From Acholeplasma sp. (GTDB lineage: Bacteria > Bacillota_I > Bacilli_A > Acholeplasmatales > UBA5453), in the NCBI GenBank assembly GCA_036677365.1, contig JAVBWN010000016.1, positions 44,488-108,487 on the forward strand: DNA of 64,000 nt, read 5' to 3'. A program made the position numbers and the translations under genes. Below are positions 1-64,000 of this stretch, piece after piece. The number at the start of each line of letters is the position of its first letter. The stretch's first letter is position 1. Under the pieces are notes generated by a model. That model did no database searches, had not been told where the DNA came from, and worked only from the letters and a program-made list of their open reading frames with translations.

Positions 1-2
1 GT

Positions 3-1478
3 ATCCGCCTATTCATAAAAACAAACATATTTGTCAATCCAAATGAAGGTAGAAGAACCCTCATCATTGGTGCTGGTTCCGCTGGTGAACTGGTATTAAG
101 AGAAATCTACCGTAATAAAGATTTAACCAACCACCCTGTCGCATTCCTCGATGACAATCCGAACAAGATTGGCAATCGATTGAATGGGATTTTAATCGTA
201 GGTCCAGTAGAACACATCAGTAAATTCATTGAAGACTATAATGTCGAAGAAATCATTCTAGCCATCGCTGATTACCCAATTGAAAAACTCAATTGGTTGG
301 TCAAAGAAGTATCTAAGTACAAACTCAAAATTAAGAAGTTACTATCCTATAGCGATGTCGATCGTGGCAATCCAAAAATTGTTAACGTTAAAGTTGAAGA
401 TTTACTCAACCGCCAAGAAATTCATTTAGACAATAAAGGCATATCTGCTTTTATTAAAGATGAAGTGGTTTTAGTCACCGGTGGCGGTGGGTCGATCGGC
501 AGTGAGCTTTGTAGACAAATCGCTGAACTCAAACCGAAAACACTCGTTATTTTTGATATCTATGAAAATAACGCCTATGATATTCAACAAGAACTATTAA
601 GAAAATTCTCCAAAGAACACCGCAGTGAAGAATTGCATCTAGTGGTAAGAATTGGATCTGTTTATAACAAACAAAGACTTGAAACCATCTTCCAAGAATT
701 CAAACCGACCATCGTATTCCACGCAGCTGCATACAAACACGTGCCACTCATGGAAGACAGTGCGGTTGAAGCCGTGAGAACCAATGTCATTGGTACGTAT
801 AACACTGCTTCATTATCGAATCAATATGGTGTAAAGAAGTTTGTTTTAGTTTCTTCGGATAAAGCTGTACGTTCGACCAACGTCATGGGTGCGACCAAAC
901 GTTTTGCAGAACTCATCATTCAAAACCAACAAACAGACAAAGGAACGAAGTTTTCTGCCGTTCGTTTTGGTAATGTCTTAGGCTCCAATGGGTCAGTCAT
1001 CCCATTATTTAAGAAGCAAATCGAAGATGGTGGTCCTGTTACGGTTACTCACCCTGAAATCAACCGTTTCTTTATGACCATTCCAGAAGCGGTCAGCCTA
1101 ATTTTACAATCCGCAGTGTACGCAGAAGGTGGCGAAGTATTTATCTTAGATATGGGTCAACCAGTGAAGATTAAAGACTTGGCAGAAAAGATGATTTCAC
1201 TTGCAGGGTATGAACCATATAAAGATATTCAAATTGAATTCACTGGGTTAAGACCAGGTGAAAAACTATTTGAAGAGCTTTTAGTCGATCACAATTATAC
1301 CGACCATAAAGCAACCGATAACGATAAGATTTACATTGAAAAACAAAAAGAAGTGTGTGACGAAGAATTGTCATTGGTAGATATTTTACTCACGTTTGAA
1401 GATAAGTCCAATGACGAAATTAAACACCTGGTTTCAAGTGTCGTTAAGACGTATAAAGTCAACGGCGTGGAACATTAA
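3..1478 (+). CDS. capD: CapD/PglF-like nucleoside-diphosphate sugar dehydratase (5' end outside window)
   Basis: Frame is open from position 3 (TLIIGAGSAG, AFLDDNPNKIG); motifs VTGGGGSIGSEL, HAAAYKHVP, SSDKAV, VRFGNVLGS, GLRPGEKL. Confidence 0.9.
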   Translation: MRLFIKTNIFVNPNEGRRTLIIGAGSAGELVLREIYRNKDLTNHPVAFLDDNPNKIGNRLNGILIVGPVEHISKFIEDYNVEEIILAIADYPIEKLNWLVKEVSKYKLKIKKLLSYSDVDRGNPKIVNVKVEDLLNRQEIHLDNKGISAFIKDEVVLVTGGGGSIGSELCRQIAELKPKTLVIFDIYENNAYDIQQELLRKFSKEHRSEELHLVVRIGSVYNKQRLETIFQEFKPTIVFHAAAYKHVPLMEDSAVEAVRTNVIGTYNTASLSNQYGVKKFVLVSSDKAVRSTNVMGATKRFAELIIQNQQTDKGTKFSAVRFGNVLGSNGSVIPLFKKQIEDGGPVTVTHPEINRFFMTIPEAVSLILQSAVYAEGGEVFILDMGQPVKIKDLAEKMISLAGYEPYKDIQIEFTGLRPGEKLFEELLVDHNYTDHKATDNDKIYIEKQKEVCDEELSLVDILLTFEDKSNDEIKHLVSSVVKTYKVNGVEH

Positions 1479-1493
1479 AAAGGGGTTAATACT

Positions 1494-3275
1494 ATGTGTG
1501 GCATTGTAGGTTACATCGGCAATAAAGAAGCCAAAGACGTCATTTTAGACGGATTAAAAAGACTCGAATATCGTGGATATGACTCAGCTGGTATGAGTCT
1601 TTTTAATACGCGATATCAAGTCTATGACGTATATAAAGACCAAGGTAGAGTCGATAAACTCGCCCAGTCTGTTGAAAATAGTCCGAATTCCAACATTGGT
1701 ATAGGACACACCCGTTGGGCAACCCACGGGAAAGTGAACAAGGTCAATGCGCACCCGCATTACTCACGTTCACGTCGTTTCATCATCGTTCATAATGGTG
1801 TTATTGAAAACTATCATCAGCTCAAAGAACAATACCTTCAAGGGGTCAAGTTCGAAAGCGATACAGACACCGAAGTCATTGCACAACTCATTGAAACTTT
1901 CGCTGGAACACTCAATGTTGAAAATGCGATTTTAACCACATTGAGATTACTTAGAGGTTCATACGCCTTACTCATTTTGGACAATCAAAATCCAGAACAG
2001 TTTTTCGCTGCCAAATACAAGAGCCCGCTCTTAATTGGTCGAGGTAAAGAAGGGGTCACCGTCGCTTCTGACCTCATGGCACTCATTGGTTACAGTGAAG
2101 AATACTTACCATTAGAAGACAAAACCTTCGTGGTAGCGAGCCGTGATCACGTTCAATTATATGACATCAATCATAGCCCTTTACAACCTAAATTCTGTAT
2201 CATCGATATGAGTAATGACGACGTTGAAAAAGGCGAATACGCCCACTTCATGTTAAAAGAAATTCACGAGCAACCTTCAGTTGTTCGTCGTATCGTTTCG
2301 AATTACTTCGATAACGGAAAATCCCGTATTGATGAGAAAATACTCGATGACATTAAAGCTTCCGATCGCATCTATATCCTAGCTGCAGGGACCTCCATGC
2401 ACGCGGGTTTAATCGGCAAAGTTTTATTTGAAAAGCTCGATCAAATCCCTGTTGAAGTGCATATCGCAAGTGAGTTTGCTTACCAAAAACCATTGCTGTC
2501 TAAAAAGCCATTTTTCATCCTTGTCTCGCAGTCTGGTGAGACCGCAGACTTAAGAGCGTGTTTAGTTAATATCAAGGAAATGAACTTTCCGATTTTAACT
2601 GTCACCAACGTACCAACCTCAACCCTTGCGAGAGAAGCGAAGTACTTTTTAGAACTATACGCTGGTCCTGAAATCGCAGTTGCGAGTACGAAAGCCTATG
2701 TCGCGCAAGTCGCTGTTTTATCATTAATTGCTTATGAATTATCCAATAAAGATTTTGATATTAGAGAAGAGCTAACAAAGGTCGCTTTGTCGATTGAAAA
2801 CTTCTTATCTTGTCAAACGATGTTAGATGTTACACGCTACTTATTGACCCATAGAAACTGTTTCTTCATTGGTAGGGGACTCGATTACTATACCGGACTG
2901 GAAGCGGCTTTAAAACTCAAAGAAATCTCTTATATTCAAACCGAAGGCTTCGCTGCTGGTGAACTCAAACATGGTACCATCGCGCTCATAGAGGAAGGTA
3001 CCCCAGTCATCGCGTTGATCTCGGATCCAAAGATTTCACACAACACCAGAAGTAATTTGAATGAAGTCATCGCACGTGGTGCGAGAACCATTCGAATTGT
3101 CACCAGTGAGGTCGCTGAAAATGGCGATGAAGTCATCGTGGATGCTGTTCACCCAATACTCACCCCAATGGTCATGGTCGTGCCTACCCAACTCTTGTCT
3201 TATTACGCTGCTTTAGAACGTAGTTTTGATATCGATAAGCCAAGAAATCTCGCAAAGAGCGTTACAGTTGAATAG
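1494..3275 (+). CDS. glmS: Glutamine--fructose-6-phosphate aminotransferase
   Basis: N-terminal MCGIVG, LEYRGYDSAG, GHTRWATHG, SQSGETAD, C-terminal PRNLAKSVTVE. Confidence 0.98.
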   Translation: MCGIVGYIGNKEAKDVILDGLKRLEYRGYDSAGMSLFNTRYQVYDVYKDQGRVDKLAQSVENSPNSNIGIGHTRWATHGKVNKVNAHPHYSRSRRFIIVHNGVIENYHQLKEQYLQGVKFESDTDTEVIAQLIETFAGTLNVENAILTTLRLLRGSYALLILDNQNPEQFFAAKYKSPLLIGRGKEGVTVASDLMALIGYSEEYLPLEDKTFVVASRDHVQLYDINHSPLQPKFCIIDMSNDDVEKGEYAHFMLKEIHEQPSVVRRIVSNYFDNGKSRIDEKILDDIKASDRIYILAAGTSMHAGLIGKVLFEKLDQIPVEVHIASEFAYQKPLLSKKPFFILVSQSGETADLRACLVNIKEMNFPILTVTNVPTSTLAREAKYFLELYAGPEIAVASTKAYVAQVAVLSLIAYELSNKDFDIREELTKVALSIENFLSCQTMLDVTRYLLTHRNCFFIGRGLDYYTGLEAALKLKEISYIQTEGFAAGELKHGTIALIEEGTPVIALISDPKISHNTRSNLNEVIARGARTIRIVTSEVAENGDEVIVDAVHPILTPMVMVVPTQLLSYYAALERSFDIDKPRNLAKSVTVE

Positions 3276-3284
3276 GAGAAATTT

Positions 3285-4592
3285 ATGGGAAAATATTTCG
3301 GTACGGATGGCATCCGTGGGGTTGCTTTTGAAAAACTCACCGCTGAACTCGCTTTTAAAGTGGGCTTAGCCATTGGGAAAGTAATTCACCCAAAACAAAT
3401 CGTCATTGGTACAGATACCAGACAATCGAATAACATGCTTGCTTACTCACTCGCCTCCGGCGCGATGAGTCAAGGCGTCGATGTGTTATTCGCTGGCGTC
3501 GTATCTACCCCAATGATTGCGTATTATAGTGAAATCCATCAAATCATTGGTGTCATGATCACCGCTTCTCACAACCCTTATTATGATAATGGGATTAAAA
3601 TCTTCGATCAAGGGTTTAAAACGGTCGATGAACTCGAATTAAAACTTGAAAACATCATCGACAACGGCCCATTTGACGTAGTAGAAAAATGGGGTAATTT
3701 AAACATCACGGAAGCTGTAGAAAAATTATATATTGAGTTTTATGACAAACTCGGATTGAAACCAAGTAACTTATCGATTGTATATGACAGTGCGCACGGT
3801 GCGAACTATCAAATCGCTAAAAAACTCTTTGATCAATATCACAAAAATGCCTTTCAAATCAATAACCAACCCGACGGATTAAACATCAATGTGGGTTGTG
3901 GCTCTACGCACATGGAAATGATTTCTGAGGTTGTTCAATCCAGAAAAGCAGACATTGGGTTTGCTTTTGATGGTGACGCTGACAGATGTTTGGTGGTGAA
4001 TAAAAAAGGTGAAGTGGTCGATGGCGACCAAATGATCTACCTTTTTGCAACCCACCTAAAATCCAAAGGTGAACTGCCTAAAAATCATGTGGTACTCACC
4101 AAGATGAGTAACCCAGGGATGTTAAAGAAACTCAAAGACAATGGCATCTCTTATTCACTCACCGATGTAGGCGATAAATACGTCTTTAAAGAAATGAATG
4201 ATCACGGTTACGGTCTTGGCGGTGAAGCTTCAGGACACATTATCTTGAATCATATTATGCACAGCGGCGATGGTTTATTATCCGCTTTATACCTCTTAAA
4301 AATCATTCAAGAAAGTGGTAAATCATTGGAAGAACTCTTAGGCGACATCGCTTTATACCCACTCAAGATGATCAATATTAAAAACGTGGATAAAGCCGTT
4401 CTAAAGCGAGATTCAGTCATCGCTTTATTGGAAGATGTCAAGAAAGTTTTAAAAGATGACTACTTATTATTGGTTAGACCGAGTGGCACAGAACCACTCA
4501 TCCGTGTGACAATGAGTTACCAGGATGAAGTGGTATTAGATAGAGAAATCAACCGTATCGTAGACTTAATTAAGAAAGAAGGTAGTGTGTGA
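3285..4592 (+). CDS. glmM: Phosphoglucosamine mutase
   Basis: YFGTDGIRG, ITASHNP, FDGDADR, GGEASGH, RPSGTEP; between glmS and glmU. Confidence 0.95.
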   Translation: MGKYFGTDGIRGVAFEKLTAELAFKVGLAIGKVIHPKQIVIGTDTRQSNNMLAYSLASGAMSQGVDVLFAGVVSTPMIAYYSEIHQIIGVMITASHNPYYDNGIKIFDQGFKTVDELELKLENIIDNGPFDVVEKWGNLNITEAVEKLYIEFYDKLGLKPSNLSIVYDSAHGANYQIAKKLFDQYHKNAFQINNQPDGLNINVGCGSTHMEMISEVVQSRKADIGFAFDGDADRCLVVNKKGEVVDGDQMIYLFATHLKSKGELPKNHVVLTKMSNPGMLKKLKDNGISYSLTDVGDKYVFKEMNDHGYGLGGEASGHIILNHIMHSGDGLLSALYLLKIIQESGKSLEELLGDIALYPLKMINIKNVDKAVLKRDSVIALLEDVKKVLKDDYLLLVRPSGTEPLIRVTMSYQDEVVLDREINRIVDLIKKEGSV

Positions 4593-5974
4593 TGAAAAAG
4601 TACGCTTTAATCTTAGCTGCGGGTAAAGGTACCCGTATGAGAACCGAGTTACCTAAATGTGCTTTCCCAATTTTAGGTAAACCGATGATTGAATACATTG
4701 TCGAAAATATCGAAAAAACAGACATCGATGAAATTGTCGCGATTGTGGGTCATAAAAAAGAAGTCATCATGGACTTACTGAAAGACCGTGCCAAATACGC
4801 AGTTCAAGAACAACAACTCGGTACTGGACACGCAGCACTATCTGCAGCACCACTACTTGAAGGTAAAGAAGGTACGACCTTCATTCTCCCTGGGGATATG
4901 CCACTCATGGAATACCCACTCATGGATAAGCTTATGAGAGCCCATGAAGAAATGGGTAACGACCTGACTGTCGTTACCATGGTTGTGGATTACCCTAAAG
5001 GTTATGGTCGTATCGTTAGAGATGAATACGGTACAGTCAAAGGGATTGTTGAAGAAAATGACTGCACTGAATCCGAAAAACAAATCAAAGAAGTCAACTC
5101 CTCTGTTTACATCGTGGATAACAAAGCGTTGTTTGAAACCTTAAAACAAATCAAAAAGAATGACCGTAAAGGTGAATACTATTTAACCGATATTGTTAGC
5201 TTGATGCATCAACATTATAAAGTGAATACATTCGTTGTTAGAAATTCCATGGTTACTATGGGAATCAATGACTTATACGCGATATCCATCGCTGAAAAGT
5301 ATTTAAGAGATTCCATCAATAAAGGCCATATGTTGTCTGGTGTTTCCATGGTGAACCCTGAAACGATTACCATTGGCCATAACGTTGTTATTGAAGAAGG
5401 TGTATGGATTTATCCAAACACATCCATCACGGGCAATTCAGTCATTAAAAAAGGTGCCATTATCGGACCGAATACAGAAGTTAAAGATTCCTTCATTGAT
5501 GAAGGGGCTGAAATTAGACACAGCTTAGTCATTGAAAGTAAAGTCGGTAAGAAAACAACAGTAGGACCATTCGCTCACTTAAGAGGTCACGCGAATATCG
5601 GGGATCACAACCGTATTGGTAACTTCGTTGAAGTGAAGAACTCAACCACAGGTGATGATACCAAAGCAGCACACTTAGCCTATATTGGTGACGCAGAAGT
5701 TGGCGAACGCGTAAACTTTGGTTGTGGATCTGTTACAGTCAACTATGATGGTGTCAAGAAACATAAAACTATCATCGGTAATGACGTCTTCATCGGATGT
5801 AACGTCAATATGGTCGCACCGATATCAATCAGTGACAATGTCTTTATCGCAGCTGGTTCTACAGTAACTAAAGACATTCCAAAAGGTTCATTGGCGATTG
5901 CGAGAAATCAGCAAATCAATAAAGAAGATTACTATAAATACTTAATTAAGCCTAAAGCAAGTGAAAAAGAATAG
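4589..5974 (+). CDS. glmU: Bifunctional UDP-GlcNAc pyrophosphorylase / glucosamine-1-P acetyltransferase
   Basis: LAAGKGTRM, QLGTGHA, GEYYLTD, GPFAHLR, GNFVEVK, hexapeptide repeats. Confidence 0.97.
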   Translation: MMKKYALILAAGKGTRMRTELPKCAFPILGKPMIEYIVENIEKTDIDEIVAIVGHKKEVIMDLLKDRAKYAVQEQQLGTGHAALSAAPLLEGKEGTTFILPGDMPLMEYPLMDKLMRAHEEMGNDLTVVTMVVDYPKGYGRIVRDEYGTVKGIVEENDCTESEKQIKEVNSSVYIVDNKALFETLKQIKKNDRKGEYYLTDIVSLMHQHYKVNTFVVRNSMVTMGINDLYAISIAEKYLRDSINKGHMLSGVSMVNPETITIGHNVVIEEGVWIYPNTSITGNSVIKKGAIIGPNTEVKDSFIDEGAEIRHSLVIESKVGKKTTVGPFAHLRGHANIGDHNRIGNFVEVKNSTTGDDTKAAHLAYIGDAEVGERVNFGCGSVTVNYDGVKKHKTIIGNDVFIGCNVNMVAPISISDNVFIAAGSTVTKDIPKGSLAIARNQQINKEDYYKYLIKPKASEKE

Positions 5975-5986
5975 ATAAAAACACAT

Positions 5987-6021
5987 AAAAAGCGATATTT
6001 TTGAAAAATATTGCTTTTTTT
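5987..6021 (+). terminator. Intrinsic terminator after glmU
   Basis: AAAAAGCGATATTT...AAATATTGCTTTTTTT inverted repeat with T-tract. Confidence 0.75.
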
Positions 6022-6082
6022 ATCGAAAAAACGGACAAAAACACGCAAAAAAACGTTTTATCAAGTGATAGAGGGTGGTAAA

Positions 6083-7354
6083 ATGAATTTTAATGAAGAA
6101 AATCAAAATGATTCAGTAATGGGTAGATTTACTATTGAAGATTTTTTTAGTTTACTAGAAAAATCAAAATTCAATGAGAAGATATTATCAACACGAGAAT
6201 ATTTGCTAAATCAGATGTATGATAATGGAATAAAGAAGAGTATAAGAAATTTCTATATTGATCCTATTAGAGATAATGTTGTTTTTTATCGTGGAATGGA
6301 TAATGAAGCTCATCCCGTTAGTCCCAGTATCACACGACTTATAAATCCTTTAGATGCAAAGATAGAGAGTCATTATTTGGGAACATTATTGAGATATCCT
6401 TTTTTAAATGAAGATTCAAATAGTGGCATATCTATAAAAATGATGGCTAGAATGCAACACTATAATTACAAATCACGATTAGTAGATATTACAGTGAACC
6501 CATTTGTTGCGATATATATGGCTTGTTATAACTCTTTCACAATAAACGGCAAATTGATTAAATTTGCTTATATTAATAACACTAAAAACGAAGGAAACGT
6601 TAATCAGTTGAAATCATTGCATTTTACTACTAGCATAAATGACTCGGTTAAAGATAATTTGCGTCTACTTGATTCCATTATAAGTAGTACACCCTTTAAA
6701 CAAAAAGTGAAAAATTACACTAATCAACCAGTTGGTATTATTGACTTACAATTGTTTAAGACTAATTCTGCATCATATGATCTGAGATATGATGCTCAAG
6801 AAGGTGCTTTTATCATGTTCATGAATGATTATCTTTCACCAGTTTCACCATTACAAACAAAATCCATGAGTAGACTTATTTATGAATATATAGATGCAAG
6901 TGACAAATACAGTTTACTGTATTTATTAGCAAAAAATCGGATTACTTACGTAACCATATACCCAGATAAAGAACTATCACATGAAATTATCAAAATATAT
7001 AACAAAGCCACAATAACGACAGGAATAAGTTCTCTAAATAATGATATCAGTCAATTAAAAAATGAGTTCATTGAATTGGCACACATTAATAAATACGATT
7101 TACTACACATTAAATCACTTTGTAAAAAATATTATAATGACCAGTCATTAATAGAATTTTTACTGACAGATTACATCAAACTGATCAATATGAAAAAGAA
7201 ACTCAAAAGTGATCGTATAAATTTACTAAAAACAAAACCTTTAAACGTTCAGTCCATGAATAAAATCAATTATGAGATTAATATACACAATGATGGGGTA
7301 AACAAACTAGCGAGTATTTCAAATGATTTAAAATTTAAGGTGCAATTAATATGA
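6083..7354 (+). CDS. FRG domain protein
   Basis: FYRG, SPSITR, MQHYNYKSRLVDITVNPFVAIYMAC and RYDAQEGAF match the FRG pattern; start moved to ATG 6083 behind GAGGGTGG. Confidence 0.75.
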   Translation: MNFNEENQNDSVMGRFTIEDFFSLLEKSKFNEKILSTREYLLNQMYDNGIKKSIRNFYIDPIRDNVVFYRGMDNEAHPVSPSITRLINPLDAKIESHYLGTLLRYPFLNEDSNSGISIKMMARMQHYNYKSRLVDITVNPFVAIYMACYNSFTINGKLIKFAYINNTKNEGNVNQLKSLHFTTSINDSVKDNLRLLDSIISSTPFKQKVKNYTNQPVGIIDLQLFKTNSASYDLRYDAQEGAFIMFMNDYLSPVSPLQTKSMSRLIYEYIDASDKYSLLYLLAKNRITYVTIYPDKELSHEIIKIYNKATITTGISSLNNDISQLKNEFIELAHINKYDLLHIKSLCKKYYNDQSLIEFLLTDYIKLINMKKKLKSDRINLLKTKPLNVQSMNKINYEINIHNDGVNKLASISNDLKFKVQLI

Positions 7355-7411
7355 TGATAATAAAAAATCCAAATGATTATACGAATAAATTTTATATAAT
7401 GAGGTTTTAAG

Positions 7412-9145
7412 ATGGAAAACTCAGTTGTATTAGAAAATCAATCCTCTGCAATATTTAGTATCTATAAACTGGATATTGATGCACTTGTTAATGATGAGGA
7501 CAACAACTTAATTTTTGAAGACAAAATAACCCCATTAGAAAAAGTAAATGCTTTTGTTGCCATTAGGTTGGCAAACCTAGACAGTAATTATATCTATAGT
7601 AATAATAATCATTTTCACACTTATTTATTCAATGCAGGGAATGTTGCTAAATGGAAAGAGTTTATTGAAGCATTTTTTTTGCATGAAAATGTTTCCGAAG
7701 ATGTTTTTAAAACAAAATTCCCATCGTATATTATTTTAAAAGAAATTGATAATAGTATTTATTTTATGACCGCGGGGTTAGCCAACTCTATTTTTAGCAA
7801 TTATAAAGAAAAGACATTTGGTTTGGATCTTGTACCTAAATTGATTGAAGAAGATGATTCAATCATCAAACATATAGCAGATCATAGAGTTTATGGGAAT
7901 AGAAACAATGTAAACTATGTAAATAGAATAGAATCTGCGTTTAATAACGAGATAAGTTATGAAGCAATATATAAAGAAATGGGTATAACTGCCAAAAAAG
8001 ATATACAAAGAAAAATTGGTTTATATGTTAGCGAAGATAGCAATGATACCCCGATATCTTTTGGTGCAGGTGTTCATATTGGTAAGAGAATATCAGCCAA
8101 CGAACTTAATAATATTATTAACACAATAAATATTTTGTACAGAGATGATACTAAAATCAACTTTGCACTAGGGTACATAGTTGATGCGAATCGTAAGGGC
8201 ATGAAGCAAAGTGCGATTACTGAAAACTATTTTGAAGCAATCGATAATGGAACAGGTGAGATAGAATTAAGCTATAATTATGAATTAAGCTATAATATAA
8301 AAGACTATATACTCGTAAACTCTAAAAATGCAGAATTGGTTGATGTTATGCAAAAATCAGGTGTAAACACGTTAACAAGTATTGATGATATTATTAAAAT
8401 AATTCGATATGAACAATCTAGGGGTAAAAAATCTAGAAATTTCATGAAGAATTATGCTTTATCATTCAATTACCAAAAGATTAAGTTTTTTGATTTGCTT
8501 GAAGTATCTCACCAGTTTAATGAAACCCAAGTATATCTTATTGATGGAATATGGTATGTTTTTGATACTACATACTTAGAATATCTAAATAGGAAATATA
8601 ACGCTCTAATAGAGGAATCAAAATCACATTATAATGGAAAACTATTAACCATTGATGTAAAATTCCTAGATAAAAAATTTATAAATGAAAATGAACTTAA
8701 AAAATCTATAGAAAATAGCACGATACTCATTGATTCAGATGAAAAATATTATAAAGGTATAGAAATTGCAGACGCAATATACTGTCAAGAAAACACCATC
8801 TACTTATTTCATAATAAATCATCCTTTGATGCTAAAGGTTGTAGAGACTTACTTGGACAAATAGATACTTCAAGCAACATTTTATTACACATGATGAGTA
8901 ATTACTTAGAAAATTTTGATGACACCAATCGATATGTTAACGATTTGAAAAAAAACAACACAACAAAAACTATTCATGTTGATGAATTTGATTCGTTATT
9001 AAAAAGTAGTTTGACAAAAATTGTTTATGTTGCATATTTCACGAGTATTATTCAGGAAAACAAAAAGTCAAACTATGTTAAATATCTAATAGAAACTACT
9101 CATTACAAATTGAAAGATAGAAAACATGGATTTATAGTAATTTAG
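7412..9145 (+). CDS. DUF6119 / TIGR04141-like protein, possible C-terminal PD-(D/E)xK-like nuclease
   Basis: FSIYKL, FGLDLV, VYLIDGIWYVFD, IEIADAIY...LFHNK resemble this family; AT-rich. Confidence 0.6.
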   Translation: MENSVVLENQSSAIFSIYKLDIDALVNDEDNNLIFEDKITPLEKVNAFVAIRLANLDSNYIYSNNNHFHTYLFNAGNVAKWKEFIEAFFLHENVSEDVFKTKFPSYIILKEIDNSIYFMTAGLANSIFSNYKEKTFGLDLVPKLIEEDDSIIKHIADHRVYGNRNNVNYVNRIESAFNNEISYEAIYKEMGITAKKDIQRKIGLYVSEDSNDTPISFGAGVHIGKRISANELNNIINTINILYRDDTKINFALGYIVDANRKGMKQSAITENYFEAIDNGTGEIELSYNYELSYNIKDYILVNSKNAELVDVMQKSGVNTLTSIDDIIKIIRYEQSRGKKSRNFMKNYALSFNYQKIKFFDLLEVSHQFNETQVYLIDGIWYVFDTTYLEYLNRKYNALIEESKSHYNGKLLTIDVKFLDKKFINENELKKSIENSTILIDSDEKYYKGIEIADAIYCQENTIYLFHNKSSFDAKGCRDLLGQIDTSSNILLHMMSNYLENFDDTNRYVNDLKKNNTTKTIHVDEFDSLLKSSLTKIVYVAYFTSIIQENKKSNYVKYLIETTHYKLKDRKHGFIVI

Positions 9146-9402
9146 AGCATGAATAATGAATTCATAACTGATATGTTGATAAGGTAGATACGATTAGTGA
9201 AACGCATTACGGTAATAGTCAATTCAATTAGATTCTAAAAAGAGATATGAATTCTTATAGTATTTATTGAACGTCGAATATTATCGATACAACTGGCCCA
9301 AATATATTAGGTATTAAGAAAAAAGAAAATAAGTATACAGCTTAATATCATAACAGATTAAGGTCACATTTATTAAAAATACGATATAGTAAGGAGAAGA
9401 AA

Positions 9403-9810
9403 ATGTTAGATAAAAATACAGCAGAAAAATTATGGAAAGACGTTTTTGGTAATGTTGAATGGGCTACTGATTGTTTCGGTACAACAATGCATCGAGATGC
9501 TTGGAGCAACGAACCGGTTATGCTATTAAAACCAGGAAACAATAGAAAGTATGATTATAGTTGGAACATAGATCATATTAGACCAAAATCTGATTTTCCA
9601 AAAGAGTCAGATGCAGACTTTTTCAATAATTTTGAACCTATGCATAGATTAAATAATGGTGCAAAAAGTGATAACTATCCTCACTTTGAGATTGATGGAA
9701 AAAAGTACAAAGTGTTCAAGCAAGAACAATATTATGGCTATGGAATTATCAGTGTTGCTGAAAACAAAAAAGTTGATTGGAAAAGCGTTCAAAATAGACA
9801 TTATAAATAA
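9403..9810 (+). CDS. HNH endonuclease-like protein
   Basis: WNIDHIRPKS...NNFEPMHRLNNGAK; RBS AAGGAG. Confidence 0.75.
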   Translation: MLDKNTAEKLWKDVFGNVEWATDCFGTTMHRDAWSNEPVMLLKPGNNRKYDYSWNIDHIRPKSDFPKESDADFFNNFEPMHRLNNGAKSDNYPHFEIDGKKYKVFKQEQYYGYGIISVAENKKVDWKSVQNRHYK

Positions 9811-9850
9811 CAGATAAAACAACAATGTGACTAATTTCTGTATAATTACT

Positions 9851-9880
9851 AAAGGTGTACTTTTTTTGAAGTACACTTTT
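9851..9880 (+). terminator. Hairpin terminator after the HNH gene
   Basis: AAAGGTGTACTT...AAGTACACTTTT. Confidence 0.6.
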
Positions 9881-9904
9881 ATTACATACTACACTTCTCA
9901 CTAA

Positions 9905-9922
9905 TGGTAAAAAAATTTACCA
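9905..9922. promoter_or_regulatory. Palindromic operator upstream of the XRE/ImmA gene
   Basis: TGGTAAA-AAAA-TTTACCA; a further TGGTAAAA half-site overlaps a TG-n-TAAAAT -10 near 9948. Confidence 0.5.
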
Positions 9923-9985
9923 ATAATCTTGTTATTGCTGAAATACATGGTAAAATATAAGTGTATTAAATAGGAGAGATGAAAA

Positions 9986-11110
9986 ATGAACATTTCACTT
10001 GTGATTGGAAAAAACATTCAAAAGCTCATGGAAAAAGAGAAGGTCTCGCTAAGACAGTTGAGTGAATCAATTGGCATTACTCATCCAACTTTAAGCCACT
10101 ATGTTGAAGGTAAACAAGCGATAGATAGCGAAAAACTGATGTTAATCGCGAAGTTTTTTAAGAAACCGTTTGACTATTTTTTTAAAGAAGATAACAAACA
10201 AATCACTTTTATGTTTAGAGCGGATAAAGCTAATAAGGATATACAAAATATTGATATAGAACATTTGTCAAATACCATATATTCCTATTTAGATGTAATC
10301 GGCGATGTTGGATACCAGTATATTCCCCAAAAATATCAACTTAACTTAAAAGAAGACAAAAAGAGTTTATTCAATTTGATTGCGAAAATAGCCTATGAAC
10401 AAAGAAAGTTTGCGAATATTGAAAACGTCATTCCAGATAACTACTTTGATGTCATACAAAGTATAGGCATCAATGTGATTGTCAAAGACTTTAAAAATGA
10501 TGCTTATTTCGGTGCGTCATCTTATTCGTCCGATTTAGGCAGCTACATCATGATTAATAACTCCGATAAGGTATCAGAAGAAAGAAAGATATTCTCTTTA
10601 ATTCATGAGTATGCACACTTATTATTCCATTCGGACCAATACTCTGATAGCCAGTTTAACGCGTTTTATTTAAACAGTAAAACCGATATTAACGAACAAA
10701 TCGCCAATAAGTTTGCTGGACATTTTTTGATGCCAAGACATTTAGTAGAATCATATATGACTTCTAGAAATAACGTGGATGCAATCGAAATGAAAAAGTA
10801 TTTTAAAGTGAGTATTCAAACCGTGTATGTCATGTTACATGAATATGGGTTTATTTCTAAAGAAGTCTATAATGATTTTTGGAGAAGAATTAACCTTAAT
10901 GGCTTTAAACAAGAAGAACCGTTCCCACTCGATAAGATTGATATTCAAGAAAAGAATGTCAAATTAGTCAACAGAATCAAAGATTTGTATTTTAATGAAG
11001 CAATCAGCGCGAATAAAATTTCTGAGGTACTCGGTATGGATACCTTAGAAACTAGAAAACTGTTGAAAGAGTGGAGAGATATGGATGAACGATATTTATC
11101 ACTCAAGTAA
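9986..11110 (+). CDS. XRE-family HTH fused to ImmA/IrrE (peptidase M78) metallopeptidase
   Basis: N-terminal HTH (SLRQLSESIGITHPTLSHYVEG); FSLIHEYAH zinc motif; EQIANKFAGHFLMP. Confidence 0.9.
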   Translation: MNISLVIGKNIQKLMEKEKVSLRQLSESIGITHPTLSHYVEGKQAIDSEKLMLIAKFFKKPFDYFFKEDNKQITFMFRADKANKDIQNIDIEHLSNTIYSYLDVIGDVGYQYIPQKYQLNLKEDKKSLFNLIAKIAYEQRKFANIENVIPDNYFDVIQSIGINVIVKDFKNDAYFGASSYSSDLGSYIMINNSDKVSEERKIFSLIHEYAHLLFHSDQYSDSQFNAFYLNSKTDINEQIANKFAGHFLMPRHLVESYMTSRNNVDAIEMKKYFKVSIQTVYVMLHEYGFISKEVYNDFWRRINLNGFKQEEPFPLDKIDIQEKNVKLVNRIKDLYFNEAISANKISEVLGMDTLETRKLLKEWRDMDERYLSLK

Positions 11111-11609
11111 CATTAGTGTGGTTGTAGATAATAACATTTTAGTGGATTTATATGAACTGAATTGCATTCACCTATTATTCTTAATCTTTGATATAGTCAT
11201 TATCCCTAAGATTATTTATGAAGATGAAATCACATCGGAGATTAAAGATATTCTAAAGACATATCCTATTGAAATAGGAGCTATTACGACAGAAATTGGG
11301 TTAGATGCATACGCTATACTTGTCTCGAATGAATCATTCAAAAGATTGTCAAGATACGATCGTTTTGCAATAGCGATCTCCAAAGAGAACCATTACTTTT
11401 GTAATAGTAATGACAAACTGGTTCGAAAAGCATGTGAGTATCTGGATGTAAAATATACAGGCATTCTAGGTATACTGGGAAGAGCTTATAAGAAAAATTG
11501 TATCTCAATAATTCAATTAAAATCGTATTTAGATGATTTAATATCGGATAGAACCTCTTGCTATATTGATAAAAAGATTGTAGATCAGTTTAAAATCGAA
11601 ATGGAATAA
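11085..11609 (+). CDS. PIN-domain protein (DUF3368-like)
   Basis: VVDNNILVD, SNDKLVRK, TGILGIL; overlaps the XRE/ImmA gene. Confidence 0.75.
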   Translation: MNDIYHSSNISVVVDNNILVDLYELNCIHLLFLIFDIVIIPKIIYEDEITSEIKDILKTYPIEIGAITTEIGLDAYAILVSNESFKRLSRYDRFAIAISKENHYFCNSNDKLVRKACEYLDVKYTGILGILGRAYKKNCISIIQLKSYLDDLISDRTSCYIDKKIVDQFKIEME

Positions 11610-11635
11610 TCACAATTTAATTTCGATGCAAACCT

Positions 11636-11671
11636 AAAAAACAGGACCCATTTTGATGTGTTCTGTTTTTT
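11636..11671 (+). terminator. Intrinsic terminator after the PIN gene
   Basis: AAAAAACAG...CTGTTTTTT imperfect hairpin. Confidence 0.6.
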
Positions 11672-11680
11672 CCTTTTATA

Positions 11681-11739
11681 TGAATACATAATACTGAAAC
11701 ACGATTCAGTGAATCATGATTCAGTAAAACACAATGACA
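11681..11739. repeat. Tandem ~15-bp imperfect palindromic repeats upstream of the recombinases
   Basis: TGAATACATAATAC / TGAAACACGATTCAG / TGAATCATGATTCAG / TAAAACACAATGACA; TGAATCATGATTCA is a perfect palindrome. Confidence 0.6.
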
Positions 11740-11806
11740 TTAAAGTAATTAATCATCGTCTAACTGTATTCATTATAGAAGAACATTTAAGATAGGAAAT
11801 ATAACC

Positions 11807-12790
11807 ATGAACGAACACCCTTTAGAACTGTTAATCCAACAATACCTCGTTGAAAAAGACATCACTCAAGGCACCTATGATCTTTTCAAAATCATTCTCG
11901 ACCAATATGTTACCTATTTGAGAGAATATAACATAGACTTTCCGAATACATCGGATGTCATCGCGTTTCTAGAATGGAAGAAAAGTGAGGGTTGTTCAAT
12001 CCGCTGGACCAACCATCAAATTGGGACCTTAAAAAACTTTTACAGGTATTTATGTTTGAATCAACAGCGCTTAGGTTTACCTGAAGCGTATGCCTATGAT
12101 ATCATGCAACCAATCCAGCGGGAGACTTTAGACCATAATGAATTTAAACCCACCTTATCTACTGAACAAGCCAAACAGCTGTTATTGTATTGTAAGGAAC
12201 GTAGAGATACTCGCTCACAATACCGTGATTACGCCATCGTTTATCTAATGCTCACCACCGGTGTGAGAAGCGTTGAGGTCAGACGGGCGAAACGAAAAGA
12301 TTTAAAACGGATCCAACAACAATTGGTCTTATACATCCAAGGAAAAGGCAGAACTGCACCCGATGCGTATGTAAAAATTCCAAAGGGTTTAGAAGTGGCC
12401 ATAAACGACTATTTATCCTTAAGGAAAGACATCAATCCTTTTCTATTTATTGGTCATTCTAGACATCAAACCACGCCTTACTTATCGCGCTCTTTCGTGA
12501 TTAAAATGTTTAAACAGTTGATGAAAGATGCCGGATTAGAAGAAACCCAAGTGACTGCCCATAGCTTACGACATACCGCTGCGACCATCAATCTATTACG
12601 TGGTGGGTCATTAGAATCGACTAGACAACTTTTAAGACACGAAAATGTAACAACAACCATGATATATGCCCACCACGTCGGTCCAATGACAGGAGAACCA
12701 GAAAACGAAATCGAACGTCTGATTTTAAAGGATGATGAAACCAATAAGGAGGTATCGGATGCATCGACACCCATTAGAAGCCTTAAGTGA
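11807..12790 (+). CDS. Tyrosine recombinase (XerC/D-like), catalytic residues intact
   Basis: TTGVRSVE (Arg), QGKG (Lys), HSLRH, RHENVTTTMIY (His, Tyr). Confidence 0.93.
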   Translation: MNEHPLELLIQQYLVEKDITQGTYDLFKIILDQYVTYLREYNIDFPNTSDVIAFLEWKKSEGCSIRWTNHQIGTLKNFYRYLCLNQQRLGLPEAYAYDIMQPIQRETLDHNEFKPTLSTEQAKQLLLYCKERRDTRSQYRDYAIVYLMLTTGVRSVEVRRAKRKDLKRIQQQLVLYIQGKGRTAPDAYVKIPKGLEVAINDYLSLRKDINPFLFIGHSRHQTTPYLSRSFVIKMFKQLMKDAGLEETQVTAHSLRHTAATINLLRGGSLESTRQLLRHENVTTTMIYAHHVGPMTGEPENEIERLILKDDETNKEVSDASTPIRSLK

Positions 12791-13730
12791 ACAGTATTTA
12801 GCGGAGAAAAAGTTGTCGCCTTCGAGCTTAAAATCGTACCGAATCTCATTTAAACACTACATAGCATACCTAAAACAATACGACATTTTATACCCGACAA
12901 CGGGTGATGTGATTAAGTACCGACAACATAAAAGAGACATCGGGTGTTCAACCTACTACATTCATGTCCATATATCCGCACTTAAGGGTTTATACAAGTA
13001 TTTGAGTCTAAATCAAAAAAGATTAGCCATACCAGAGGTTTATGCCCATGACATCCTGGGTCCGATTAAGGGTGAACAGATTAAGCGTCAAATGACCAAA
13101 CCGGTGTTAACGATTGAAGAAGCGAGACATCTGATTTTGTTTACCAAACAACAACGACAGTTTATTTGGCACTACAGAAATCACGCAATCATCTCGTTGA
13201 TGTTGACATCAGGGCTATCGGTTCATCAGGTTGTACACGCAAAAAGGGCGGATTTTATCGAGGAAGCAGGTACGTATGTCCTTTATATCGCACGAAAAAC
13301 CAGTCAAACCAAAGATAGAATTAAACCATCGAAAGGCACCACCCTAGCCATCCTTGATTATTTATCCAAACGTCATGACGATAACCCGTACTTGTTTTGT
13401 GCCCACAAAAACAAGCAAACCCTAAACCCATTAGAACGGATGTTTTTCTATACCATGTTTCACCGCGTTTTAAAAGAAACCAACTTAGAACATACCGGCA
13501 TTACGCCTTACTGTTTGAGACATACCGCTGCGTTATTCAATTTAGAACGCGGTGGTTCGATTGAACAAACCAAAGCGTTGTTGGGCCATGTGAGTATCAA
13601 ATCTACTTTGGTTTATCAAGCGTATTTAGACCGTTTGAAAAACGACGCTGAACAACAAATTGAATCGATGCTCATCCATGAAGATACGGCTTTAGAGGAT
13701 ACATTTTTACCCTATATATCATTCGAATAA
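12759..13730 (+). CDS. Second tyrosine recombinase paralogue with degenerate active site
   Basis: Co-linear with the upstream enzyme (HPLE..QYL.EK; YL.LNQ.RL..PE.YA.DI); TSGLSV, YCLRH, GHVSIKSTLVY; ATG 12759 follows AGGAGGT. Confidence 0.88.
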   Translation: MHRHPLEALSEQYLAEKKLSPSSLKSYRISFKHYIAYLKQYDILYPTTGDVIKYRQHKRDIGCSTYYIHVHISALKGLYKYLSLNQKRLAIPEVYAHDILGPIKGEQIKRQMTKPVLTIEEARHLILFTKQQRQFIWHYRNHAIISLMLTSGLSVHQVVHAKRADFIEEAGTYVLYIARKTSQTKDRIKPSKGTTLAILDYLSKRHDDNPYLFCAHKNKQTLNPLERMFFYTMFHRVLKETNLEHTGITPYCLRHTAALFNLERGGSIEQTKALLGHVSIKSTLVYQAYLDRLKNDAEQQIESMLIHEDTALEDTFLPYISFE

Positions 13731-13766
13731 CTCAAGTTCTATTTAGAATTAGGGTACATATAAACC

Positions 13767-13796
13767 TAGCACTTAAACCCCATAAGTGCTATTTTT
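13767..13796 (+). terminator. Intrinsic terminator after the recombinase pair
   Basis: TAGCACTTA-AACCCCA-TAAGTGCTA-TTTTT. Confidence 0.7.
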
Positions 13797-13833
13797 CGCG
13801 TGATTTAGGCATCTAGAAAGAGTTCAGAAAGCA

Positions 13834-13922
13834 TTTGTTCAAATTTCGAACAAAAGTTGGATTTTTCTCTTGTCATTTGATAAGGTTATGGTGTAAAATA
13901 GGATTATTCAATAATCGAACAA
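13834..13922 (+). promoter_or_regulatory. Polysaccharide operon promoter flanked by two operator copies
   Basis: -35 TTGTCA (13870), -10 TAAAAT (13894); TTGTTCAAATTTCGAACAA (13835) and TTATTCAATAATCGAACAA (13904). Confidence 0.65.
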
Positions 13923-13936
13923 TGGATGGTGACCCG

Positions 13937-14557
13937 ATGAACGATAACGCATTCTTTAAACCGACAATTCTTTATAAAGAATATATGGTCTTAGACCTCA
14001 TTGAAAAAAACCCTAAAATTACCCAAAGGGAAATGAGTAAGTTGATAGGGGTTGCTGTGTCTATGATCAACGACTACTTGGAAGAATTCGAGAAAAAAGG
14101 CCTCATTAAAAAGAAGAAATACTCAACCAAAACCGTTGAGTATTTAATCACGAAAAAAGGGACTGAAAAGAAAAAAGTCTTAAACATTGGGTATTTAAAC
14201 TCAACCAAAGACTTATACTTCCAAGCGAAAGAGAACTTCGAGAAGTTCTTAGCTCAAGTCAAAGACAAAGGCTTTAACAACATCCTTTTATACGGTGCTG
14301 GTGAAGTCGCAGAAATGTTGTTACATACCATCATGACCAGCAAGACCAATGAAGTAAATGTCTTAGCGGTCATTGATGATGATCCGAATAAAATCGGATC
14401 TAAGATTGGTAATTATGTCATTATTCCTAAAGAAAGTATTCGAGACTTTGACCATGATGGTATCTTGGTATCTACATACAATCGTAAGGATGAGATTAAA
14501 GCCAAGTTATTAAAGATTGATTATCCAATCGAAAATATTATCGAGTTTTTTGAGTAA
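13937..14557 (+). CDS. EPS-associated MarR-like winged-helix regulator with C-terminal Rossmann-like domain
   Basis: NPKITQREMSKLIGVAVSMINDYL, YLITKKG, LLYGAGEVA, AVIDDD; first gene of the operon. Confidence 0.8.
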   Translation: MNDNAFFKPTILYKEYMVLDLIEKNPKITQREMSKLIGVAVSMINDYLEEFEKKGLIKKKKYSTKTVEYLITKKGTEKKKVLNIGYLNSTKDLYFQAKENFEKFLAQVKDKGFNNILLYGAGEVAEMLLHTIMTSKTNEVNVLAVIDDDPNKIGSKIGNYVIIPKESIRDFDHDGILVSTYNRKDEIKAKLLKIDYPIENIIEFFE

Positions 14558-14578
14558 AAAGAGGTAAAAACAACAACT

Positions 14579-15172
14579 ATGTTCTATTTAAAGTTTAAAC
14601 GTTTTTATGATACAGTATTAGCTTTCATTGGTTTAATTGTATTATCCCCACTATTCTTAATATTAATGATCTTAATCAAACTAGATTCAAAAGGACCGAT
14701 TCTATTTAAACAAAAGAGAATTGGTAGACATAAAAAGCATTTCTATATCTTAAAGTTTAGAACCATGCGTATCGATACACCTAAAGATACACCAACCCAT
14801 ATGTTGGAAAATCCACAACAATGGATTACTAAGGTAGGTAAGTTCTTAAGAAAGACAAGCTTAGATGAGCTACCTCAAATCATCAATATCCTAAAAGGTG
14901 ATATGTCTATTATCGGACCTAGACCCGCATTATGGAATCAATACGATTTGATGGATGAAAGAGATAAGTATGGTGTTCACAGTCTATATCCAGGATTAAC
15001 TGGTTACGCACAAATCAATGGTAGAGATGAACTCCCTATCCCTGAAAAAGCAAAACTAGATGGCTATTATGTAGAACATATTAGTTTTTGGTTAGATATC
15101 AAAATATTTTTTGGCACAATTAAAAGCATTATAAAATCTGAAGGAATCGTTGAAGGAGTTAAACATGATTGA
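14579..15172 (+). CDS. Priming sugar-phosphate transferase
   Basis: KRFYD, GPILFKQKRIG, KFRTM, RKTSLDELPQ, GDMSIIGPRP, PGLTGYAQINGR. Confidence 0.92.
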   Translation: MFYLKFKRFYDTVLAFIGLIVLSPLFLILMILIKLDSKGPILFKQKRIGRHKKHFYILKFRTMRIDTPKDTPTHMLENPQQWITKVGKFLRKTSLDELPQIINILKGDMSIIGPRPALWNQYDLMDERDKYGVHSLYPGLTGYAQINGRDELPIPEKAKLDGYYVEHISFWLDIKIFFGTIKSIIKSEGIVEGVKHD

Positions 15173-16055
15173 TATTTCTAATACTCGCCCATTAGTATCC
15201 GTTATTATTCCGACGTACAAACAAGAGAAACTTCTTATTAATGCTATTAGTTCAGTTTTAGCACAATCTTACCGAAATATTGAACTAATCGTTGTAGATG
15301 ATAATTCTGATGAATCAAATATATCAATAAAAAGTATAATTGAACAAATTAACGACAAGAGACTCATATATATTAAAAACACTGTTAATCTAGGTTCAGC
15401 AAGGACTAGAAATGTAGGAATAAATTTTTCAAAAGGTGAGTATATTACTTTTTTAGATGATGATGATGAGTATTATCCGGATAAAGTTTACACACAATTA
15501 AGCGAAATGATGAAAAATAACTCTGATTACTCTACGACAAATATGTTATTAGTGAATGATAAAAGTGAAGTTATTGGTAAAAGAGAAAGAAGACAAATTA
15601 AAAAATGCAAATCCCTTTTCATTTATCATATGCTTTACCACCTAACGGGTACGTCAACAATGATGTATAAAAGAAATTTTTTATTTCGAATCGGGCTATT
15701 CAACTCTATTGATATAGGTGATGAATTTTACTTAATTCAACGTTCAATTGAGGCAAATGGTTCATTTACACATGTAGATAAAATCCTTGTTAGTGCTCTT
15801 GTTCATAAACCGGGATCTGGATTATCTTTAGGAGATAAAAGGCGAAATGGTGAAATAACGTTATTCAATTTTAAGAAGAGATATTTTGATAAACTATCAA
15901 TATATCAAAGACAGTTTGTTAGAATGAGACATCATTTAGTAATGGCCAGAATTCATCTCAAAAATAATGAAAAATCCAAATTTGCAATATTTCTTACTCT
16001 TGCTTTTTTTAGTAATCCAATAGGTTTTTTTGATTTTATTGTTAGGGGTATTTAA
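15165..16055 (+). CDS. Glycosyltransferase family 2
   Basis: VSVIIPTY, VVDDNS, RNVGI, FLDDDD. Confidence 0.9.
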   Translation: MIDISNTRPLVSVIIPTYKQEKLLINAISSVLAQSYRNIELIVVDDNSDESNISIKSIIEQINDKRLIYIKNTVNLGSARTRNVGINFSKGEYITFLDDDDEYYPDKVYTQLSEMMKNNSDYSTTNMLLVNDKSEVIGKRERRQIKKCKSLFIYHMLYHLTGTSTMMYKRNFLFRIGLFNSIDIGDEFYLIQRSIEANGSFTHVDKILVSALVHKPGSGLSLGDKRRNGEITLFNFKKRYFDKLSIYQRQFVRMRHHLVMARIHLKNNEKSKFAIFLTLAFFSNPIGFFDFIVRGI

Positions 16056-16056
16056 T

Positions 16057-17256
16057 GTGAACATATTATTTATATCCGGTGTTTTTGATAATAAAACTAA
16101 GGATTACATAGAAAATAACAACAAAGGATATCTTGAGTATTCTGCTAATAACTTCCAAATAAATATCATAAAAGGTTTGGTTGAAAACGGACACAATGTA
16201 AAAATTATTTCAGCACCATTTTGTGGATCATGGCCTCAAAGTTCTAAGATTGTTATGTTCAAAAATAATATAGAAAACGGCGGAGTAATTAAATATGCTA
16301 AGTTCTTTAATATATGGGGGATTAGGCAAATTAGTAGGTATTTGTCAATTAGAAAAATGATATTGCAATACCCAGGATATGATTGTGTTTTAGTCTATTC
16401 AGCACATAATCCATTTCTAAAAGCCGGATTAAAATATAAAGAAAAGAATAAATCTCTTTTATGCAATATTGTTCCCGATTTGCCAGAATACATGAGTTTG
16501 AAGACGAAAAAAACACTAATATATAGATTTTTTAAACAATTCGATATTTCAAACTATTACAAAATGTCAAAGGCATTCGATTCATTTGTAGTTTTAACAA
16601 GTCAAATGGCTGATAGAATAATGCGCAATACGAAGAAAAGACCTTACATAGTACTAGAGGGTATTACTAATGAATTGATTGATAACAAGCTACCAGCTGA
16701 TTTTGGTGATTATATTCAACTTAGCTATGCGGGTAAGCTAGATATCTCTTTCGGTGTAAAAAAATTAATTGAAGCATTTCAAAATATTAAATCTGATAAA
16801 CTCATTTTAAATTTGTGTGGTTCGGGTGAATTGAACGATTATATAATTAAAGCTTCAAAATCGGACATTAGGATTAAATACCATGGATTCTTAAGTTACG
16901 ATAAAGTTAAAGAAATTTTGAAGCAATCTGATATTTTAATAAATCCAAGGAGTGATGTGTCGGACTTTTCAATGTTCTCTTTCCCTTCAAAAAACATTGA
17001 ATATATGTCATTATCAAAACCTGTAATTTGTTCAAAACTTAGCGGAATGGATGATACTTATAATAATTTTATTTTTAGACTCGATGATAATTCTGTAGAA
17101 AATCTTCAGAAAGCTATAGAGAGAGTCATTAATAGCAATAAGAATATCATTGATGAAAAAATTAACAATGCTACAGCCTACATTAATCAAAATTTATACT
17201 ATAAAAATGCAACGCTAAGAATAATTGATTTAATTAAAAGGAGTAACTACAAATGA
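16057..17256 (+). CDS. Glycosyltransferase family 4 (GT-B)
   Basis: YAGKL, CGSGE, INPR, FPSKNIEYM; GTG start approximate. Confidence 0.8.
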   Translation: MNILFISGVFDNKTKDYIENNNKGYLEYSANNFQINIIKGLVENGHNVKIISAPFCGSWPQSSKIVMFKNNIENGGVIKYAKFFNIWGIRQISRYLSIRKMILQYPGYDCVLVYSAHNPFLKAGLKYKEKNKSLLCNIVPDLPEYMSLKTKKTLIYRFFKQFDISNYYKMSKAFDSFVVLTSQMADRIMRNTKKRPYIVLEGITNELIDNKLPADFGDYIQLSYAGKLDISFGVKKLIEAFQNIKSDKLILNLCGSGELNDYIIKASKSDIRIKYHGFLSYDKVKEILKQSDILINPRSDVSDFSMFSFPSKNIEYMSLSKPVICSKLSGMDDTYNNFIFRLDDNSVENLQKAIERVINSNKNIIDEKINNATAYINQNLYYKNATLRIIDLIKRSNYK

Positions 17257-18191
17257 TTTTATATTTCATAATGTATCCATTTGAATTTTTGATGAGGATA
17301 TTTCGAAAAATAATTGGACACAGAAGATTTAAGAGAATGTTTTACTGTGGACAAATAGTTATGACTAAAAAAAGAACAAATGAATACATACGGCAACTCA
17401 TAAGAAGTAATAAACCATTTTTAGTATGCCGTTTTGGTGATGCTGAACTAAAAACAATTGTTCAAAGCTTGGAGATAGGTTTTAATATCAGAAAAGATTT
17501 CGATGAAAATCTCAAAAGAGTTATGCATCTCAATGCAGGATTTTTTCCACCGGAAACTGACAATTTAATTATGTTTTCGAATATGATGCTAGAATCAATT
17601 GGAGATGTGGATGTGTTTGGAGTTTGGTTTAATTTTATGGAAAACTATGTCATTAAAAGGTATTCGAATAATTTCAAACTTTCATATTTGGAAGATTTGG
17701 AACCATATAGATGTACATTACCATGGTCGGCAGAGTTAAAAGGAAAAAAAATTTTAGTAGTACATCCATTTTCTGAATCAATTAATCAACAATTCATGAT
17801 TAAGGAAAAACTTTTTACAAATACGCAGGTACTTCCTGACTTTCACCTTATAACATATAAATCAGTACAAACCAATGCAGGCTCTTCTACATCATTCAAT
17901 AGTTGGTTCGAGGCACTTGAATTTATGTTTGATGAAATCAAATTTATTGATTTTGATATCGCAATTGTTGGTTGCGGATCTTATGGATTGCCACTTTCAG
18001 CAAAAATAAGGAAAATGGGAAAAGGTGTAATTCACTTAGCAGGCGCTACACAAATTATGTTTGGTATAAGAGGATCTCGATGGGATATTAGAAAAGACAT
18101 GAGTAATATGTTTAACGAACATTGGATTAGACCAAATAGTAACGAGAAACCGAAAGATGCTAGTAAGGTTGAAGGAGGATGCTATTGGTGA
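17253..18191 (+). CDS. Conserved polysaccharide-locus protein, possible glycosyltransferase
   Basis: RFGDAE, LKGKKILVVHPF, DIAIVGCGSYGLP, GGCYW; operon context. Confidence 0.55.
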   Translation: MILYFIMYPFEFLMRIFRKIIGHRRFKRMFYCGQIVMTKKRTNEYIRQLIRSNKPFLVCRFGDAELKTIVQSLEIGFNIRKDFDENLKRVMHLNAGFFPPETDNLIMFSNMMLESIGDVDVFGVWFNFMENYVIKRYSNNFKLSYLEDLEPYRCTLPWSAELKGKKILVVHPFSESINQQFMIKEKLFTNTQVLPDFHLITYKSVQTNAGSSTSFNSWFEALEFMFDEIKFIDFDIAIVGCGSYGLPLSAKIRKMGKGVIHLAGATQIMFGIRGSRWDIRKDMSNMFNEHWIRPNSNEKPKDASKVEGGCYW

Positions 18192-19273
18192 ACAAAGATA
18201 ATCGTCTGAAAGTTGCTCAGGTTGTAATCAATCCCAAAAGAGGTGGTGGCGTTTCTACTGAGTACCAAAGTCTAATGACTTCAAGTATCAGTGAAAAAGT
18301 TAAATTATTACCAATTATACTACCAGTTTCACACAAAGGTATTAATCTTAGAGATATACGATATTATTATAAGGAATTGAAGAATAGTGATTATGACATC
18401 GTTCATATTAGAGGCGCTGGTACTGATTCGTTAAATGCAATAATTGCAGCAAAACTACTGAATAAGGGTAAAATATATACTGTTGTTCATGGATTATATA
18501 GTGAAATAATTTATAGGAATAAAATAAAAAAGTTATTAAACAAATACTTAATAGAGAACATCATTTTCTACTTATCTGACTACATATCGTTTTTATATAA
18601 TAATCACAAATATGAATACAAATTGAGAAAAAAAATACTAAATAATGTATATAACATGTATCCCTATATGGATTCATACGATGATAAAGCTGTAACTGAA
18701 TTAAGAAATAAACTTGGGATCAGTATTAATGATTTTGTTGTTTTATATGTAGGTAGAATTACTATAGAAAAAGGACTAAGATATCTAAGTAGTGCAATAC
18801 TAGATAGAGACATTAAATCTATTGATAATATCAAATTTATTTTTGTTGGAGATGGACCATACAAAGAACAAATGGTCACACTTTTAAGTGAAGAAATCGA
18901 TAAGAAAAGAGCAATATTCATTGGTAATACCGATAATGTAGCCAATTACTATTATCTTTCTAACATTTTTATTAATCCTTCTCTACATGAGAATCATTCA
19001 ATATCAATTCTAGAGGCAATAAAAACACAAACACCGGTCATAGTAACAAATGTCGGGGGAAACCAAGAAACTGTGATTAATGGTGAATATGGAATTATTA
19101 TATCACCGCATAGTGTTAATGATATTATAAGCGCTATTATTCAATTATTAGACATTAAAACATTTGAAAAATATAAAAAAAACATGTGTGTATTGGATAA
19201 TCGTTTCACACAAGATGAAGTAATTAAAGTTTTGTATGGAAATTATATTGAGATTATGAGGAGTAAAAAATGA
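18179..19273 (+). CDS. Glycosyltransferase family 4
   Basis: YVGRITIEKG, VGDGP, PSLHENHSISILEA, TNVGG. Confidence 0.9.
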   Translation: MLLVNKDNRLKVAQVVINPKRGGGVSTEYQSLMTSSISEKVKLLPIILPVSHKGINLRDIRYYYKELKNSDYDIVHIRGAGTDSLNAIIAAKLLNKGKIYTVVHGLYSEIIYRNKIKKLLNKYLIENIIFYLSDYISFLYNNHKYEYKLRKKILNNVYNMYPYMDSYDDKAVTELRNKLGISINDFVVLYVGRITIEKGLRYLSSAILDRDIKSIDNIKFIFVGDGPYKEQMVTLLSEEIDKKRAIFIGNTDNVANYYYLSNIFINPSLHENHSISILEAIKTQTPVIVTNVGGNQETVINGEYGIIISPHSVNDIISAIIQLLDIKTFEKYKKNMCVLDNRFTQDEVIKVLYGNYIEIMRSKK

Positions 19274-20043
19274 TAAACGATGTGTTTTTCTTATACCTTA
19301 CAAATGATAAATATGAATTTCTTTGGAACGATTTTTTTATTCTTTTACTCAAGTATTGGAAAGATTTTCCATATGAAGTACTAATTAATACAGAAAGCAT
19401 TAAGTATGAAAACGCAAATTTAAGATTAAAACATACTACACTTTTCAATAAAGAATCTAGTTGGTCGGATAGACTAATTCATTACTTAAACAGCACTAAT
19501 GAAGAGTACGTTATCTTATGGATGGATGATCACTTTATTTATGATTATGTTGATTCAGAAAAAATCAGCTTTGCTGTTAATTTATTAAAAGACAACAAGA
19601 AGATTGGACATATCTCTTTTGAAAATCAACCAGGAAGTAAAGCAAGCAAAGAATTCGAATTTCTGTCTAAAAGAAAATTGTTTTCACAGTATAGAATAAG
19701 TTTACAACCAGGCATATGGAATAAAAAGTATTTACTTAAAATTCTAAAAAAAAATGAGTCACCTTGGCAGCTTGAAATAAGTGGATCATTTAGAAGTATA
19801 TTTCTACCTAGTAGAATTTATTGCTTTAATAGAAAAGTAATATTCACGCACGGCGGAGCCTTAATCATGAGAGGGAAACTTAATTATGATATAGCTAATT
19901 TTTTTATAGAAAATGAAAATATTGATATGAATTATCCACTTAATAGATATATTAAAGAAACACGAAAAAATGGAGTCATTTTAAAATCGTTACGATTATT
20001 AAAATATATCTTAGATGCGGTTAAATCAATTTTCAGTAGGTGA
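19270..20043 (+). CDS. Putative glycosyltransferase (GT-A-like)
   Basis: WSDRL, ILWMDD, QPGIWNK, SPWQLE; operon context. Confidence 0.55.
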   Translation: MINDVFFLYLTNDKYEFLWNDFFILLLKYWKDFPYEVLINTESIKYENANLRLKHTTLFNKESSWSDRLIHYLNSTNEEYVILWMDDHFIYDYVDSEKISFAVNLLKDNKKIGHISFENQPGSKASKEFEFLSKRKLFSQYRISLQPGIWNKKYLLKILKKNESPWQLEISGSFRSIFLPSRIYCFNRKVIFTHGGALIMRGKLNYDIANFFIENENIDMNYPLNRYIKETRKNGVILKSLRLLKYILDAVKSIFSR

Positions 20044-20044
20044 T

Positions 20045-21199
20045 ATGATGAAAAACAAGTACTTTAATTACTCACTAGCACTATATGTGTTTTTAATTCC
20101 ATTTGAGGAAGCTTTGAATTTAGGTTTTGGGAGTTTACTTAGAATAATTGGGATATTTGTCATATTCGCGGGAATATTCAATCTTAAGGCAAAATTTAGC
20201 GTAAAGTTAGAGTATATGCCGTTCATATTGTGGATGATACTATTTATACTATCTTTTTTTTGGAGTACCTCTACTCAATGGTGGCTCTATTATTTTCAAG
20301 TATATTTTACACAATTTGTTCTAATTTCAGTACTAATAATGTTCAATAGAGCCACGATTAATATTAATAGAATATTCAATACACTTATATACAGTTCAGT
20401 CCTATCCAGCATCATTCTATTTATTCCAGGTATATCGGCATTTACCGATGAAGGAAGAAGGACAATTATACTATATACTAAAACACTTGACCCTAATGTA
20501 TTGGCATCATTTTTAGCTTTAACAATACTCATTATATTAGACAGATTAGTAAATAATAATCGAAAGTATATTAATTTGTTAAGCATATTGATTGTGCTTT
20601 GCGGTGTCTTTCTCACAGGTTCTAGAGGTACATTAATCTCTCTAATATTTGGGTCCATTATTTATATCACCTATTACTATTTAAAATATGGAAAAATCAA
20701 GTCAATATATAAATATTCAATTATTATTTTAGTAGGAATAATTATTATATTTTACAGCTTGCCGAATACGCTATTAGATAGATTTACGTTAGATAATTTA
20801 ATTGGGCTTAATGAATTAGATCCTAATGTACACAGTAGATATACAATTTGGTCTTTTGTTCCTGGACTATTTAAGCAAAATCCAATTTTTGGTTTTGGTG
20901 GTGGTAATTTTATGGTCGCATTGGATATCGTGTATAGACAATCCGCGTCACACAACATATACTTACTAACATTAGTTGAGCTTGGAATTATTGGTTTTTT
21001 CATATTAGGTACTTGGGTATCTATGTTGTTTTATAAAGCTATTAATTTGAAATCACCACTTGCCTTATCATTAACTTTTACATTATTTGGCATTGGATTT
21101 TTTATTGATAGTTTGAGCTTTAAATTTTTTTGGATTTTTTTAGCAATTGTATATATTGTTTTAAACAAAAAGGAGATTGAAATGCATGCTATCAAATAA
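20045..21199 (+). CDS. wzy: O-antigen polymerase/ligase family membrane protein (Wzy)
   Basis: About 10 hydrophobic segments; DPNVLA, LTGSRG, PIFGFGGG, SHNIY..ELGIIG. Confidence 0.75.
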   Translation: MMKNKYFNYSLALYVFLIPFEEALNLGFGSLLRIIGIFVIFAGIFNLKAKFSVKLEYMPFILWMILFILSFFWSTSTQWWLYYFQVYFTQFVLISVLIMFNRATININRIFNTLIYSSVLSSIILFIPGISAFTDEGRRTIILYTKTLDPNVLASFLALTILIILDRLVNNNRKYINLLSILIVLCGVFLTGSRGTLISLIFGSIIYITYYYLKYGKIKSIYKYSIIILVGIIIIFYSLPNTLLDRFTLDNLIGLNELDPNVHSRYTIWSFVPGLFKQNPIFGFGGGNFMVALDIVYRQSASHNIYLLTLVELGIIGFFILGTWVSMLFYKAINLKSPLALSLTFTLFGIGFFIDSLSFKFFWIFLAIVYIVLNKKEIEMHAIK

Positions 21200-22181
21200 A
21201 GTCTTACTGATTACCGGAGGTACAGGATCTTTCGGTAATGTTGTAGTCGCAAAATTTCTAAAATCTGACATAAATGAGATTAGAATTCTCTCTCGTGATG
21301 AAAAGAAACAAGAAGATATGCGTAAGTTATATAACAACGACAAACTCAAATTCTATATTGGTGATGTTCGTGATTATAACTCCATAGAAGGTGCGTTTAT
21401 CGGAGTTGATTATGTTTTCCATGCAGCAGCATTAAAACAAGTCCCTTCATGTGAATTCTATCCAATAGAAGCAGTAAAAACCAATGTATTGGGTTCGGAT
21501 AATGTCATATCTGCTTGTGTCAAAAATGGCGTTAAGAAGGCTATCTTCTTATCTACAGACAAAGCTGCATACCCTATTAATGCTATGGGTATGAGTAAAG
21601 CAATGATGGAAAAAAACGTTATTGCGAGATCACGACAATTAAGACCAAATGACACCGTATTATGCTTAACACGTTATGGTAACGTTATGGCTTCACGTGG
21701 TTCTGTCATTCCTCTGTTCTTAGATCAAATCCAAGCAGGAAAACCAATCACCATTACCAATCCTGAAATGACACGTTATATGATGACATTAGAGGATGCT
21801 GTGGATTTGGTTCTTTATGCATTTGAACACGGCGAACAAGGGGATTTATTCGTTCAAAAAGCCCCAGCAGCTACCATCGATGTACTAGCTAAAGCTGTAT
21901 TGGATTTAAAGAGATGCAATATTCCACCAGTTTATATTGGAACTAGACATGGTGAAAAATTATATGAAGTTTTGGTTACGCAAGAAGAAATGACGAAAGC
22001 AGTTGACCTTGGCGGCTTTTTTAAGATCCCAGCAGACAATAGAAACCTCAATTATGATAAATTCATTGAAAAAGGTAGTAAAGAAATTGTATTAGCTGAA
22101 TCCTATCATTCTCACAACACTGCTAGACTTGATGTTGAAGGTATGAAGAAATTATTATTGAAATTAGACTTATTTAAGTAG
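21186..22181 (+). CDS. fnlA: UDP-GlcNAc 4,6-dehydratase/5-epimerase (FnlA/CapE)
   Basis: TGGTGSFG, SRDEKKQ, AALKQVPSCE, YGNVMASRGSV, GTRHGEK. Confidence 0.9.
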   Translation: MLSNKVLLITGGTGSFGNVVVAKFLKSDINEIRILSRDEKKQEDMRKLYNNDKLKFYIGDVRDYNSIEGAFIGVDYVFHAAALKQVPSCEFYPIEAVKTNVLGSDNVISACVKNGVKKAIFLSTDKAAYPINAMGMSKAMMEKNVIARSRQLRPNDTVLCLTRYGNVMASRGSVIPLFLDQIQAGKPITITNPEMTRYMMTLEDAVDLVLYAFEHGEQGDLFVQKAPAATIDVLAKAVLDLKRCNIPPVYIGTRHGEKLYEVLVTQEEMTKAVDLGGFFKIPADNRNLNYDKFIEKGSKEIVLAESYHSHNTARLDVEGMKKLLLKLDLFK

Positions 22182-22190
22182 GATATACAT

Positions 22191-23300
22191 ATGAAGATAC
22201 TAGTTACTGGAGCTAAAGGCTTTATTGGAAAAAACTTAATCACTGAACTTAAAAACCAAAAATACACAGACATTTATGAATACGATATGGATTCTACATT
22301 AGAGGATTTGGATCAGTATTCAAAAGACTGTGAGTTTGTATTTCATCTAGCAGGGGTGAATCGACCTAAAGACCAAAAAGAATTTCTTGAAGGCAACTTT
22401 GGATTCACATCGGTGCTTTTAGATAACCTTAAGAAATACAACAACAAAGCTCCAATTATGCTCGCATCTTCAATTCAAGCAGTACTTGATAATCCTTATG
22501 GTATTAGTAAGAAAGCTGGGGAAGATCTCTTATTTGGATATGGTAATGAAACAGGTGCAAAAGTGCTTATTTATCGTTTTCCAAATGTGTTTGGAAAATG
22601 GTGCAGACCAAACTATAATAGCGCTGTAGCGACATTCTCATATAACATCGCCAATGACTTACCAATCACTGTAAATGACAGAAATGTGGTTATGAACTTA
22701 ATCTACATCGATGATTTGGTTAAGGAATTGATTCATGCTTTAAAAGGTATTGAAAATAAAAAGGATGATTTTTGTTATGTTGAACCTGTACACACAGTAA
22801 AACTTGGCGAAATTGTCGACTTATTGTATTCATTTAAAGAAAGCAGAAATGACCGTTCTATTCCTAATACTGCTGACCCATTTACGAAGAAACTATACAC
22901 CAATTATTTAAGCTACTTACCAAAAGACAAATTCAGTTATGATCTAAAAATGAACATCGATTATCGAGGTTCATTTACAGAGTTTTTAAAGACACCTGAT
23001 AGAGGACAAGTTTCAATAAATATATCCAAACCAGGCATTGTTAAAGGCAATCACTGGCATCACACCAAGAATGAGAAATTCTTGGTTGTGAGCGGTACCG
23101 GTGTGATTCGCTTTAGAAAAATAGATGAAACAGAAGTATTAGAGTATTATGTTAGTGGAGATAAATTACAAGTTGTCGATATTCCACCAGGCTATACACA
23201 TAATATTGAAAACTTAGGTAATACAGACATGGTCACTGTGATGTGGGCGAATGAAAAGTTCGATCCTGAAAGACCGGATACGATTTTTGTGGAGGTTTAA
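22191..23300 (+). CDS. fnlB: CapF/FnlB reductase-epimerase with C-terminal cupin
   Basis: HLAGVNRP, NVFGKWCRPNYNS, KGNHWHHTKNEKF, PPGYTHNIEN. Confidence 0.9.
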   Translation: MKILVTGAKGFIGKNLITELKNQKYTDIYEYDMDSTLEDLDQYSKDCEFVFHLAGVNRPKDQKEFLEGNFGFTSVLLDNLKKYNNKAPIMLASSIQAVLDNPYGISKKAGEDLLFGYGNETGAKVLIYRFPNVFGKWCRPNYNSAVATFSYNIANDLPITVNDRNVVMNLIYIDDLVKELIHALKGIENKKDDFCYVEPVHTVKLGEIVDLLYSFKESRNDRSIPNTADPFTKKLYTNYLSYLPKDKFSYDLKMNIDYRGSFTEFLKTPDRGQVSINISKPGIVKGNHWHHTKNEKFLVVSGTGVIRFRKIDETEVLEYYVSGDKLQVVDIPPGYTHNIENLGNTDMVTVMWANEKFDPERPDTIFVEV

Positions 23301-23304
23301 TCAA

Positions 23305-24432
23305 ATGAAAAAACTAAAAGTAATGACTGTTGTAGGTACAAGACCAGAAATCATTCGATTATCTGCTGTCATTCATAAACTCAATTCATCAGAAGCGATT
23401 GATCATGTTTTGGTCCACACAGGACAAAACTATGATTATGAGCTTAATGAAGTATTCTTTAAAGACTTTAATTTAAAGAAACCAGATTACTTCCTAAACG
23501 CAGCTACTGGAACAGCAATCGAAACGATTGGTAATATTTTGATCAAAATCGATCCAATCCTAGAAGAAGTTAAACCAGATGCATTTTTAGTATTAGGTGA
23601 TACTAACAGTTGTTTAACTGCTATCGCAGCAAAACGTCGTCATATTCCGATATTTCATATGGAAGCCGGCAATAGATGTTTTGATCAACGTGTACCAGAA
23701 GAAACCAATAGAAAAATCGTAGACCACATCTCTGATATCAATCTACCTTACAGTTCAATCGCGAGAGAATACTTATTAAAAGAAGGTTTTCCTGCAGATA
23801 GAATCATTAAAACAGGTAGTCCAATGTATGAAGTATTGATGAGTAAGAAAACTGAAATTGACAATTCAGATGTACTACAAAGACTTGGACTAGAATCAGG
23901 TAAGTACTTTGTAGTATCAGCACATAGAGAAGAAAATATTAACTCGGAAAACTTCTATGATTTAGTCGTTACCCTTAATACAATCGCTGAAGTCTATCAA
24001 TTACCAATCATCGTTTCTACACATCCTAGGACAAGAAAAATGATTGAAGCAAAAGGTATTAAGTTTAATCCATTAATTCAAACATTGAAGCCACTTGGAT
24101 TCATTGATTATAATAAACTTCAAATTGAATCCAAATGTGTGCTGAGTGATTCGGGTACAATTAGTGAAGAGTCTTCCATACTAAAATTCAAAGCTTTAAA
24201 TATTAGGGAAGCTCATGAAAGACCAGAAGCAATGGAAGAAGCTGCAGTCATGATGGTAGGGTTAAAAAAAGAAAGAATTTTGCAAGCCTTGAATATTTCA
24301 TTTTTTGAATCACACTATAAACATAATTCAGTAATAGATTATGACAGCAATAATGTTTCTTTTAAAATTGAACGTATAATATTATCATATGTAGATTACG
24401 TAAAGACACGAGTGTATCGAGAACGAGTATGA
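23305..24432 (+). CDS. fnlC: UDP-sugar 2-epimerase (FnlC/CapG)
   Basis: [36 protein letters not shown]; follows fnlAB. Confidence 0.88.
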
Positions 24433-24941
24433 AAAAACTATTTGTACCACTAGCGAGAATTATTGAGATAATTGATAATTATGTCAAGAGATTGATAGGT
24501 TTTTCACAAATCTCAAGAATAAAACACAAAGGATTAAACTGCCATATAGAAAGAAATTGCATAATAAATACGGCAAATGTAATTTTTGGAGACAATATTT
24601 TTATCGGCCCTGGGTGCTTGTTGTTGTCAACTAAAGCCAAAATTATCATTGGAAATAATGTAATGTTTGGTCCGAATGTATCAATTATAACCGGGAATCA
24701 TAGAATAAATGTAAAAGGGGTTCCAATGATAAGTGTAACAGAAAAGCAAACAGATGACGATGAGGATGTAGTAATTGAAGATGATGTATGGATTGGTGCT
24801 GGAGCCATTGTATTAAAAGGTGTTCGAATCGGGACAGGATCTATTGTAGCAGCAGGAAGTGTTGTGACCAAGGATATACCCGCATATCACATTTACATGG
24901 GTGTACCAGAAAGGAAAATTATTGAAAGAAGTTTTCAATAA
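24429..24941 (+). CDS. Hexapeptide-repeat O-acetyltransferase
   Basis: [40 protein letters not shown]. Confidence 0.88.
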
Positions 24942-24971
24942 TAAAGTTTTAGGAAAGAAAGTGAAAGGAAA

Positions 24972-25976
24972 ATGTTGATGAATTCGCTGTCTGTAATAAT
25001 CCCAGTATACAATAATGAACACACTATCGAAAAATGTATTACGAGTTTAATATCAAACACTTCAGATATCGAATTTATATTCATTGATGATGGTTCAACT
25101 GACAACAGTAGCTACATTATAAAAAAATATCAGAGTAACTATTCAAATATACGATATTTCTATAAAGCAAACTCGGGAGTAAGTGATTCTAGAAACTTAG
25201 GACTTGAGAAAGCAAAAAACAGATTAATTGCTTTTGTTGATGGAGATGATTTTTTAGAAAAATATACCTATGACAACATTTTAGATAATTGGAATGAAAG
25301 ATGTTCATTATTTGTTTTTGATTATAGTATAAAATCCGGAAATTCTATTAATAAATCAGTTCTAAACTTAACGAATAGTGAAATATTTTTACAAAGTGAA
25401 AACGAAAAGTCAGAGTACATAAATAGTTTGTTGAATTTAAATAAGGTTCCACACATAGGACACTCAATTTGGAACAAGATATTTCAAAGAGAAATAATAG
25501 TTAAATACAATATTAAATTCAATAAAAGTATTATTATTGGAGAAGATTTGTTATTTCTTTTGCACTATTTAAAACACACCGATTGTTTAATGACAACTAT
25601 AAGTGCTTACTACTATTATGTTAGACATGATTCATCGGTAATGAATAGTTCAACTAAAGACTTTTTACCCTTATATGACAAACTTTCAAATGAAATTGGT
25701 GCATTAAGGAATTACTTAAATATAGCAAATTTCAAGTGTAACTATCTTTCAAACATGGTATTTTATGTTCTTAATTCGAAATACTACAAGAATTTATCAT
25801 TAGGAGAAAAAGCCAAATATTTATCATCAATTAGGGAAACTAACATTATTAACAGTCTAGACAACTATGAAGGTATCAGTCTGAAAAGAAAGGTTATCAT
25901 AAAACTTATAAAATATAATATGAATTATATTGCTATATTTATAATTGAATTAAATGATATAATTAGGAAAATATGA
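24972..25976 (+). CDS. Glycosyltransferase family 2
   Basis: SVIIPVYN, IDDGSTD, FVDGDD, WNKIF, GED. Confidence 0.9.
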   Translation: MLMNSLSVIIPVYNNEHTIEKCITSLISNTSDIEFIFIDDGSTDNSSYIIKKYQSNYSNIRYFYKANSGVSDSRNLGLEKAKNRLIAFVDGDDFLEKYTYDNILDNWNERCSLFVFDYSIKSGNSINKSVLNLTNSEIFLQSENEKSEYINSLLNLNKVPHIGHSIWNKIFQREIIVKYNIKFNKSIIIGEDLLFLLHYLKHTDCLMTTISAYYYYVRHDSSVMNSSTKDFLPLYDKLSNEIGALRNYLNIANFKCNYLSNMVFYVLNSKYYKNLSLGEKAKYLSSIRETNIINSLDNYEGISLKRKVIIKLIKYNMNYIAIFIIELNDIIRKI

Positions 25977-27076
25977 AAAAAATTGGAGTCTTGACATTTC
26001 ACTGGGCAGATAATTATGGAGCAGTTTTACAGGCATATGGACTTACAAAATATTTATCAGAAAGTACACAAGAAGTAGAATTAATTGATTTTAGACCGTT
26101 AAAGTTAATGGAACCTTATAGAATTTTATTTAATCCTGTAAAAAAAATACAATCACTCGGATTCCTAAATGGGATTAAAACTATAATCAAGAGCATTATT
26201 CAAATACCATATAATTATAAAAAAAAAATAGCATATATTAATTTTAGAAAAATGCTACCAATTTCAAATATAGTGTTAACGAGATTTAGTGATTTCTCCA
26301 TTAACGCTAAAAATTATGATTCTATTATAGTAGGTAGCGACCAAGTATGGAACCCCGAATTTTTTAATAATTATGAAGATATATTTTTTTTGAATTTAAA
26401 AGATATCAATACCAAGCGTATATCGTATTCAGCAAGTTGCGCTATTATCTTGAATCAAAGCCAGATAAGTTTTGTTGAATCAAAGTTCGCCTCTTTTGAT
26501 TTTGTATCAATAAGGGAAAAATCAACAATACAACAGTTTAGCAAAAATAAAAAAATATATCATACTGTAGATCCGATTTTTTTGTTGGGTGTCCATGATT
26601 GGACAAAATTGATGTCTACTAAATCGTACAATTTTAAATACATTTTCGTTTATGACTTGATTTTCGATTTAGAAATAGTTAATTTTGTCAATGATTTAGC
26701 TCGGAAAAATAACTATTACGTAATCACATATTCCGGATCTACTAAATATATAAATCACAAAAAATCTATTCGAGATAAAGGTCCTATACAATTTATTGAA
26801 ACAATAATGCAGTCTGAAATTGTCGTGTCAAGTTCTTTTCATGGAGTGGCGTTTGCAATTTTATTTAAAAAACAATTCTACACATTTAATCATCCAACAA
26901 GAGGGATTAGAGTTAAGGATTTGTTAGATGATTTAGGTATTAAAAACCGTGATATTGTAAATTATAGTGAAAATAATATAGTTAACTATAGTGATGTTGA
27001 TCAAATTTTAAGTAATCTTATAAAGTCATCAAAAGAGTACTTGAAAGAATCGCTGGGGGATTGTCATGAGAACTAA
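25973..27076 (+). CDS. Polysaccharide pyruvyl transferase family protein
   Basis: NYGAVLQAY, VGSDQVWNP, VSIRE, DPIFL, SSFHG. Confidence 0.85.
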   Translation: MKKIGVLTFHWADNYGAVLQAYGLTKYLSESTQEVELIDFRPLKLMEPYRILFNPVKKIQSLGFLNGIKTIIKSIIQIPYNYKKKIAYINFRKMLPISNIVLTRFSDFSINAKNYDSIIVGSDQVWNPEFFNNYEDIFFLNLKDINTKRISYSASCAIILNQSQISFVESKFASFDFVSIREKSTIQQFSKNKKIYHTVDPIFLLGVHDWTKLMSTKSYNFKYIFVYDLIFDLEIVNFVNDLARKNNYYVITYSGSTKYINHKKSIRDKGPIQFIETIMQSEIVVSSSFHGVAFAILFKKQFYTFNHPTRGIRVKDLLDDLGIKNRDIVNYSENNIVNYSDVDQILSNLIKSSKEYLKESLGDCHEN

Positions 27077-28580
27077 GAAATTTCTTATTAACAGTGTTTT
27101 TTCAGTTCTTGAGCAAATAACGTTAGCGGTTATAGGTCTTCTTTTACCTAGAATAATGATATTCTATTATGGATCGGAGTTAAATGGATTAGTTGTTTCA
27201 ATAACACAATTCATTGGGTATTTTAAATTAGCTGAGGCTGGAATTAGTACAGCATCAATATTTGCACTTTTTAAACCTATAGCTAATAATGATTCCATAG
27301 AAATAGCGAAAATCGTCAAGTCTACTCAGTCATTATATGTGAAATCTGGTATAGTATTCTTAGTTGGAGTCTTGATACTAAGTATAATTTATCCTATCAT
27401 CGTCAACACAGATAATCTATCATTTTTTGAGATTTCATACTTAGTATTTATTATAGGAATTTTTGGTGGATTAGACTTCTTCATTTTTGGAAAATTTCGT
27501 GTTTTGATAACCGCTGATCAAAAACAATTTATGATTTCTATTGCATCTATGGCGTACTTAATTTCTAATTTTATATTAGTATACATTTTATCTAAAAATA
27601 ACACTGATATATATATAATGAAGTCTTTCGCCATGATCAGTTTTCTTGCTAAAATTATACCGCTATATATATATTCATTTAAAAAGTATAGGTTTATTTT
27701 TAATAGTAAAAATGTCAAACCGGCTCATATACCACATAGGTGGGATGCTTTCTATATTCAAATATTAGGCGCGACACAAGTTGCTACACCAATTATATTA
27801 GCTACAATTTTCGTGAACTTAACTCAAGTTAGCATATTCTCTGTATATTTAATGGTGTTCTCATCACTAACAGGGGTTTTAGGGATTTTTAGTTCAAGTT
27901 TAAGTTCCATTTTTGGAGATATCATCGCTAAAAAAGAATTGAAATTATTGAACAAATCATATTCACAATTCGAGACCGTATACTATATTATAATAACAGT
28001 AATATTTTCTGTTTCAATTCTGACAATCTCCAGTTTTATTGGTATATATTCTCGTGGTGTTACTGATACTAATTACAATTGGACTATGTTGGGTATCTTG
28101 CTAGGAATTAATGCATTATTATATAATTTAAAAGTACCACAAGGAATGGTTGTAATGTCTTCGGGGAAATTCAAAGAAACTAAAGTTCAAAGCACGATTC
28201 AAGTTTTAATAATAGTTTTTTTTGGGATTTTGCTTGGATATTATTATGGAATTATTGGCATCGTCTTTTCTTCTATTTTATCGAATATATACAGGGTAAT
28301 AGATTTGATTATATATGTTCCAAAGTACATTATAAATAACAACATGTTTAAAACAATTCAAAAGGTGATTATATCTATAGGAATTTTTTCTACTTCAATA
28401 TTTTTATCAATCATTATAAAACTAGACATTAATGATATAATAAGTTGGGTTCTATATGGAGTAGTTTTAGTAATTGGTTATTTCGTTTTAACATTATCAA
28501 TTTTCTATACTTTGAACAGAAATGATATTAACGAAACATTTAGTAGAATTCTTAGAATCGTAGGTATGGTAAAAAAATGA
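27066..28580 (+). CDS. wzx: Polysaccharide flippase (Wzx/MOP family)
   Basis: Many hydrophobic segments; YGSELNGLV, AEAGI, ALFKP. Confidence 0.8.
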   Translation: MRTKKFLINSVFSVLEQITLAVIGLLLPRIMIFYYGSELNGLVVSITQFIGYFKLAEAGISTASIFALFKPIANNDSIEIAKIVKSTQSLYVKSGIVFLVGVLILSIIYPIIVNTDNLSFFEISYLVFIIGIFGGLDFFIFGKFRVLITADQKQFMISIASMAYLISNFILVYILSKNNTDIYIMKSFAMISFLAKIIPLYIYSFKKYRFIFNSKNVKPAHIPHRWDAFYIQILGATQVATPIILATIFVNLTQVSIFSVYLMVFSSLTGVLGIFSSSLSSIFGDIIAKKELKLLNKSYSQFETVYYIIITVIFSVSILTISSFIGIYSRGVTDTNYNWTMLGILLGINALLYNLKVPQGMVVMSSGKFKETKVQSTIQVLIIVFFGILLGYYYGIIGIVFSSILSNIYRVIDLIIYVPKYIINNNMFKTIQKVIISIGIFSTSIFLSIIIKLDINDIISWVLYGVVLVIGYFVLTLSIFYTLNRNDINETFSRILRIVGMVKK

Positions 28581-29578
28581 AAATTTTCAGGAAGTTAACA
28601 CCTAAAGTAGTAATGTCTTTTTTAAAGAATACTAAACTAGTACAATCAGTGATTAGAGTTTACTTTTTAGATAGTCTTTTGTATTATAAATATCATAGGA
28701 ACAAAAAGACTCAATTTTCAAAGATAAAATTAGAAAGTTTAATACTCTATCATACTCATTCTATTGAAAAAGGACTTACAAATATAAAATTTAGAGTTGG
28801 TTTTGGAAGATATGCTATAACTAATTTGATTAGGTATTTACAATTATATGAAAAATTAAAATACCCTACTAATTGTACAGCGTATTTGTCAGGAGTTACT
28901 GTATTACGAGCATATAAAAATTTACATATGACATTTGGCTATGAAGACGTTTCAATTAACGACTATTTGTCTACTTTAAACGAAATAATCCTCAATAATC
29001 ATATCGAAGCCGGTGTTTTTTATCATTCAAATACTTATCATGCTGACTCACAATTTGATTTTTATAATTTTGCAAAGAATAGAAAAAGTGTACGAGATTT
29101 TGGAGATGAAAAAATTTTAGATTCGGTTATCGAAAAATCTATTGAAGCAGCATCATTTACCCCTTCTGTATGTAACAGACAACCATGGGGGACAAAAGTA
29201 GTGACAACGAAATCTAAAATTGATGAAATCTTTCAATTACAAAAAGGTTTTAATAATTATGGGAATAACACTTCTGGTATCATAGTTATTTATACTGAAA
29301 CCGAAGCCATGTTATCCATAAATGAAAGAAACCAACATTTTATAGATGGTGGGATGTATAGTATGTCTATTTTATATGCATTGAATTCTTATAATGTTGC
29401 TGCATGCGCATTAAATGCTGCATTAGATCATAAAACAGAAAATGAAATTAAAAGAATATGTAAAATACCAAAAAGCTCAAAAATAGTTATTTTTATTGCT
29501 TATGGATCATATCCATCTAATTATAAAACATGTGTTTCTTCTCGAAAATCACATTTTGAGACTAATGAATTTATCTAA
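28577..29578 (+). CDS. Nitroreductase family protein
   Basis: RKSVRDF, TPSVCNRQPW, IDGG. Confidence 0.8.
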   Translation: MKIFRKLTPKVVMSFLKNTKLVQSVIRVYFLDSLLYYKYHRNKKTQFSKIKLESLILYHTHSIEKGLTNIKFRVGFGRYAITNLIRYLQLYEKLKYPTNCTAYLSGVTVLRAYKNLHMTFGYEDVSINDYLSTLNEIILNNHIEAGVFYHSNTYHADSQFDFYNFAKNRKSVRDFGDEKILDSVIEKSIEAASFTPSVCNRQPWGTKVVTTKSKIDEIFQLQKGFNNYGNNTSGIIVIYTETEAMLSINERNQHFIDGGMYSMSILYALNSYNVAACALNAALDHKTENEIKRICKIPKSSKIVIFIAYGSYPSNYKTCVSSRKSHFETNEFI

Positions 29579-29581
29579 TTA

Positions 29582-30343
29582 TTATGCAATCAACAACGTC
29601 GTCCCCGACTTTTTAAAAGCTTCCACATAAGCCTCACTCGGCATCTTATCTGTAATGATATAATCGATGTCCTCAAACTCACAGGTCTTACATAAAAAGA
29701 TTTTATCAAACTTCGTATGGTCTACAAGTAGTATATGAACCTTTGAATGGTTCATCATTTCTCTTTTTACTAAAGCTTGCTCCAAGGAGGCTTCAGTAAT
29801 ACCTGAGGCTAAGGATATCCCTCCACATGAGAAGATAAAAGCGTTACAATTAAAGTTTTTAATATAGTTCACCGTATCTATTCCTAGAACAGAGTTTGTA
29901 TTGTTATAGATGATACCACCAGGCAAATACACCCGCACATTTGGACTTTGTGTTAGAATGGCAGCGTTATTTAAACCATTGGTAATTACCGTTACATTCG
30001 GTAGGTTATCTAATAGTGGTAATACATAACCGGCAGTTGAACTTGAATCCACAAAATAAGACTCATTTTTTGTTAACAGCGTCGCGCATTTCACCGCGAT
30101 GCTGTTTTTTTCTTTGACTTGTGTTTGAACACGAACCAAAATGGATGACTCTCTAGAAGAAGATTCTATCAAAGAGGAATGACCGTGGGTTCGATGGATG
30201 ATCCCTTGTCTTTCCATATCATTTAAATCTCTTCTTAAGGTAGATTCACTGATAAAGAGCTTGTTTTGTAAATTCTTGTTTGAAATGGTTTTTTCTTTCT
30301 TGATAATCTCAAAAATCTTTCTTTGACGTTCATTAAGTATCAT
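29582..30343 (-). CDS. DeoR/GlpR family transcriptional regulator
   Basis: ERQRKI, ISESTLRRDL, RTHG, VDSSST, VITNGL, DHTKF; ATG 30343 behind GGAGG. Confidence 0.92.
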   Translation of the reverse strand: MILNERQRKIFEIIKKEKTISNKNLQNKLFISESTLRRDLNDMERQGIIHRTHGHSSLIESSSRESSILVRVQTQVKEKNSIAVKCATLLTKNESYFVDSSSTAGYVLPLLDNLPNVTVITNGLNNAAILTQSPNVRVYLPGGIIYNNTNSVLGIDTVNYIKNFNCNAFIFSCGGISLASGITEASLEQALVKREMMNHSKVHILLVDHTKFDKIFLCKTCEFEDIDYIITDKMPSEAYVEAFKKSGTTLLIA

Positions 30344-30360
30344 AGATTCCTCCAAAAATG

Positions 30361-30451
30361 TGACTGAATATGACTGAATTTTACAATTATCGTGACTAAT
30401 TGTCAAGATAACGTTCATTTGTTGACTTTAATCCGTCACATTTGTTATAGT
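30361..30451 (+). promoter_or_regulatory. Rhamnose operon promoter with TGACT direct repeats (putative DeoR sites)
   Basis: TGACTGAA twice, TGACTAAT, TGACTTTA; -35 TTGACT (30422) and TG-n-TATAGT (30446). Confidence 0.55.
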
Positions 30452-30465
30452 TGGGATGAACCTAA

Positions 30466-30479
30466 TGAAACCGTTTCCA
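30466..30479 (+). promoter_or_regulatory. cre-like site (CcpA/LacI-type operator)
   Basis: TGAAACCGTTTCCA fits TGWAANCGNTNWCA just downstream of the -10. Confidence 0.7.
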
Positions 30480-30523
30480 GCGATAACAACGCGATTATAT
30501 TTATATTTATGAAGGATGAAACA

Positions 30524-31768
30524 ATGATAAAAAAAATGACTTTAGCAGTACTGGGTTTTGGCCAACGTGGCGTCGTCTTCTCTAATGTTGCCAAATCGTA
30601 CCCAGATGAGATTGAGCTTGTGGCTGCTTGTGAGAAAAATACCCATAAGCATGCATGGATTAAAGCGAATTATCATTTGAATGAAAATCAAATCTACAGT
30701 GACTTTGACACATTCATGAATGCAGGTAAACTTGCAGATATTTTAGTGATTTCAACCATGGATCAAGATCATCACTTACACGCATTAAAAGCATTAGAAG
30801 TCGGTTATGACATATTGCTAGAAAAGCCGATTGCTTTAAGCAAGAAAGATATCTTTGAAATTAAGGATTTAGCCAATAAATTAAATCGTAAAATTGCAGT
30901 TGCCCACGTACTCCGATACACGCATTTTTACAATGAGATTAAAAAACTCATTGACCAAGGGGTACTAGGTAGTATTGCAACCCTCCACCAAACTGAGAAT
31001 GTTGGTTATCTACATTACGCACACAGCTTTGTGAGGGGTAATTGGCACAATTCCAATACCTCTAGCCCGATGATTCTCGCCAAAAGTTGTCATGACATCG
31101 ATATCATCAGATACCTAGTCGGTAAACGTGTTGAAAAAATTTCATCTTTTGGAAACCTTCATTACTTCAAAAAAGAAAACAGGCCAAAGAATGCAGCTAA
31201 AAACTGTATTGACTGTAAGGTGGATTGTCCATTTAATGCAATCCAGTTCTATGAAGAAAATCCAAGTTGGATGGCATTCTTCAGCTTAGAAAAAGACGCT
31301 AAAAAAGTTTTATCCGATCGGAATTTAAATTACGGACGTTGTGTTTATGATATGGACAACAATGTGGTGGATCACCAAGTACTCAACATGCAATTCGAAG
31401 ATGGGTCATCCGCATCCTTCACCATGACCGCTTTCTCCTATGAGACCCATCGACGAATTGAGATTAAAGGGACCAAAGCGGAACTTGTGGGCGACTTAGA
31501 AGATAACCTCATTACTGTGATGCCATTTGGAAAAACCCCATTTAAGATTGACATCAAAGCCCTCACCGATGACTTTAGTTATCACTCCGGTGGTGACAAA
31601 AATCTGCTCATCGATTTTGTCAGAGCTGTAAGAGACAATACATCATTCTTAACAGACATCAACTACGCTGTAGAAAGCCACTACTTAGCATTCGATGCGG
31701 AAACATCTAGACTCAATCAAGGGTTAGTCATAGATACATCCAAATCATGGAGCGATTATGAACGATAA
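30524..31768 (+). CDS. Gfo/Idh/MocA family oxidoreductase
   Basis: LGFGQRG, LLEKP, HVLRY, HSFVRGNW, KSCHDID. Confidence 0.88.
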   Translation: MIKKMTLAVLGFGQRGVVFSNVAKSYPDEIELVAACEKNTHKHAWIKANYHLNENQIYSDFDTFMNAGKLADILVISTMDQDHHLHALKALEVGYDILLEKPIALSKKDIFEIKDLANKLNRKIAVAHVLRYTHFYNEIKKLIDQGVLGSIATLHQTENVGYLHYAHSFVRGNWHNSNTSSPMILAKSCHDIDIIRYLVGKRVEKISSFGNLHYFKKENRPKNAAKNCIDCKVDCPFNAIQFYEENPSWMAFFSLEKDAKKVLSDRNLNYGRCVYDMDNNVVDHQVLNMQFEDGSSASFTMTAFSYETHRRIEIKGTKAELVGDLEDNLITVMPFGKTPFKIDIKALTDDFSYHSGGDKNLLIDFVRAVRDNTSFLTDINYAVESHYLAFDAETSRLNQGLVIDTSKSWSDYER

Positions 31769-33209
31769 TCATCATTATCTCACAGTGGATTTAGGCGCGT
31801 CATCTGGACGCGTCATCATCACCACTGTGGGTAATTCAATCATTCAAAAAGAGGTTCACCGTTTCAAAAACCAACCGATTCAAGAAGCGGTTCTTTTAGT
31901 ATGGCCATTTGAATACCTTTTACAAGAAATCTTGTTAGGCATTCAAAAAGCCTTTGAAATCGAACCCAACCTAGAATCGATTGGGATTGATACTTGGGGT
32001 GTCGATTATGGCTATATCGGTAAGGATGGATTATTGCTTAGAAACCCTGTATGTTATCGTGACGAAAGAACCTTACAAGGACAATCGCTCACCAACGCCT
32101 TCTTTTCAAAAGAAGATTTATATGAACAAACAGGTATTCAACACTTAAGATTCAATACAATTTATCAACTCGCTTATGATTTAAAATACGAACAAAAACT
32201 ACTAAAAAATGCACGTACCTGGTTAATGATGCCAGATCTCATCGCTTATTACCTCACAGGTAACCCACGAATAGAACTGACCAATTTATCCACAACCAGT
32301 TTTTATAACCCTAAGGAAAAAAACATCATTGATGCATTATATCGTATGGGGTTTAACAAAGATTTAATACCTCAAGGAATTCAACCTGGTGAAGTCTATG
32401 GGTATCTTAAAGAAGATATCGTCAATAAGTATCACTTAAAAAATGTACCAGTAATTGCGGTGTGTACACACGATACCGCTTCGGCGATTCACAGTATCGA
32501 TGTGAATCATGACGATGTGTATATTTCATCTGGAACGTGGAGTTTGATAGGTAAATTATTAGAACAACCCCTCATCAATTTAGAATCGTATCTCGCTTCT
32601 TATACCAATGAAGTCGGATTTAACCATCAAATCAGATTCTTAAAGAACATAGCAGGCTTTTGGGTAAAAAACAAAATCATAGAAGCCTTTAAACTGGATA
32701 AAATCGATTACCAATCACTAGATCAAGAAATTAATCAAAATCTAACCTTTAATTCAATCATCGACTTAGATGCCCCTGAATTTGAATTAGGCATCGATAT
32801 CCTAGAAGAGATCAAATATTACTGTATCAAAACGAATCAATCCACCCCAAAAACCTTAGCAGAATACCTCGCGTTATTTAACTACAGTCTCGTCTGTAAG
32901 TATAAGCACCATTTAGAAACACTTGAGAGATTAACCCATATTAAAACAAAACAAATCATCATCATTGGCGGCGGTTCACAAAATGACCTCATCAATCAGA
33001 TGACCGCCGACATCACTGGTTTAGTCGTCATCAAAGGTGATAAAGAAGCAACCTCGATTGGGAATGCTTTAGTACAACACCAATCAAAGTATCCAAATTT
33101 CAGTAAATCAGACTTAAGAAGTAAAAACCAACGCATGTTTAAACCGAAAAATGACCTATCCAAGGTATATCAGAAATATCAAACCATCCTAAAGGGGCGA
33201 ATCATATGA
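31758..33209 (+). CDS. rhaB: Rhamnulokinase
   Basis: DLGASSGR, IDTWGVDY, YRDERT, HDTASA, SSGTWSL. Confidence 0.9.
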   Translation: MNDNHHYLTVDLGASSGRVIITTVGNSIIQKEVHRFKNQPIQEAVLLVWPFEYLLQEILLGIQKAFEIEPNLESIGIDTWGVDYGYIGKDGLLLRNPVCYRDERTLQGQSLTNAFFSKEDLYEQTGIQHLRFNTIYQLAYDLKYEQKLLKNARTWLMMPDLIAYYLTGNPRIELTNLSTTSFYNPKEKNIIDALYRMGFNKDLIPQGIQPGEVYGYLKEDIVNKYHLKNVPVIAVCTHDTASAIHSIDVNHDDVYISSGTWSLIGKLLEQPLINLESYLASYTNEVGFNHQIRFLKNIAGFWVKNKIIEAFKLDKIDYQSLDQEINQNLTFNSIIDLDAPEFELGIDILEEIKYYCIKTNQSTPKTLAEYLALFNYSLVCKYKHHLETLERLTHIKTKQIIIIGGGSQNDLINQMTADITGLVVIKGDKEATSIGNALVQHQSKYPNFSKSDLRSKNQRMFKPKNDLSKVYQKYQTILKGRII

Positions 33210-34450
33210 CACAAAATGAAAAATACAATATAGCGAAATCCATCTATCAAAAATATGGTGTTGATGTCGATCAAGCGATTCAAACACTCAAACAAACACC
33301 TATTTCTATACAGTGTTGGCAAGGGGATGATGTCAAAGGCTTTTATAGTAATGAAGCACTCTCTGGTGGTATTTCAGTAACCGGAAATTACCCATTCCGA
33401 GCAAGAACAATTGAAGAACTTCGAAGCGATTTAGAAGTTGTCTTTCAATTGGTTCCATTCAAACATCGCGTGAATTTACATGCGATTTATCTCGATACTA
33501 AGGATAAGATCGAACTGGATGAAATCGAACCGAAACACTTTGAATCTTGGGTTAATTGGGCGAAAAAAGAGGGCATTGGATTGGACTTCAATCCAACCCT
33601 ATTCTCACATCCAATGGCAGCTTTAGGATTTACGTTATCATCCAATGATGATCATATCAGAAGCTTTTGGGTAAGACACGTCAAACAATCCAGAAAAGTG
33701 GCTCAGTATTTTGGAGAAGCCTTAGGGATTGAAACGGTATGTAATTTATGGATACCAGATGGTTATAAAGACACCCCATACAACCGACTAGCACCAAGAA
33801 TTCAACTTCAAAAATCGCTAAATGAAATTTATACATCCAAATTGGATCGTGTGGTAGACACCCTTGAATCGAAACTCTTTGGTATTGGGGCGGAATCATA
33901 TACAACCGGTTCACACGAATTTTATATGGGGTATGCGATTAAACACAATCTCGGGTTATGTTTAGATTTGGGGCATTTCCATCCAACAGAACAAGTATCG
34001 GATAAACTCTCTGCCATGTCGTTATACGTGGATCACTTATTACTACATGTATCCAGACCAGTACGCTGGGATTCAGACCACGTGGTTACACTCAGCGATG
34101 ATTTACTCAGTGTTACAGAAGCATTGGTTCGAGATGATTTATTAAAGAAAACAGCGATTGGATTAGACTATTTTGACGCTTCAATTAATCGTATTGCAGC
34201 GTGGGTGATTGGTATCAGAAATACACAAAAAGCGTTGTTAAAAGCCCTATTAGAACCGAAAGAATTGATTGAGAAAATAGAAAAAGCACAAAACTATACC
34301 GCTAGATTGGCCTACCTAGAAGAGTTAAAAGCATTACCATTCGGGCTGGTTTATGACTACATTTGTGAAGTAGAACATAAACCCGTTGGCATCGATTTCT
34401 TAAAAAAAATAGAAGCTTATGAAGCCAACATGAAAGGCAAACGACCATGA
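33206..34450 (+). CDS. rhaA: L-rhamnose isomerase
   Basis: CWQGDDV, TGNYP, WIPDGYKD, ESKLFGIG, GHFHPTE, RPVRWDSDHV. Confidence 0.96.
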   Translation: MTQNEKYNIAKSIYQKYGVDVDQAIQTLKQTPISIQCWQGDDVKGFYSNEALSGGISVTGNYPFRARTIEELRSDLEVVFQLVPFKHRVNLHAIYLDTKDKIELDEIEPKHFESWVNWAKKEGIGLDFNPTLFSHPMAALGFTLSSNDDHIRSFWVRHVKQSRKVAQYFGEALGIETVCNLWIPDGYKDTPYNRLAPRIQLQKSLNEIYTSKLDRVVDTLESKLFGIGAESYTTGSHEFYMGYAIKHNLGLCLDLGHFHPTEQVSDKLSAMSLYVDHLLLHVSRPVRWDSDHVVTLSDDLLSVTEALVRDDLLKKTAIGLDYFDASINRIAAWVIGIRNTQKALLKALLEPKELIEKIEKAQNYTARLAYLEELKALPFGLVYDYICEVEHKPVGIDFLKKIEAYEANMKGKRP

Positions 34451-35262
34451 TAAAAAACATATTAGAATCGAGATTTATCCAAGAATTTTCCAACGTCATC
34501 GATAGAATGTACCTCTTAGGTTGGGACGAAAGAAACGCCGGGAATGTTTCATACATTCTCGATGAAGCCGAATTATCCGAGTACCTAGACTTATCTAAAA
34601 TAGGGCGATTATACCCGCTTCAAATCAATGCGAAACCGTTGGCAGGTAAATACTTACTTGTCACAGGGTCAGGTAAGTATTTCAAAAATGTCAAAGAACA
34701 ACCAGAAGCGAATGCTTGTATTGTAAAAGTCACACAAGCAGGTGACCATGTCGAAATTCTATGGGGATTAAAACCGACCGAAAGACCGACATCCGAATTA
34801 TCGACACACCTAGCTTCACATATTTCTAGACTTGAAGTAGACCCAACGCATAGGGTCATCATCCACACACACGCGACATATTTAAATATGATGAGTGCAA
34901 TCACTGAACTCGATGAAAAAACATTCACCAAAGCATTGTGGGGATTAAATACAGAAAACATCATCATCTTTCCAGAAGGCTTAGGCATCATTCCATGGGA
35001 AATTCCAGGGAACGGGATCATTGGAAAAAACACAGCAGAAAAATTTAAAACATTCAAAATAGTCTTATGGCCACTCCATGGCGTAGTCGCATCCGGTGAC
35101 ACCCTAGATTCAACGTTTGGTTTGGTTGAAACAGTAGAAAAAGCCGCCATGACCTATTTGGTGATTAAACCATTTAATAACCATAAACTCATACCAGATG
35201 CAGATTTAGTTAGACTTGCGAAAGCTTTTAATGTCAAACCGAACGAGGCATTCATCAAATGA
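34447..35262 (+). CDS. rhaD: Rhamnulose-1-phosphate aldolase
   Basis: GWDERNAGNVS, TGSGKYF, PTSEL, HTHAT, W..HG. Confidence 0.94.
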   Translation: MIKNILESRFIQEFSNVIDRMYLLGWDERNAGNVSYILDEAELSEYLDLSKIGRLYPLQINAKPLAGKYLLVTGSGKYFKNVKEQPEANACIVKVTQAGDHVEILWGLKPTERPTSELSTHLASHISRLEVDPTHRVIIHTHATYLNMMSAITELDEKTFTKALWGLNTENIIIFPEGLGIIPWEIPGNGIIGKNTAEKFKTFKIVLWPLHGVVASGDTLDSTFGLVETVEKAAMTYLVIKPFNNHKLIPDADLVRLAKAFNVKPNEAFIK

Positions 35263-36239
35263 AAAAAGTCATCGTTATTATGTTGATAGCACTCGTTATG
35301 TTATCCGGATGTAAGGAAAAAGAAAAACCCATCATCGATGACACTGGCGCAATAGAATTATTAGAAGACCCGACGTTCTCCACTGGATTTCAGTTGTTAG
35401 GTATTAGTCCTGTCGTCGATGGTAGAACCATTCAACGACATCTAGACTATAACGGTGAAGCACTGCCTTCAACCAGAAATGTATGGTATATGGCACAGTG
35501 GTGGACCCCACACGATGTTACTGATGCAACTTATGCTAAAGTGAGCGGCGTTCACACATACACCACTGAATCGAGAACCTTACATATAAATCCAAGTGAC
35601 CACGGTTATTTGAGAATTGATCTAAAAGCATCCAAAGAGTATAGTGAACCAAGACAAAGTGGTCAACCTTGGACACATGCACTCATTGAACAAGATTTCA
35701 ACGAGTCAGTGGGTATGCAAGCCTTATCTGCACTCATACTCAAACTTGAAGTCACTGTGAATTCGGTTGAAAACTTAACGGGTTCAGCTTATGATCCATC
35801 CAAACACGCAGCACAACTCTTATGGTATTTAACGTTAAGAAATGTTGTTCCAGAAGATGCTGATCCAAACGAAGTAGGAACTCGAGGAGACTTCCTATGG
35901 TTTGGCATTCCGATTTATGATAATCGTTCCGATTTTATAGCACAATCAGCCCATCTCGACCAAGGTGGTCCCGGTACAACCAATAAACTCATTTATTCAA
36001 TGTCTTCAAGAAACTATTTTGATGAAAAGATTCAAATGGGTAAAACCTATCAAATTGAAATTGATGTCTTACCTTACTTACAAGAGGCATTCCTTTACGC
36101 GATTCAAAACAATGCCCTGGTGAATGCACAATATGAAAACATGCAAATTGGTTATATGAACTTAGGTTGGGAACTCCCAGGAACATTTGATGTATCATCG
36201 ACTTTTAGAAATATATCCATCAAAGCAGTTAAGAAGTAG
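35259..36239 (+). CDS. Lipoprotein of unknown family (paralogue 1 of 3)
   Basis: Lipobox LSGC; shares WFGIP..D.R and MN.G.E.PG motifs with the genes at 36247 and 46244. Confidence 0.8.
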   Translation: MKKVIVIMLIALVMLSGCKEKEKPIIDDTGAIELLEDPTFSTGFQLLGISPVVDGRTIQRHLDYNGEALPSTRNVWYMAQWWTPHDVTDATYAKVSGVHTYTTESRTLHINPSDHGYLRIDLKASKEYSEPRQSGQPWTHALIEQDFNESVGMQALSALILKLEVTVNSVENLTGSAYDPSKHAAQLLWYLTLRNVVPEDADPNEVGTRGDFLWFGIPIYDNRSDFIAQSAHLDQGGPGTTNKLIYSMSSRNYFDEKIQMGKTYQIEIDVLPYLQEAFLYAIQNNALVNAQYENMQIGYMNLGWELPGTFDVSSTFRNISIKAVKK

Positions 36240-36246
36240 GTGTGAT

Positions 36247-37140
36247 ATGAAAACAATCGAATTATTAACAGACACGCATTTTAAAACAGGCTTCCATGTG
36301 CTTGGAATCAATCCGACCATCAATCATCGAAAAATTTACAAATATTTAGATTACAACGGTGAAGCTTATCGAACCAATTGGCCTGTTTGGCAGATGGCTC
36401 AATGGTGGACACCATTTGATTTATCCGAATCTACATTCAAAAAATCAGAGGATCGTTTTATATATGACACCCCTTCTAGACACATTGAAGTGAATCCAAA
36501 AACGGGGTATCTCAAGATGGATTTATTTGGGTCTAAAGAGTATCCGCTTGGGCCAAGAAAAAGCGGTAGTGAGCCCTGGAGTCACTTACTCATAGAACAA
36601 GATTTCAACGAAAGTGTATCACTAGACTTCTTGAAATCACTCACTTTGAAATTGTCATTCCAGATTGAATCTGTTCAAGATGAAAACCAAGGGTTGTTTA
36701 ATCCGAATTTACACGCAGCCCAATTCTTATGGTATTTCGTCATTCATGACACAGGCATTGAAGGTTCTAAAGGGTATGGAAACTTTAAAGAATTCTTTTG
36801 GTTTGGAATACCATTGTTTGATAGTCGATACCCATTCATCGAGGAATCGATGCATGTCGACCAAGGCGGCATAGGTACTACTGGTAGACTCATCTATTCA
36901 ATGTCAAACAGAAACTACCTAAAAGAACCCATTCAATTTGGAAAACCATATGACATAGAAATTGACATTTTACCGTTTGTTTTAAAGGCAAAACAGTATG
37001 CATTAGATCATGGCTACTTAAAACGACACGATCAAGCAAACTATCAAATTGGGTATATGAATTTAGGATGGGAATTACCAGGTAGATATGACGTGAAATC
37101 GCATATTCAAGGGATTTCAGCGTTGGCAGTTTTGAAATGA
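36247..37140 (+). CDS. Protein of the same unknown family without signal peptide (paralogue 2)
   Basis: ATG behind GGTGTGA; MAQWWTP, HLLIEQDF, WFGIPLFDSR, MNLGWELPG. Confidence 0.8.
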   Translation: MKTIELLTDTHFKTGFHVLGINPTINHRKIYKYLDYNGEAYRTNWPVWQMAQWWTPFDLSESTFKKSEDRFIYDTPSRHIEVNPKTGYLKMDLFGSKEYPLGPRKSGSEPWSHLLIEQDFNESVSLDFLKSLTLKLSFQIESVQDENQGLFNPNLHAAQFLWYFVIHDTGIEGSKGYGNFKEFFWFGIPLFDSRYPFIEESMHVDQGGIGTTGRLIYSMSNRNYLKEPIQFGKPYDIEIDILPFVLKAKQYALDHGYLKRHDQANYQIGYMNLGWELPGRYDVKSHIQGISALAVLK

Positions 37141-37187
37141 ATCGATTCAACAACTGAAAAAGTTGTAAAAAATATATGGAGGGAACC

Positions 37188-39581
37188 ATGAAAAAATTAG
37201 TATCATTCGGTTTAATCGTTGTTTTAGCGTTTATGTTGATGGCAAAGCAAGCTAAAGCAGCTGTATTACCAGAAAATCCACCAGTCATTGGTGTGGAATC
37301 AACCACAACGGATTTCTATTCACATTGGCAACCAGGTAGTTTTGGTGCAACCCGTATTGGCGACCAAGGCGTCGCAATGGCATTAACATCTGGATTCGGT
37401 TTAAGAGCGGGATTTAGAACCCCATTTAACGCAACCGATTTTGAGATGCAACTGGATTTAACTTATATGGACCCAGGTACAGCTACGATTACTTTCTTTG
37501 GACCACAAGGGTCATACATTAGCGGTAATGGTGCAGTACTTTCCATTGAATTCGTTAAACATACGACTGTTGCGAACAAATACTTAGTCGCTGTTCAAAT
37601 TGGGTCTGGTACACACCACGTATCACTACCTGAATTCGTATTAGTTGAACAAGGTGACTGGGAAGATTCGAACTGGAAAGGTTACCAATTGGTAGCACCA
37701 GAAGACGTGATTACAGTATCGATCAAAGAAGTTGGTACTAACGTGAACGTGACCATCAATGGTCAAGTCTTTGTGGTTGCTTCTTCCACGTTCTATTCAA
37801 ACTTCGCTGATAAGACAAACTCATATTTCTTAGTTGGTGCTTTGAATATGGACGGAACCGTTCAAACGTTAGTTGCGAATTATGTTGTCGATGCAAGCAG
37901 AAGAGCTTATTATGCTGAAGATGGCGCATTCGATACATTCAAGACAAATTTAGTTGCTTTAGAAACCGCGTTACTTGAGGACTTATCAGTCATCACGAAT
38001 GTTCAAGCAGCTCAAGCAATCAATGCTAACCTAGACATTGATACCTTAAAATCATATGACAAGAATTTTTTCAGATCAAGATTTGATGCGGCTCAAAGCA
38101 CACTCTCTCAAGCCATTACTGAACTCGGTGGGGATATCGTTCTAGACGAACTAGAAGCATCCATTGTCAACCTTGAAGGTAAAGTCAACCTCATTTCAAA
38201 CTACACAACAGCAAATCAAGCAATCGCACAACTAACGATTGCCCAAGATAAAGAAGTAGCCGTGGATGCTTCTGAATTCACCCCTGAACAAATAACAAGA
38301 CTTGGTCAATTGTCAGACCGCATTGTAGCTGCTGACACATTAATCATTTCCAAAGTCCATGATTTAGTCTCAGCACAAATCGATGCATTTGAAGCAGCCG
38401 TATTGGATTTATCCAACATTTCAAAAGTCAATACAGCTTTAGATGCTAGAGCAGCTGTATCCAAAAATTTGATCAGTTTACTAGAAGAAGCAGACCAAAC
38501 TGAGTTCAATAATGCTTTTGATGCTGCTGAAACCACTTTGATGGCTGCAACTCAAACATTGGACGGTTGGATCGTTGGTGACAACACCTATGTCATTGAA
38601 AACAACAATACATTTGAAGCAACATTCTTAGGTTCTGGTTTAGGTGAAGGTGGGAACGGCCTATTCTATGAACTAGAACAACTCGATGTTAGAAATTTCA
38701 GAATGACTTTAGACATCTCTGCAATTACAGTTGAAGCTGGTGGTTGGATTAGCTTCGGTATTATGGAAAATCCAGAAATCTTCTCAACCGCAGATGATTC
38801 TTCAGTACAAAATAACAAAGGATTATTCTTCTTGATTATTCCAGATGGTGCAAATCAAGCCAGAGTTGAAATTTACATGTTAAGTTTATACTCAAACCGT
38901 TTCTTCGATGCGAAACGGACAGCAACACTTAATATCAATTTAAGCAATGAAATCGTTGTGGATTTCTCCACTGAAATGCGATCTGTATCCGGTGTTACCG
39001 ATGAGTATCTAAGAATCTCTATTGGTGGGCAAGTTATGACTGGCGATACCATTACAACCAGATCACTTAAAACATCATTGGCTACAGGTAAGGGTTATCT
39101 ATACTTAGCAGCAACCGGTGGCACTTATGCTTCAAAAAATACCATCAGCGTATCTTTCATCAATGGTAAAAATCCACTTTCCGATAGTTTAGTCGTAGAC
39201 TATGCACCAGCACCTCATGTTTTAACCACTTCATTATCGTATGAACTTGAAACACTCACAGATAAAAACATCGAATTCTATAACAGAGATTTATCCTATG
39301 TGGTTAAAGTGAATGATGTCATCGTTGATGCTTCTAATTACACCTATGCCAATAACATTCTTAAACTTAAATCCAGTTTCTTAGAAACACTTGAAGCTGG
39401 TGAACACACTGTGAAAATTGAAACTGCTGGTGGAGTTGCAACCGTAGCGTTGACAGTGACCGCTGCACCACAAGCGCCACAAGCAGCCAACAATGTAGTT
39501 TGGATTTCAATTGGTATTGGTGGCGGGGTTATTGCTTTAGCTGTAGCCGCGTTCTTCGTCTTTAAGAAAAAAGGTATCTAA
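37188..39581 (+). CDS. Large secreted, C-terminally membrane-anchored surface protein
   Basis: Signal peptide ending AKA; Ala/Glu-rich helical middle; X2/Ig-like segment (NYTYANNILKLKSSFLETLEAGEHTV); TM helix plus KKK. Confidence 0.75.
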   Translation: MKKLVSFGLIVVLAFMLMAKQAKAAVLPENPPVIGVESTTTDFYSHWQPGSFGATRIGDQGVAMALTSGFGLRAGFRTPFNATDFEMQLDLTYMDPGTATITFFGPQGSYISGNGAVLSIEFVKHTTVANKYLVAVQIGSGTHHVSLPEFVLVEQGDWEDSNWKGYQLVAPEDVITVSIKEVGTNVNVTINGQVFVVASSTFYSNFADKTNSYFLVGALNMDGTVQTLVANYVVDASRRAYYAEDGAFDTFKTNLVALETALLEDLSVITNVQAAQAINANLDIDTLKSYDKNFFRSRFDAAQSTLSQAITELGGDIVLDELEASIVNLEGKVNLISNYTTANQAIAQLTIAQDKEVAVDASEFTPEQITRLGQLSDRIVAADTLIISKVHDLVSAQIDAFEAAVLDLSNISKVNTALDARAAVSKNLISLLEEADQTEFNNAFDAAETTLMAATQTLDGWIVGDNTYVIENNNTFEATFLGSGLGEGGNGLFYELEQLDVRNFRMTLDISAITVEAGGWISFGIMENPEIFSTADDSSVQNNKGLFFLIIPDGANQARVEIYMLSLYSNRFFDAKRTATLNINLSNEIVVDFSTEMRSVSGVTDEYLRISIGGQVMTGDTITTRSLKTSLATGKGYLYLAATGGTYASKNTISVSFINGKNPLSDSLVVDYAPAPHVLTTSLSYELETLTDKNIEFYNRDLSYVVKVNDVIVDASNYTYANNILKLKSSFLETLEAGEHTVKIETAGGVATVALTVTAAPQAPQAANNVVWISIGIGGGVIALAVAAFFVFKKKGI

Positions 39582-40721
39582 ATGAACAAAAGAGTAAACT
39601 ACAAGCACATCACAATGCTTTTATGCTTACTCTTTACCGGTTTATTTTTGAGTGCATGTCAACAAGAACAAGGCTATCAGTATGGTGAAAAACAAATGTT
39701 GGTAAAATTATGGGAAGACAAAACGATCTATAATGAGACGGTCGTTCTCGAAGATAATGGTTCAGAAATATCAGGCAAATTGTTATTTGCACCTACTGAA
39801 ATCATTGCCGTTAGGGATTATACACTGGATAAAGTATACGATCCCTCTGAATATGAAATCAGAGGAAACATCATTATGAGAACAGATACATCCACGATGC
39901 CATTTTTAACAACAGAACAATTGGCTGGAAAAAATTTGCCTGAAGCATATGCATTTAGCACGTATCAAGCAAAAGCCCCTGGCACACAAATCATCTTTAC
40001 TGAAGGTATTGGGATCGTCATGCATCAAATCGCGGTTACATATAAACACGCATCTACATGGGCAGGGATTACACCTGCCCATCAAGTAGATGCATTGAAG
40101 CGATTTAATCAAAAAATTAGCGCAGGTGAAGCAGTAAACGTCGTACTTTATGGGGATTCTATATCCACAGGTGCAAACTCATCGGGTGTATTGGGCATCA
40201 AACCTTACCAAGACGATTTCGGCACAATGTTTACCAATTATTTATCAAGTAAATACCATACCACCGTAAATCTCATAAATACGTCCAAAGGTGGGATGTT
40301 ATCTGCTTGGGGTAAAGACAATGTAGATGATTTAGTGAATGATTATGATCCGGATTTGGTCATCATTGGTTTTGGTATGAATGATGGTTCATTGGGTGTT
40401 TCTCCTTTAACTTATAAAGAGAATATTGAATTTATGATACGTTCCATTCAATCAAGAAACCCGGAAGCAGACATCATTGTCATGCATACCATATATGCGA
40501 ATCCATTATCGATTCAAAATCAAGGTCAAGCGTCTTATTTACCAGAATTAACAGATTTACAATCTGCCTATGGGGTTGCATTACTTGACATGGGCAGCAT
40601 CACTGAAGAATTATATAAAACCAAAAAGGGTGTGGATATTCTAGCGAATAACATCAACCACCCTAGTGATTTTTTAGTTAGAATCTATGCAGCAGGACTC
40701 ATTCAGGTGTTGGAGGGATAA
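39582..40721 (+). CDS. SGNH/GDSL esterase lipoprotein
   Basis: Lipobox LSAC; YGDSIS, GFGMND, INHP. Confidence 0.85.
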   Translation: MNKRVNYKHITMLLCLLFTGLFLSACQQEQGYQYGEKQMLVKLWEDKTIYNETVVLEDNGSEISGKLLFAPTEIIAVRDYTLDKVYDPSEYEIRGNIIMRTDTSTMPFLTTEQLAGKNLPEAYAFSTYQAKAPGTQIIFTEGIGIVMHQIAVTYKHASTWAGITPAHQVDALKRFNQKISAGEAVNVVLYGDSISTGANSSGVLGIKPYQDDFGTMFTNYLSSKYHTTVNLINTSKGGMLSAWGKDNVDDLVNDYDPDLVIIGFGMNDGSLGVSPLTYKENIEFMIRSIQSRNPEADIIVMHTIYANPLSIQNQGQASYLPELTDLQSAYGVALLDMGSITEELYKTKKGVDILANNINHPSDFLVRIYAAGLIQVLEG

Positions 40722-40722
40722 C

Positions 40723-43002
40723 ATGTTAACCTATAGCGCAGATTACAAGAGTTTAATAGAAGCTTCTTATGAAATGAAAGAAGAAGCGAGAAATGCCGCG
40801 CTATTTACCACAGGGAATGGGTATTTTGGTATTAGAGGATCATTCGAAGAATTCGGTTCTTTGAATGTTCAAGGCGCGTACATTCGTGGATTAATCGATG
40901 AAATCATCGAAATCCCTCAAATTTATATCGATAACGTATACATGCGCAAATATTATATAAACGAGTTGGAAGCGAAACAGTTTGAAACACAAGACTCGTG
41001 CATTAATTTTGCAGATATTTTACTCTTAAGATTTAAAATAGGTGATCACGTTTTCTACCCATGGGAAGGTAAAATCGAATCATGGGTCAGATACATCGAT
41101 ACAAAAGATGGGTCTTTGGTGAGGACATTGGTTTGGAATGACTTAGAAGGTCATTTAACCAAATTATCATTTAAGCGATTTGCTTCATTTAAAGACAACC
41201 ATCACTATTTCATTCAGGCGACATTGGAAAAACTCAATCATGACTTAGATGTGGTGATTGACAGTGGTTTAGATACATTCATCAAAACCAATGGTCAAAA
41301 AAAATCCAAATTGAAATCATTTCATTATGACTTAGGACAATTTTTGTTCGGTGTTGGTGATAAATATCATTTTGAGACTGCCATTTCGATACACAATGAG
41401 GTAGATAAAGTTTCATCTACTTGGCAATATGACAATGGGTGTCATTACGAAAGAATTTACCCCAAAGCAAATAGAACCATTCAAATTACAAAATCAATCG
41501 TTGTTCATATGACACAAGATGTAATCAATAAAGACATTCTAGCGAAAATCAACCAAGAAGCCATGTTGGCAGTGAAGAACGAAACGTATGAAAACCATTA
41601 TAAGAAGCACTTGTCCGTTTATGAACAAGCATTCAATTTAATGAATGTCGAACTAGAACACCCATCCGATGATGCATTATTTAAGTATGCAAACTATCAA
41701 ACCTTAATTTCACTCGACCGCTATGATCAAGTCCATAGCGTCAGTGCGAAAAACCTGACAGGGGAAAAATATAACCAATTTGTTTGGTGGGATGCAGAAA
41801 TATTCCAGTTTCCTGTGTATTTAATGACACACCCTGAAGCCGCGAAGTCGATCCTAATGTACCGCTATAATCGTTTAGAAGAAGCGATTAAAAACGCTAA
41901 AAAAGAAGGCATCGATGGGGCACGATTTGCGTTTTGCTCGTCCGTTTTAGGCGATGAAAAGGTCTGGGCTTACGCCAGACACCCATTCATGCAAATCCAC
42001 ATCAATTCAGACATCGCCTACGCTATTTTATCCTATTATAGAGTGACAAAAGATTTAGATTTTATGGTGAATTATGGGGTAGAGATGCTTTTAGAAATAT
42101 CCAAGTACTTTATCCAAAGAGTCCGTTATAATGAAGCTCTAGATCTCTATGATTTAAATAACGTCACCGGGACCGATGAACACCACCCATACATCAATAA
42201 CAATGCCTACACCAACTTCATGGTTTCTTATGTGTTAACAGAAACAGTGGAATGGTTTAAAACAAGAGGATTAAAAGAAAAGTATGGCGTGACTAAATCA
42301 CTACTTGAAAAAATCAAACATGTTGGTCACAAGATTAAAAAGAGTATGACCAAAGATGGCTATATCCCTCAATTTGATGGGTATTTCAATTTAAAAGAAA
42401 CGTTAGAAGTCACTGGTAACGGGTCAGCGAAGAGTTTCCAAATGAAACAATCGGGCCTATACCACGAATCACAAATCATCAAACAACCCGATGTCATTAT
42501 GTTATTTACCTATATTGACATTCCACTTGGTCCAGTATCTTATGAGCGCAACTGGCAGTACTATGAAAGAATGTGTGAAGCGTCCTCTTCACTCACCTAT
42601 CCAGTTCACGCCATCGCGGCGATTGACCATCAAGAATATGACAAATTTTATGACTATTGGTATAAGAGCGTTGCGATCGATATCATAGATCATCACAAAG
42701 AAGCACATTTAGGCTTGCATGCTGCATGTATGGCAGGTGGTTGGTATGCTGTATTTAGGGGTTTGTTTGGCTTCAAACCAGCTTTAGACTACTTAGAACT
42801 TAATCCAACGTACTTTGAACGTTGGGGTAGCGTAAAAATGGCGTTTATGTATCAAGGTAAACACATTAAAGCAGAATTGACAAAGCAAAGTGTGACGATT
42901 ATTTGTAAAGAAGCTCTCGTTTTGGTATATCAACAACAAATTTATGAACACAATAAAAAAACCATCATACCATTGTTAGGTATGAGAAAGGATCATTTAT
43001 GA
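40723..43002 (+). CDS. Glycoside hydrolase family 65 disaccharide phosphorylase
   Basis: GNGYFGIRGSFEE, WDAE, HINSDIAY, GTDEHH, NNAYTN, IKQPDV; beta-PGM in the same operon. Confidence 0.9.
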   Translation: MLTYSADYKSLIEASYEMKEEARNAALFTTGNGYFGIRGSFEEFGSLNVQGAYIRGLIDEIIEIPQIYIDNVYMRKYYINELEAKQFETQDSCINFADILLLRFKIGDHVFYPWEGKIESWVRYIDTKDGSLVRTLVWNDLEGHLTKLSFKRFASFKDNHHYFIQATLEKLNHDLDVVIDSGLDTFIKTNGQKKSKLKSFHYDLGQFLFGVGDKYHFETAISIHNEVDKVSSTWQYDNGCHYERIYPKANRTIQITKSIVVHMTQDVINKDILAKINQEAMLAVKNETYENHYKKHLSVYEQAFNLMNVELEHPSDDALFKYANYQTLISLDRYDQVHSVSAKNLTGEKYNQFVWWDAEIFQFPVYLMTHPEAAKSILMYRYNRLEEAIKNAKKEGIDGARFAFCSSVLGDEKVWAYARHPFMQIHINSDIAYAILSYYRVTKDLDFMVNYGVEMLLEISKYFIQRVRYNEALDLYDLNNVTGTDEHHPYINNNAYTNFMVSYVLTETVEWFKTRGLKEKYGVTKSLLEKIKHVGHKIKKSMTKDGYIPQFDGYFNLKETLEVTGNGSAKSFQMKQSGLYHESQIIKQPDVIMLFTYIDIPLGPVSYERNWQYYERMCEASSSLTYPVHAIAAIDHQEYDKFYDYWYKSVAIDIIDHHKEAHLGLHAACMAGGWYAVFRGLFGFKPALDYLELNPTYFERWGSVKMAFMYQGKHIKAELTKQSVTIICKEALVLVYQQQIYEHNKKTIIPLLGMRKDHL

Positions 43003-44486
43003 AAAAAGTTTTGACCCTATTGGCTATCATCCTATCGGTTGTCATCGTTGCTGCTTGTAACGGTAATGGCGGTTTAGGCGAAATAAAAACCATCGTTATT
43101 GATGGTGGAGGTGATATTGGTAATTTTAACTCGACACCATTGATGACCCCTAGTGAAGCTAATCCATTCCCATATAACACACTAGAAGTATTAGCAAGAG
43201 AGTGGGAAAAGCTCAATCCGAAATATAAAATTGAAATCAATAAAACATCATCTAATGGCGATAGAGCCATTTTGGTCCCACAACTTAACAACAAAACCGC
43301 CCCAGATATTACTTATCAGAACGGGACTGTTGTCAATATGGACTTAGGAAAAGACTATTATGTCGTTTTAAATGAGTATTTGAATAAACCAAACAAGTAT
43401 GTATCAGGCAATAAGGCATGGAAAGATTTATACATACCTGAAGAACTAGCACAAAATATGGCTTCAGATGGCAATTATTACACCATAACACTGGAAAAAG
43501 TACCTGTAGGTATCATGTACAATAAAGCAATACTCGCAGAAGCAGGTATCACAAAAATCCCATCAACCTATGCTGAATTTTTACAGGCATTGAGTGATAT
43601 AAAGACAAAAACAACCAAAGAAGCTTATACAACGACTTACACTTGGTATGATATCGTCCTTGAATCCACAATGTTCTCTGACATATTACCACTCGCCGAT
43701 GTCTTAACTGTCAACGGGAAAGTCGATACAGAAGAATTTGTCAGAGCTTATGAAAAAGGTATTTGGAATCCAACATTGAATGCCCTTGGATCAGGTGCTA
43801 CGCTCGTAGATAACCGTTATTATGAGTATATTAAAGTAACTAAAATGAAAACAGAATTCTATCCACAAAATTGGCAAAGTTATGATGCGCATACCAATTT
43901 CGTCAATGGTAACCTCGCGATGGTTGAAGTAACCGGTAGAGAAATTCGTAAACTTTCCATCAACAAAAACATCAATTTTGAATGGGGCGTTATGCCGTAT
44001 CCAGATTTGACGACAGCAACAACACCTTACGCTTATGCACCATCCATTCGTGGCGTAGCCGGGTTGGCGACACCATGGTTTATTACCAATGCTGCTGTAG
44101 AAAAAGGCACAGTAGAAGGTGCAGTTGACTTTTTAATGTTCCTAACAGCACCACAAAATAACAATCGTTTGATTGGTGACCTAAAAGGTGGCATTCCACT
44201 CAATCCCAATTCAGAAACAGCAATAGCCCCTTATTTGCAAGAATTATTGGAGATTTACACCCAAGATAAAGCAACCGTATCCACAGGCAATCGCGTTTAT
44301 TGGGGATCAGTAAACTCATGGGCAATGTTAGGTTATGCCTATAATACAGCATTTATCAAGAGTTTACAGGACATCGATAATGGTGTCAAAACCGAAGAAG
44401 AGGTTGCCAAATCATTGGCACAAACCATACGTAATACGATACAAGCATTAAAGATTGAAAATCAATACGACGAGTCGAAATGGTGA
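42999..44486 (+). CDS. Sugar ABC transporter substrate-binding lipoprotein
   Basis: Lipobox VAAC; GIMYNK, WGVMPYP; precedes two permeases. Confidence 0.85.
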   Translation: MKKVLTLLAIILSVVIVAACNGNGGLGEIKTIVIDGGGDIGNFNSTPLMTPSEANPFPYNTLEVLAREWEKLNPKYKIEINKTSSNGDRAILVPQLNNKTAPDITYQNGTVVNMDLGKDYYVVLNEYLNKPNKYVSGNKAWKDLYIPEELAQNMASDGNYYTITLEKVPVGIMYNKAILAEAGITKIPSTYAEFLQALSDIKTKTTKEAYTTTYTWYDIVLESTMFSDILPLADVLTVNGKVDTEEFVRAYEKGIWNPTLNALGSGATLVDNRYYEYIKVTKMKTEFYPQNWQSYDAHTNFVNGNLAMVEVTGREIRKLSINKNINFEWGVMPYPDLTTATTPYAYAPSIRGVAGLATPWFITNAAVEKGTVEGAVDFLMFLTAPQNNNRLIGDLKGGIPLNPNSETAIAPYLQELLEIYTQDKATVSTGNRVYWGSVNSWAMLGYAYNTAFIKSLQDIDNGVKTEEEVAKSLAQTIRNTIQALKIENQYDESKW

Positions 44487-45385
44487 AGATTATGAAGAAA
44501 AATCAGCAAAAAACAAAATTTCAATATAAAGCATTTATTTGGCTTTCACCGGCCATTTTGTTATTGCTGATTTTCTCATATTATCCACCGATTCGCACAT
44601 TGATGTTTTCATTTACGGACGCTAACGGGGCAGGCATTGGAAAATTTGTGTTTTTAGATAATTTCATTGAACTATTTTCATCTCAGGTTTTTTATAGAAG
44701 CTTAATCAACGTCATTATATTCATCTCGGTTGGCATGTTTGTCGGTAATATTGCAACCATCTTATTGGCTGAATTACTGTATAACTTGAAAAGTCGATTC
44801 GCCAGTGCATTTTATCGGTTTTTATTCATCATACCTGTCCTTGTGCCTGCTGTTGTCATCATTTTAATCTGGCAATACATCGTTTTTGCGGGTGGAGACT
44901 CAGGGATTGCAAATAGAATTATGGGATTTTTTGGCGGAGATAACCAAAATTGGTATTTTGATCCAAAACTTGCACCTGTGGCTATTTTATTAACAGCATT
45001 TCCGTGGGTAGCAGGGACTTCATTTTTGATATATTTAGCCGGCTTACAAAATATTTCAAGTGGAGTAATTGAAGCGTCCAAACTAGATGGTGCGAATATG
45101 ATTCAAAGAATTATTCGAATTGATCTACCCTTACTCAAAGGACAAATCAAGTATTTTGTGGTTATGGGCATCATCGGTGGTTTACAAAATATCAACCTAC
45201 AAGTATTGGTGACAGGCAGTGGACCCGGTACATCTAACGCCACCAACGTACCAGCGTTCATGCTTTTCGAAGAAGCATTTACATATGACCGTTATGGTTA
45301 TGCATCTGCGATTGGAATAGTCATATTTTTAATGACCCTTGCTTTTACTATTTTTAACATGAAAAAGCTGAAAGGAAATGACTGA
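44480..45385 (+). CDS. Sugar ABC transporter permease
   Basis: YLAGLQNI..EASKLDGA (EAA loop), YGYASA. Confidence 0.92.
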   Translation: MVKIMKKNQQKTKFQYKAFIWLSPAILLLLIFSYYPPIRTLMFSFTDANGAGIGKFVFLDNFIELFSSQVFYRSLINVIIFISVGMFVGNIATILLAELLYNLKSRFASAFYRFLFIIPVLVPAVVIILIWQYIVFAGGDSGIANRIMGFFGGDNQNWYFDPKLAPVAILLTAFPWVAGTSFLIYLAGLQNISSGVIEASKLDGANMIQRIIRIDLPLLKGQIKYFVVMGIIGGLQNINLQVLVTGSGPGTSNATNVPAFMLFEEAFTYDRYGYASAIGIVIFLMTLAFTIFNMKKLKGND

Positions 45386-46232
45386 TATGAGATTACTCAA
45401 ATTTTTACGTAAAAACTATGTTGAAGTCATCATTACAACGATAGTCATGGTGCTGCTATTGCTATCCTTTTATCCGTTATACATGTTGGTCATTAAAAGT
45501 TTTAAGACCATTTCAGACGACCAATCCAACCCTTTCGGTCTACCGGTTGTATGGAGTTTAGAAAACTATGAATATGCGTGGATTGTTATCAAACCATACT
45601 TATTTAACTCACTGTTTGTAACGACAATCCAAACCCTCGGTATCGTTACAGTGGGGTCATTTACTGCCTTCGCTTTCGTCCGATTTAATTTTCCATATAA
45701 AAACACAATTTTCTATATGATCATTGCATTACTCATGATGCCGGGTATCGTCACTTTGACAAGCCAATATGAACTCGTTAATAAATTAGGACTGGTAAAT
45801 TCCCATTGGGGTGTTATCTTACCAGCAATTTCGGGGTCTATTCCATTCGCCACTTTTCTCTTAAGAACATCTTTTTCAGGGGTATCCACAGAGTTATTAG
45901 ATGCCGCAACCATCGATGGGGCTACTGATTTTCAGGTGTATTACAATGTGATGTTACCAATTTCTAAACCCATCATTTGGACTTTAGTAATTACCTCTTT
46001 TATCGGGGGATGGAACGATTATTTATGGCCATCCTTGGTTTTATTAGATGAAAAACTCCACACCTTACCCATCGCCCTAGTCAATTTCACCACCTCTTAT
46101 TACGGAATGACTGGCGGTTATGGGGCACCTTTCGCAGCTTATGTTATTAGTAGTTTACCGCTACTCATTGTGTTCTTAATGGCTTCAAAACAATTTATTG
46201 CCGGTCTTACCAGTGGCAGTATCAAGATGTAA
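45378..46232 (+). CDS. Sugar ABC transporter permease
   Basis: ELLDAATIDGA, WNDYLWP, QFIAGLTSGSIK. Confidence 0.92.
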   Translation: MTDMRLLKFLRKNYVEVIITTIVMVLLLLSFYPLYMLVIKSFKTISDDQSNPFGLPVVWSLENYEYAWIVIKPYLFNSLFVTTIQTLGIVTVGSFTAFAFVRFNFPYKNTIFYMIIALLMMPGIVTLTSQYELVNKLGLVNSHWGVILPAISGSIPFATFLLRTSFSGVSTELLDAATIDGATDFQVYYNVMLPISKPIIWTLVITSFIGGWNDYLWPSLVLLDEKLHTLPIALVNFTTSYYGMTGGYGAPFAAYVISSLPLLIVFLMASKQFIAGLTSGSIKM

Positions 46233-46243
46233 AGGAGAAACAA

Positions 46244-47218
46244 ATGAAAAAGATTCTATTGGTTCTAAGTTTTTTAGGGATATTTTCTATACTTACCGCA
46301 TGTGATAACAAAAAACCTACACCAGAAAGTAAAGTCATTGAACTTATTCAAGATAATCTATTCAAGAATGGTTTCGTCATCTCTCCCGCAGATAACGAAC
46401 CTCAACCAGACAATAGATACCCACTTGATTACAACTTAACTTATGGCACACCCGATGGACAAATCGCTTGGTTATTGGGTCAAGCAGGTAATCGATTTGG
46501 ACTAGCAGATGATTATGCATTGTTGGGAAAAGAAGTTGCATACTCAAACGGATATTATACGATTGAAGATACATCCAAACAATTGATTATCAATCCGGAA
46601 ACGGGTGAAATCACGTTTGTCTTGAATACATCCAAAGAATATTTAAAGCCTCGTGAGGCGAAAGAAGCATGGCCACATTTACTCATTCAACAAGGGTTAT
46701 CACAAAACATTTCGGTGAGTGATGTTGAAAGTATTGTTTTGAGTATGTCCATTCAACTCAATAGTCTCATCAATCATATGTCGAATGAAGAATACAATCC
46801 ATCCTTACATACCGCTCAATTTTTGATGTATATCGTTGTTCGTAGCAATGCAGCAGCGGATGCGGGTGAATATATGTGGTTCGGAATTCCCTTTTTTGAT
46901 GCGCGATACCCACTCATGCAAGAAAATGGGATGATTGATGCAGGGACCTCAGGCAATACTGGGAAATTCATTTATCAGATGCCACAAATTGATTTTATGC
47001 CAAATGGATTACAAGTCGGTGTCAACAACCAGATCAATGTGGATTTAATTCCTTATTTTGCGAGAGCATTAATGCTTGCAAAAGAAAAAGGCGCATTATT
47101 GAACACCACGGTTGACGATTTATATTTAACCAACATGAATATTGGCTATGAAATTCCGGGTACTTATGATGTGTCGATTACAATTCAAAATTTCTCATTG
47201 AAAGCGACTAAAAAATAA
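46244..47218 (+). CDS. Lipoprotein of the same unknown family (paralogue 3)
   Basis: Lipobox LTAC; WPHLLIQQ, HTAQFL, WFGIPFFDAR, MNIGYEIPGTYDV. Confidence 0.8.
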   Translation: MKKILLVLSFLGIFSILTACDNKKPTPESKVIELIQDNLFKNGFVISPADNEPQPDNRYPLDYNLTYGTPDGQIAWLLGQAGNRFGLADDYALLGKEVAYSNGYYTIEDTSKQLIINPETGEITFVLNTSKEYLKPREAKEAWPHLLIQQGLSQNISVSDVESIVLSMSIQLNSLINHMSNEEYNPSLHTAQFLMYIVVRSNAAADAGEYMWFGIPFFDARYPLMQENGMIDAGTSGNTGKFIYQMPQIDFMPNGLQVGVNNQINVDLIPYFARALMLAKEKGALLNTTVDDLYLTNMNIGYEIPGTYDVSITIQNFSLKATKK

Positions 47219-47219
47219 A

Positions 47220-47864
47220 ATGATAAAGGGCATCATATTCGATTTAGACGGGGTCATCGTATCCACCGATGACCTTCATTTTATGGCGTGGAAAAAAATA
47301 GCATCCCAAGAAGGTATTGTATTTGATCGAACCATCAATCACCAATTACGAGGTGTATCTCGAATGGAATCTCTAGAGATTATCCTATCGAAATCCAATA
47401 AAAAATATACAATGGATGAAAAATTAGCACTAGCAAAAATTAAGAATGATTACTATGTTACATTACTGGATCAATTATCTCAAAAAGACATTCTTCCAGG
47501 CGTCACACATCTTTTGGACTGGTTAAAGCAAACCCAAATCAAAACAGCCATTGGATCATCAAGTAAAAATGCAAAAACGATACTGAGAAAAATCGGATTA
47601 TATGAGATGTTTGATCATATCACCGATGGTAATGATATCTTACACAGCAAACCCAATCCAGAAGTGTTTTTAAAAGCCGCGCATGCGCTTGGTTTAGAGA
47701 ATAGTCTTTGTGCTGTGGTGGAAGACGCTGAAGCAGGTATAGAGGCCGCTAAAGCAGCGGGTATGTATGCTTTCGGCATAGGACCAGCCAGTACCTATCA
47801 TAAAACAGACTGTCCATTAACATTCATCGACGAAATTAAACAAACCCTAAAAATACAAATGTAG
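47220..47864 (+). CDS. pgmB: Beta-phosphoglucomutase
   Basis: FDLDGVI, RGVSRMESL, SSSKNA, KPNPEVF, VEDAEAG. Confidence 0.92.
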   Translation: MIKGIIFDLDGVIVSTDDLHFMAWKKIASQEGIVFDRTINHQLRGVSRMESLEIILSKSNKKYTMDEKLALAKIKNDYYVTLLDQLSQKDILPGVTHLLDWLKQTQIKTAIGSSSKNAKTILRKIGLYEMFDHITDGNDILHSKPNPEVFLKAAHALGLENSLCAVVEDAEAGIEAAKAAGMYAFGIGPASTYHKTDCPLTFIDEIKQTLKIQM

Positions 47865-47865
47865 A

Positions 47866-47893
47866 AGATTGTCAGCAATTGATAATCTTTTTT
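47866..47893 (+). terminator. Terminator of the rhamnose operon
   Basis: AAGATTGTCA-GCAA-TTGATAATCTT followed by Ts. Confidence 0.65.
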
Positions 47894-47930
47894 GTTTTCT
47901 GGGTATATAATAACCTCAGGTGGTGATACT

Positions 47931-48845
47931 ATGAAACTCATCGATTATCTTATGGGAAGTGACTCATCCATTCAATCCCTCGCGTCTAAACATCTATTGA
48001 ATAAAGAAATCAAAGTCAGAAACAGCGAAATCATTGAATCCTATTTAAGTCACTTTGATCATAAAACCTATCAATTTGGTGAAGGTATATATTCACCAAA
48101 ATGGATATCCACCTTCTATACCTTAAGAGACCTTGCACAATTCAACATCGATGATCAGAACCCAATATTTCAAAAGTGTATCGATACACTCTTGAGTCAT
48201 CTGTGGAACAAAGACGCCTTCATCGAAGACGATATCTGTGTCGTCGCGATGCTTGTCAGTCTGTGTACGTATGCAAGAAGAGACACAGGTATCATTGATT
48301 CGATTATGGATTATTTGATACAAACCCATCAAACTGAAGATGGTGGTTGGAACTGTGCTTGTACCAGGCATGATACCAAGAAGAGTTCAATTAATACCAC
48401 GCTATCCGTATTAGAAGCTTTTAGGGATTATGAATATTATGGTTACACCAATAAGCTACAAACCATAAAACCATTGAATCAATCAGGTATTGAATATCTA
48501 TTAAGGAAGAAACTCTACTTAAGAGAAACCACTCAAACACCGATATTCAAATACATCCAAGATATTCATTTCCCCATCCATTGGCAATACGATATTTATC
48601 GTGCATTAGACTATTTCGCATCCATCAAATACCCATATGACCCAAGGATGGAACAAGCCTTAAACATCTTCAAACAATCCTTTAAGAATGGGTTGTTACC
48701 AAGAGGGAAAACATTCTCAGGTAAAACACACTTTAGATTAATAACGGAGGATGTGGTTAAAATCAACACCATCCGAGGTTTAAGCGTATTAAAAGTGTAT
48801 GATCAAAATATGTATCAAGCACTTATGCAAACAACTATCGACTAA
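47931..48845 (+). CDS. Hypothetical protein, prenyltransferase/squalene-oxidase repeat-like
   Basis: YSPKWIST, QTEDGGWNC, FPIHWQYD, DPRM. Confidence 0.6.
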   Translation: MKLIDYLMGSDSSIQSLASKHLLNKEIKVRNSEIIESYLSHFDHKTYQFGEGIYSPKWISTFYTLRDLAQFNIDDQNPIFQKCIDTLLSHLWNKDAFIEDDICVVAMLVSLCTYARRDTGIIDSIMDYLIQTHQTEDGGWNCACTRHDTKKSSINTTLSVLEAFRDYEYYGYTNKLQTIKPLNQSGIEYLLRKKLYLRETTQTPIFKYIQDIHFPIHWQYDIYRALDYFASIKYPYDPRMEQALNIFKQSFKNGLLPRGKTFSGKTHFRLITEDVVKINTIRGLSVLKVYDQNMYQALMQTTID

Positions 48846-48869
48846 CTCATCCGAACTGGATGAGTTTTT
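48845..48869 (+). terminator. Intrinsic terminator
   Basis: AACTCATCC-GAACT-GGATGAGTTTTT. Confidence 0.7.
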
Positions 48870-49063
48870 ATCTGGTTTTTATAAAAATAATGAGTACACA
48901 TGATTTTAAGATACAAGTTTACTCATAAATTAGGAAAACAATCTTTTTATTGGACCTAATAGTGAAAAATAGCGCTTTATGGGCATTCAATCATTTGTGA
49001 AAGTATGCTTAACAATACCTTGTGATATAATATAAAAAACCAACCCATGATGAGGTATATCAA

Positions 49064-50116
49064 ATGAATCATTTATTCAAAGAGATGTGTAAAAACGACG
49101 GACTCAGACAACGCTTTATGATTGCGATATCATCGGTTCAAGTCATATTTTCTATCATCGTAATGCTTATCCTCAATATTCAACCTATTTTGTGGGTGAA
49201 TATTGGCGGATTGATTGCGTTATTTTTCAGTTTTTATGTCATTAAGAAAAGAAGAACTTATTTGTTGTATGCAGCATTTACCATATATGCTGCAGGATCG
49301 ATTCTTTTAACCACGTTGTATCTAGAAGAAGGCTATGGTTTCGTTTATTACCTAATCATGATCATCCCTTTTGGGTTTGTAATACTGTATGACGTCATCA
49401 CATTCAATAAAGTTGTCATCAGTACACTCTTAGGTACCACCATTACCATCATCAGTTATGCATTATATCAACTGTTATTAGATATAAACCAACCTGTTTC
49501 CATTGGGGGTCACTTTTTCCAGGAAATTGTTCTATTCATCAATATTTTCTTGATTATGGTCATTCTGTTTGTTTTCTTCTTGATGTTCTCATTTCGATTG
49601 GAATGTTCTAAAGAACGAGAAAAACAAATGCGTGACCAATTAACCTATGAAGCCAATCACGATAAACTGACTGGTTTATACAACCGAAAGTTTATCGATG
49701 TGCTTTTAGATAAAATTCAAGTTTCATCCTTAGAAACGTATTTATTATTAGCAGACCTCAATGGATTCAAAAAGATTAACGATACCTATGGACACCAAAT
49801 GGGTGATCAAGTATTGATCGATGTAGCCCAAATCATTCAAAAACACCTACAATCCGATTGTTATGCGCTTAGGTGGGGTGGCGAAGAATTTATCATCGTA
49901 TGTATGAATCAAACGATAGATTTTGTGAATGATTATGTTGTAAGGTTAAAAAAAGACATCGAAGCCATCCATTATGAATCATACCCACAATTAAATATAT
50001 CGATTGCAGTGGGGATATCGAAACATGACCCAAATAAAACCATCGATATCACCATCCAAATGGCAGATCAACGGATGTATGAGGATAAAACAAAGTATAA
50101 ATCAACCCATAAGTAA
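49064..50116 (+). CDS. Membrane-bound diguanylate cyclase (GGDEF domain)
   Basis: About six TM segments; DKLTGLYNR, FKKINDTYGH, RWGGEEF, ADQRMY. Confidence 0.9.
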   Translation: MNHLFKEMCKNDGLRQRFMIAISSVQVIFSIIVMLILNIQPILWVNIGGLIALFFSFYVIKKRRTYLLYAAFTIYAAGSILLTTLYLEEGYGFVYYLIMIIPFGFVILYDVITFNKVVISTLLGTTITIISYALYQLLLDINQPVSIGGHFFQEIVLFINIFLIMVILFVFFLMFSFRLECSKEREKQMRDQLTYEANHDKLTGLYNRKFIDVLLDKIQVSSLETYLLLADLNGFKKINDTYGHQMGDQVLIDVAQIIQKHLQSDCYALRWGGEEFIIVCMNQTIDFVNDYVVRLKKDIEAIHYESYPQLNISIAVGISKHDPNKTIDITIQMADQRMYEDKTKYKSTHK

Positions 50117-50124
50117 AAACGATA

Positions 50125-50169
50125 AAAAGCTGTGATGGTCAGACATGAATCTGTATCATCACAGCTTTT
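50125..50169. terminator. Hairpin terminator
   Basis: AAAAGCTGTGATG...CATCACAGCTTTT. Confidence 0.75.
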
Positions 50170-50453
50170 CAATTAGCTTTTAGACATATTTTCCACAAAT
50201 TTCTCGAACTGAGCATTTTATTCAAGCAATTTTAAATAAATCCGGAAAATTTTTCTATCAATGAAATCTTATTTTGGTCAGAATATTTTTTTGATAAGAC
50301 AAATTCAAAAATGAGGTTTTAAACACCTAAAATGCTAGAATTCTATCAAAAACTATGATCGATGTGAAAATATCTATATTCTTTTCCGAAAAATCTTTGA
50401 AATGTTATAATTAGATTAATGAACTATAATAACAACCATAAATGAGGTACACC

Positions 50454-51014
50454 ATGAAAGAAACAGAAAAAAGGATTCTACAAGCCGCAACCAAACTATT
50501 TTCTGAACAAGGTTATGCGAATACATCCACGAAGAAAATAGCGGATGCTGCAGGGGTGAATGAACTCACCATATTCAGACAATTCAAAAGCAAAAGTAAT
50601 CTCTTACAAGCCGTCATTCACCACCACGCATTTGAAGGGTATATCGTAGATAAAATCTCCAAAGAAGTGACGTATGATGTGAAAAAAGACATTGAAATAT
50701 TTACCCACACCTATTACATGTTTTTAAAGAACAACATTAAGATGTATCTAATTCAGGTTAGAGAAACAGACGACACCTCGAAACGTTTTACCAACACCAT
50801 CGAGTATACAGCCTTCATGAAAAAATACTTCCAACAGAAAAAAGAGGAAGGCACATTCATTGGGGATCCGAACTTAGTCGCCACATCGATTGTTTCGATG
50901 GTGATGGGGATATTTACACTTAAAGTATATGCCCCAGAAATATATCATGATACAGACTATCATGATTTGATGAACATCTTCATCGAGAATTTGATCAAAT
51001 TATATACCAAATAA
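50454..51014 (+). CDS. TetR/AcrR family regulator
   Basis: ILQAATKLFSEQGY, TSTKKIADAAGVNELTIFRQFKSK. Confidence 0.92.
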   Translation: MKETEKRILQAATKLFSEQGYANTSTKKIADAAGVNELTIFRQFKSKSNLLQAVIHHHAFEGYIVDKISKEVTYDVKKDIEIFTHTYYMFLKNNIKMYLIQVRETDDTSKRFTNTIEYTAFMKKYFQQKKEEGTFIGDPNLVATSIVSMVMGIFTLKVYAPEIYHDTDYHDLMNIFIENLIKLYTK

Positions 51015-51056
51015 TGAGGTTGCCAATGGGCAACTTTTATTTTTATAAATTTTGCA

Positions 51057-51112
51057 TGAAAGCGCTTGATTTATCCTGACCTCATTTGTATAATGTAAGT
51101 AAGTGCTTACAT
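51057..51112 (+). promoter_or_regulatory. ato operon promoter with cre-like site and TetR-type palindrome
   Basis: TGAAAGCGCTTGAT (51057) overlaps -35 TTGATT; 17 bp; TATAAT (51089); ATGTAAGTAAGTGCTTACAT (51093-51112). Confidence 0.7.
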
Positions 51113-51138
51113 GTATTATGAAGAAAGGAAGGTATGTA

Positions 51139-51798
51139 ATGAAACAAAAACTAATCTCAACAGAAGCTTTTGTTGCGAAAATCCAGGATGGCGCAAGCAT
51201 CATGGTAGGTGGGTTTATGAACATCGGAACACCAACAGGGATCATTGAAGAAATCCTTAAATCCGATTTAAAAGACCTCACCATCATCTGTAACGATGCG
51301 GGATTACCAGGCGTAGGCGTAGGTAAACTGATCGATGCAGGTAAAGTCAAAAAATTGATTGCATCTCACATCGGATTGAATCCGACAGCGGGTAAGAAGA
51401 TGCAAGCAGGGGAAATGGAGGTTGAACTCATTCCTCAAGGTACCTTGGCAGAACGCATTCGTGCTGCAGGTGCAGGTTTAGGTGGTTTCTTAACACCAAC
51501 AGGTAGAGGTACGATTGTGGCTGAAGGCAAACAAATCATTCAGTACAATGGCGAAGACTACTTATTAGAAAGACCTTTAAAAGCGGATGTTGCGATTTTA
51601 TTAGGACATCAAGTCGATAAAAAAGGCAATGTGATTTACAACAAGACGATTCGCAATTTCAACCCAATCATGGCTACCGCCGCGACTTTGGTCGGCGTGG
51701 AAGCCAGAAGTGTGGTCGAAATTGGTTCATTGAATCCGGATGCGATTCATACACCACACATTTTTGTGGATTATATTATGGGAGGCAATGACAAATGA
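51139..51798 (+). CDS. atoD: Acetate/butyrate-acetoacetate CoA-transferase subunit alpha
   Basis: [32 protein letters not shown]. Confidence 0.88.
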
Positions 51799-52448
51799 TG
51801 AACCCTAAAGAACTCATTGCACGACGTGTTGCTAAAGAATTGAATGATGGCGACGTTGTGAACTTAGGCATTGGTCTACCAACCATGGTAGCGAATTACG
51901 TACCAAAAGATAAAGACATCACATTCCAATCCGAAAATGGAATGTTGGGATTGGGTCCTGTGCCTGCACAAGGCCATGAAGACTTCGATTTAACCAATGC
52001 GGGTGGTTCACCTGTCACGATGACCAATGGGGGGGTCTTCTTTGACAGTGCAACATCGTTTGGTATCATTCGTGGTGGACATGTGGACGCTACAGTCTTA
52101 GGCTCTCTACAAGTCGATGAACAAGGCAGCATCGCAAACTGGATCATCCCTGGTAAAATGGTGCCAGGCATGGGCGGCGCGATGGATTTATTGGTAGGGG
52201 CTAAAAAAGTCATTGTTGCGATGCAACATACATCGGGAGACGCATTAAAGATTTTAAAGAGATGTACATTACCACTCACTGCATTTAAAGAAGTAAACAT
52301 GATTGTCACAGAGTATGGCGTGATGGAAGTCACAGAACAAGGGCTTCTATTAAAAGAAATTGCTGAAGGTGTGACCGTCGAAGAGATTCAAAAAATCACT
52401 GAACCAACATTGATCATCAGTGAACATTTAAAAACTATGGAGATATAG
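51795..52448 (+). CDS. atoA: CoA-transferase subunit beta
   Basis: [27 protein letters not shown]. Confidence 0.88.
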
Positions 52449-52457
52449 GAGAAAGAA

Positions 52458-53819
52458 ATGAAAAAGTTATTTGAAAAGTTAACTTCGGGTTCCGTTAAAC
52501 TCGTTGAAAAGTTTTTACCAGATCCATTTATTTTCGCAATCGCATTGACTTTCGTTGTTGTCATCATCAGTTTCTTTGTTACAAAAACCACACCGGTTGG
52601 CCTCGTTCAAGCATGGTATGGTGGATTTTGGAGCTTATTAGCATTCGCAATGCAAATGGCATTGATTTTAGTTACAGGTACTATTCTTGCTACAGCACCA
52701 GCATTTAAAAAAGGCTTAGGCTATTTAGCAAGCATTCCTAAAAACAGATTCACAGCCATCATTATGGTTTCAGTTGTATCCTTACTTGCATCCTTCATTA
52801 ACTGGGGATTCGGTTTAGTCATTGGTGCGATTTTCGCTAAAGAAGTGGCTAAGAGAGTGAAGAATATAGACTACCCTCTATTGGTCGCTACCGCTTATGC
52901 TGGTTTCGTTATTTGGCATGCGGGTATGTCTGGGTCCATCCCACTAGCACTTGCAACCGCGGGTGCAGCTTTAGGTACAGCTACGGGTGGTGCAGTCACA
53001 ACACCAATCGCAACCTCAGCAACCATTTTCTCATTATTTAACTTAGTCATCGTTGGCGTCATCGTCGTGACTTTACCGTTCTTGCTTGCAGCGATGCATC
53101 CAAAAGGCGATAAGATCAAATCGGTTGATCCTAAACTTTTAGAAGATGAAGCAGAACCAGCGAAAAAACCTAGAAATGAAATGACCCCAGCTGAAAAACT
53201 CGAAAACAGCTATGTCGTGAACTACTTATTAGCTGCGATGGGTTTCGCAGTCATCATTAAGTTCTTCATGGATTATGGTTTCAATCTAAACCTTAACATC
53301 GTTATATTCATTTTCTTATTTGCAGCCATTGCTTTACATGGTACACCAATCGCTGTCGTTAGAGCTGTCAACAGTGCAGCTAAATCGACCGGTGGTATCA
53401 TCTTACAATTCCCATTCTATGCAGGTATCATGGGCTTAATGACCACAGCAGGTCCTACAGGCATCTCACTTGCCGGTGCGATTTCTGACTTCTTCGTCAA
53501 TATTTCCAATGAAACCACATTCCCATTATTCTCATTCTTATCCGCAGGTATCGTCAACGTATTCGTACCTTCCGGTGGTGGTCAATGGGCAGTTCAAGGT
53601 CCGATCATGATGCCAGCCGGCGCGGCTTTAGGTGTAGATGCAGCGAAGACTGCGATGTCTATTGCTTGGGGTGACGCTTGGACCAACATGATTCAACCGT
53701 TCTGGGCATTACCAGTCTTAGGTATCGCTAAGCTTGGTGCGAAGAACATCATGGGTTATTGCTTAATCGTCTTATTATACACAGGTGTCATCATCGGACT
53801 AGGCTTACTCCTTTTATAG
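52458..53819 (+). CDS. atoE: Short-chain fatty acid transporter
   Basis: LPDPFIFA, FAMQMAL, LQFPFYAGIMG, PSGGGQWAVQGP, QPFWALP. Confidence 0.9.
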   Translation: MKKLFEKLTSGSVKLVEKFLPDPFIFAIALTFVVVIISFFVTKTTPVGLVQAWYGGFWSLLAFAMQMALILVTGTILATAPAFKKGLGYLASIPKNRFTAIIMVSVVSLLASFINWGFGLVIGAIFAKEVAKRVKNIDYPLLVATAYAGFVIWHAGMSGSIPLALATAGAALGTATGGAVTTPIATSATIFSLFNLVIVGVIVVTLPFLLAAMHPKGDKIKSVDPKLLEDEAEPAKKPRNEMTPAEKLENSYVVNYLLAAMGFAVIIKFFMDYGFNLNLNIVIFIFLFAAIALHGTPIAVVRAVNSAAKSTGGIILQFPFYAGIMGLMTTAGPTGISLAGAISDFFVNISNETTFPLFSFLSAGIVNVFVPSGGGQWAVQGPIMMPAGAALGVDAAKTAMSIAWGDAWTNMIQPFWALPVLGIAKLGAKNIMGYCLIVLLYTGVIIGLGLLLL

Positions 53820-53820
53820 G

Positions 53821-55035
53821 ATGATCACCATGTCTAAAGTATATATCGTCGCTGCCAAACGTACAGGCATCGGCACATTCTTGGGTTCACTCACGAATGT
53901 GTCCGCGGCCGAACTCGGTGCGGCAGTTGTAAAACAAATCGTCACCGATGTGAATTTTAAACCTGAACACATCGATGAAGTCATTTCAGGTAACGTATTA
54001 CCCGCAGGTCAAGGTCAAGGCGTTGGAAGACAAGTGGTTATAAAAGCTGGCTTTCCGAACTCAGTCGTAGGCTATGGCGTGTCGATGGTGTGCGGTTCTG
54101 GGATGAAAGCCATCATGGATGGTTATTTAAAGATTCAAGCGGGTTGGGCCAACGTGATCATCGCGGGTGGTACCGAATCGATGAGCCAAGCACCTTATTT
54201 AATTCCTTATAAAACAAGAATTGGTGCGAAGATGGCGAACTTTGAAGTGGTAGACCACATGATCTACGATGCCCTCATCGATGCCTATGATGGCATTCAT
54301 ATGGGCATCACCGCTGAAAACATTGTTTCTAAACATCAAATCTCTAGAGAAACACAAGACGAATTCGCTTTTGCTTCTCAACAAAAAGCCATTCAAGCAG
54401 TCGATTCCGGGCGTTTCAACGACGAAATCGTACCACTTGAAGTTAAAGTCGGTAAAGACGTGGTTGTTTTTGATAAAGATGAATACCCAAATCGTAAGAC
54501 ATCCTTAGAAAAGCTAGCTACATTAAAACCTGCTTTTAAAAAAGATGGCAGCGTCACTGCCGGAAACGCCTCTGGCATCAACGATGGTGCCGCTTATGTC
54601 ATGTTGGCATCCGAAGCTGCGGTTAAACAATACAATCTCGTCCCTCTCGTTGAGATTGTCGGTGTAGACCAAGCAGCGATTGATCCAAAAGTCATGGGCT
54701 TAGGCCCCGTCAGTGCGATTAAAAACGTATTAAAGAGAACACATACCGATTTAAAATCTGTAGACTTATTAGAACTCAATGAAGCCTTCGCTGCACAAAG
54801 CCTAGGTGTCATTAAAGAATTATCTGAAGATTTGAATATCGATTCTAAATGGTTCTTCGAAAGAACCAATGTCAATGGCGGGGCCATCGCTTTAGGTCAC
54901 CCTGTTGGCGCGAGTGGTGCGAGAATTGTCGTCACGCTCATTCACGAAATGAAGAAGAGACAAAGTCAAACCGGTTTAGCCTCGCTTTGTATCGGTGGCG
55001 GTATGGGTACAGCTATTTTGGTTAAGCGTGTATAA
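53821..55035 (+). CDS. atoB: Acetyl-CoA acetyltransferase (thiolase)
   Basis: VCGSGM, NEAFA, GHPVGASG, CIGGG. Confidence 0.92.
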   Translation: MITMSKVYIVAAKRTGIGTFLGSLTNVSAAELGAAVVKQIVTDVNFKPEHIDEVISGNVLPAGQGQGVGRQVVIKAGFPNSVVGYGVSMVCGSGMKAIMDGYLKIQAGWANVIIAGGTESMSQAPYLIPYKTRIGAKMANFEVVDHMIYDALIDAYDGIHMGITAENIVSKHQISRETQDEFAFASQQKAIQAVDSGRFNDEIVPLEVKVGKDVVVFDKDEYPNRKTSLEKLATLKPAFKKDGSVTAGNASGINDGAAYVMLASEAAVKQYNLVPLVEIVGVDQAAIDPKVMGLGPVSAIKNVLKRTHTDLKSVDLLELNEAFAAQSLGVIKELSEDLNIDSKWFFERTNVNGGAIALGHPVGASGARIVVTLIHEMKKRQSQTGLASLCIGGGMGTAILVKRV

Positions 55036-55064
55036 TCGGCTTTGATATAAACCCCCAAAGTTTA

Positions 55065-55109
55065 GAAAAGGATGGATTCCCTCAAAATCAAATCCATCCT
55101 TTTTCTTTT
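55065..55109 (+). terminator. Terminator after atoB
   Basis: GAAAAGGATGGATT...AATCCATCCTTTTC-TTTT. Confidence 0.75.
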
Positions 55110-55181
55110 CAAAAGTTAGTGATAATAAACATCTTTGATATATTTGAGTATAATAAGAATAGATGAATTGTGGAGGCTATT

Positions 55182-55361
55182 ATGAACTTATCCATGGCAC
55201 CTGAATTGCTTGTGAGCATTTTGAATACGAAGTTACGTAACGATTATGCATCACTATATGACTTATGTGAGGACTTAGACATCCATATGGATGATTTAGA
55301 AGTGACACTAAAGCGTCACGGCTACCATTATGATGAAAACCAAAATCAAATCAAGAAATAA
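55182..55361 (+). CDS. DUF4250-like small protein
   Basis: LVSILNTKLRNDY.SL..LCED, GYHYDENQNQ; GGAGG RBS. Confidence 0.8.
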   Translation: MNLSMAPELLVSILNTKLRNDYASLYDLCEDLDIHMDDLEVTLKRHGYHYDENQNQIKK

Positions 55362-55509
55362 TTTAACGTTCATAATCTATACTGATATATGAATGTTTTT
55401 TTTCAGATAGTTTTGGCATAACAGGTGCAAAACACTTATAAAAAATAAATCCATAATTAAGTGATTCCTAGGTTATAATTATAGTAAACAATCGATTGGA
55501 GTTTGCTTT

Positions 55510-58179
55510 ATGAATTTAAATCAATTTCCGTTTCAAGGTACATTTAGAGATTATCAACAACGCGTGTTGGATCAAGCATCTAACTACTTAGATGATGGTA
55601 AAATTCACATCGTCGCGGCACCAGGGTCTGGCAAAACCATACTAGGGCTAGAACTGATCACGAGACTCAATCAGCCAACGCTGATTCTTTCACCATCGAT
55701 TACCATCAAACACCAGTGGATGGAACGGTTCGTCAAAAACTTCTTAGCAGACTCGACCAAAGAATCCATCTATGTGTCCTCAGATGTCCTCCATCTTAAA
55801 CCCATCACATCCATCACATATCAAGCTTTACACGCAGCGATGAACCGAATGTTATTGGAAGAAAGCGATGAGGTCGAATCTGAAACCGAACACATCGATT
55901 TTTCAAACTTTGATTTAATTAAGCAATGTCTAACCTTTGGGGTAAAAACCATTTGCTTGGATGAAGCACACCACTTGAGGAGTGAGTGGCACAAATCCCT
56001 TTCGAACTTTATCAAGGCCTTAGGAAAGGATATTAAAATCATCGCTTTAACGGCGACACCACCCTACGATTCCAGTCCTTCCGAGTGGGACAAATACATT
56101 GAATTATGTGGTGACATCGATGAAGAGATTTTTATCCCTGAATTGGTGCATCAACACACACTCGCCCCACACCAAGACTACATCTATTTTAACTATCCAA
56201 GTGAAATAGAAACGAAACTTATTTTGGATTACCGTCAACACGCATTTCGTGTATATGAGGTACTCAAACAAGACCCAGAATATATCGAAGCTTTAAAATC
56301 CATCTATCAATCATATGAAAACGATATGGAACGCATCTTAGACAATCCGGATGTATTCATTTCTTTTCTCATGCTTTTAGCGGATTCAGGATCTATTGTC
56401 CCCACCAAACTGATTAAAAACATCACCAATCAAAAACACTTACCTAAGATGACGATACCACGCCTTGAACAGGGGTTATCTTTCTTATTATCACACCAGG
56501 ATTCAAATCCATCCGTTTTATATGTGAAGCAATACCTCACTAAACATAACCTCATTGAACGGAATCAACTGAGTCTTTATTACAACGCCAAAATCATTAA
56601 GACCATCATCGGATCCTCAGCCAAACTCAATTCCATTCAAACCATCGTGAACGCTGAATATAACGTACTTGGCGATGCTTTACGTATGGTGATTTTGACT
56701 GACTTCATCAAAAAAGACCAATTGAACTTGATTCATACCAATGAACCATTAACCACCATCGGTACGACAACGATATTTGAGTCGGTGCGCAGGGCGTTAC
56801 CAAAACACCCAAAAATAGCATTATTATCGGGTAGTCTCATCATTCTGCCTTTATCTATATTGTCTATAATTCAAAGCCACCCAGACTGGGTTTCACCTGG
56901 TTATTCAACCACACCAATCTCAACTGAATTCATGACGGTTTCATTCAGTGGTTCAAACAAGCATAAAGTCAAACTCATCACAGCCTTATTTGAACAGGGT
57001 GCGATTGAAATCATCATTGGAACCGCGTCTTTACTAGGAGAAGGCTGGGATTCACCAGCCGTCAATAGTTTGATTCTCGCATCTTATGTGGGTTCATTCA
57101 TGTTATCCAATCAAATGCGCGGTAGAGCGATTCGAATAGACCCAAGGCAGCCCAATAAAGTGTCCAATATTTGGCATTTGGTATCGATTGAACCGGATGC
57201 CAATGAATATGAGTTAGAAAGAACCAGTTTAGCTTCATACGACATTGGCATCCATAAAAATATCATCCATTCAGCCGATTATGATACGCTTAAAAAGCGG
57301 TTTGATTGTTTCATGGGTCCAGCGTATCATAGTGATTCCATCGAAAGTGGGATAGATAGAATTGACATCATCAAACCCCCATTTCATCCAAAGAAATTTG
57401 ATCATATCAACCAACAAATGATCGAACTTTCTAAAGACCGTGAGCAGGTCAAAACGCGATGGCAAACCTCGATTGATCAGTACGATGATTATGGTGTATT
57501 TGAACGTGTTGAAGTGGAAAAACCCAAATTACCACTTGGTGCGTCCTTTTACCATTATGCAAGAGAGGTATTGATGATCATTCTTATGATTCTCATGAAC
57601 ACTCTGTTTCGAGTCAAGATTGAAACTGCCAACATACAGGTTTTATTCTATTACTTGTTATATCTAGTCATTCTGTCTGGATTAACCTATAGTACCTATG
57701 TATTATTCAAGTACTTATCGCCATTGAATTATCTGAAATGGATTGGGGTAGCGATCCTCAATACGTATAAAGATGAACAAATCATCGAATCCCGCACCTC
57801 AAAGGTACGTGTTCAATACGATGATTTCAAAATCCACACCTTCATTGAGCTTTCAAACGCAAATGTCCATGACCAACATGTATTTACCAACGCGATGAAA
57901 GAGGTCTTATCACCGATTGAAAATCCACGATATCTGATTGTTCAAAAAGGGTGGTTTGGTTTGAATTATAAAATCAGTTTCAACGCACCATCGTTGATTT
58001 CTAATGCTGAGATTGGAAGAAATTTGGAACATCAATTATCCAAAGTATTAGACAAATATGTACTCATATACACCCGAAGTATTGAAGGCAGAAAACACTT
58101 ATTAAAGGCGAAAGCGAAGTCCTTCATTAATAAAAATGATCGAAAACTCCGAAAAGCCAGAGCTATTAATCGATACTAA
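55510..58179 (+). CDS. Superfamily II (DEAH) helicase-like protein with C-terminal hydrophobic segments
   Basis: APGSGKT, LDEAHH, LTATPP, LGEGWD, QMRGRAIR. Confidence 0.85.
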   Translation: MNLNQFPFQGTFRDYQQRVLDQASNYLDDGKIHIVAAPGSGKTILGLELITRLNQPTLILSPSITIKHQWMERFVKNFLADSTKESIYVSSDVLHLKPITSITYQALHAAMNRMLLEESDEVESETEHIDFSNFDLIKQCLTFGVKTICLDEAHHLRSEWHKSLSNFIKALGKDIKIIALTATPPYDSSPSEWDKYIELCGDIDEEIFIPELVHQHTLAPHQDYIYFNYPSEIETKLILDYRQHAFRVYEVLKQDPEYIEALKSIYQSYENDMERILDNPDVFISFLMLLADSGSIVPTKLIKNITNQKHLPKMTIPRLEQGLSFLLSHQDSNPSVLYVKQYLTKHNLIERNQLSLYYNAKIIKTIIGSSAKLNSIQTIVNAEYNVLGDALRMVILTDFIKKDQLNLIHTNEPLTTIGTTTIFESVRRALPKHPKIALLSGSLIILPLSILSIIQSHPDWVSPGYSTTPISTEFMTVSFSGSNKHKVKLITALFEQGAIEIIIGTASLLGEGWDSPAVNSLILASYVGSFMLSNQMRGRAIRIDPRQPNKVSNIWHLVSIEPDANEYELERTSLASYDIGIHKNIIHSADYDTLKKRFDCFMGPAYHSDSIESGIDRIDIIKPPFHPKKFDHINQQMIELSKDREQVKTRWQTSIDQYDDYGVFERVEVEKPKLPLGASFYHYAREVLMIILMILMNTLFRVKIETANIQVLFYYLLYLVILSGLTYSTYVLFKYLSPLNYLKWIGVAILNTYKDEQIIESRTSKVRVQYDDFKIHTFIELSNANVHDQHVFTNAMKEVLSPIENPRYLIVQKGWFGLNYKISFNAPSLISNAEIGRNLEHQLSKVLDKYVLIYTRSIEGRKHLLKAKAKSFINKNDRKLRKARAINRY

Positions 58180-58279
58180 TTGAATAGGGATAATAACCAT
58201 TTGTGATATTTTTCTTACAATGAAAAAAAGTCTCTCAATTGACTGCTTGAACACGTATCAAAGTGTAGTATAATGAATG

Positions 58280-58352
58280 AGGTTGGACAGTATCGGGGAA
58301 ACTGCTCACTCACTGTTAAGGGGTTATGCGAAAGCATAATCCTTTATGTTTT
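58280..58352 (+). ncRNA. Candidate small non-coding RNA
   Basis: TTGAAC-16-TATAAT, about 70 nt with no ORF, GAAA-capped hairpin and T-rich tail. Confidence 0.4.
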
Positions 58353-58433
58353 TCTAAAGGATAAAACTCAATTCATTTATATCTTAACAATGGTGTATAA
58401 TGAAGATAGTATAAACGTTTAGGAGGATGACCT

Positions 58434-59720
58434 ATGAATCAAATCAAATGCCCCCATTGTGGCGAAGAGTTTACTTTAAATGATGAAGGTTATTTAAACA
58501 TCATCAATCAAGTCAAAACCAAAGAATTCAATCAAGAGATCCACCAAAGACTCGAACAGCTGAAAGTTCAAAATCAAAAAGACATTGAGATTGAAAGAAC
58601 CAAAGTGGAATCCAACTTCTTACAAAAATTATCTTTAAAAGAACAAGAACTCCAATCTTTAAAAGATAAAATCTTAAACTCAGAACAAGCCAAATCTTTG
58701 GCGGTTTTAAGTGCTGAAGGCAAATTAAAAGAACAACTTAAACAACAAGAACTTACCATTCAACAACTTCAATCCAAAATCGAAACGGTTTTAAAAGATA
58801 AACAGCTCGAAACCCAAGCAGTATTATCGAAAAAAGAACAAGCCCTTCAAGAACTTACCGCACGGATTGAACTAGAAAAGAAACAAGCAGAACTTGAAAA
58901 AGCATCGATCAAACAACGATACGATGAACAGCTCAAACAAAAAGACGAAGCGATTGCTTATTATAAAGACCTTAAAACCAAACTATCGACCAAGATGGTG
59001 GGTGAAACCTTAGAACAACACTGTGAGTATGAATTCAATAACCTCCGTGCCTTAGCTTTCCCAAGAGCCACCTTCGGTAAAGATAATGATATTCAAAGTG
59101 GTTCTAAAGGGGACTATATTTACCGTGAAGTCGATGAAAATGGGGTTGAAATCTTATCGATTATGTTCGAAATGAAAAATGAACAAGATGAAACAGCCAC
59201 CAAAAAGAAGAATGAGAACTTCCTTAAAGAACTCGATAAAGACAGAAACGAGAAGAAGTGTGAATACGCAATTCTCGTATCATTATTAGAAAGTGAGAAT
59301 GAACTCTATAATAATGGTATTGTCGATGTTTCTCATATTTACCCAAAGATGTATGTCATCAGACCTCAATTTTTCATTCCAATGATTACACTCCTTAGAA
59401 ACGCCTCATTAAACGCTTTGAAATACAAACAAGAAGCCGCTTTGATGCGTAGACAGAATATTGACATCACCACATTCGAAGACGATTTAAATGCCTTTAA
59501 ACAAGCCTTCTCTAAGAATTATGAACTCGCAAGTCGTAAGTTTGGTGACGCGATTGATGAAATTGATAAAACCATCAAATCGCTTCAAAAAACAAAGGAA
59601 TATCTAATATCAAGTGATAACAACTTAAGACTCGCCAATGATAAAGCAGACAGTTTAACCGTGAAAAAACTCACCAAGAATAACCCAACGATGAAGAAGA
59701 AGTTTGAAGAGTTAGAGTAA
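58434..59720 (+). CDS. DUF2130 domain coiled-coil protein
   Basis: IKCPHCG, long coiled coil, [29 protein letters not shown]. Confidence 0.85.
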
Positions 59721-59733
59721 GGGGGACGAATAG

Positions 59734-60192
59734 ATGAATAAACATGTCAAAGATACACTTTTGAAACAAGGGATTCCCAATCAAGTTGAACGAATGATTG
59801 TAGATGAACAAGAAATTCAGCACCTGGTTGAATTAGAACAAGCGGGGGCATTGCCTAAAAATATCAAAAAACAACCCCAAGTGATTAAAGACTTGAATAC
59901 CATTCAACAGTTGTCAGAAAACTACTTAAACCATCAAACACTGCCAGAAAACATTGAACGTGTTGAAACAAAAGATCAGTATGGCAATCAAAGATTTTTA
60001 TATATTAAAAAAAATACGTTTGACTATTTTATCCTTGAAACCTTAGACCAAAATGACATAGAATTGTTATTAAAAGTACAAGAAAACACTTATATGAAGC
60101 GCATATCGTTTGTCTTGTTATATTTTATGTGGCTATCCATCATTAGTTTATCGATTTCATTGCTTTGGTTCATCTATGTAATATCCAATTGA
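59734..60192 (+). CDS. Hypothetical protein with C-terminal TM helix
   Basis: 152-aa ORF with GGGGG RBS; hydrophobic C-terminus. Confidence 0.65.
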   Translation: MNKHVKDTLLKQGIPNQVERMIVDEQEIQHLVELEQAGALPKNIKKQPQVIKDLNTIQQLSENYLNHQTLPENIERVETKDQYGNQRFLYIKKNTFDYFILETLDQNDIELLLKVQENTYMKRISFVLLYFMWLSIISLSISLLWFIYVISN

Positions 60193-60262
60193 TCATCTAT
60201 AACATTAATATTAATTCGATTTATCCAAATATAAAAACCTCTGTTTTAGCAAACGAATGCTA

Positions 60263-60372
60263 TGAAATGATCCCCTTAAAGTAGACACTACAAATAATTT
60301 AAGTTTGTAGAAGTTTACAGAGAGGGGATTTTTTCTTTATGCATAGAACATCAAGATTCAGTAAGGAAGATA
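60263..60372 (+). mobile_element. IS3-family left-end remnant with a stub of orfA
   Basis: TGAAATGATCCCCTTAAAGTAGACAC resembles IS3/IS150 inverted repeats; folds back onto AGGGGAT; ATG 60339 reads MHRTSRFSKED. Confidence 0.55.
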
Positions 60373-60386
60373 GAAGGTTATGTTAT

Positions 60387-60453
60387 AAAAAAAATGCTCT
60401 TTCGCTAGAATATAGCAAAAAAGCATATAAACTCCTATGAGTTTTGATCTTCG
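60387..60453 (-). ncRNA. Candidate small RNA downstream of the Abi gene (possible antitoxin)
   Basis: Minus-strand TTGACT-17-TATAAT, stem-loop AAACTC/GAGTTT, 14-bp terminator stem and U-tract. Confidence 0.6.
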
Positions 60454-60470
60454 TATGTATTATATACCAC

Positions 60471-61367
60471 TCAAACAAAATAGTCAATTATTTCAGTAAG
60501 TGCTTGAAATCTTGCTTTTATCAAAGTGTTTGACAACATAAAATCTCCATTATCATCTAGAGGTGTTTTAAATATAAGCCTTGCACTGGTAAGATACTGT
60601 CTCGATCTAAAAATATCAGGGTTTATCTTGTGAAAAACATACAACATAGTGATAAAATCGTGCAAGACAGGGCTTTCAATAATTTTTCTGCGTCTATCTG
60701 ATTTCATCCCATTAGAGGAAATAAAAGTGGATATTTCACTTGAGTATCTAAAACCCGGTATGGAATATGGCTTCTTTAGACTATTTAATAGACAGTTATT
60801 ATGTGCTACTGCATTTCTAAGAAACTTTATGTGATGCATTATATGTGAGTAATTATCAGTTGAGGGATATTTATTGAAATAGAAGGAGTATAGTGAAAGG
60901 AGTTCTCCAAAACTTAAAACCTCAGAGATTGTCCATATCGAAAAGTTGCTTTCATATTTAAGTATTAACTCGTTGCAAACAGATTGTGATTGTTTCTTTT
61001 TTATGCTTGATTCGATATTTGGATATGATTTCAGAAAATCGCTTACCAATGAATATCCATCCTCTTTATCATTCAAAGTTATAGATTTAATTAAATTTTG
61101 TTTGATTAAATGTTCTAAATGTATGACCATTTTTAAACAAAACTCTCTAAATTGACGATCAATGTCTGCCATAGTTTTTAGGTAGTTGAAATCAAGATTG
61201 ATATAGGTTCCATCGGATTTTTTGTCATAATTTTTGCAGTAGGATTTTAGACGAAAATAACTATTTTTGTTCATCAAATAGCTTATTACAGTATCTTTAT
61301 CATGCCATTTGAAGGTAATTCCCTTCGAAGATAAATGATTAAATTGATTTTCGAAATCTAACTTCAT
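60471..61367 (-). CDS. Abi_2 (AbiD/AbiF-like) HEPN protein
   Basis: YFRLKSY, D..FR, EHLIK, W..SEVLSFGEL, HEPN Rx4H motif LRNAVAHNN. Confidence 0.88.
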   Translation of the reverse strand: MKLDFENQFNHLSSKGITFKWHDKDTVISYLMNKNSYFRLKSYCKNYDKKSDGTYINLDFNYLKTMADIDRQFREFCLKMVIHLEHLIKQNLIKSITLNDKEDGYSLVSDFLKSYPNIESSIKKKQSQSVCNELILKYESNFSIWTISEVLSFGELLSLYSFYFNKYPSTDNYSHIMHHIKFLRNAVAHNNCLLNSLKKPYSIPGFRYSSEISTFISSNGMKSDRRRKIIESPVLHDFITMLYVFHKINPDIFRSRQYLTSARLIFKTPLDDNGDFMLSNTLIKARFQALTEIIDYFV

Positions 61368-61439
61368 TGTACCTCACCGGCCTTCGCTAATTAATTATAA
61401 CACTAAATAGATAATTTATACTATATTGAAAAATGACAT

Positions 61440-61480
61440 AAAAAAGAGACTTCAAAGTTAGGAGTCTCTAGTCTCTTTTT
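61440..61480 (-). terminator. Terminator of the Rgg-like gene
   Basis: Minus strand AGAGACT...AGTCTCT followed by T-tract. Confidence 0.6.
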
Positions 61481-62395
61481 TCAGTACTTTTTCCCTTTAT
61501 TAGATAACAACGTTTCAAAATCGAAACCATAATCTTTTAATATCAGCTTATTAAATCTCTCATATGATGCATCACTGGGCTTAACTTTGGTTGCGTGATA
61601 TAGCTTTTCTATGTATTGATGAGATTCTTCGATTTTGCCTAAGTGTTTATAAGCAAGACTTAGAAAGTAATAGGTCAAATCCAAATTGAAATAAGACTCA
61701 TTGAATTCACATGCTTTTAAAACTTCATTACAAATCTCAATCACTTTGACATCGTCTTTATTCATCCCATACATTTTTGCAACCCCAAGGCTGACACTAT
61801 TCATTTGGTAGAAGTCTTTTGAGATGAAAGTATATGCCCCAGTAGTGATGATCTGATAGAGTTTATCCATGATGGGGAATCTTTCTTCATTCGGGATGAA
61901 GTTTAAGAGTAGAGATAATCCAACCAATTCAACCCCATTCATGACATCGTGTTTTAAAATGTCTGGGTAGTGAATCAACTCAGCACAGACATTGGCTAGA
62001 TGAGCATTGGGGTATTTTTTTAAGTAATAATCCAGTTGTAGGATGTTTAATTTGAAATAAACGTCATTGTTTTGATCATACATGACCTCATTACTTAAAT
62101 CACGCATCAATGCTTCAGCTTTTTTAAAATCGTGTGCGATGATGGCTTGGCTAAAGACATCCAACCGGTTCGCTTGATCGATTCTTTTACGTTCAAGTTC
62201 ATACACCATATATAGCGGTTCTACATTCACACGGTCACACAGTTCAACAAACATCTTAAAGGGCATCTCAGATGTACCATACAAGTATCTTTTATATTGA
62301 CGTAACGAAACAACCCCTTCGATGAAATTCACCATCGAAAGGTTTTTTTTCGCTCTAAAGTCATCGAGTAAAACGCACATTTCTCTTGAAATCAT
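61481..62395 (-). CDS. Rgg/RRNPP-like regulator (XRE HTH plus helical repeat domain)
   Basis: FRAKKNLSMVNFIEGVVSLRQYKRYLYG HTH; TPR-like YYFLSLAYKHLGKIEES; ATG 62395 behind GGAGG. Confidence 0.7.
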   Translation of the reverse strand: MISREMCVLLDDFRAKKNLSMVNFIEGVVSLRQYKRYLYGTSEMPFKMFVELCDRVNVEPLYMVYELERKRIDQANRLDVFSQAIIAHDFKKAEALMRDLSNEVMYDQNNDVYFKLNILQLDYYLKKYPNAHLANVCAELIHYPDILKHDVMNGVELVGLSLLLNFIPNEERFPIMDKLYQIITTGAYTFISKDFYQMNSVSLGVAKMYGMNKDDVKVIEICNEVLKACEFNESYFNLDLTYYFLSLAYKHLGKIEESHQYIEKLYHATKVKPSDASYERFNKLILKDYGFDFETLLSNKGKKY

Positions 62396-62480
62396 GTGTT
62401 GCACCTCCGAAAGTGTCACATGTGCACTCTCGCACCCCCTACAACAAACGTTATGATTCACGTGTCGAGGGAGAATATTA

Positions 62481-62627
62481 GTGAAAAAGAAAATCATTGC
62501 TATGGTATTACTCGGGTTTATCATGGTCGGTTCACTGGTTCAATTGATCAGTAAGCCTGTCCAAGCGGATCATCCAATCGTATTAGAATTCGATGAACCA
62601 GACCCAGGTAAAAAAATCGGCGGATAA
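62481..62627 (+). CDS. 48-aa secreted peptide precursor (absent from the ORF track)
   Basis: GAGGGAG RBS, GTG start; MKKKIIAMVLLGFIMVGSLVQLISKPVQA-DHPIVLEFDEPDPGKKIGG. Confidence 0.7.
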   Translation: MKKKIIAMVLLGFIMVGSLVQLISKPVQADHPIVLEFDEPDPGKKIGG

Positions 62628-62645
62628 GAACATTTCGAGGATGGA

Positions 62646-62942
62646 GTGAATCATATGGATTGGACAAAGTATCAAATCGAATTGACAGGTATGACCAAAA
62701 CGGTTGAAAACATTACCAAGGACCCCTATATTATAGGATACATGGAAATCCTTAAAAATTCAATCCAAGACCACGAAGTGAATCTTGTACACCTAACATC
62801 TAAAAAGATGGTTGATTGGTACCAATCCCACCTAAATGACATATTAAGTGACCAATTTGTTTATGACAAAGAAAATCACAAGAAAACTTTCGCATTACTA
62901 CTAGAACTCTTAAACGAGTCTAAAAGGTTAACAGCGAATTAA
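62646..62942 (+). CDS. Hypothetical protein
   Basis: 98-aa ORF with GAGG/GGAG RBS, followed by a terminator. Confidence 0.65.
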   Translation: MNHMDWTKYQIELTGMTKTVENITKDPYIIGYMEILKNSIQDHEVNLVHLTSKKMVDWYQSHLNDILSDQFVYDKENHKKTFALLLELLNESKRLTAN

Positions 62943-62978
62943 ACATCGTAAGTAAGACCTCCCACGGTCTTATGAACT

Positions 62979-63016
62979 AGCCCCCACTGTTCCCCACAGT
63001 GAGGGCTTTTGTTTTT
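62979..63016 (+). terminator. Intrinsic terminator
   Basis: AGCCCCCACTGT...ACAGTGAGGGCT-TTTGTTTTT. Confidence 0.7.
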
Positions 63017-63262
63017 AAACAAAGGATCCAATTAATATGGTAAAATACATTTATAAAGATGAATTCACATGGCAAAAATATCATGATAGAATCGATAGTA
63101 TCACTAAAATAATTGACCAATAAAAAAGAAAAAGGCGGGGAATCCGCCTTAGTTTAGGAGCAACGCTCCCGCATTCGAATTTTGTATTATCACACATTGA
63201 GTGATTTTGCAAATGATAATATTCATTTTTGATATGTGAGATATATTGAAGCAGAGGTAAAT

Positions 63263-63709
63263 ATGACAAAGATACGTATTCTTAAAACAACAACAGTATT
63301 GGGCCTCATTCCAGCATTGTTTGGAATGTTTTATGTTATACCTCTTTGGATATTGGGGGCATTAGATGAAATTGGGTCCATTCAATTTTATCTCATGTGG
63401 ATTTTCATCAGCATGTATTTTATGATGATTCCTTATATGTATAGTCTGTATCTCACATTTAGATTGCTCATTCAAATAGAACACAAAGCATACTATTCGA
63501 TGAAGAGTCAAACATATTTGTCACACATTGGCGTATCTGGGTACATCATCGGTGCGATTTTATTTTTTGACCTTCCATTTGTGTATGGGTATGCAGATCA
63601 GGTGGATGCGCCAGGGATGATTGTGGTATTTGGTTTCTTTATGATTTTGGCTTTATCGATTGGTGTATTTTCAAATCTGTTAAAAGAACTAAATGAGGAC
63701 AAACTATGA
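63263..63709 (+). CDS. DUF2975-like membrane protein
   Basis: Four hydrophobic segments; RLLIQIE..YYS, DAPGMIV. Confidence 0.7.
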   Translation: MTKIRILKTTTVLGLIPALFGMFYVIPLWILGALDEIGSIQFYLMWIFISMYFMMIPYMYSLYLTFRLLIQIEHKAYYSMKSQTYLSHIGVSGYIIGAILFFDLPFVYGYADQVDAPGMIVVFGFFMILALSIGVFSNLLKELNEDKL

Positions 63710-63876
63710 TTACAAAAACAAAATATTTTAGGGAAAAATACATCCGAGCATGTGTTGCATTATATGGCATGGTTCATGAACAAAGGGTTCAACAATTATT
63801 TGAGATACACATGAATGAAAAACTGGATTTAACAACACAATCAAGAAGTCCCCTTCCTCTTCAGGTAGCGGGATGA
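63706..63876 (+). pseudogene. Short ORF apparently truncated by the IS end
   Basis: Coupled by ATGA overlap; runs into the hairpin at 63841 and stops. Confidence 0.45.
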
Positions 63877-64000
63877 ATTGATTCATAAAATTCTTTCATA
63901 TTTATTTCACAAAACCCATAAATAATGTTATAATATAGTTGAATAATCACTATACATAAATACTATGAAAGGGCGGATTTGGTATGAACAAAGCTTTTAA
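63841..64000 (+). mobile_element. Probable left end of an IS200/IS605 element and start of tnpB
   Basis: TCAAGAAGTCCCC...GGGATGAATTGA end-like hairpin; TTCACA-17-TATAAT; ATG 63984 reads MNKAF, like TnpB N-termini. Confidence 0.5.

Follow-up and report, generated by a model that had tools for sequence, protein, structure and literature searches.

The window, by which we mean the whole stretch of 64,000 nucleotides analysed here, carries a gene for a predicted Abi_2 protein, and a promoter-like sequence lies across the stop codon of this gene. Is the DNA behind the gene only its terminator, or does it code for a separate small RNA that neutralises the protein? The features discussed below are as follows.

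59721..61494, strand not assigned: strain-variable cassette with toxin gene, RNA, repeat and convergent 152-aa ORF, delimited by comparison with a contig of a related strain
59734-60192, plus strand: convergent 152-aa ORF, absent together with the toxin from the related strain; no Pfam or PADLOC match
60262..60368, strand not assigned: short hairpin repeat, MITE-like, outside the toxin/RNA system (further genome copies; z -4.0)
60386..60452, minus strand: candidate antitoxin RNA of about 65 nt (fold and covariance model; start placed by the spacing from the -10 box)
60459..60487, minus strand: small-RNA promoter (11/12 consensus; spacing in homologues; codon bias)
60471..61367, minus strand: abiF-like gene, Abi_2 (AbiD/F) HEPN ribonuclease of 298 aa, predicted homodimer (PF07751, PADLOC AbiD, fold)
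60801..60818, minus strand: HEPN catalytic motif R184-NAVA-H189 (homologue alignment)
61394..61402, minus strand: putative toxin-gene promoter, extended -10 TGnTATAAT (picked by eye)

The toxin gene and its product

The 298-aa protein matched PF07751 with an E-value of 6e-22 and 79.2 bits (curated cut-off 25.6 bits), and in PADLOC it matched AbiD (E 7e-21). Its structure model (pLDDT 89.9) aligned to PbAbiF (8vz6) over 258 residues with a Z score of 16.4 and an rmsd of 3.3 A. The next best Z score was 7.8, and the structures that followed 8vz6 were Cas13 proteins with Z scores of 6-8. Foldseek with the same model again placed 8vz6 first (E 0.003, TM 0.61). The sequence identity between the toxin and PbAbiF is 13-14%, and a search of the PDB sequences with the toxin alignment matched no chain at E <= 1. 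Judging from the profile match and the structure model, the protein is an Abi_2/AbiD-F HEPN RNase with the PbAbiF fold.

The intact RNAVAH motif reported in a preliminary description of this DNA is present as R184 to H189. R184, N185 and H189 showed no variation across 30 homologues, and the motif RNA[AV/S]AH, with RxxxxH intact, was found in 60 of the 60 loci described below. The homodimer prediction scored 0.88 and the best of three controls 0.51, a result that possibly stems from the likeness to the solved structure 8vz6; the mark used for this score was attained by 20 of 30 solved homo-pairs and by 1 of 23 single chains. Contact agreement between runs was at least 96%, with a pLDDT of at least 91. 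The motif residues 185-193 are located at the predicted interface, a placement that may likewise owe to the likeness to 8vz6.

The extended -10 element at 61394..61402 is probably the toxin gene's own promoter; its weak -35 kept it off the list from the promoter scan. The ribosome binding site GAGGT is located at 61375-61371 on the minus strand. The leader of the toxin gene is short and unstructured (fold z -0.5), and no upstream RNA or attenuator was found in it. The claim that no protein antitoxin lies nearby was upheld in so far as the neighbours have no antitoxin match in Pfam or PADLOC; the convergent 152-aa ORF, which is unannotated, is part of the cassette. The neighbouring genes in the window are not conserved beside the homologues of the toxin.

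The small RNA and its promoter in the window

The small-RNA promoter consists of the -35 box TTGACT (60487-60482), a spacer of 17 bp and the -10 box TATAAT (60464-60459), all on the minus strand and base for base as first described. The -35 box is written by the toxin codons I294-D295-Y296, while the -10 box lies just beyond the stop codon. With 11 of 12 consensus positions, this promoter was the top one of 23 found in a scan of 58.5-63 kb. Because 23 promoters in 4.5 kb is near chance (expected 18.8 +/- 5.1), the window locus alone proves little. A lone locus of this kind could be a chance promoter ahead of an ordinary terminator, which the comparison of homologues makes unlikely.

The candidate RNA begins with a single-stranded 5' leader, GAAGAUCA, followed by the A/U hairpin 1 (AAACUC-AUAG-GAGUUU, 60444-60429), a terminator hairpin (60426-60394) and a U-tract. 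The stem of the terminator hairpin has 14 bp with exactly two U-G pairs and is followed by U8; stem-loop, stem and U-tract were all found at the positions previously proposed. The fold of the 69-nt RNA has an energy of -21.3 kcal/mol (z = -5.3), which was equalled by 0 of 200 shuffles.

When the 64 kb were searched with a covariance model built without the window and with filters off, the window RNA was the best match (26.1 bits, E 0.0014); elsewhere in the genome, a terminator with no relation to it scored as high (26.2 bits). Under default filters the window RNA went undetected. It does not have the GUGCCUGCAC apex found in most of its relatives, and its 5' leader is identical to those of L010, L025, L060 and L066. 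The window RNA thus appears to be a divergent member of the family, to which it is assigned by its position, its spacing and the identity of its 5' leader. Rfam gave no meaningful match to the candidate RNA. RF03085 had no match at E <= 10 in 59.9-61.7 kb of the window, nor in the whole genome, in which 150 of 766 candidates were scored.

Conservation of the RNA downstream of toxin homologues

We found 173 homologues of the toxin, the best being 78, 53, 51 and 47% identical and the others 33-44%. Four close homologues (P0002-P0005, 47-78% identity) are outside the set of loci, which comprised 128 loci and, with the window and two duplicates from its own genome, gave 131 rows with a match. After 11 rows were removed as truncated or with a short 3' flank, the rest was collapsed at 90% identity to 60 loci, the window included. 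The homologue loci have 27-40% protein identity and are mostly from Clostridia-type genomes and prophages.

The preliminary description had named a lack of conservation behind homologues as grounds for giving up the RNA. Nearly all homologues have, 3' of the gene, a promoter, a leader resembling GAACAAAA, an A/U hairpin, a GC-rich hairpin, often with the GUGCCUGCAC apex, and a U-tract, all of which are thus kept at 27-40% identity. A two-hairpin covariance model, which had been suggested as a check, was trained on 53 loci with the window excluded. It matched 13 of 17 held-out loci; the misses were L006, which belongs to another subfamily, L122, with a flank of 67 nt, L129 and L131. The RNA is located downstream of the toxin in 57 of 59 dereplicated loci, a count that includes the 53 loci of the training set, and L129 and L131 are without it. 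An earlier covariance model (R1) had caught the terminator stem only and was discarded.

In an alignment of 75 rows, fitted to the model with weak rows included, 90.8% of the cells were paired, compared with 40-55% in slid controls, and 15 of 17 base pairs showed two-sided changes. The bulk of this covariation is in the terminator hairpin, as any terminator would show. In hairpin 1 the base is conserved and the loop varies, from 3 to about 20 nt. The comparison of loci indicates that the promoter and the two-hairpin RNA of about 65 nt are a conserved gene and more than a terminator.

RF03085 was not found at its gathering threshold in 20 homologue loci. No conserved upstream element or motif was seen across the 60 loci, and antisense pairing of the RNA to a conserved toxin leader was rejected for this reason. 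A second copy of the RNA upstream of the toxin was found in L113 only, among the 60 loci. In L057 the promoter and RNA are tandemly duplicated (2449-2507 and 2682-2738), and the duplication includes a remnant of the final toxin codons. In seven loci (L015, L023, L026, L038, L051, L089 and L094) the toxin ORF runs into the 5' leader of the RNA with an EEQK-like ending, so that coding sequence and RNA overlap.

Selection on the promoter inside the toxin gene

Relative to the stop codon, the RNA core lies anywhere from -25, inside the ORF, to +108 nt, and its spacing to the promoter is constant: the sigma70 promoter sits 8-10 nt before the RNA, while the position of the stop codon floats. The patterns detected a core in 56 loci, of which 51 had a promoter with at least 9 of 12 consensus positions ending 5-13 nt before the core, compared with 2.0% of 10,791 random positions; for at least 10 of 12 positions the numbers were 44 of 56 and 0.5%. 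The core patterns were chosen after the sequences had been seen, and one core (L128) was mis-picked. On a FastTree phylogeny of 58 labelled loci, the promoter changed between lying in the ORF and lying outside it at least 8 times (mean of shuffled labels 19.6).

For a codon test we took the loci by protein alone. At the column of D295 of the window toxin, 32 of 60 loci have Asp, and in 25 of these 32 it is encoded by GAC, compared with 27% in the gene background and 12-41% in nine other Asp columns. The codon before this column is NTT in 30 of 32 loci (background 42%); NTT followed by GAC spells TTGAC. The loci are related to one another, and nominal p-values overstate the significance. The spacing and codon usage imply that the RNA promoter is under selection, including a constraint at the codon level on the embedded -35 box.

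The gene following the toxin and RNA shares their strand in 21 loci, has the opposite orientation in 24 and is missing in 15. The 44 downstream ORFs include ten phage integrases and one serine recombinase and are otherwise varied. Given the fixed spacing, the codon bias and the variety of downstream genes, a bare terminator is therefore unlikely and a leader of the downstream gene is all but excluded.

Copies of the RNA without a toxin in phages

We scanned viral contigs with five RNA-first patterns and scored the hits with the covariance model; these scans are biased by the patterns and give no true ratio of linked to orphan copies. Among the matches listed, 25 of 29, 77 of 80 and 91 of 100 pattern-scan loci failed the model. 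Strong RNA matches (47-65 bits) were found in at least 16 viral records, at least 2 of them with the toxin and at least 14 without a toxin match nearby. These at least 14 toxin-less records represent at least 8 distinct elements. L410 carries the toxin, and L419 keeps only its last ~100 residues. A search of the whole record for the toxin, which used L093 and L419 to confirm that it works, found none in 13 of 14 orphan records among the matches listed, 5 of which are at least 95% complete; L368 was checked within the locus only. A blastn search of the phage collection with one RNA copy gave no match.

L171 (372-545, minus strand) contains a 28-nt match to the toxin promoter of L014, fused to the toxin's last codons and an intact RNA. 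By this comparison, L171 is a deletion scar from which the toxin is gone and in which the RNA was kept. TTGAC-TATAAT is retained in L171, L176/L195 and L191, which the pattern selected for; copies of the L237 type and L315 have no clear promoter. The RNAs of toxin-linked loci closest to the orphans L356/L362, L171 and L176 are those of L025/L060/L066 and L014/L027. The orphan RNA is part of a tRNA array in three records that are related to one another (127, 70 and 4 kb) and represent a large phage lineage:

L356 1400-1640, minus strand: orphan RNA in a phage tRNA array, directly before tRNA-Pro
L362 1402-1640, plus strand: the same
L382 1400-1640, minus strand: the same

These copies follow a tRNA-like element missed by ARAGORN, and they are better conserved than the tRNA behind them. 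Processing of the tRNAs would release the RNA copy.

The orphan phage RNAs may be decoys or relics. We hold it possible, if somewhat doubtful, that phages captured the antitoxin RNA and express a toxin-less copy as a decoy that disarms the AbiF defence of the host. Antitoxin mimics have precedents, in the available portions of the sources, in the pseudo-ToxI of PhiTE (PMC3475682) and the orphan DarG antitoxins of T4-like phages (PMC11257639). If true, the decoy would be an RNA anti-defence against a HEPN toxin of the type proposed as ancestral to Cas13, derived from a self-promoted downstream RNA family outside Rfam. Phages carrying orphan antitoxin RNAs against AbiF are a lead that can be tested.

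Proposed mechanism and alternative explanations

We consider it probable that the RNA is a trans-acting antitoxin which binds the HEPN dimer and is kept in excess by its own promoter, so that loss of the RNA frees the RNase. The locus would be a type III (RNA-protein) toxin-antitoxin or abortive-infection module that belongs to the AbiD/F family and whose layout is decoupled. The preliminary reading of a type III-like system gains support from the downstream conservation, the covariation, the codon constraint and the PbAbiF fold; for toxicity, RNA-protein binding and phage defence we infer from relatives. The toxin mRNA would start at its own upstream promoter and probably end at the shared terminator, while the strong sigma70 promoter over the last toxin codons would yield an abundant RNA of ~60-65 nt. 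Bound to the AbiF homodimer, this RNA would block the composite HEPN active site, as suggested by PbAbiF-AbiFr and AbiFCd-RCd22. The RNase would be set free if the supply of RNA failed, through phage infection or loss of the element, or if the RNA were displaced by a phage factor; it would then arrest growth, which would limit phage spread or stabilise the mobile element. Because the RNA is located downstream, attenuation of toxin transcription in the manner of RCd22 and the lactococcal leaders is impossible; control would have to be by stoichiometry in trans.

The simplest alternative is that the element is the 3' UTR of the toxin gene with an intrinsic terminator and an incidental promoter. 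A hairpin with a U-tract is a standard terminator, the covariation is strongest in that very hairpin, and promoter-like sites are common in AT-rich DNA, as the scan of the window showed (23 against 18.8 expected). A terminator does not account for a promoter whose distance to the core is fixed in 51 of 56 loci against a background of 2%, for synonymous codons biased toward the -35 box, or for the conservation of the single-stranded 5' motif, the extra hairpin and the apex sequence. In addition, promoter and RNA were duplicated as a unit (L057), occur also upstream (L113) and were kept without the ORF (L171, L176, L191). We regard this explanation as very unlikely. That the promoter and hairpins serve the following gene as a leader or attenuator, or make a mobile-element regulatory RNA that has nothing to do with the toxin, is hardly credible: the integrases and the recombinase among the downstream ORFs and the toxin-less phage copies would fit it, but the identity and orientation of the downstream gene vary, it is convergent in the window, and in loci collected by the protein the RNA was present in 57 of 59.

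The RNA might also bind AbiF as a cofactor, sensor or guide in defence, rather than or besides inhibiting it, as a step toward the Cas13-like use of RNA. In the accessible part of PMC11381338, a lactococcal AbiF without its flanking sequence had no anti-phage activity; Cas13 proteins are the next structural neighbours of the toxin, and hairpin 1 combines a conserved base with a variable loop. The variable part is, however, a self-paired stem, too short and too structured for a spacer, and the characterised relatives are inhibitors, with AbiF described as having no targeting specificity (PMC12737573 and PMC12948488, as far as these texts were available). We judge such a role improbable.

Relation to known systems

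The published systems are described here from partial texts of the sources cited. PbAbiF-AbiFr from Prevotellaceae (8VZ6; PMC12737573, PMC13064643, PMC12373285) shares with the window system the whole-chain fold, the HEPN RxxxxH motif and an adjacent small ncRNA, and perhaps also the homodimer, which is predicted for the window protein; one review places that RNA upstream, whereas the window RNA is downstream. AbiFCd-RCd22 of the Clostridioides difficile prophage phi027 (RF03085) is likewise an Abi_2 toxin beside a promoted, terminator-ended small RNA. RCd22 is sigma-A-promoted and neutralises AbiFCd in trans through direct binding (10.1101/2025.04.15.648962; published in a journal as PMC12373285). 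It is located upstream, is co-transcribed with the toxin gene, attenuates it and contains two RF03085 motifs; the window RNA, in contrast, lies behind the toxin gene under a promoter of its own, is unable to attenuate and has no match to RF03085. The lactococcal AbiD/AbiD1/AbiF proteins belong to the same PF07751 / PADLOC AbiD family and have a short flanking promoter-terminator element, which is upstream (PMC11381338) and not downstream as in the window subfamily. ToxIN and AbiQ follow the same logic of an RNA antitoxin, but ToxN does not belong to the HEPN proteins, and the upstream ToxI is made as an array of tandem repeats that is then processed, whereas the window RNA is a single-copy two-hairpin RNA. 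The window system is one that probably works like AbiF-AbiFr, with a protein of the Abi_2 family, and is not an upstream system of the RF03085/RCd22 type.

AbiF with an RNA has thus been published as a general system (AbiF-AbiFr, RCd22). What is added here is the downstream self-promoted layout, an RNA family outside Rfam and the orphan phage copies. In the literature as far as its text was available, neither an AbiF RNA that is downstream and self-promoted nor an orphan AbiF RNA in a phage is described; the work of Zilberzwige-Tal et al. (2025, Cell) on PbAbiF-AbiFr may already cover downstream RNAs. Its covariance models AbiF5_iter3.CM and diverse_rna_xinsi.CM, named in PMC12804078, may already include the family of the window RNA. 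AbiF-RNA pairs are proposed ancestors of Cas13, and, in the partial texts, few of their RNAs are characterised and these are described as upstream. The loci reported here represent a second, well-sampled architecture, with a downstream RNA, decoupled transcription and a promoter in the toxin's last codons, and the 60-locus covariation set is ready for work on structure and specificity.

Genomic setting and other Abi_2 genes

A single contig (125 kb) of a related strain joins positions 59720 and 61495 of the window with 173 other bases between them. The GC content is 29.7% in the toxin gene and 38.3% in the genome. No member of the toxin subfamily turned up in 21 further genomes of the family or, at E <= 1e-20, in 306 further genomes of the order. 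By these comparisons, the toxin/RNA cassette is an acquired, strain-variable one. Four sequencing runs, examined as contigs only, covered the flanks and left the gene and RNA uncovered; the strains in question, whose shares of the runs were small, probably lack the cassette, and the runs do not bear on expression. The hairpin repeat at 60262-60368 has 7 further copies in the genome (8 in total) with 80-96% identity.

Upstream of the toxin and outside the variable cassette, a 347-aa protein (61481-62524, minus strand) has no Pfam match; inspection by eye suggested an HTH-like start and helical repeats. A 98-aa ORF (62646-62942, plus strand) resembles the N-terminal part of PADLOC spbK (E 1e-13) and is possibly a truncated defence gene.

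A second Abi_2 gene of this genome (L006, G000:C12; 313 aa, motif RNACAH) has promoted RNAs on both sides:

L006 1110-1200 and 2190-2290, minus strand: near-identical two-hairpin RNAs of another family, no Rfam match

Copies on both sides were also seen in L113, L145 and L166. In 30 further Abi_2 loci of the phylum the window-type RNA model had no match exceeding 23 bits, and RF03085 was absent from the 20 of them that were scanned. These loci have other short promoted RNAs upstream, downstream or on both sides (9 of 30 could not be parsed). The window-type RNA thus appears specific to this toxin subfamily, and a flanking RNA seems general to the Abi_2 family, with a sequence specific to each clade.

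Weak matches of the model elsewhere in the genome, one (C3, 26.2 bits) before a DEAD-box helicase gene and two within other loci, were set aside as ordinary-looking terminators, as were two short matches of 31-35 bits among 151 genomes of the order. Behind two distant Abi_2 genes, L131 and L168 share a third downstream promoted RNA, GCGG..GTCTGCGGACTA..CCTAGG, followed by a terminator.
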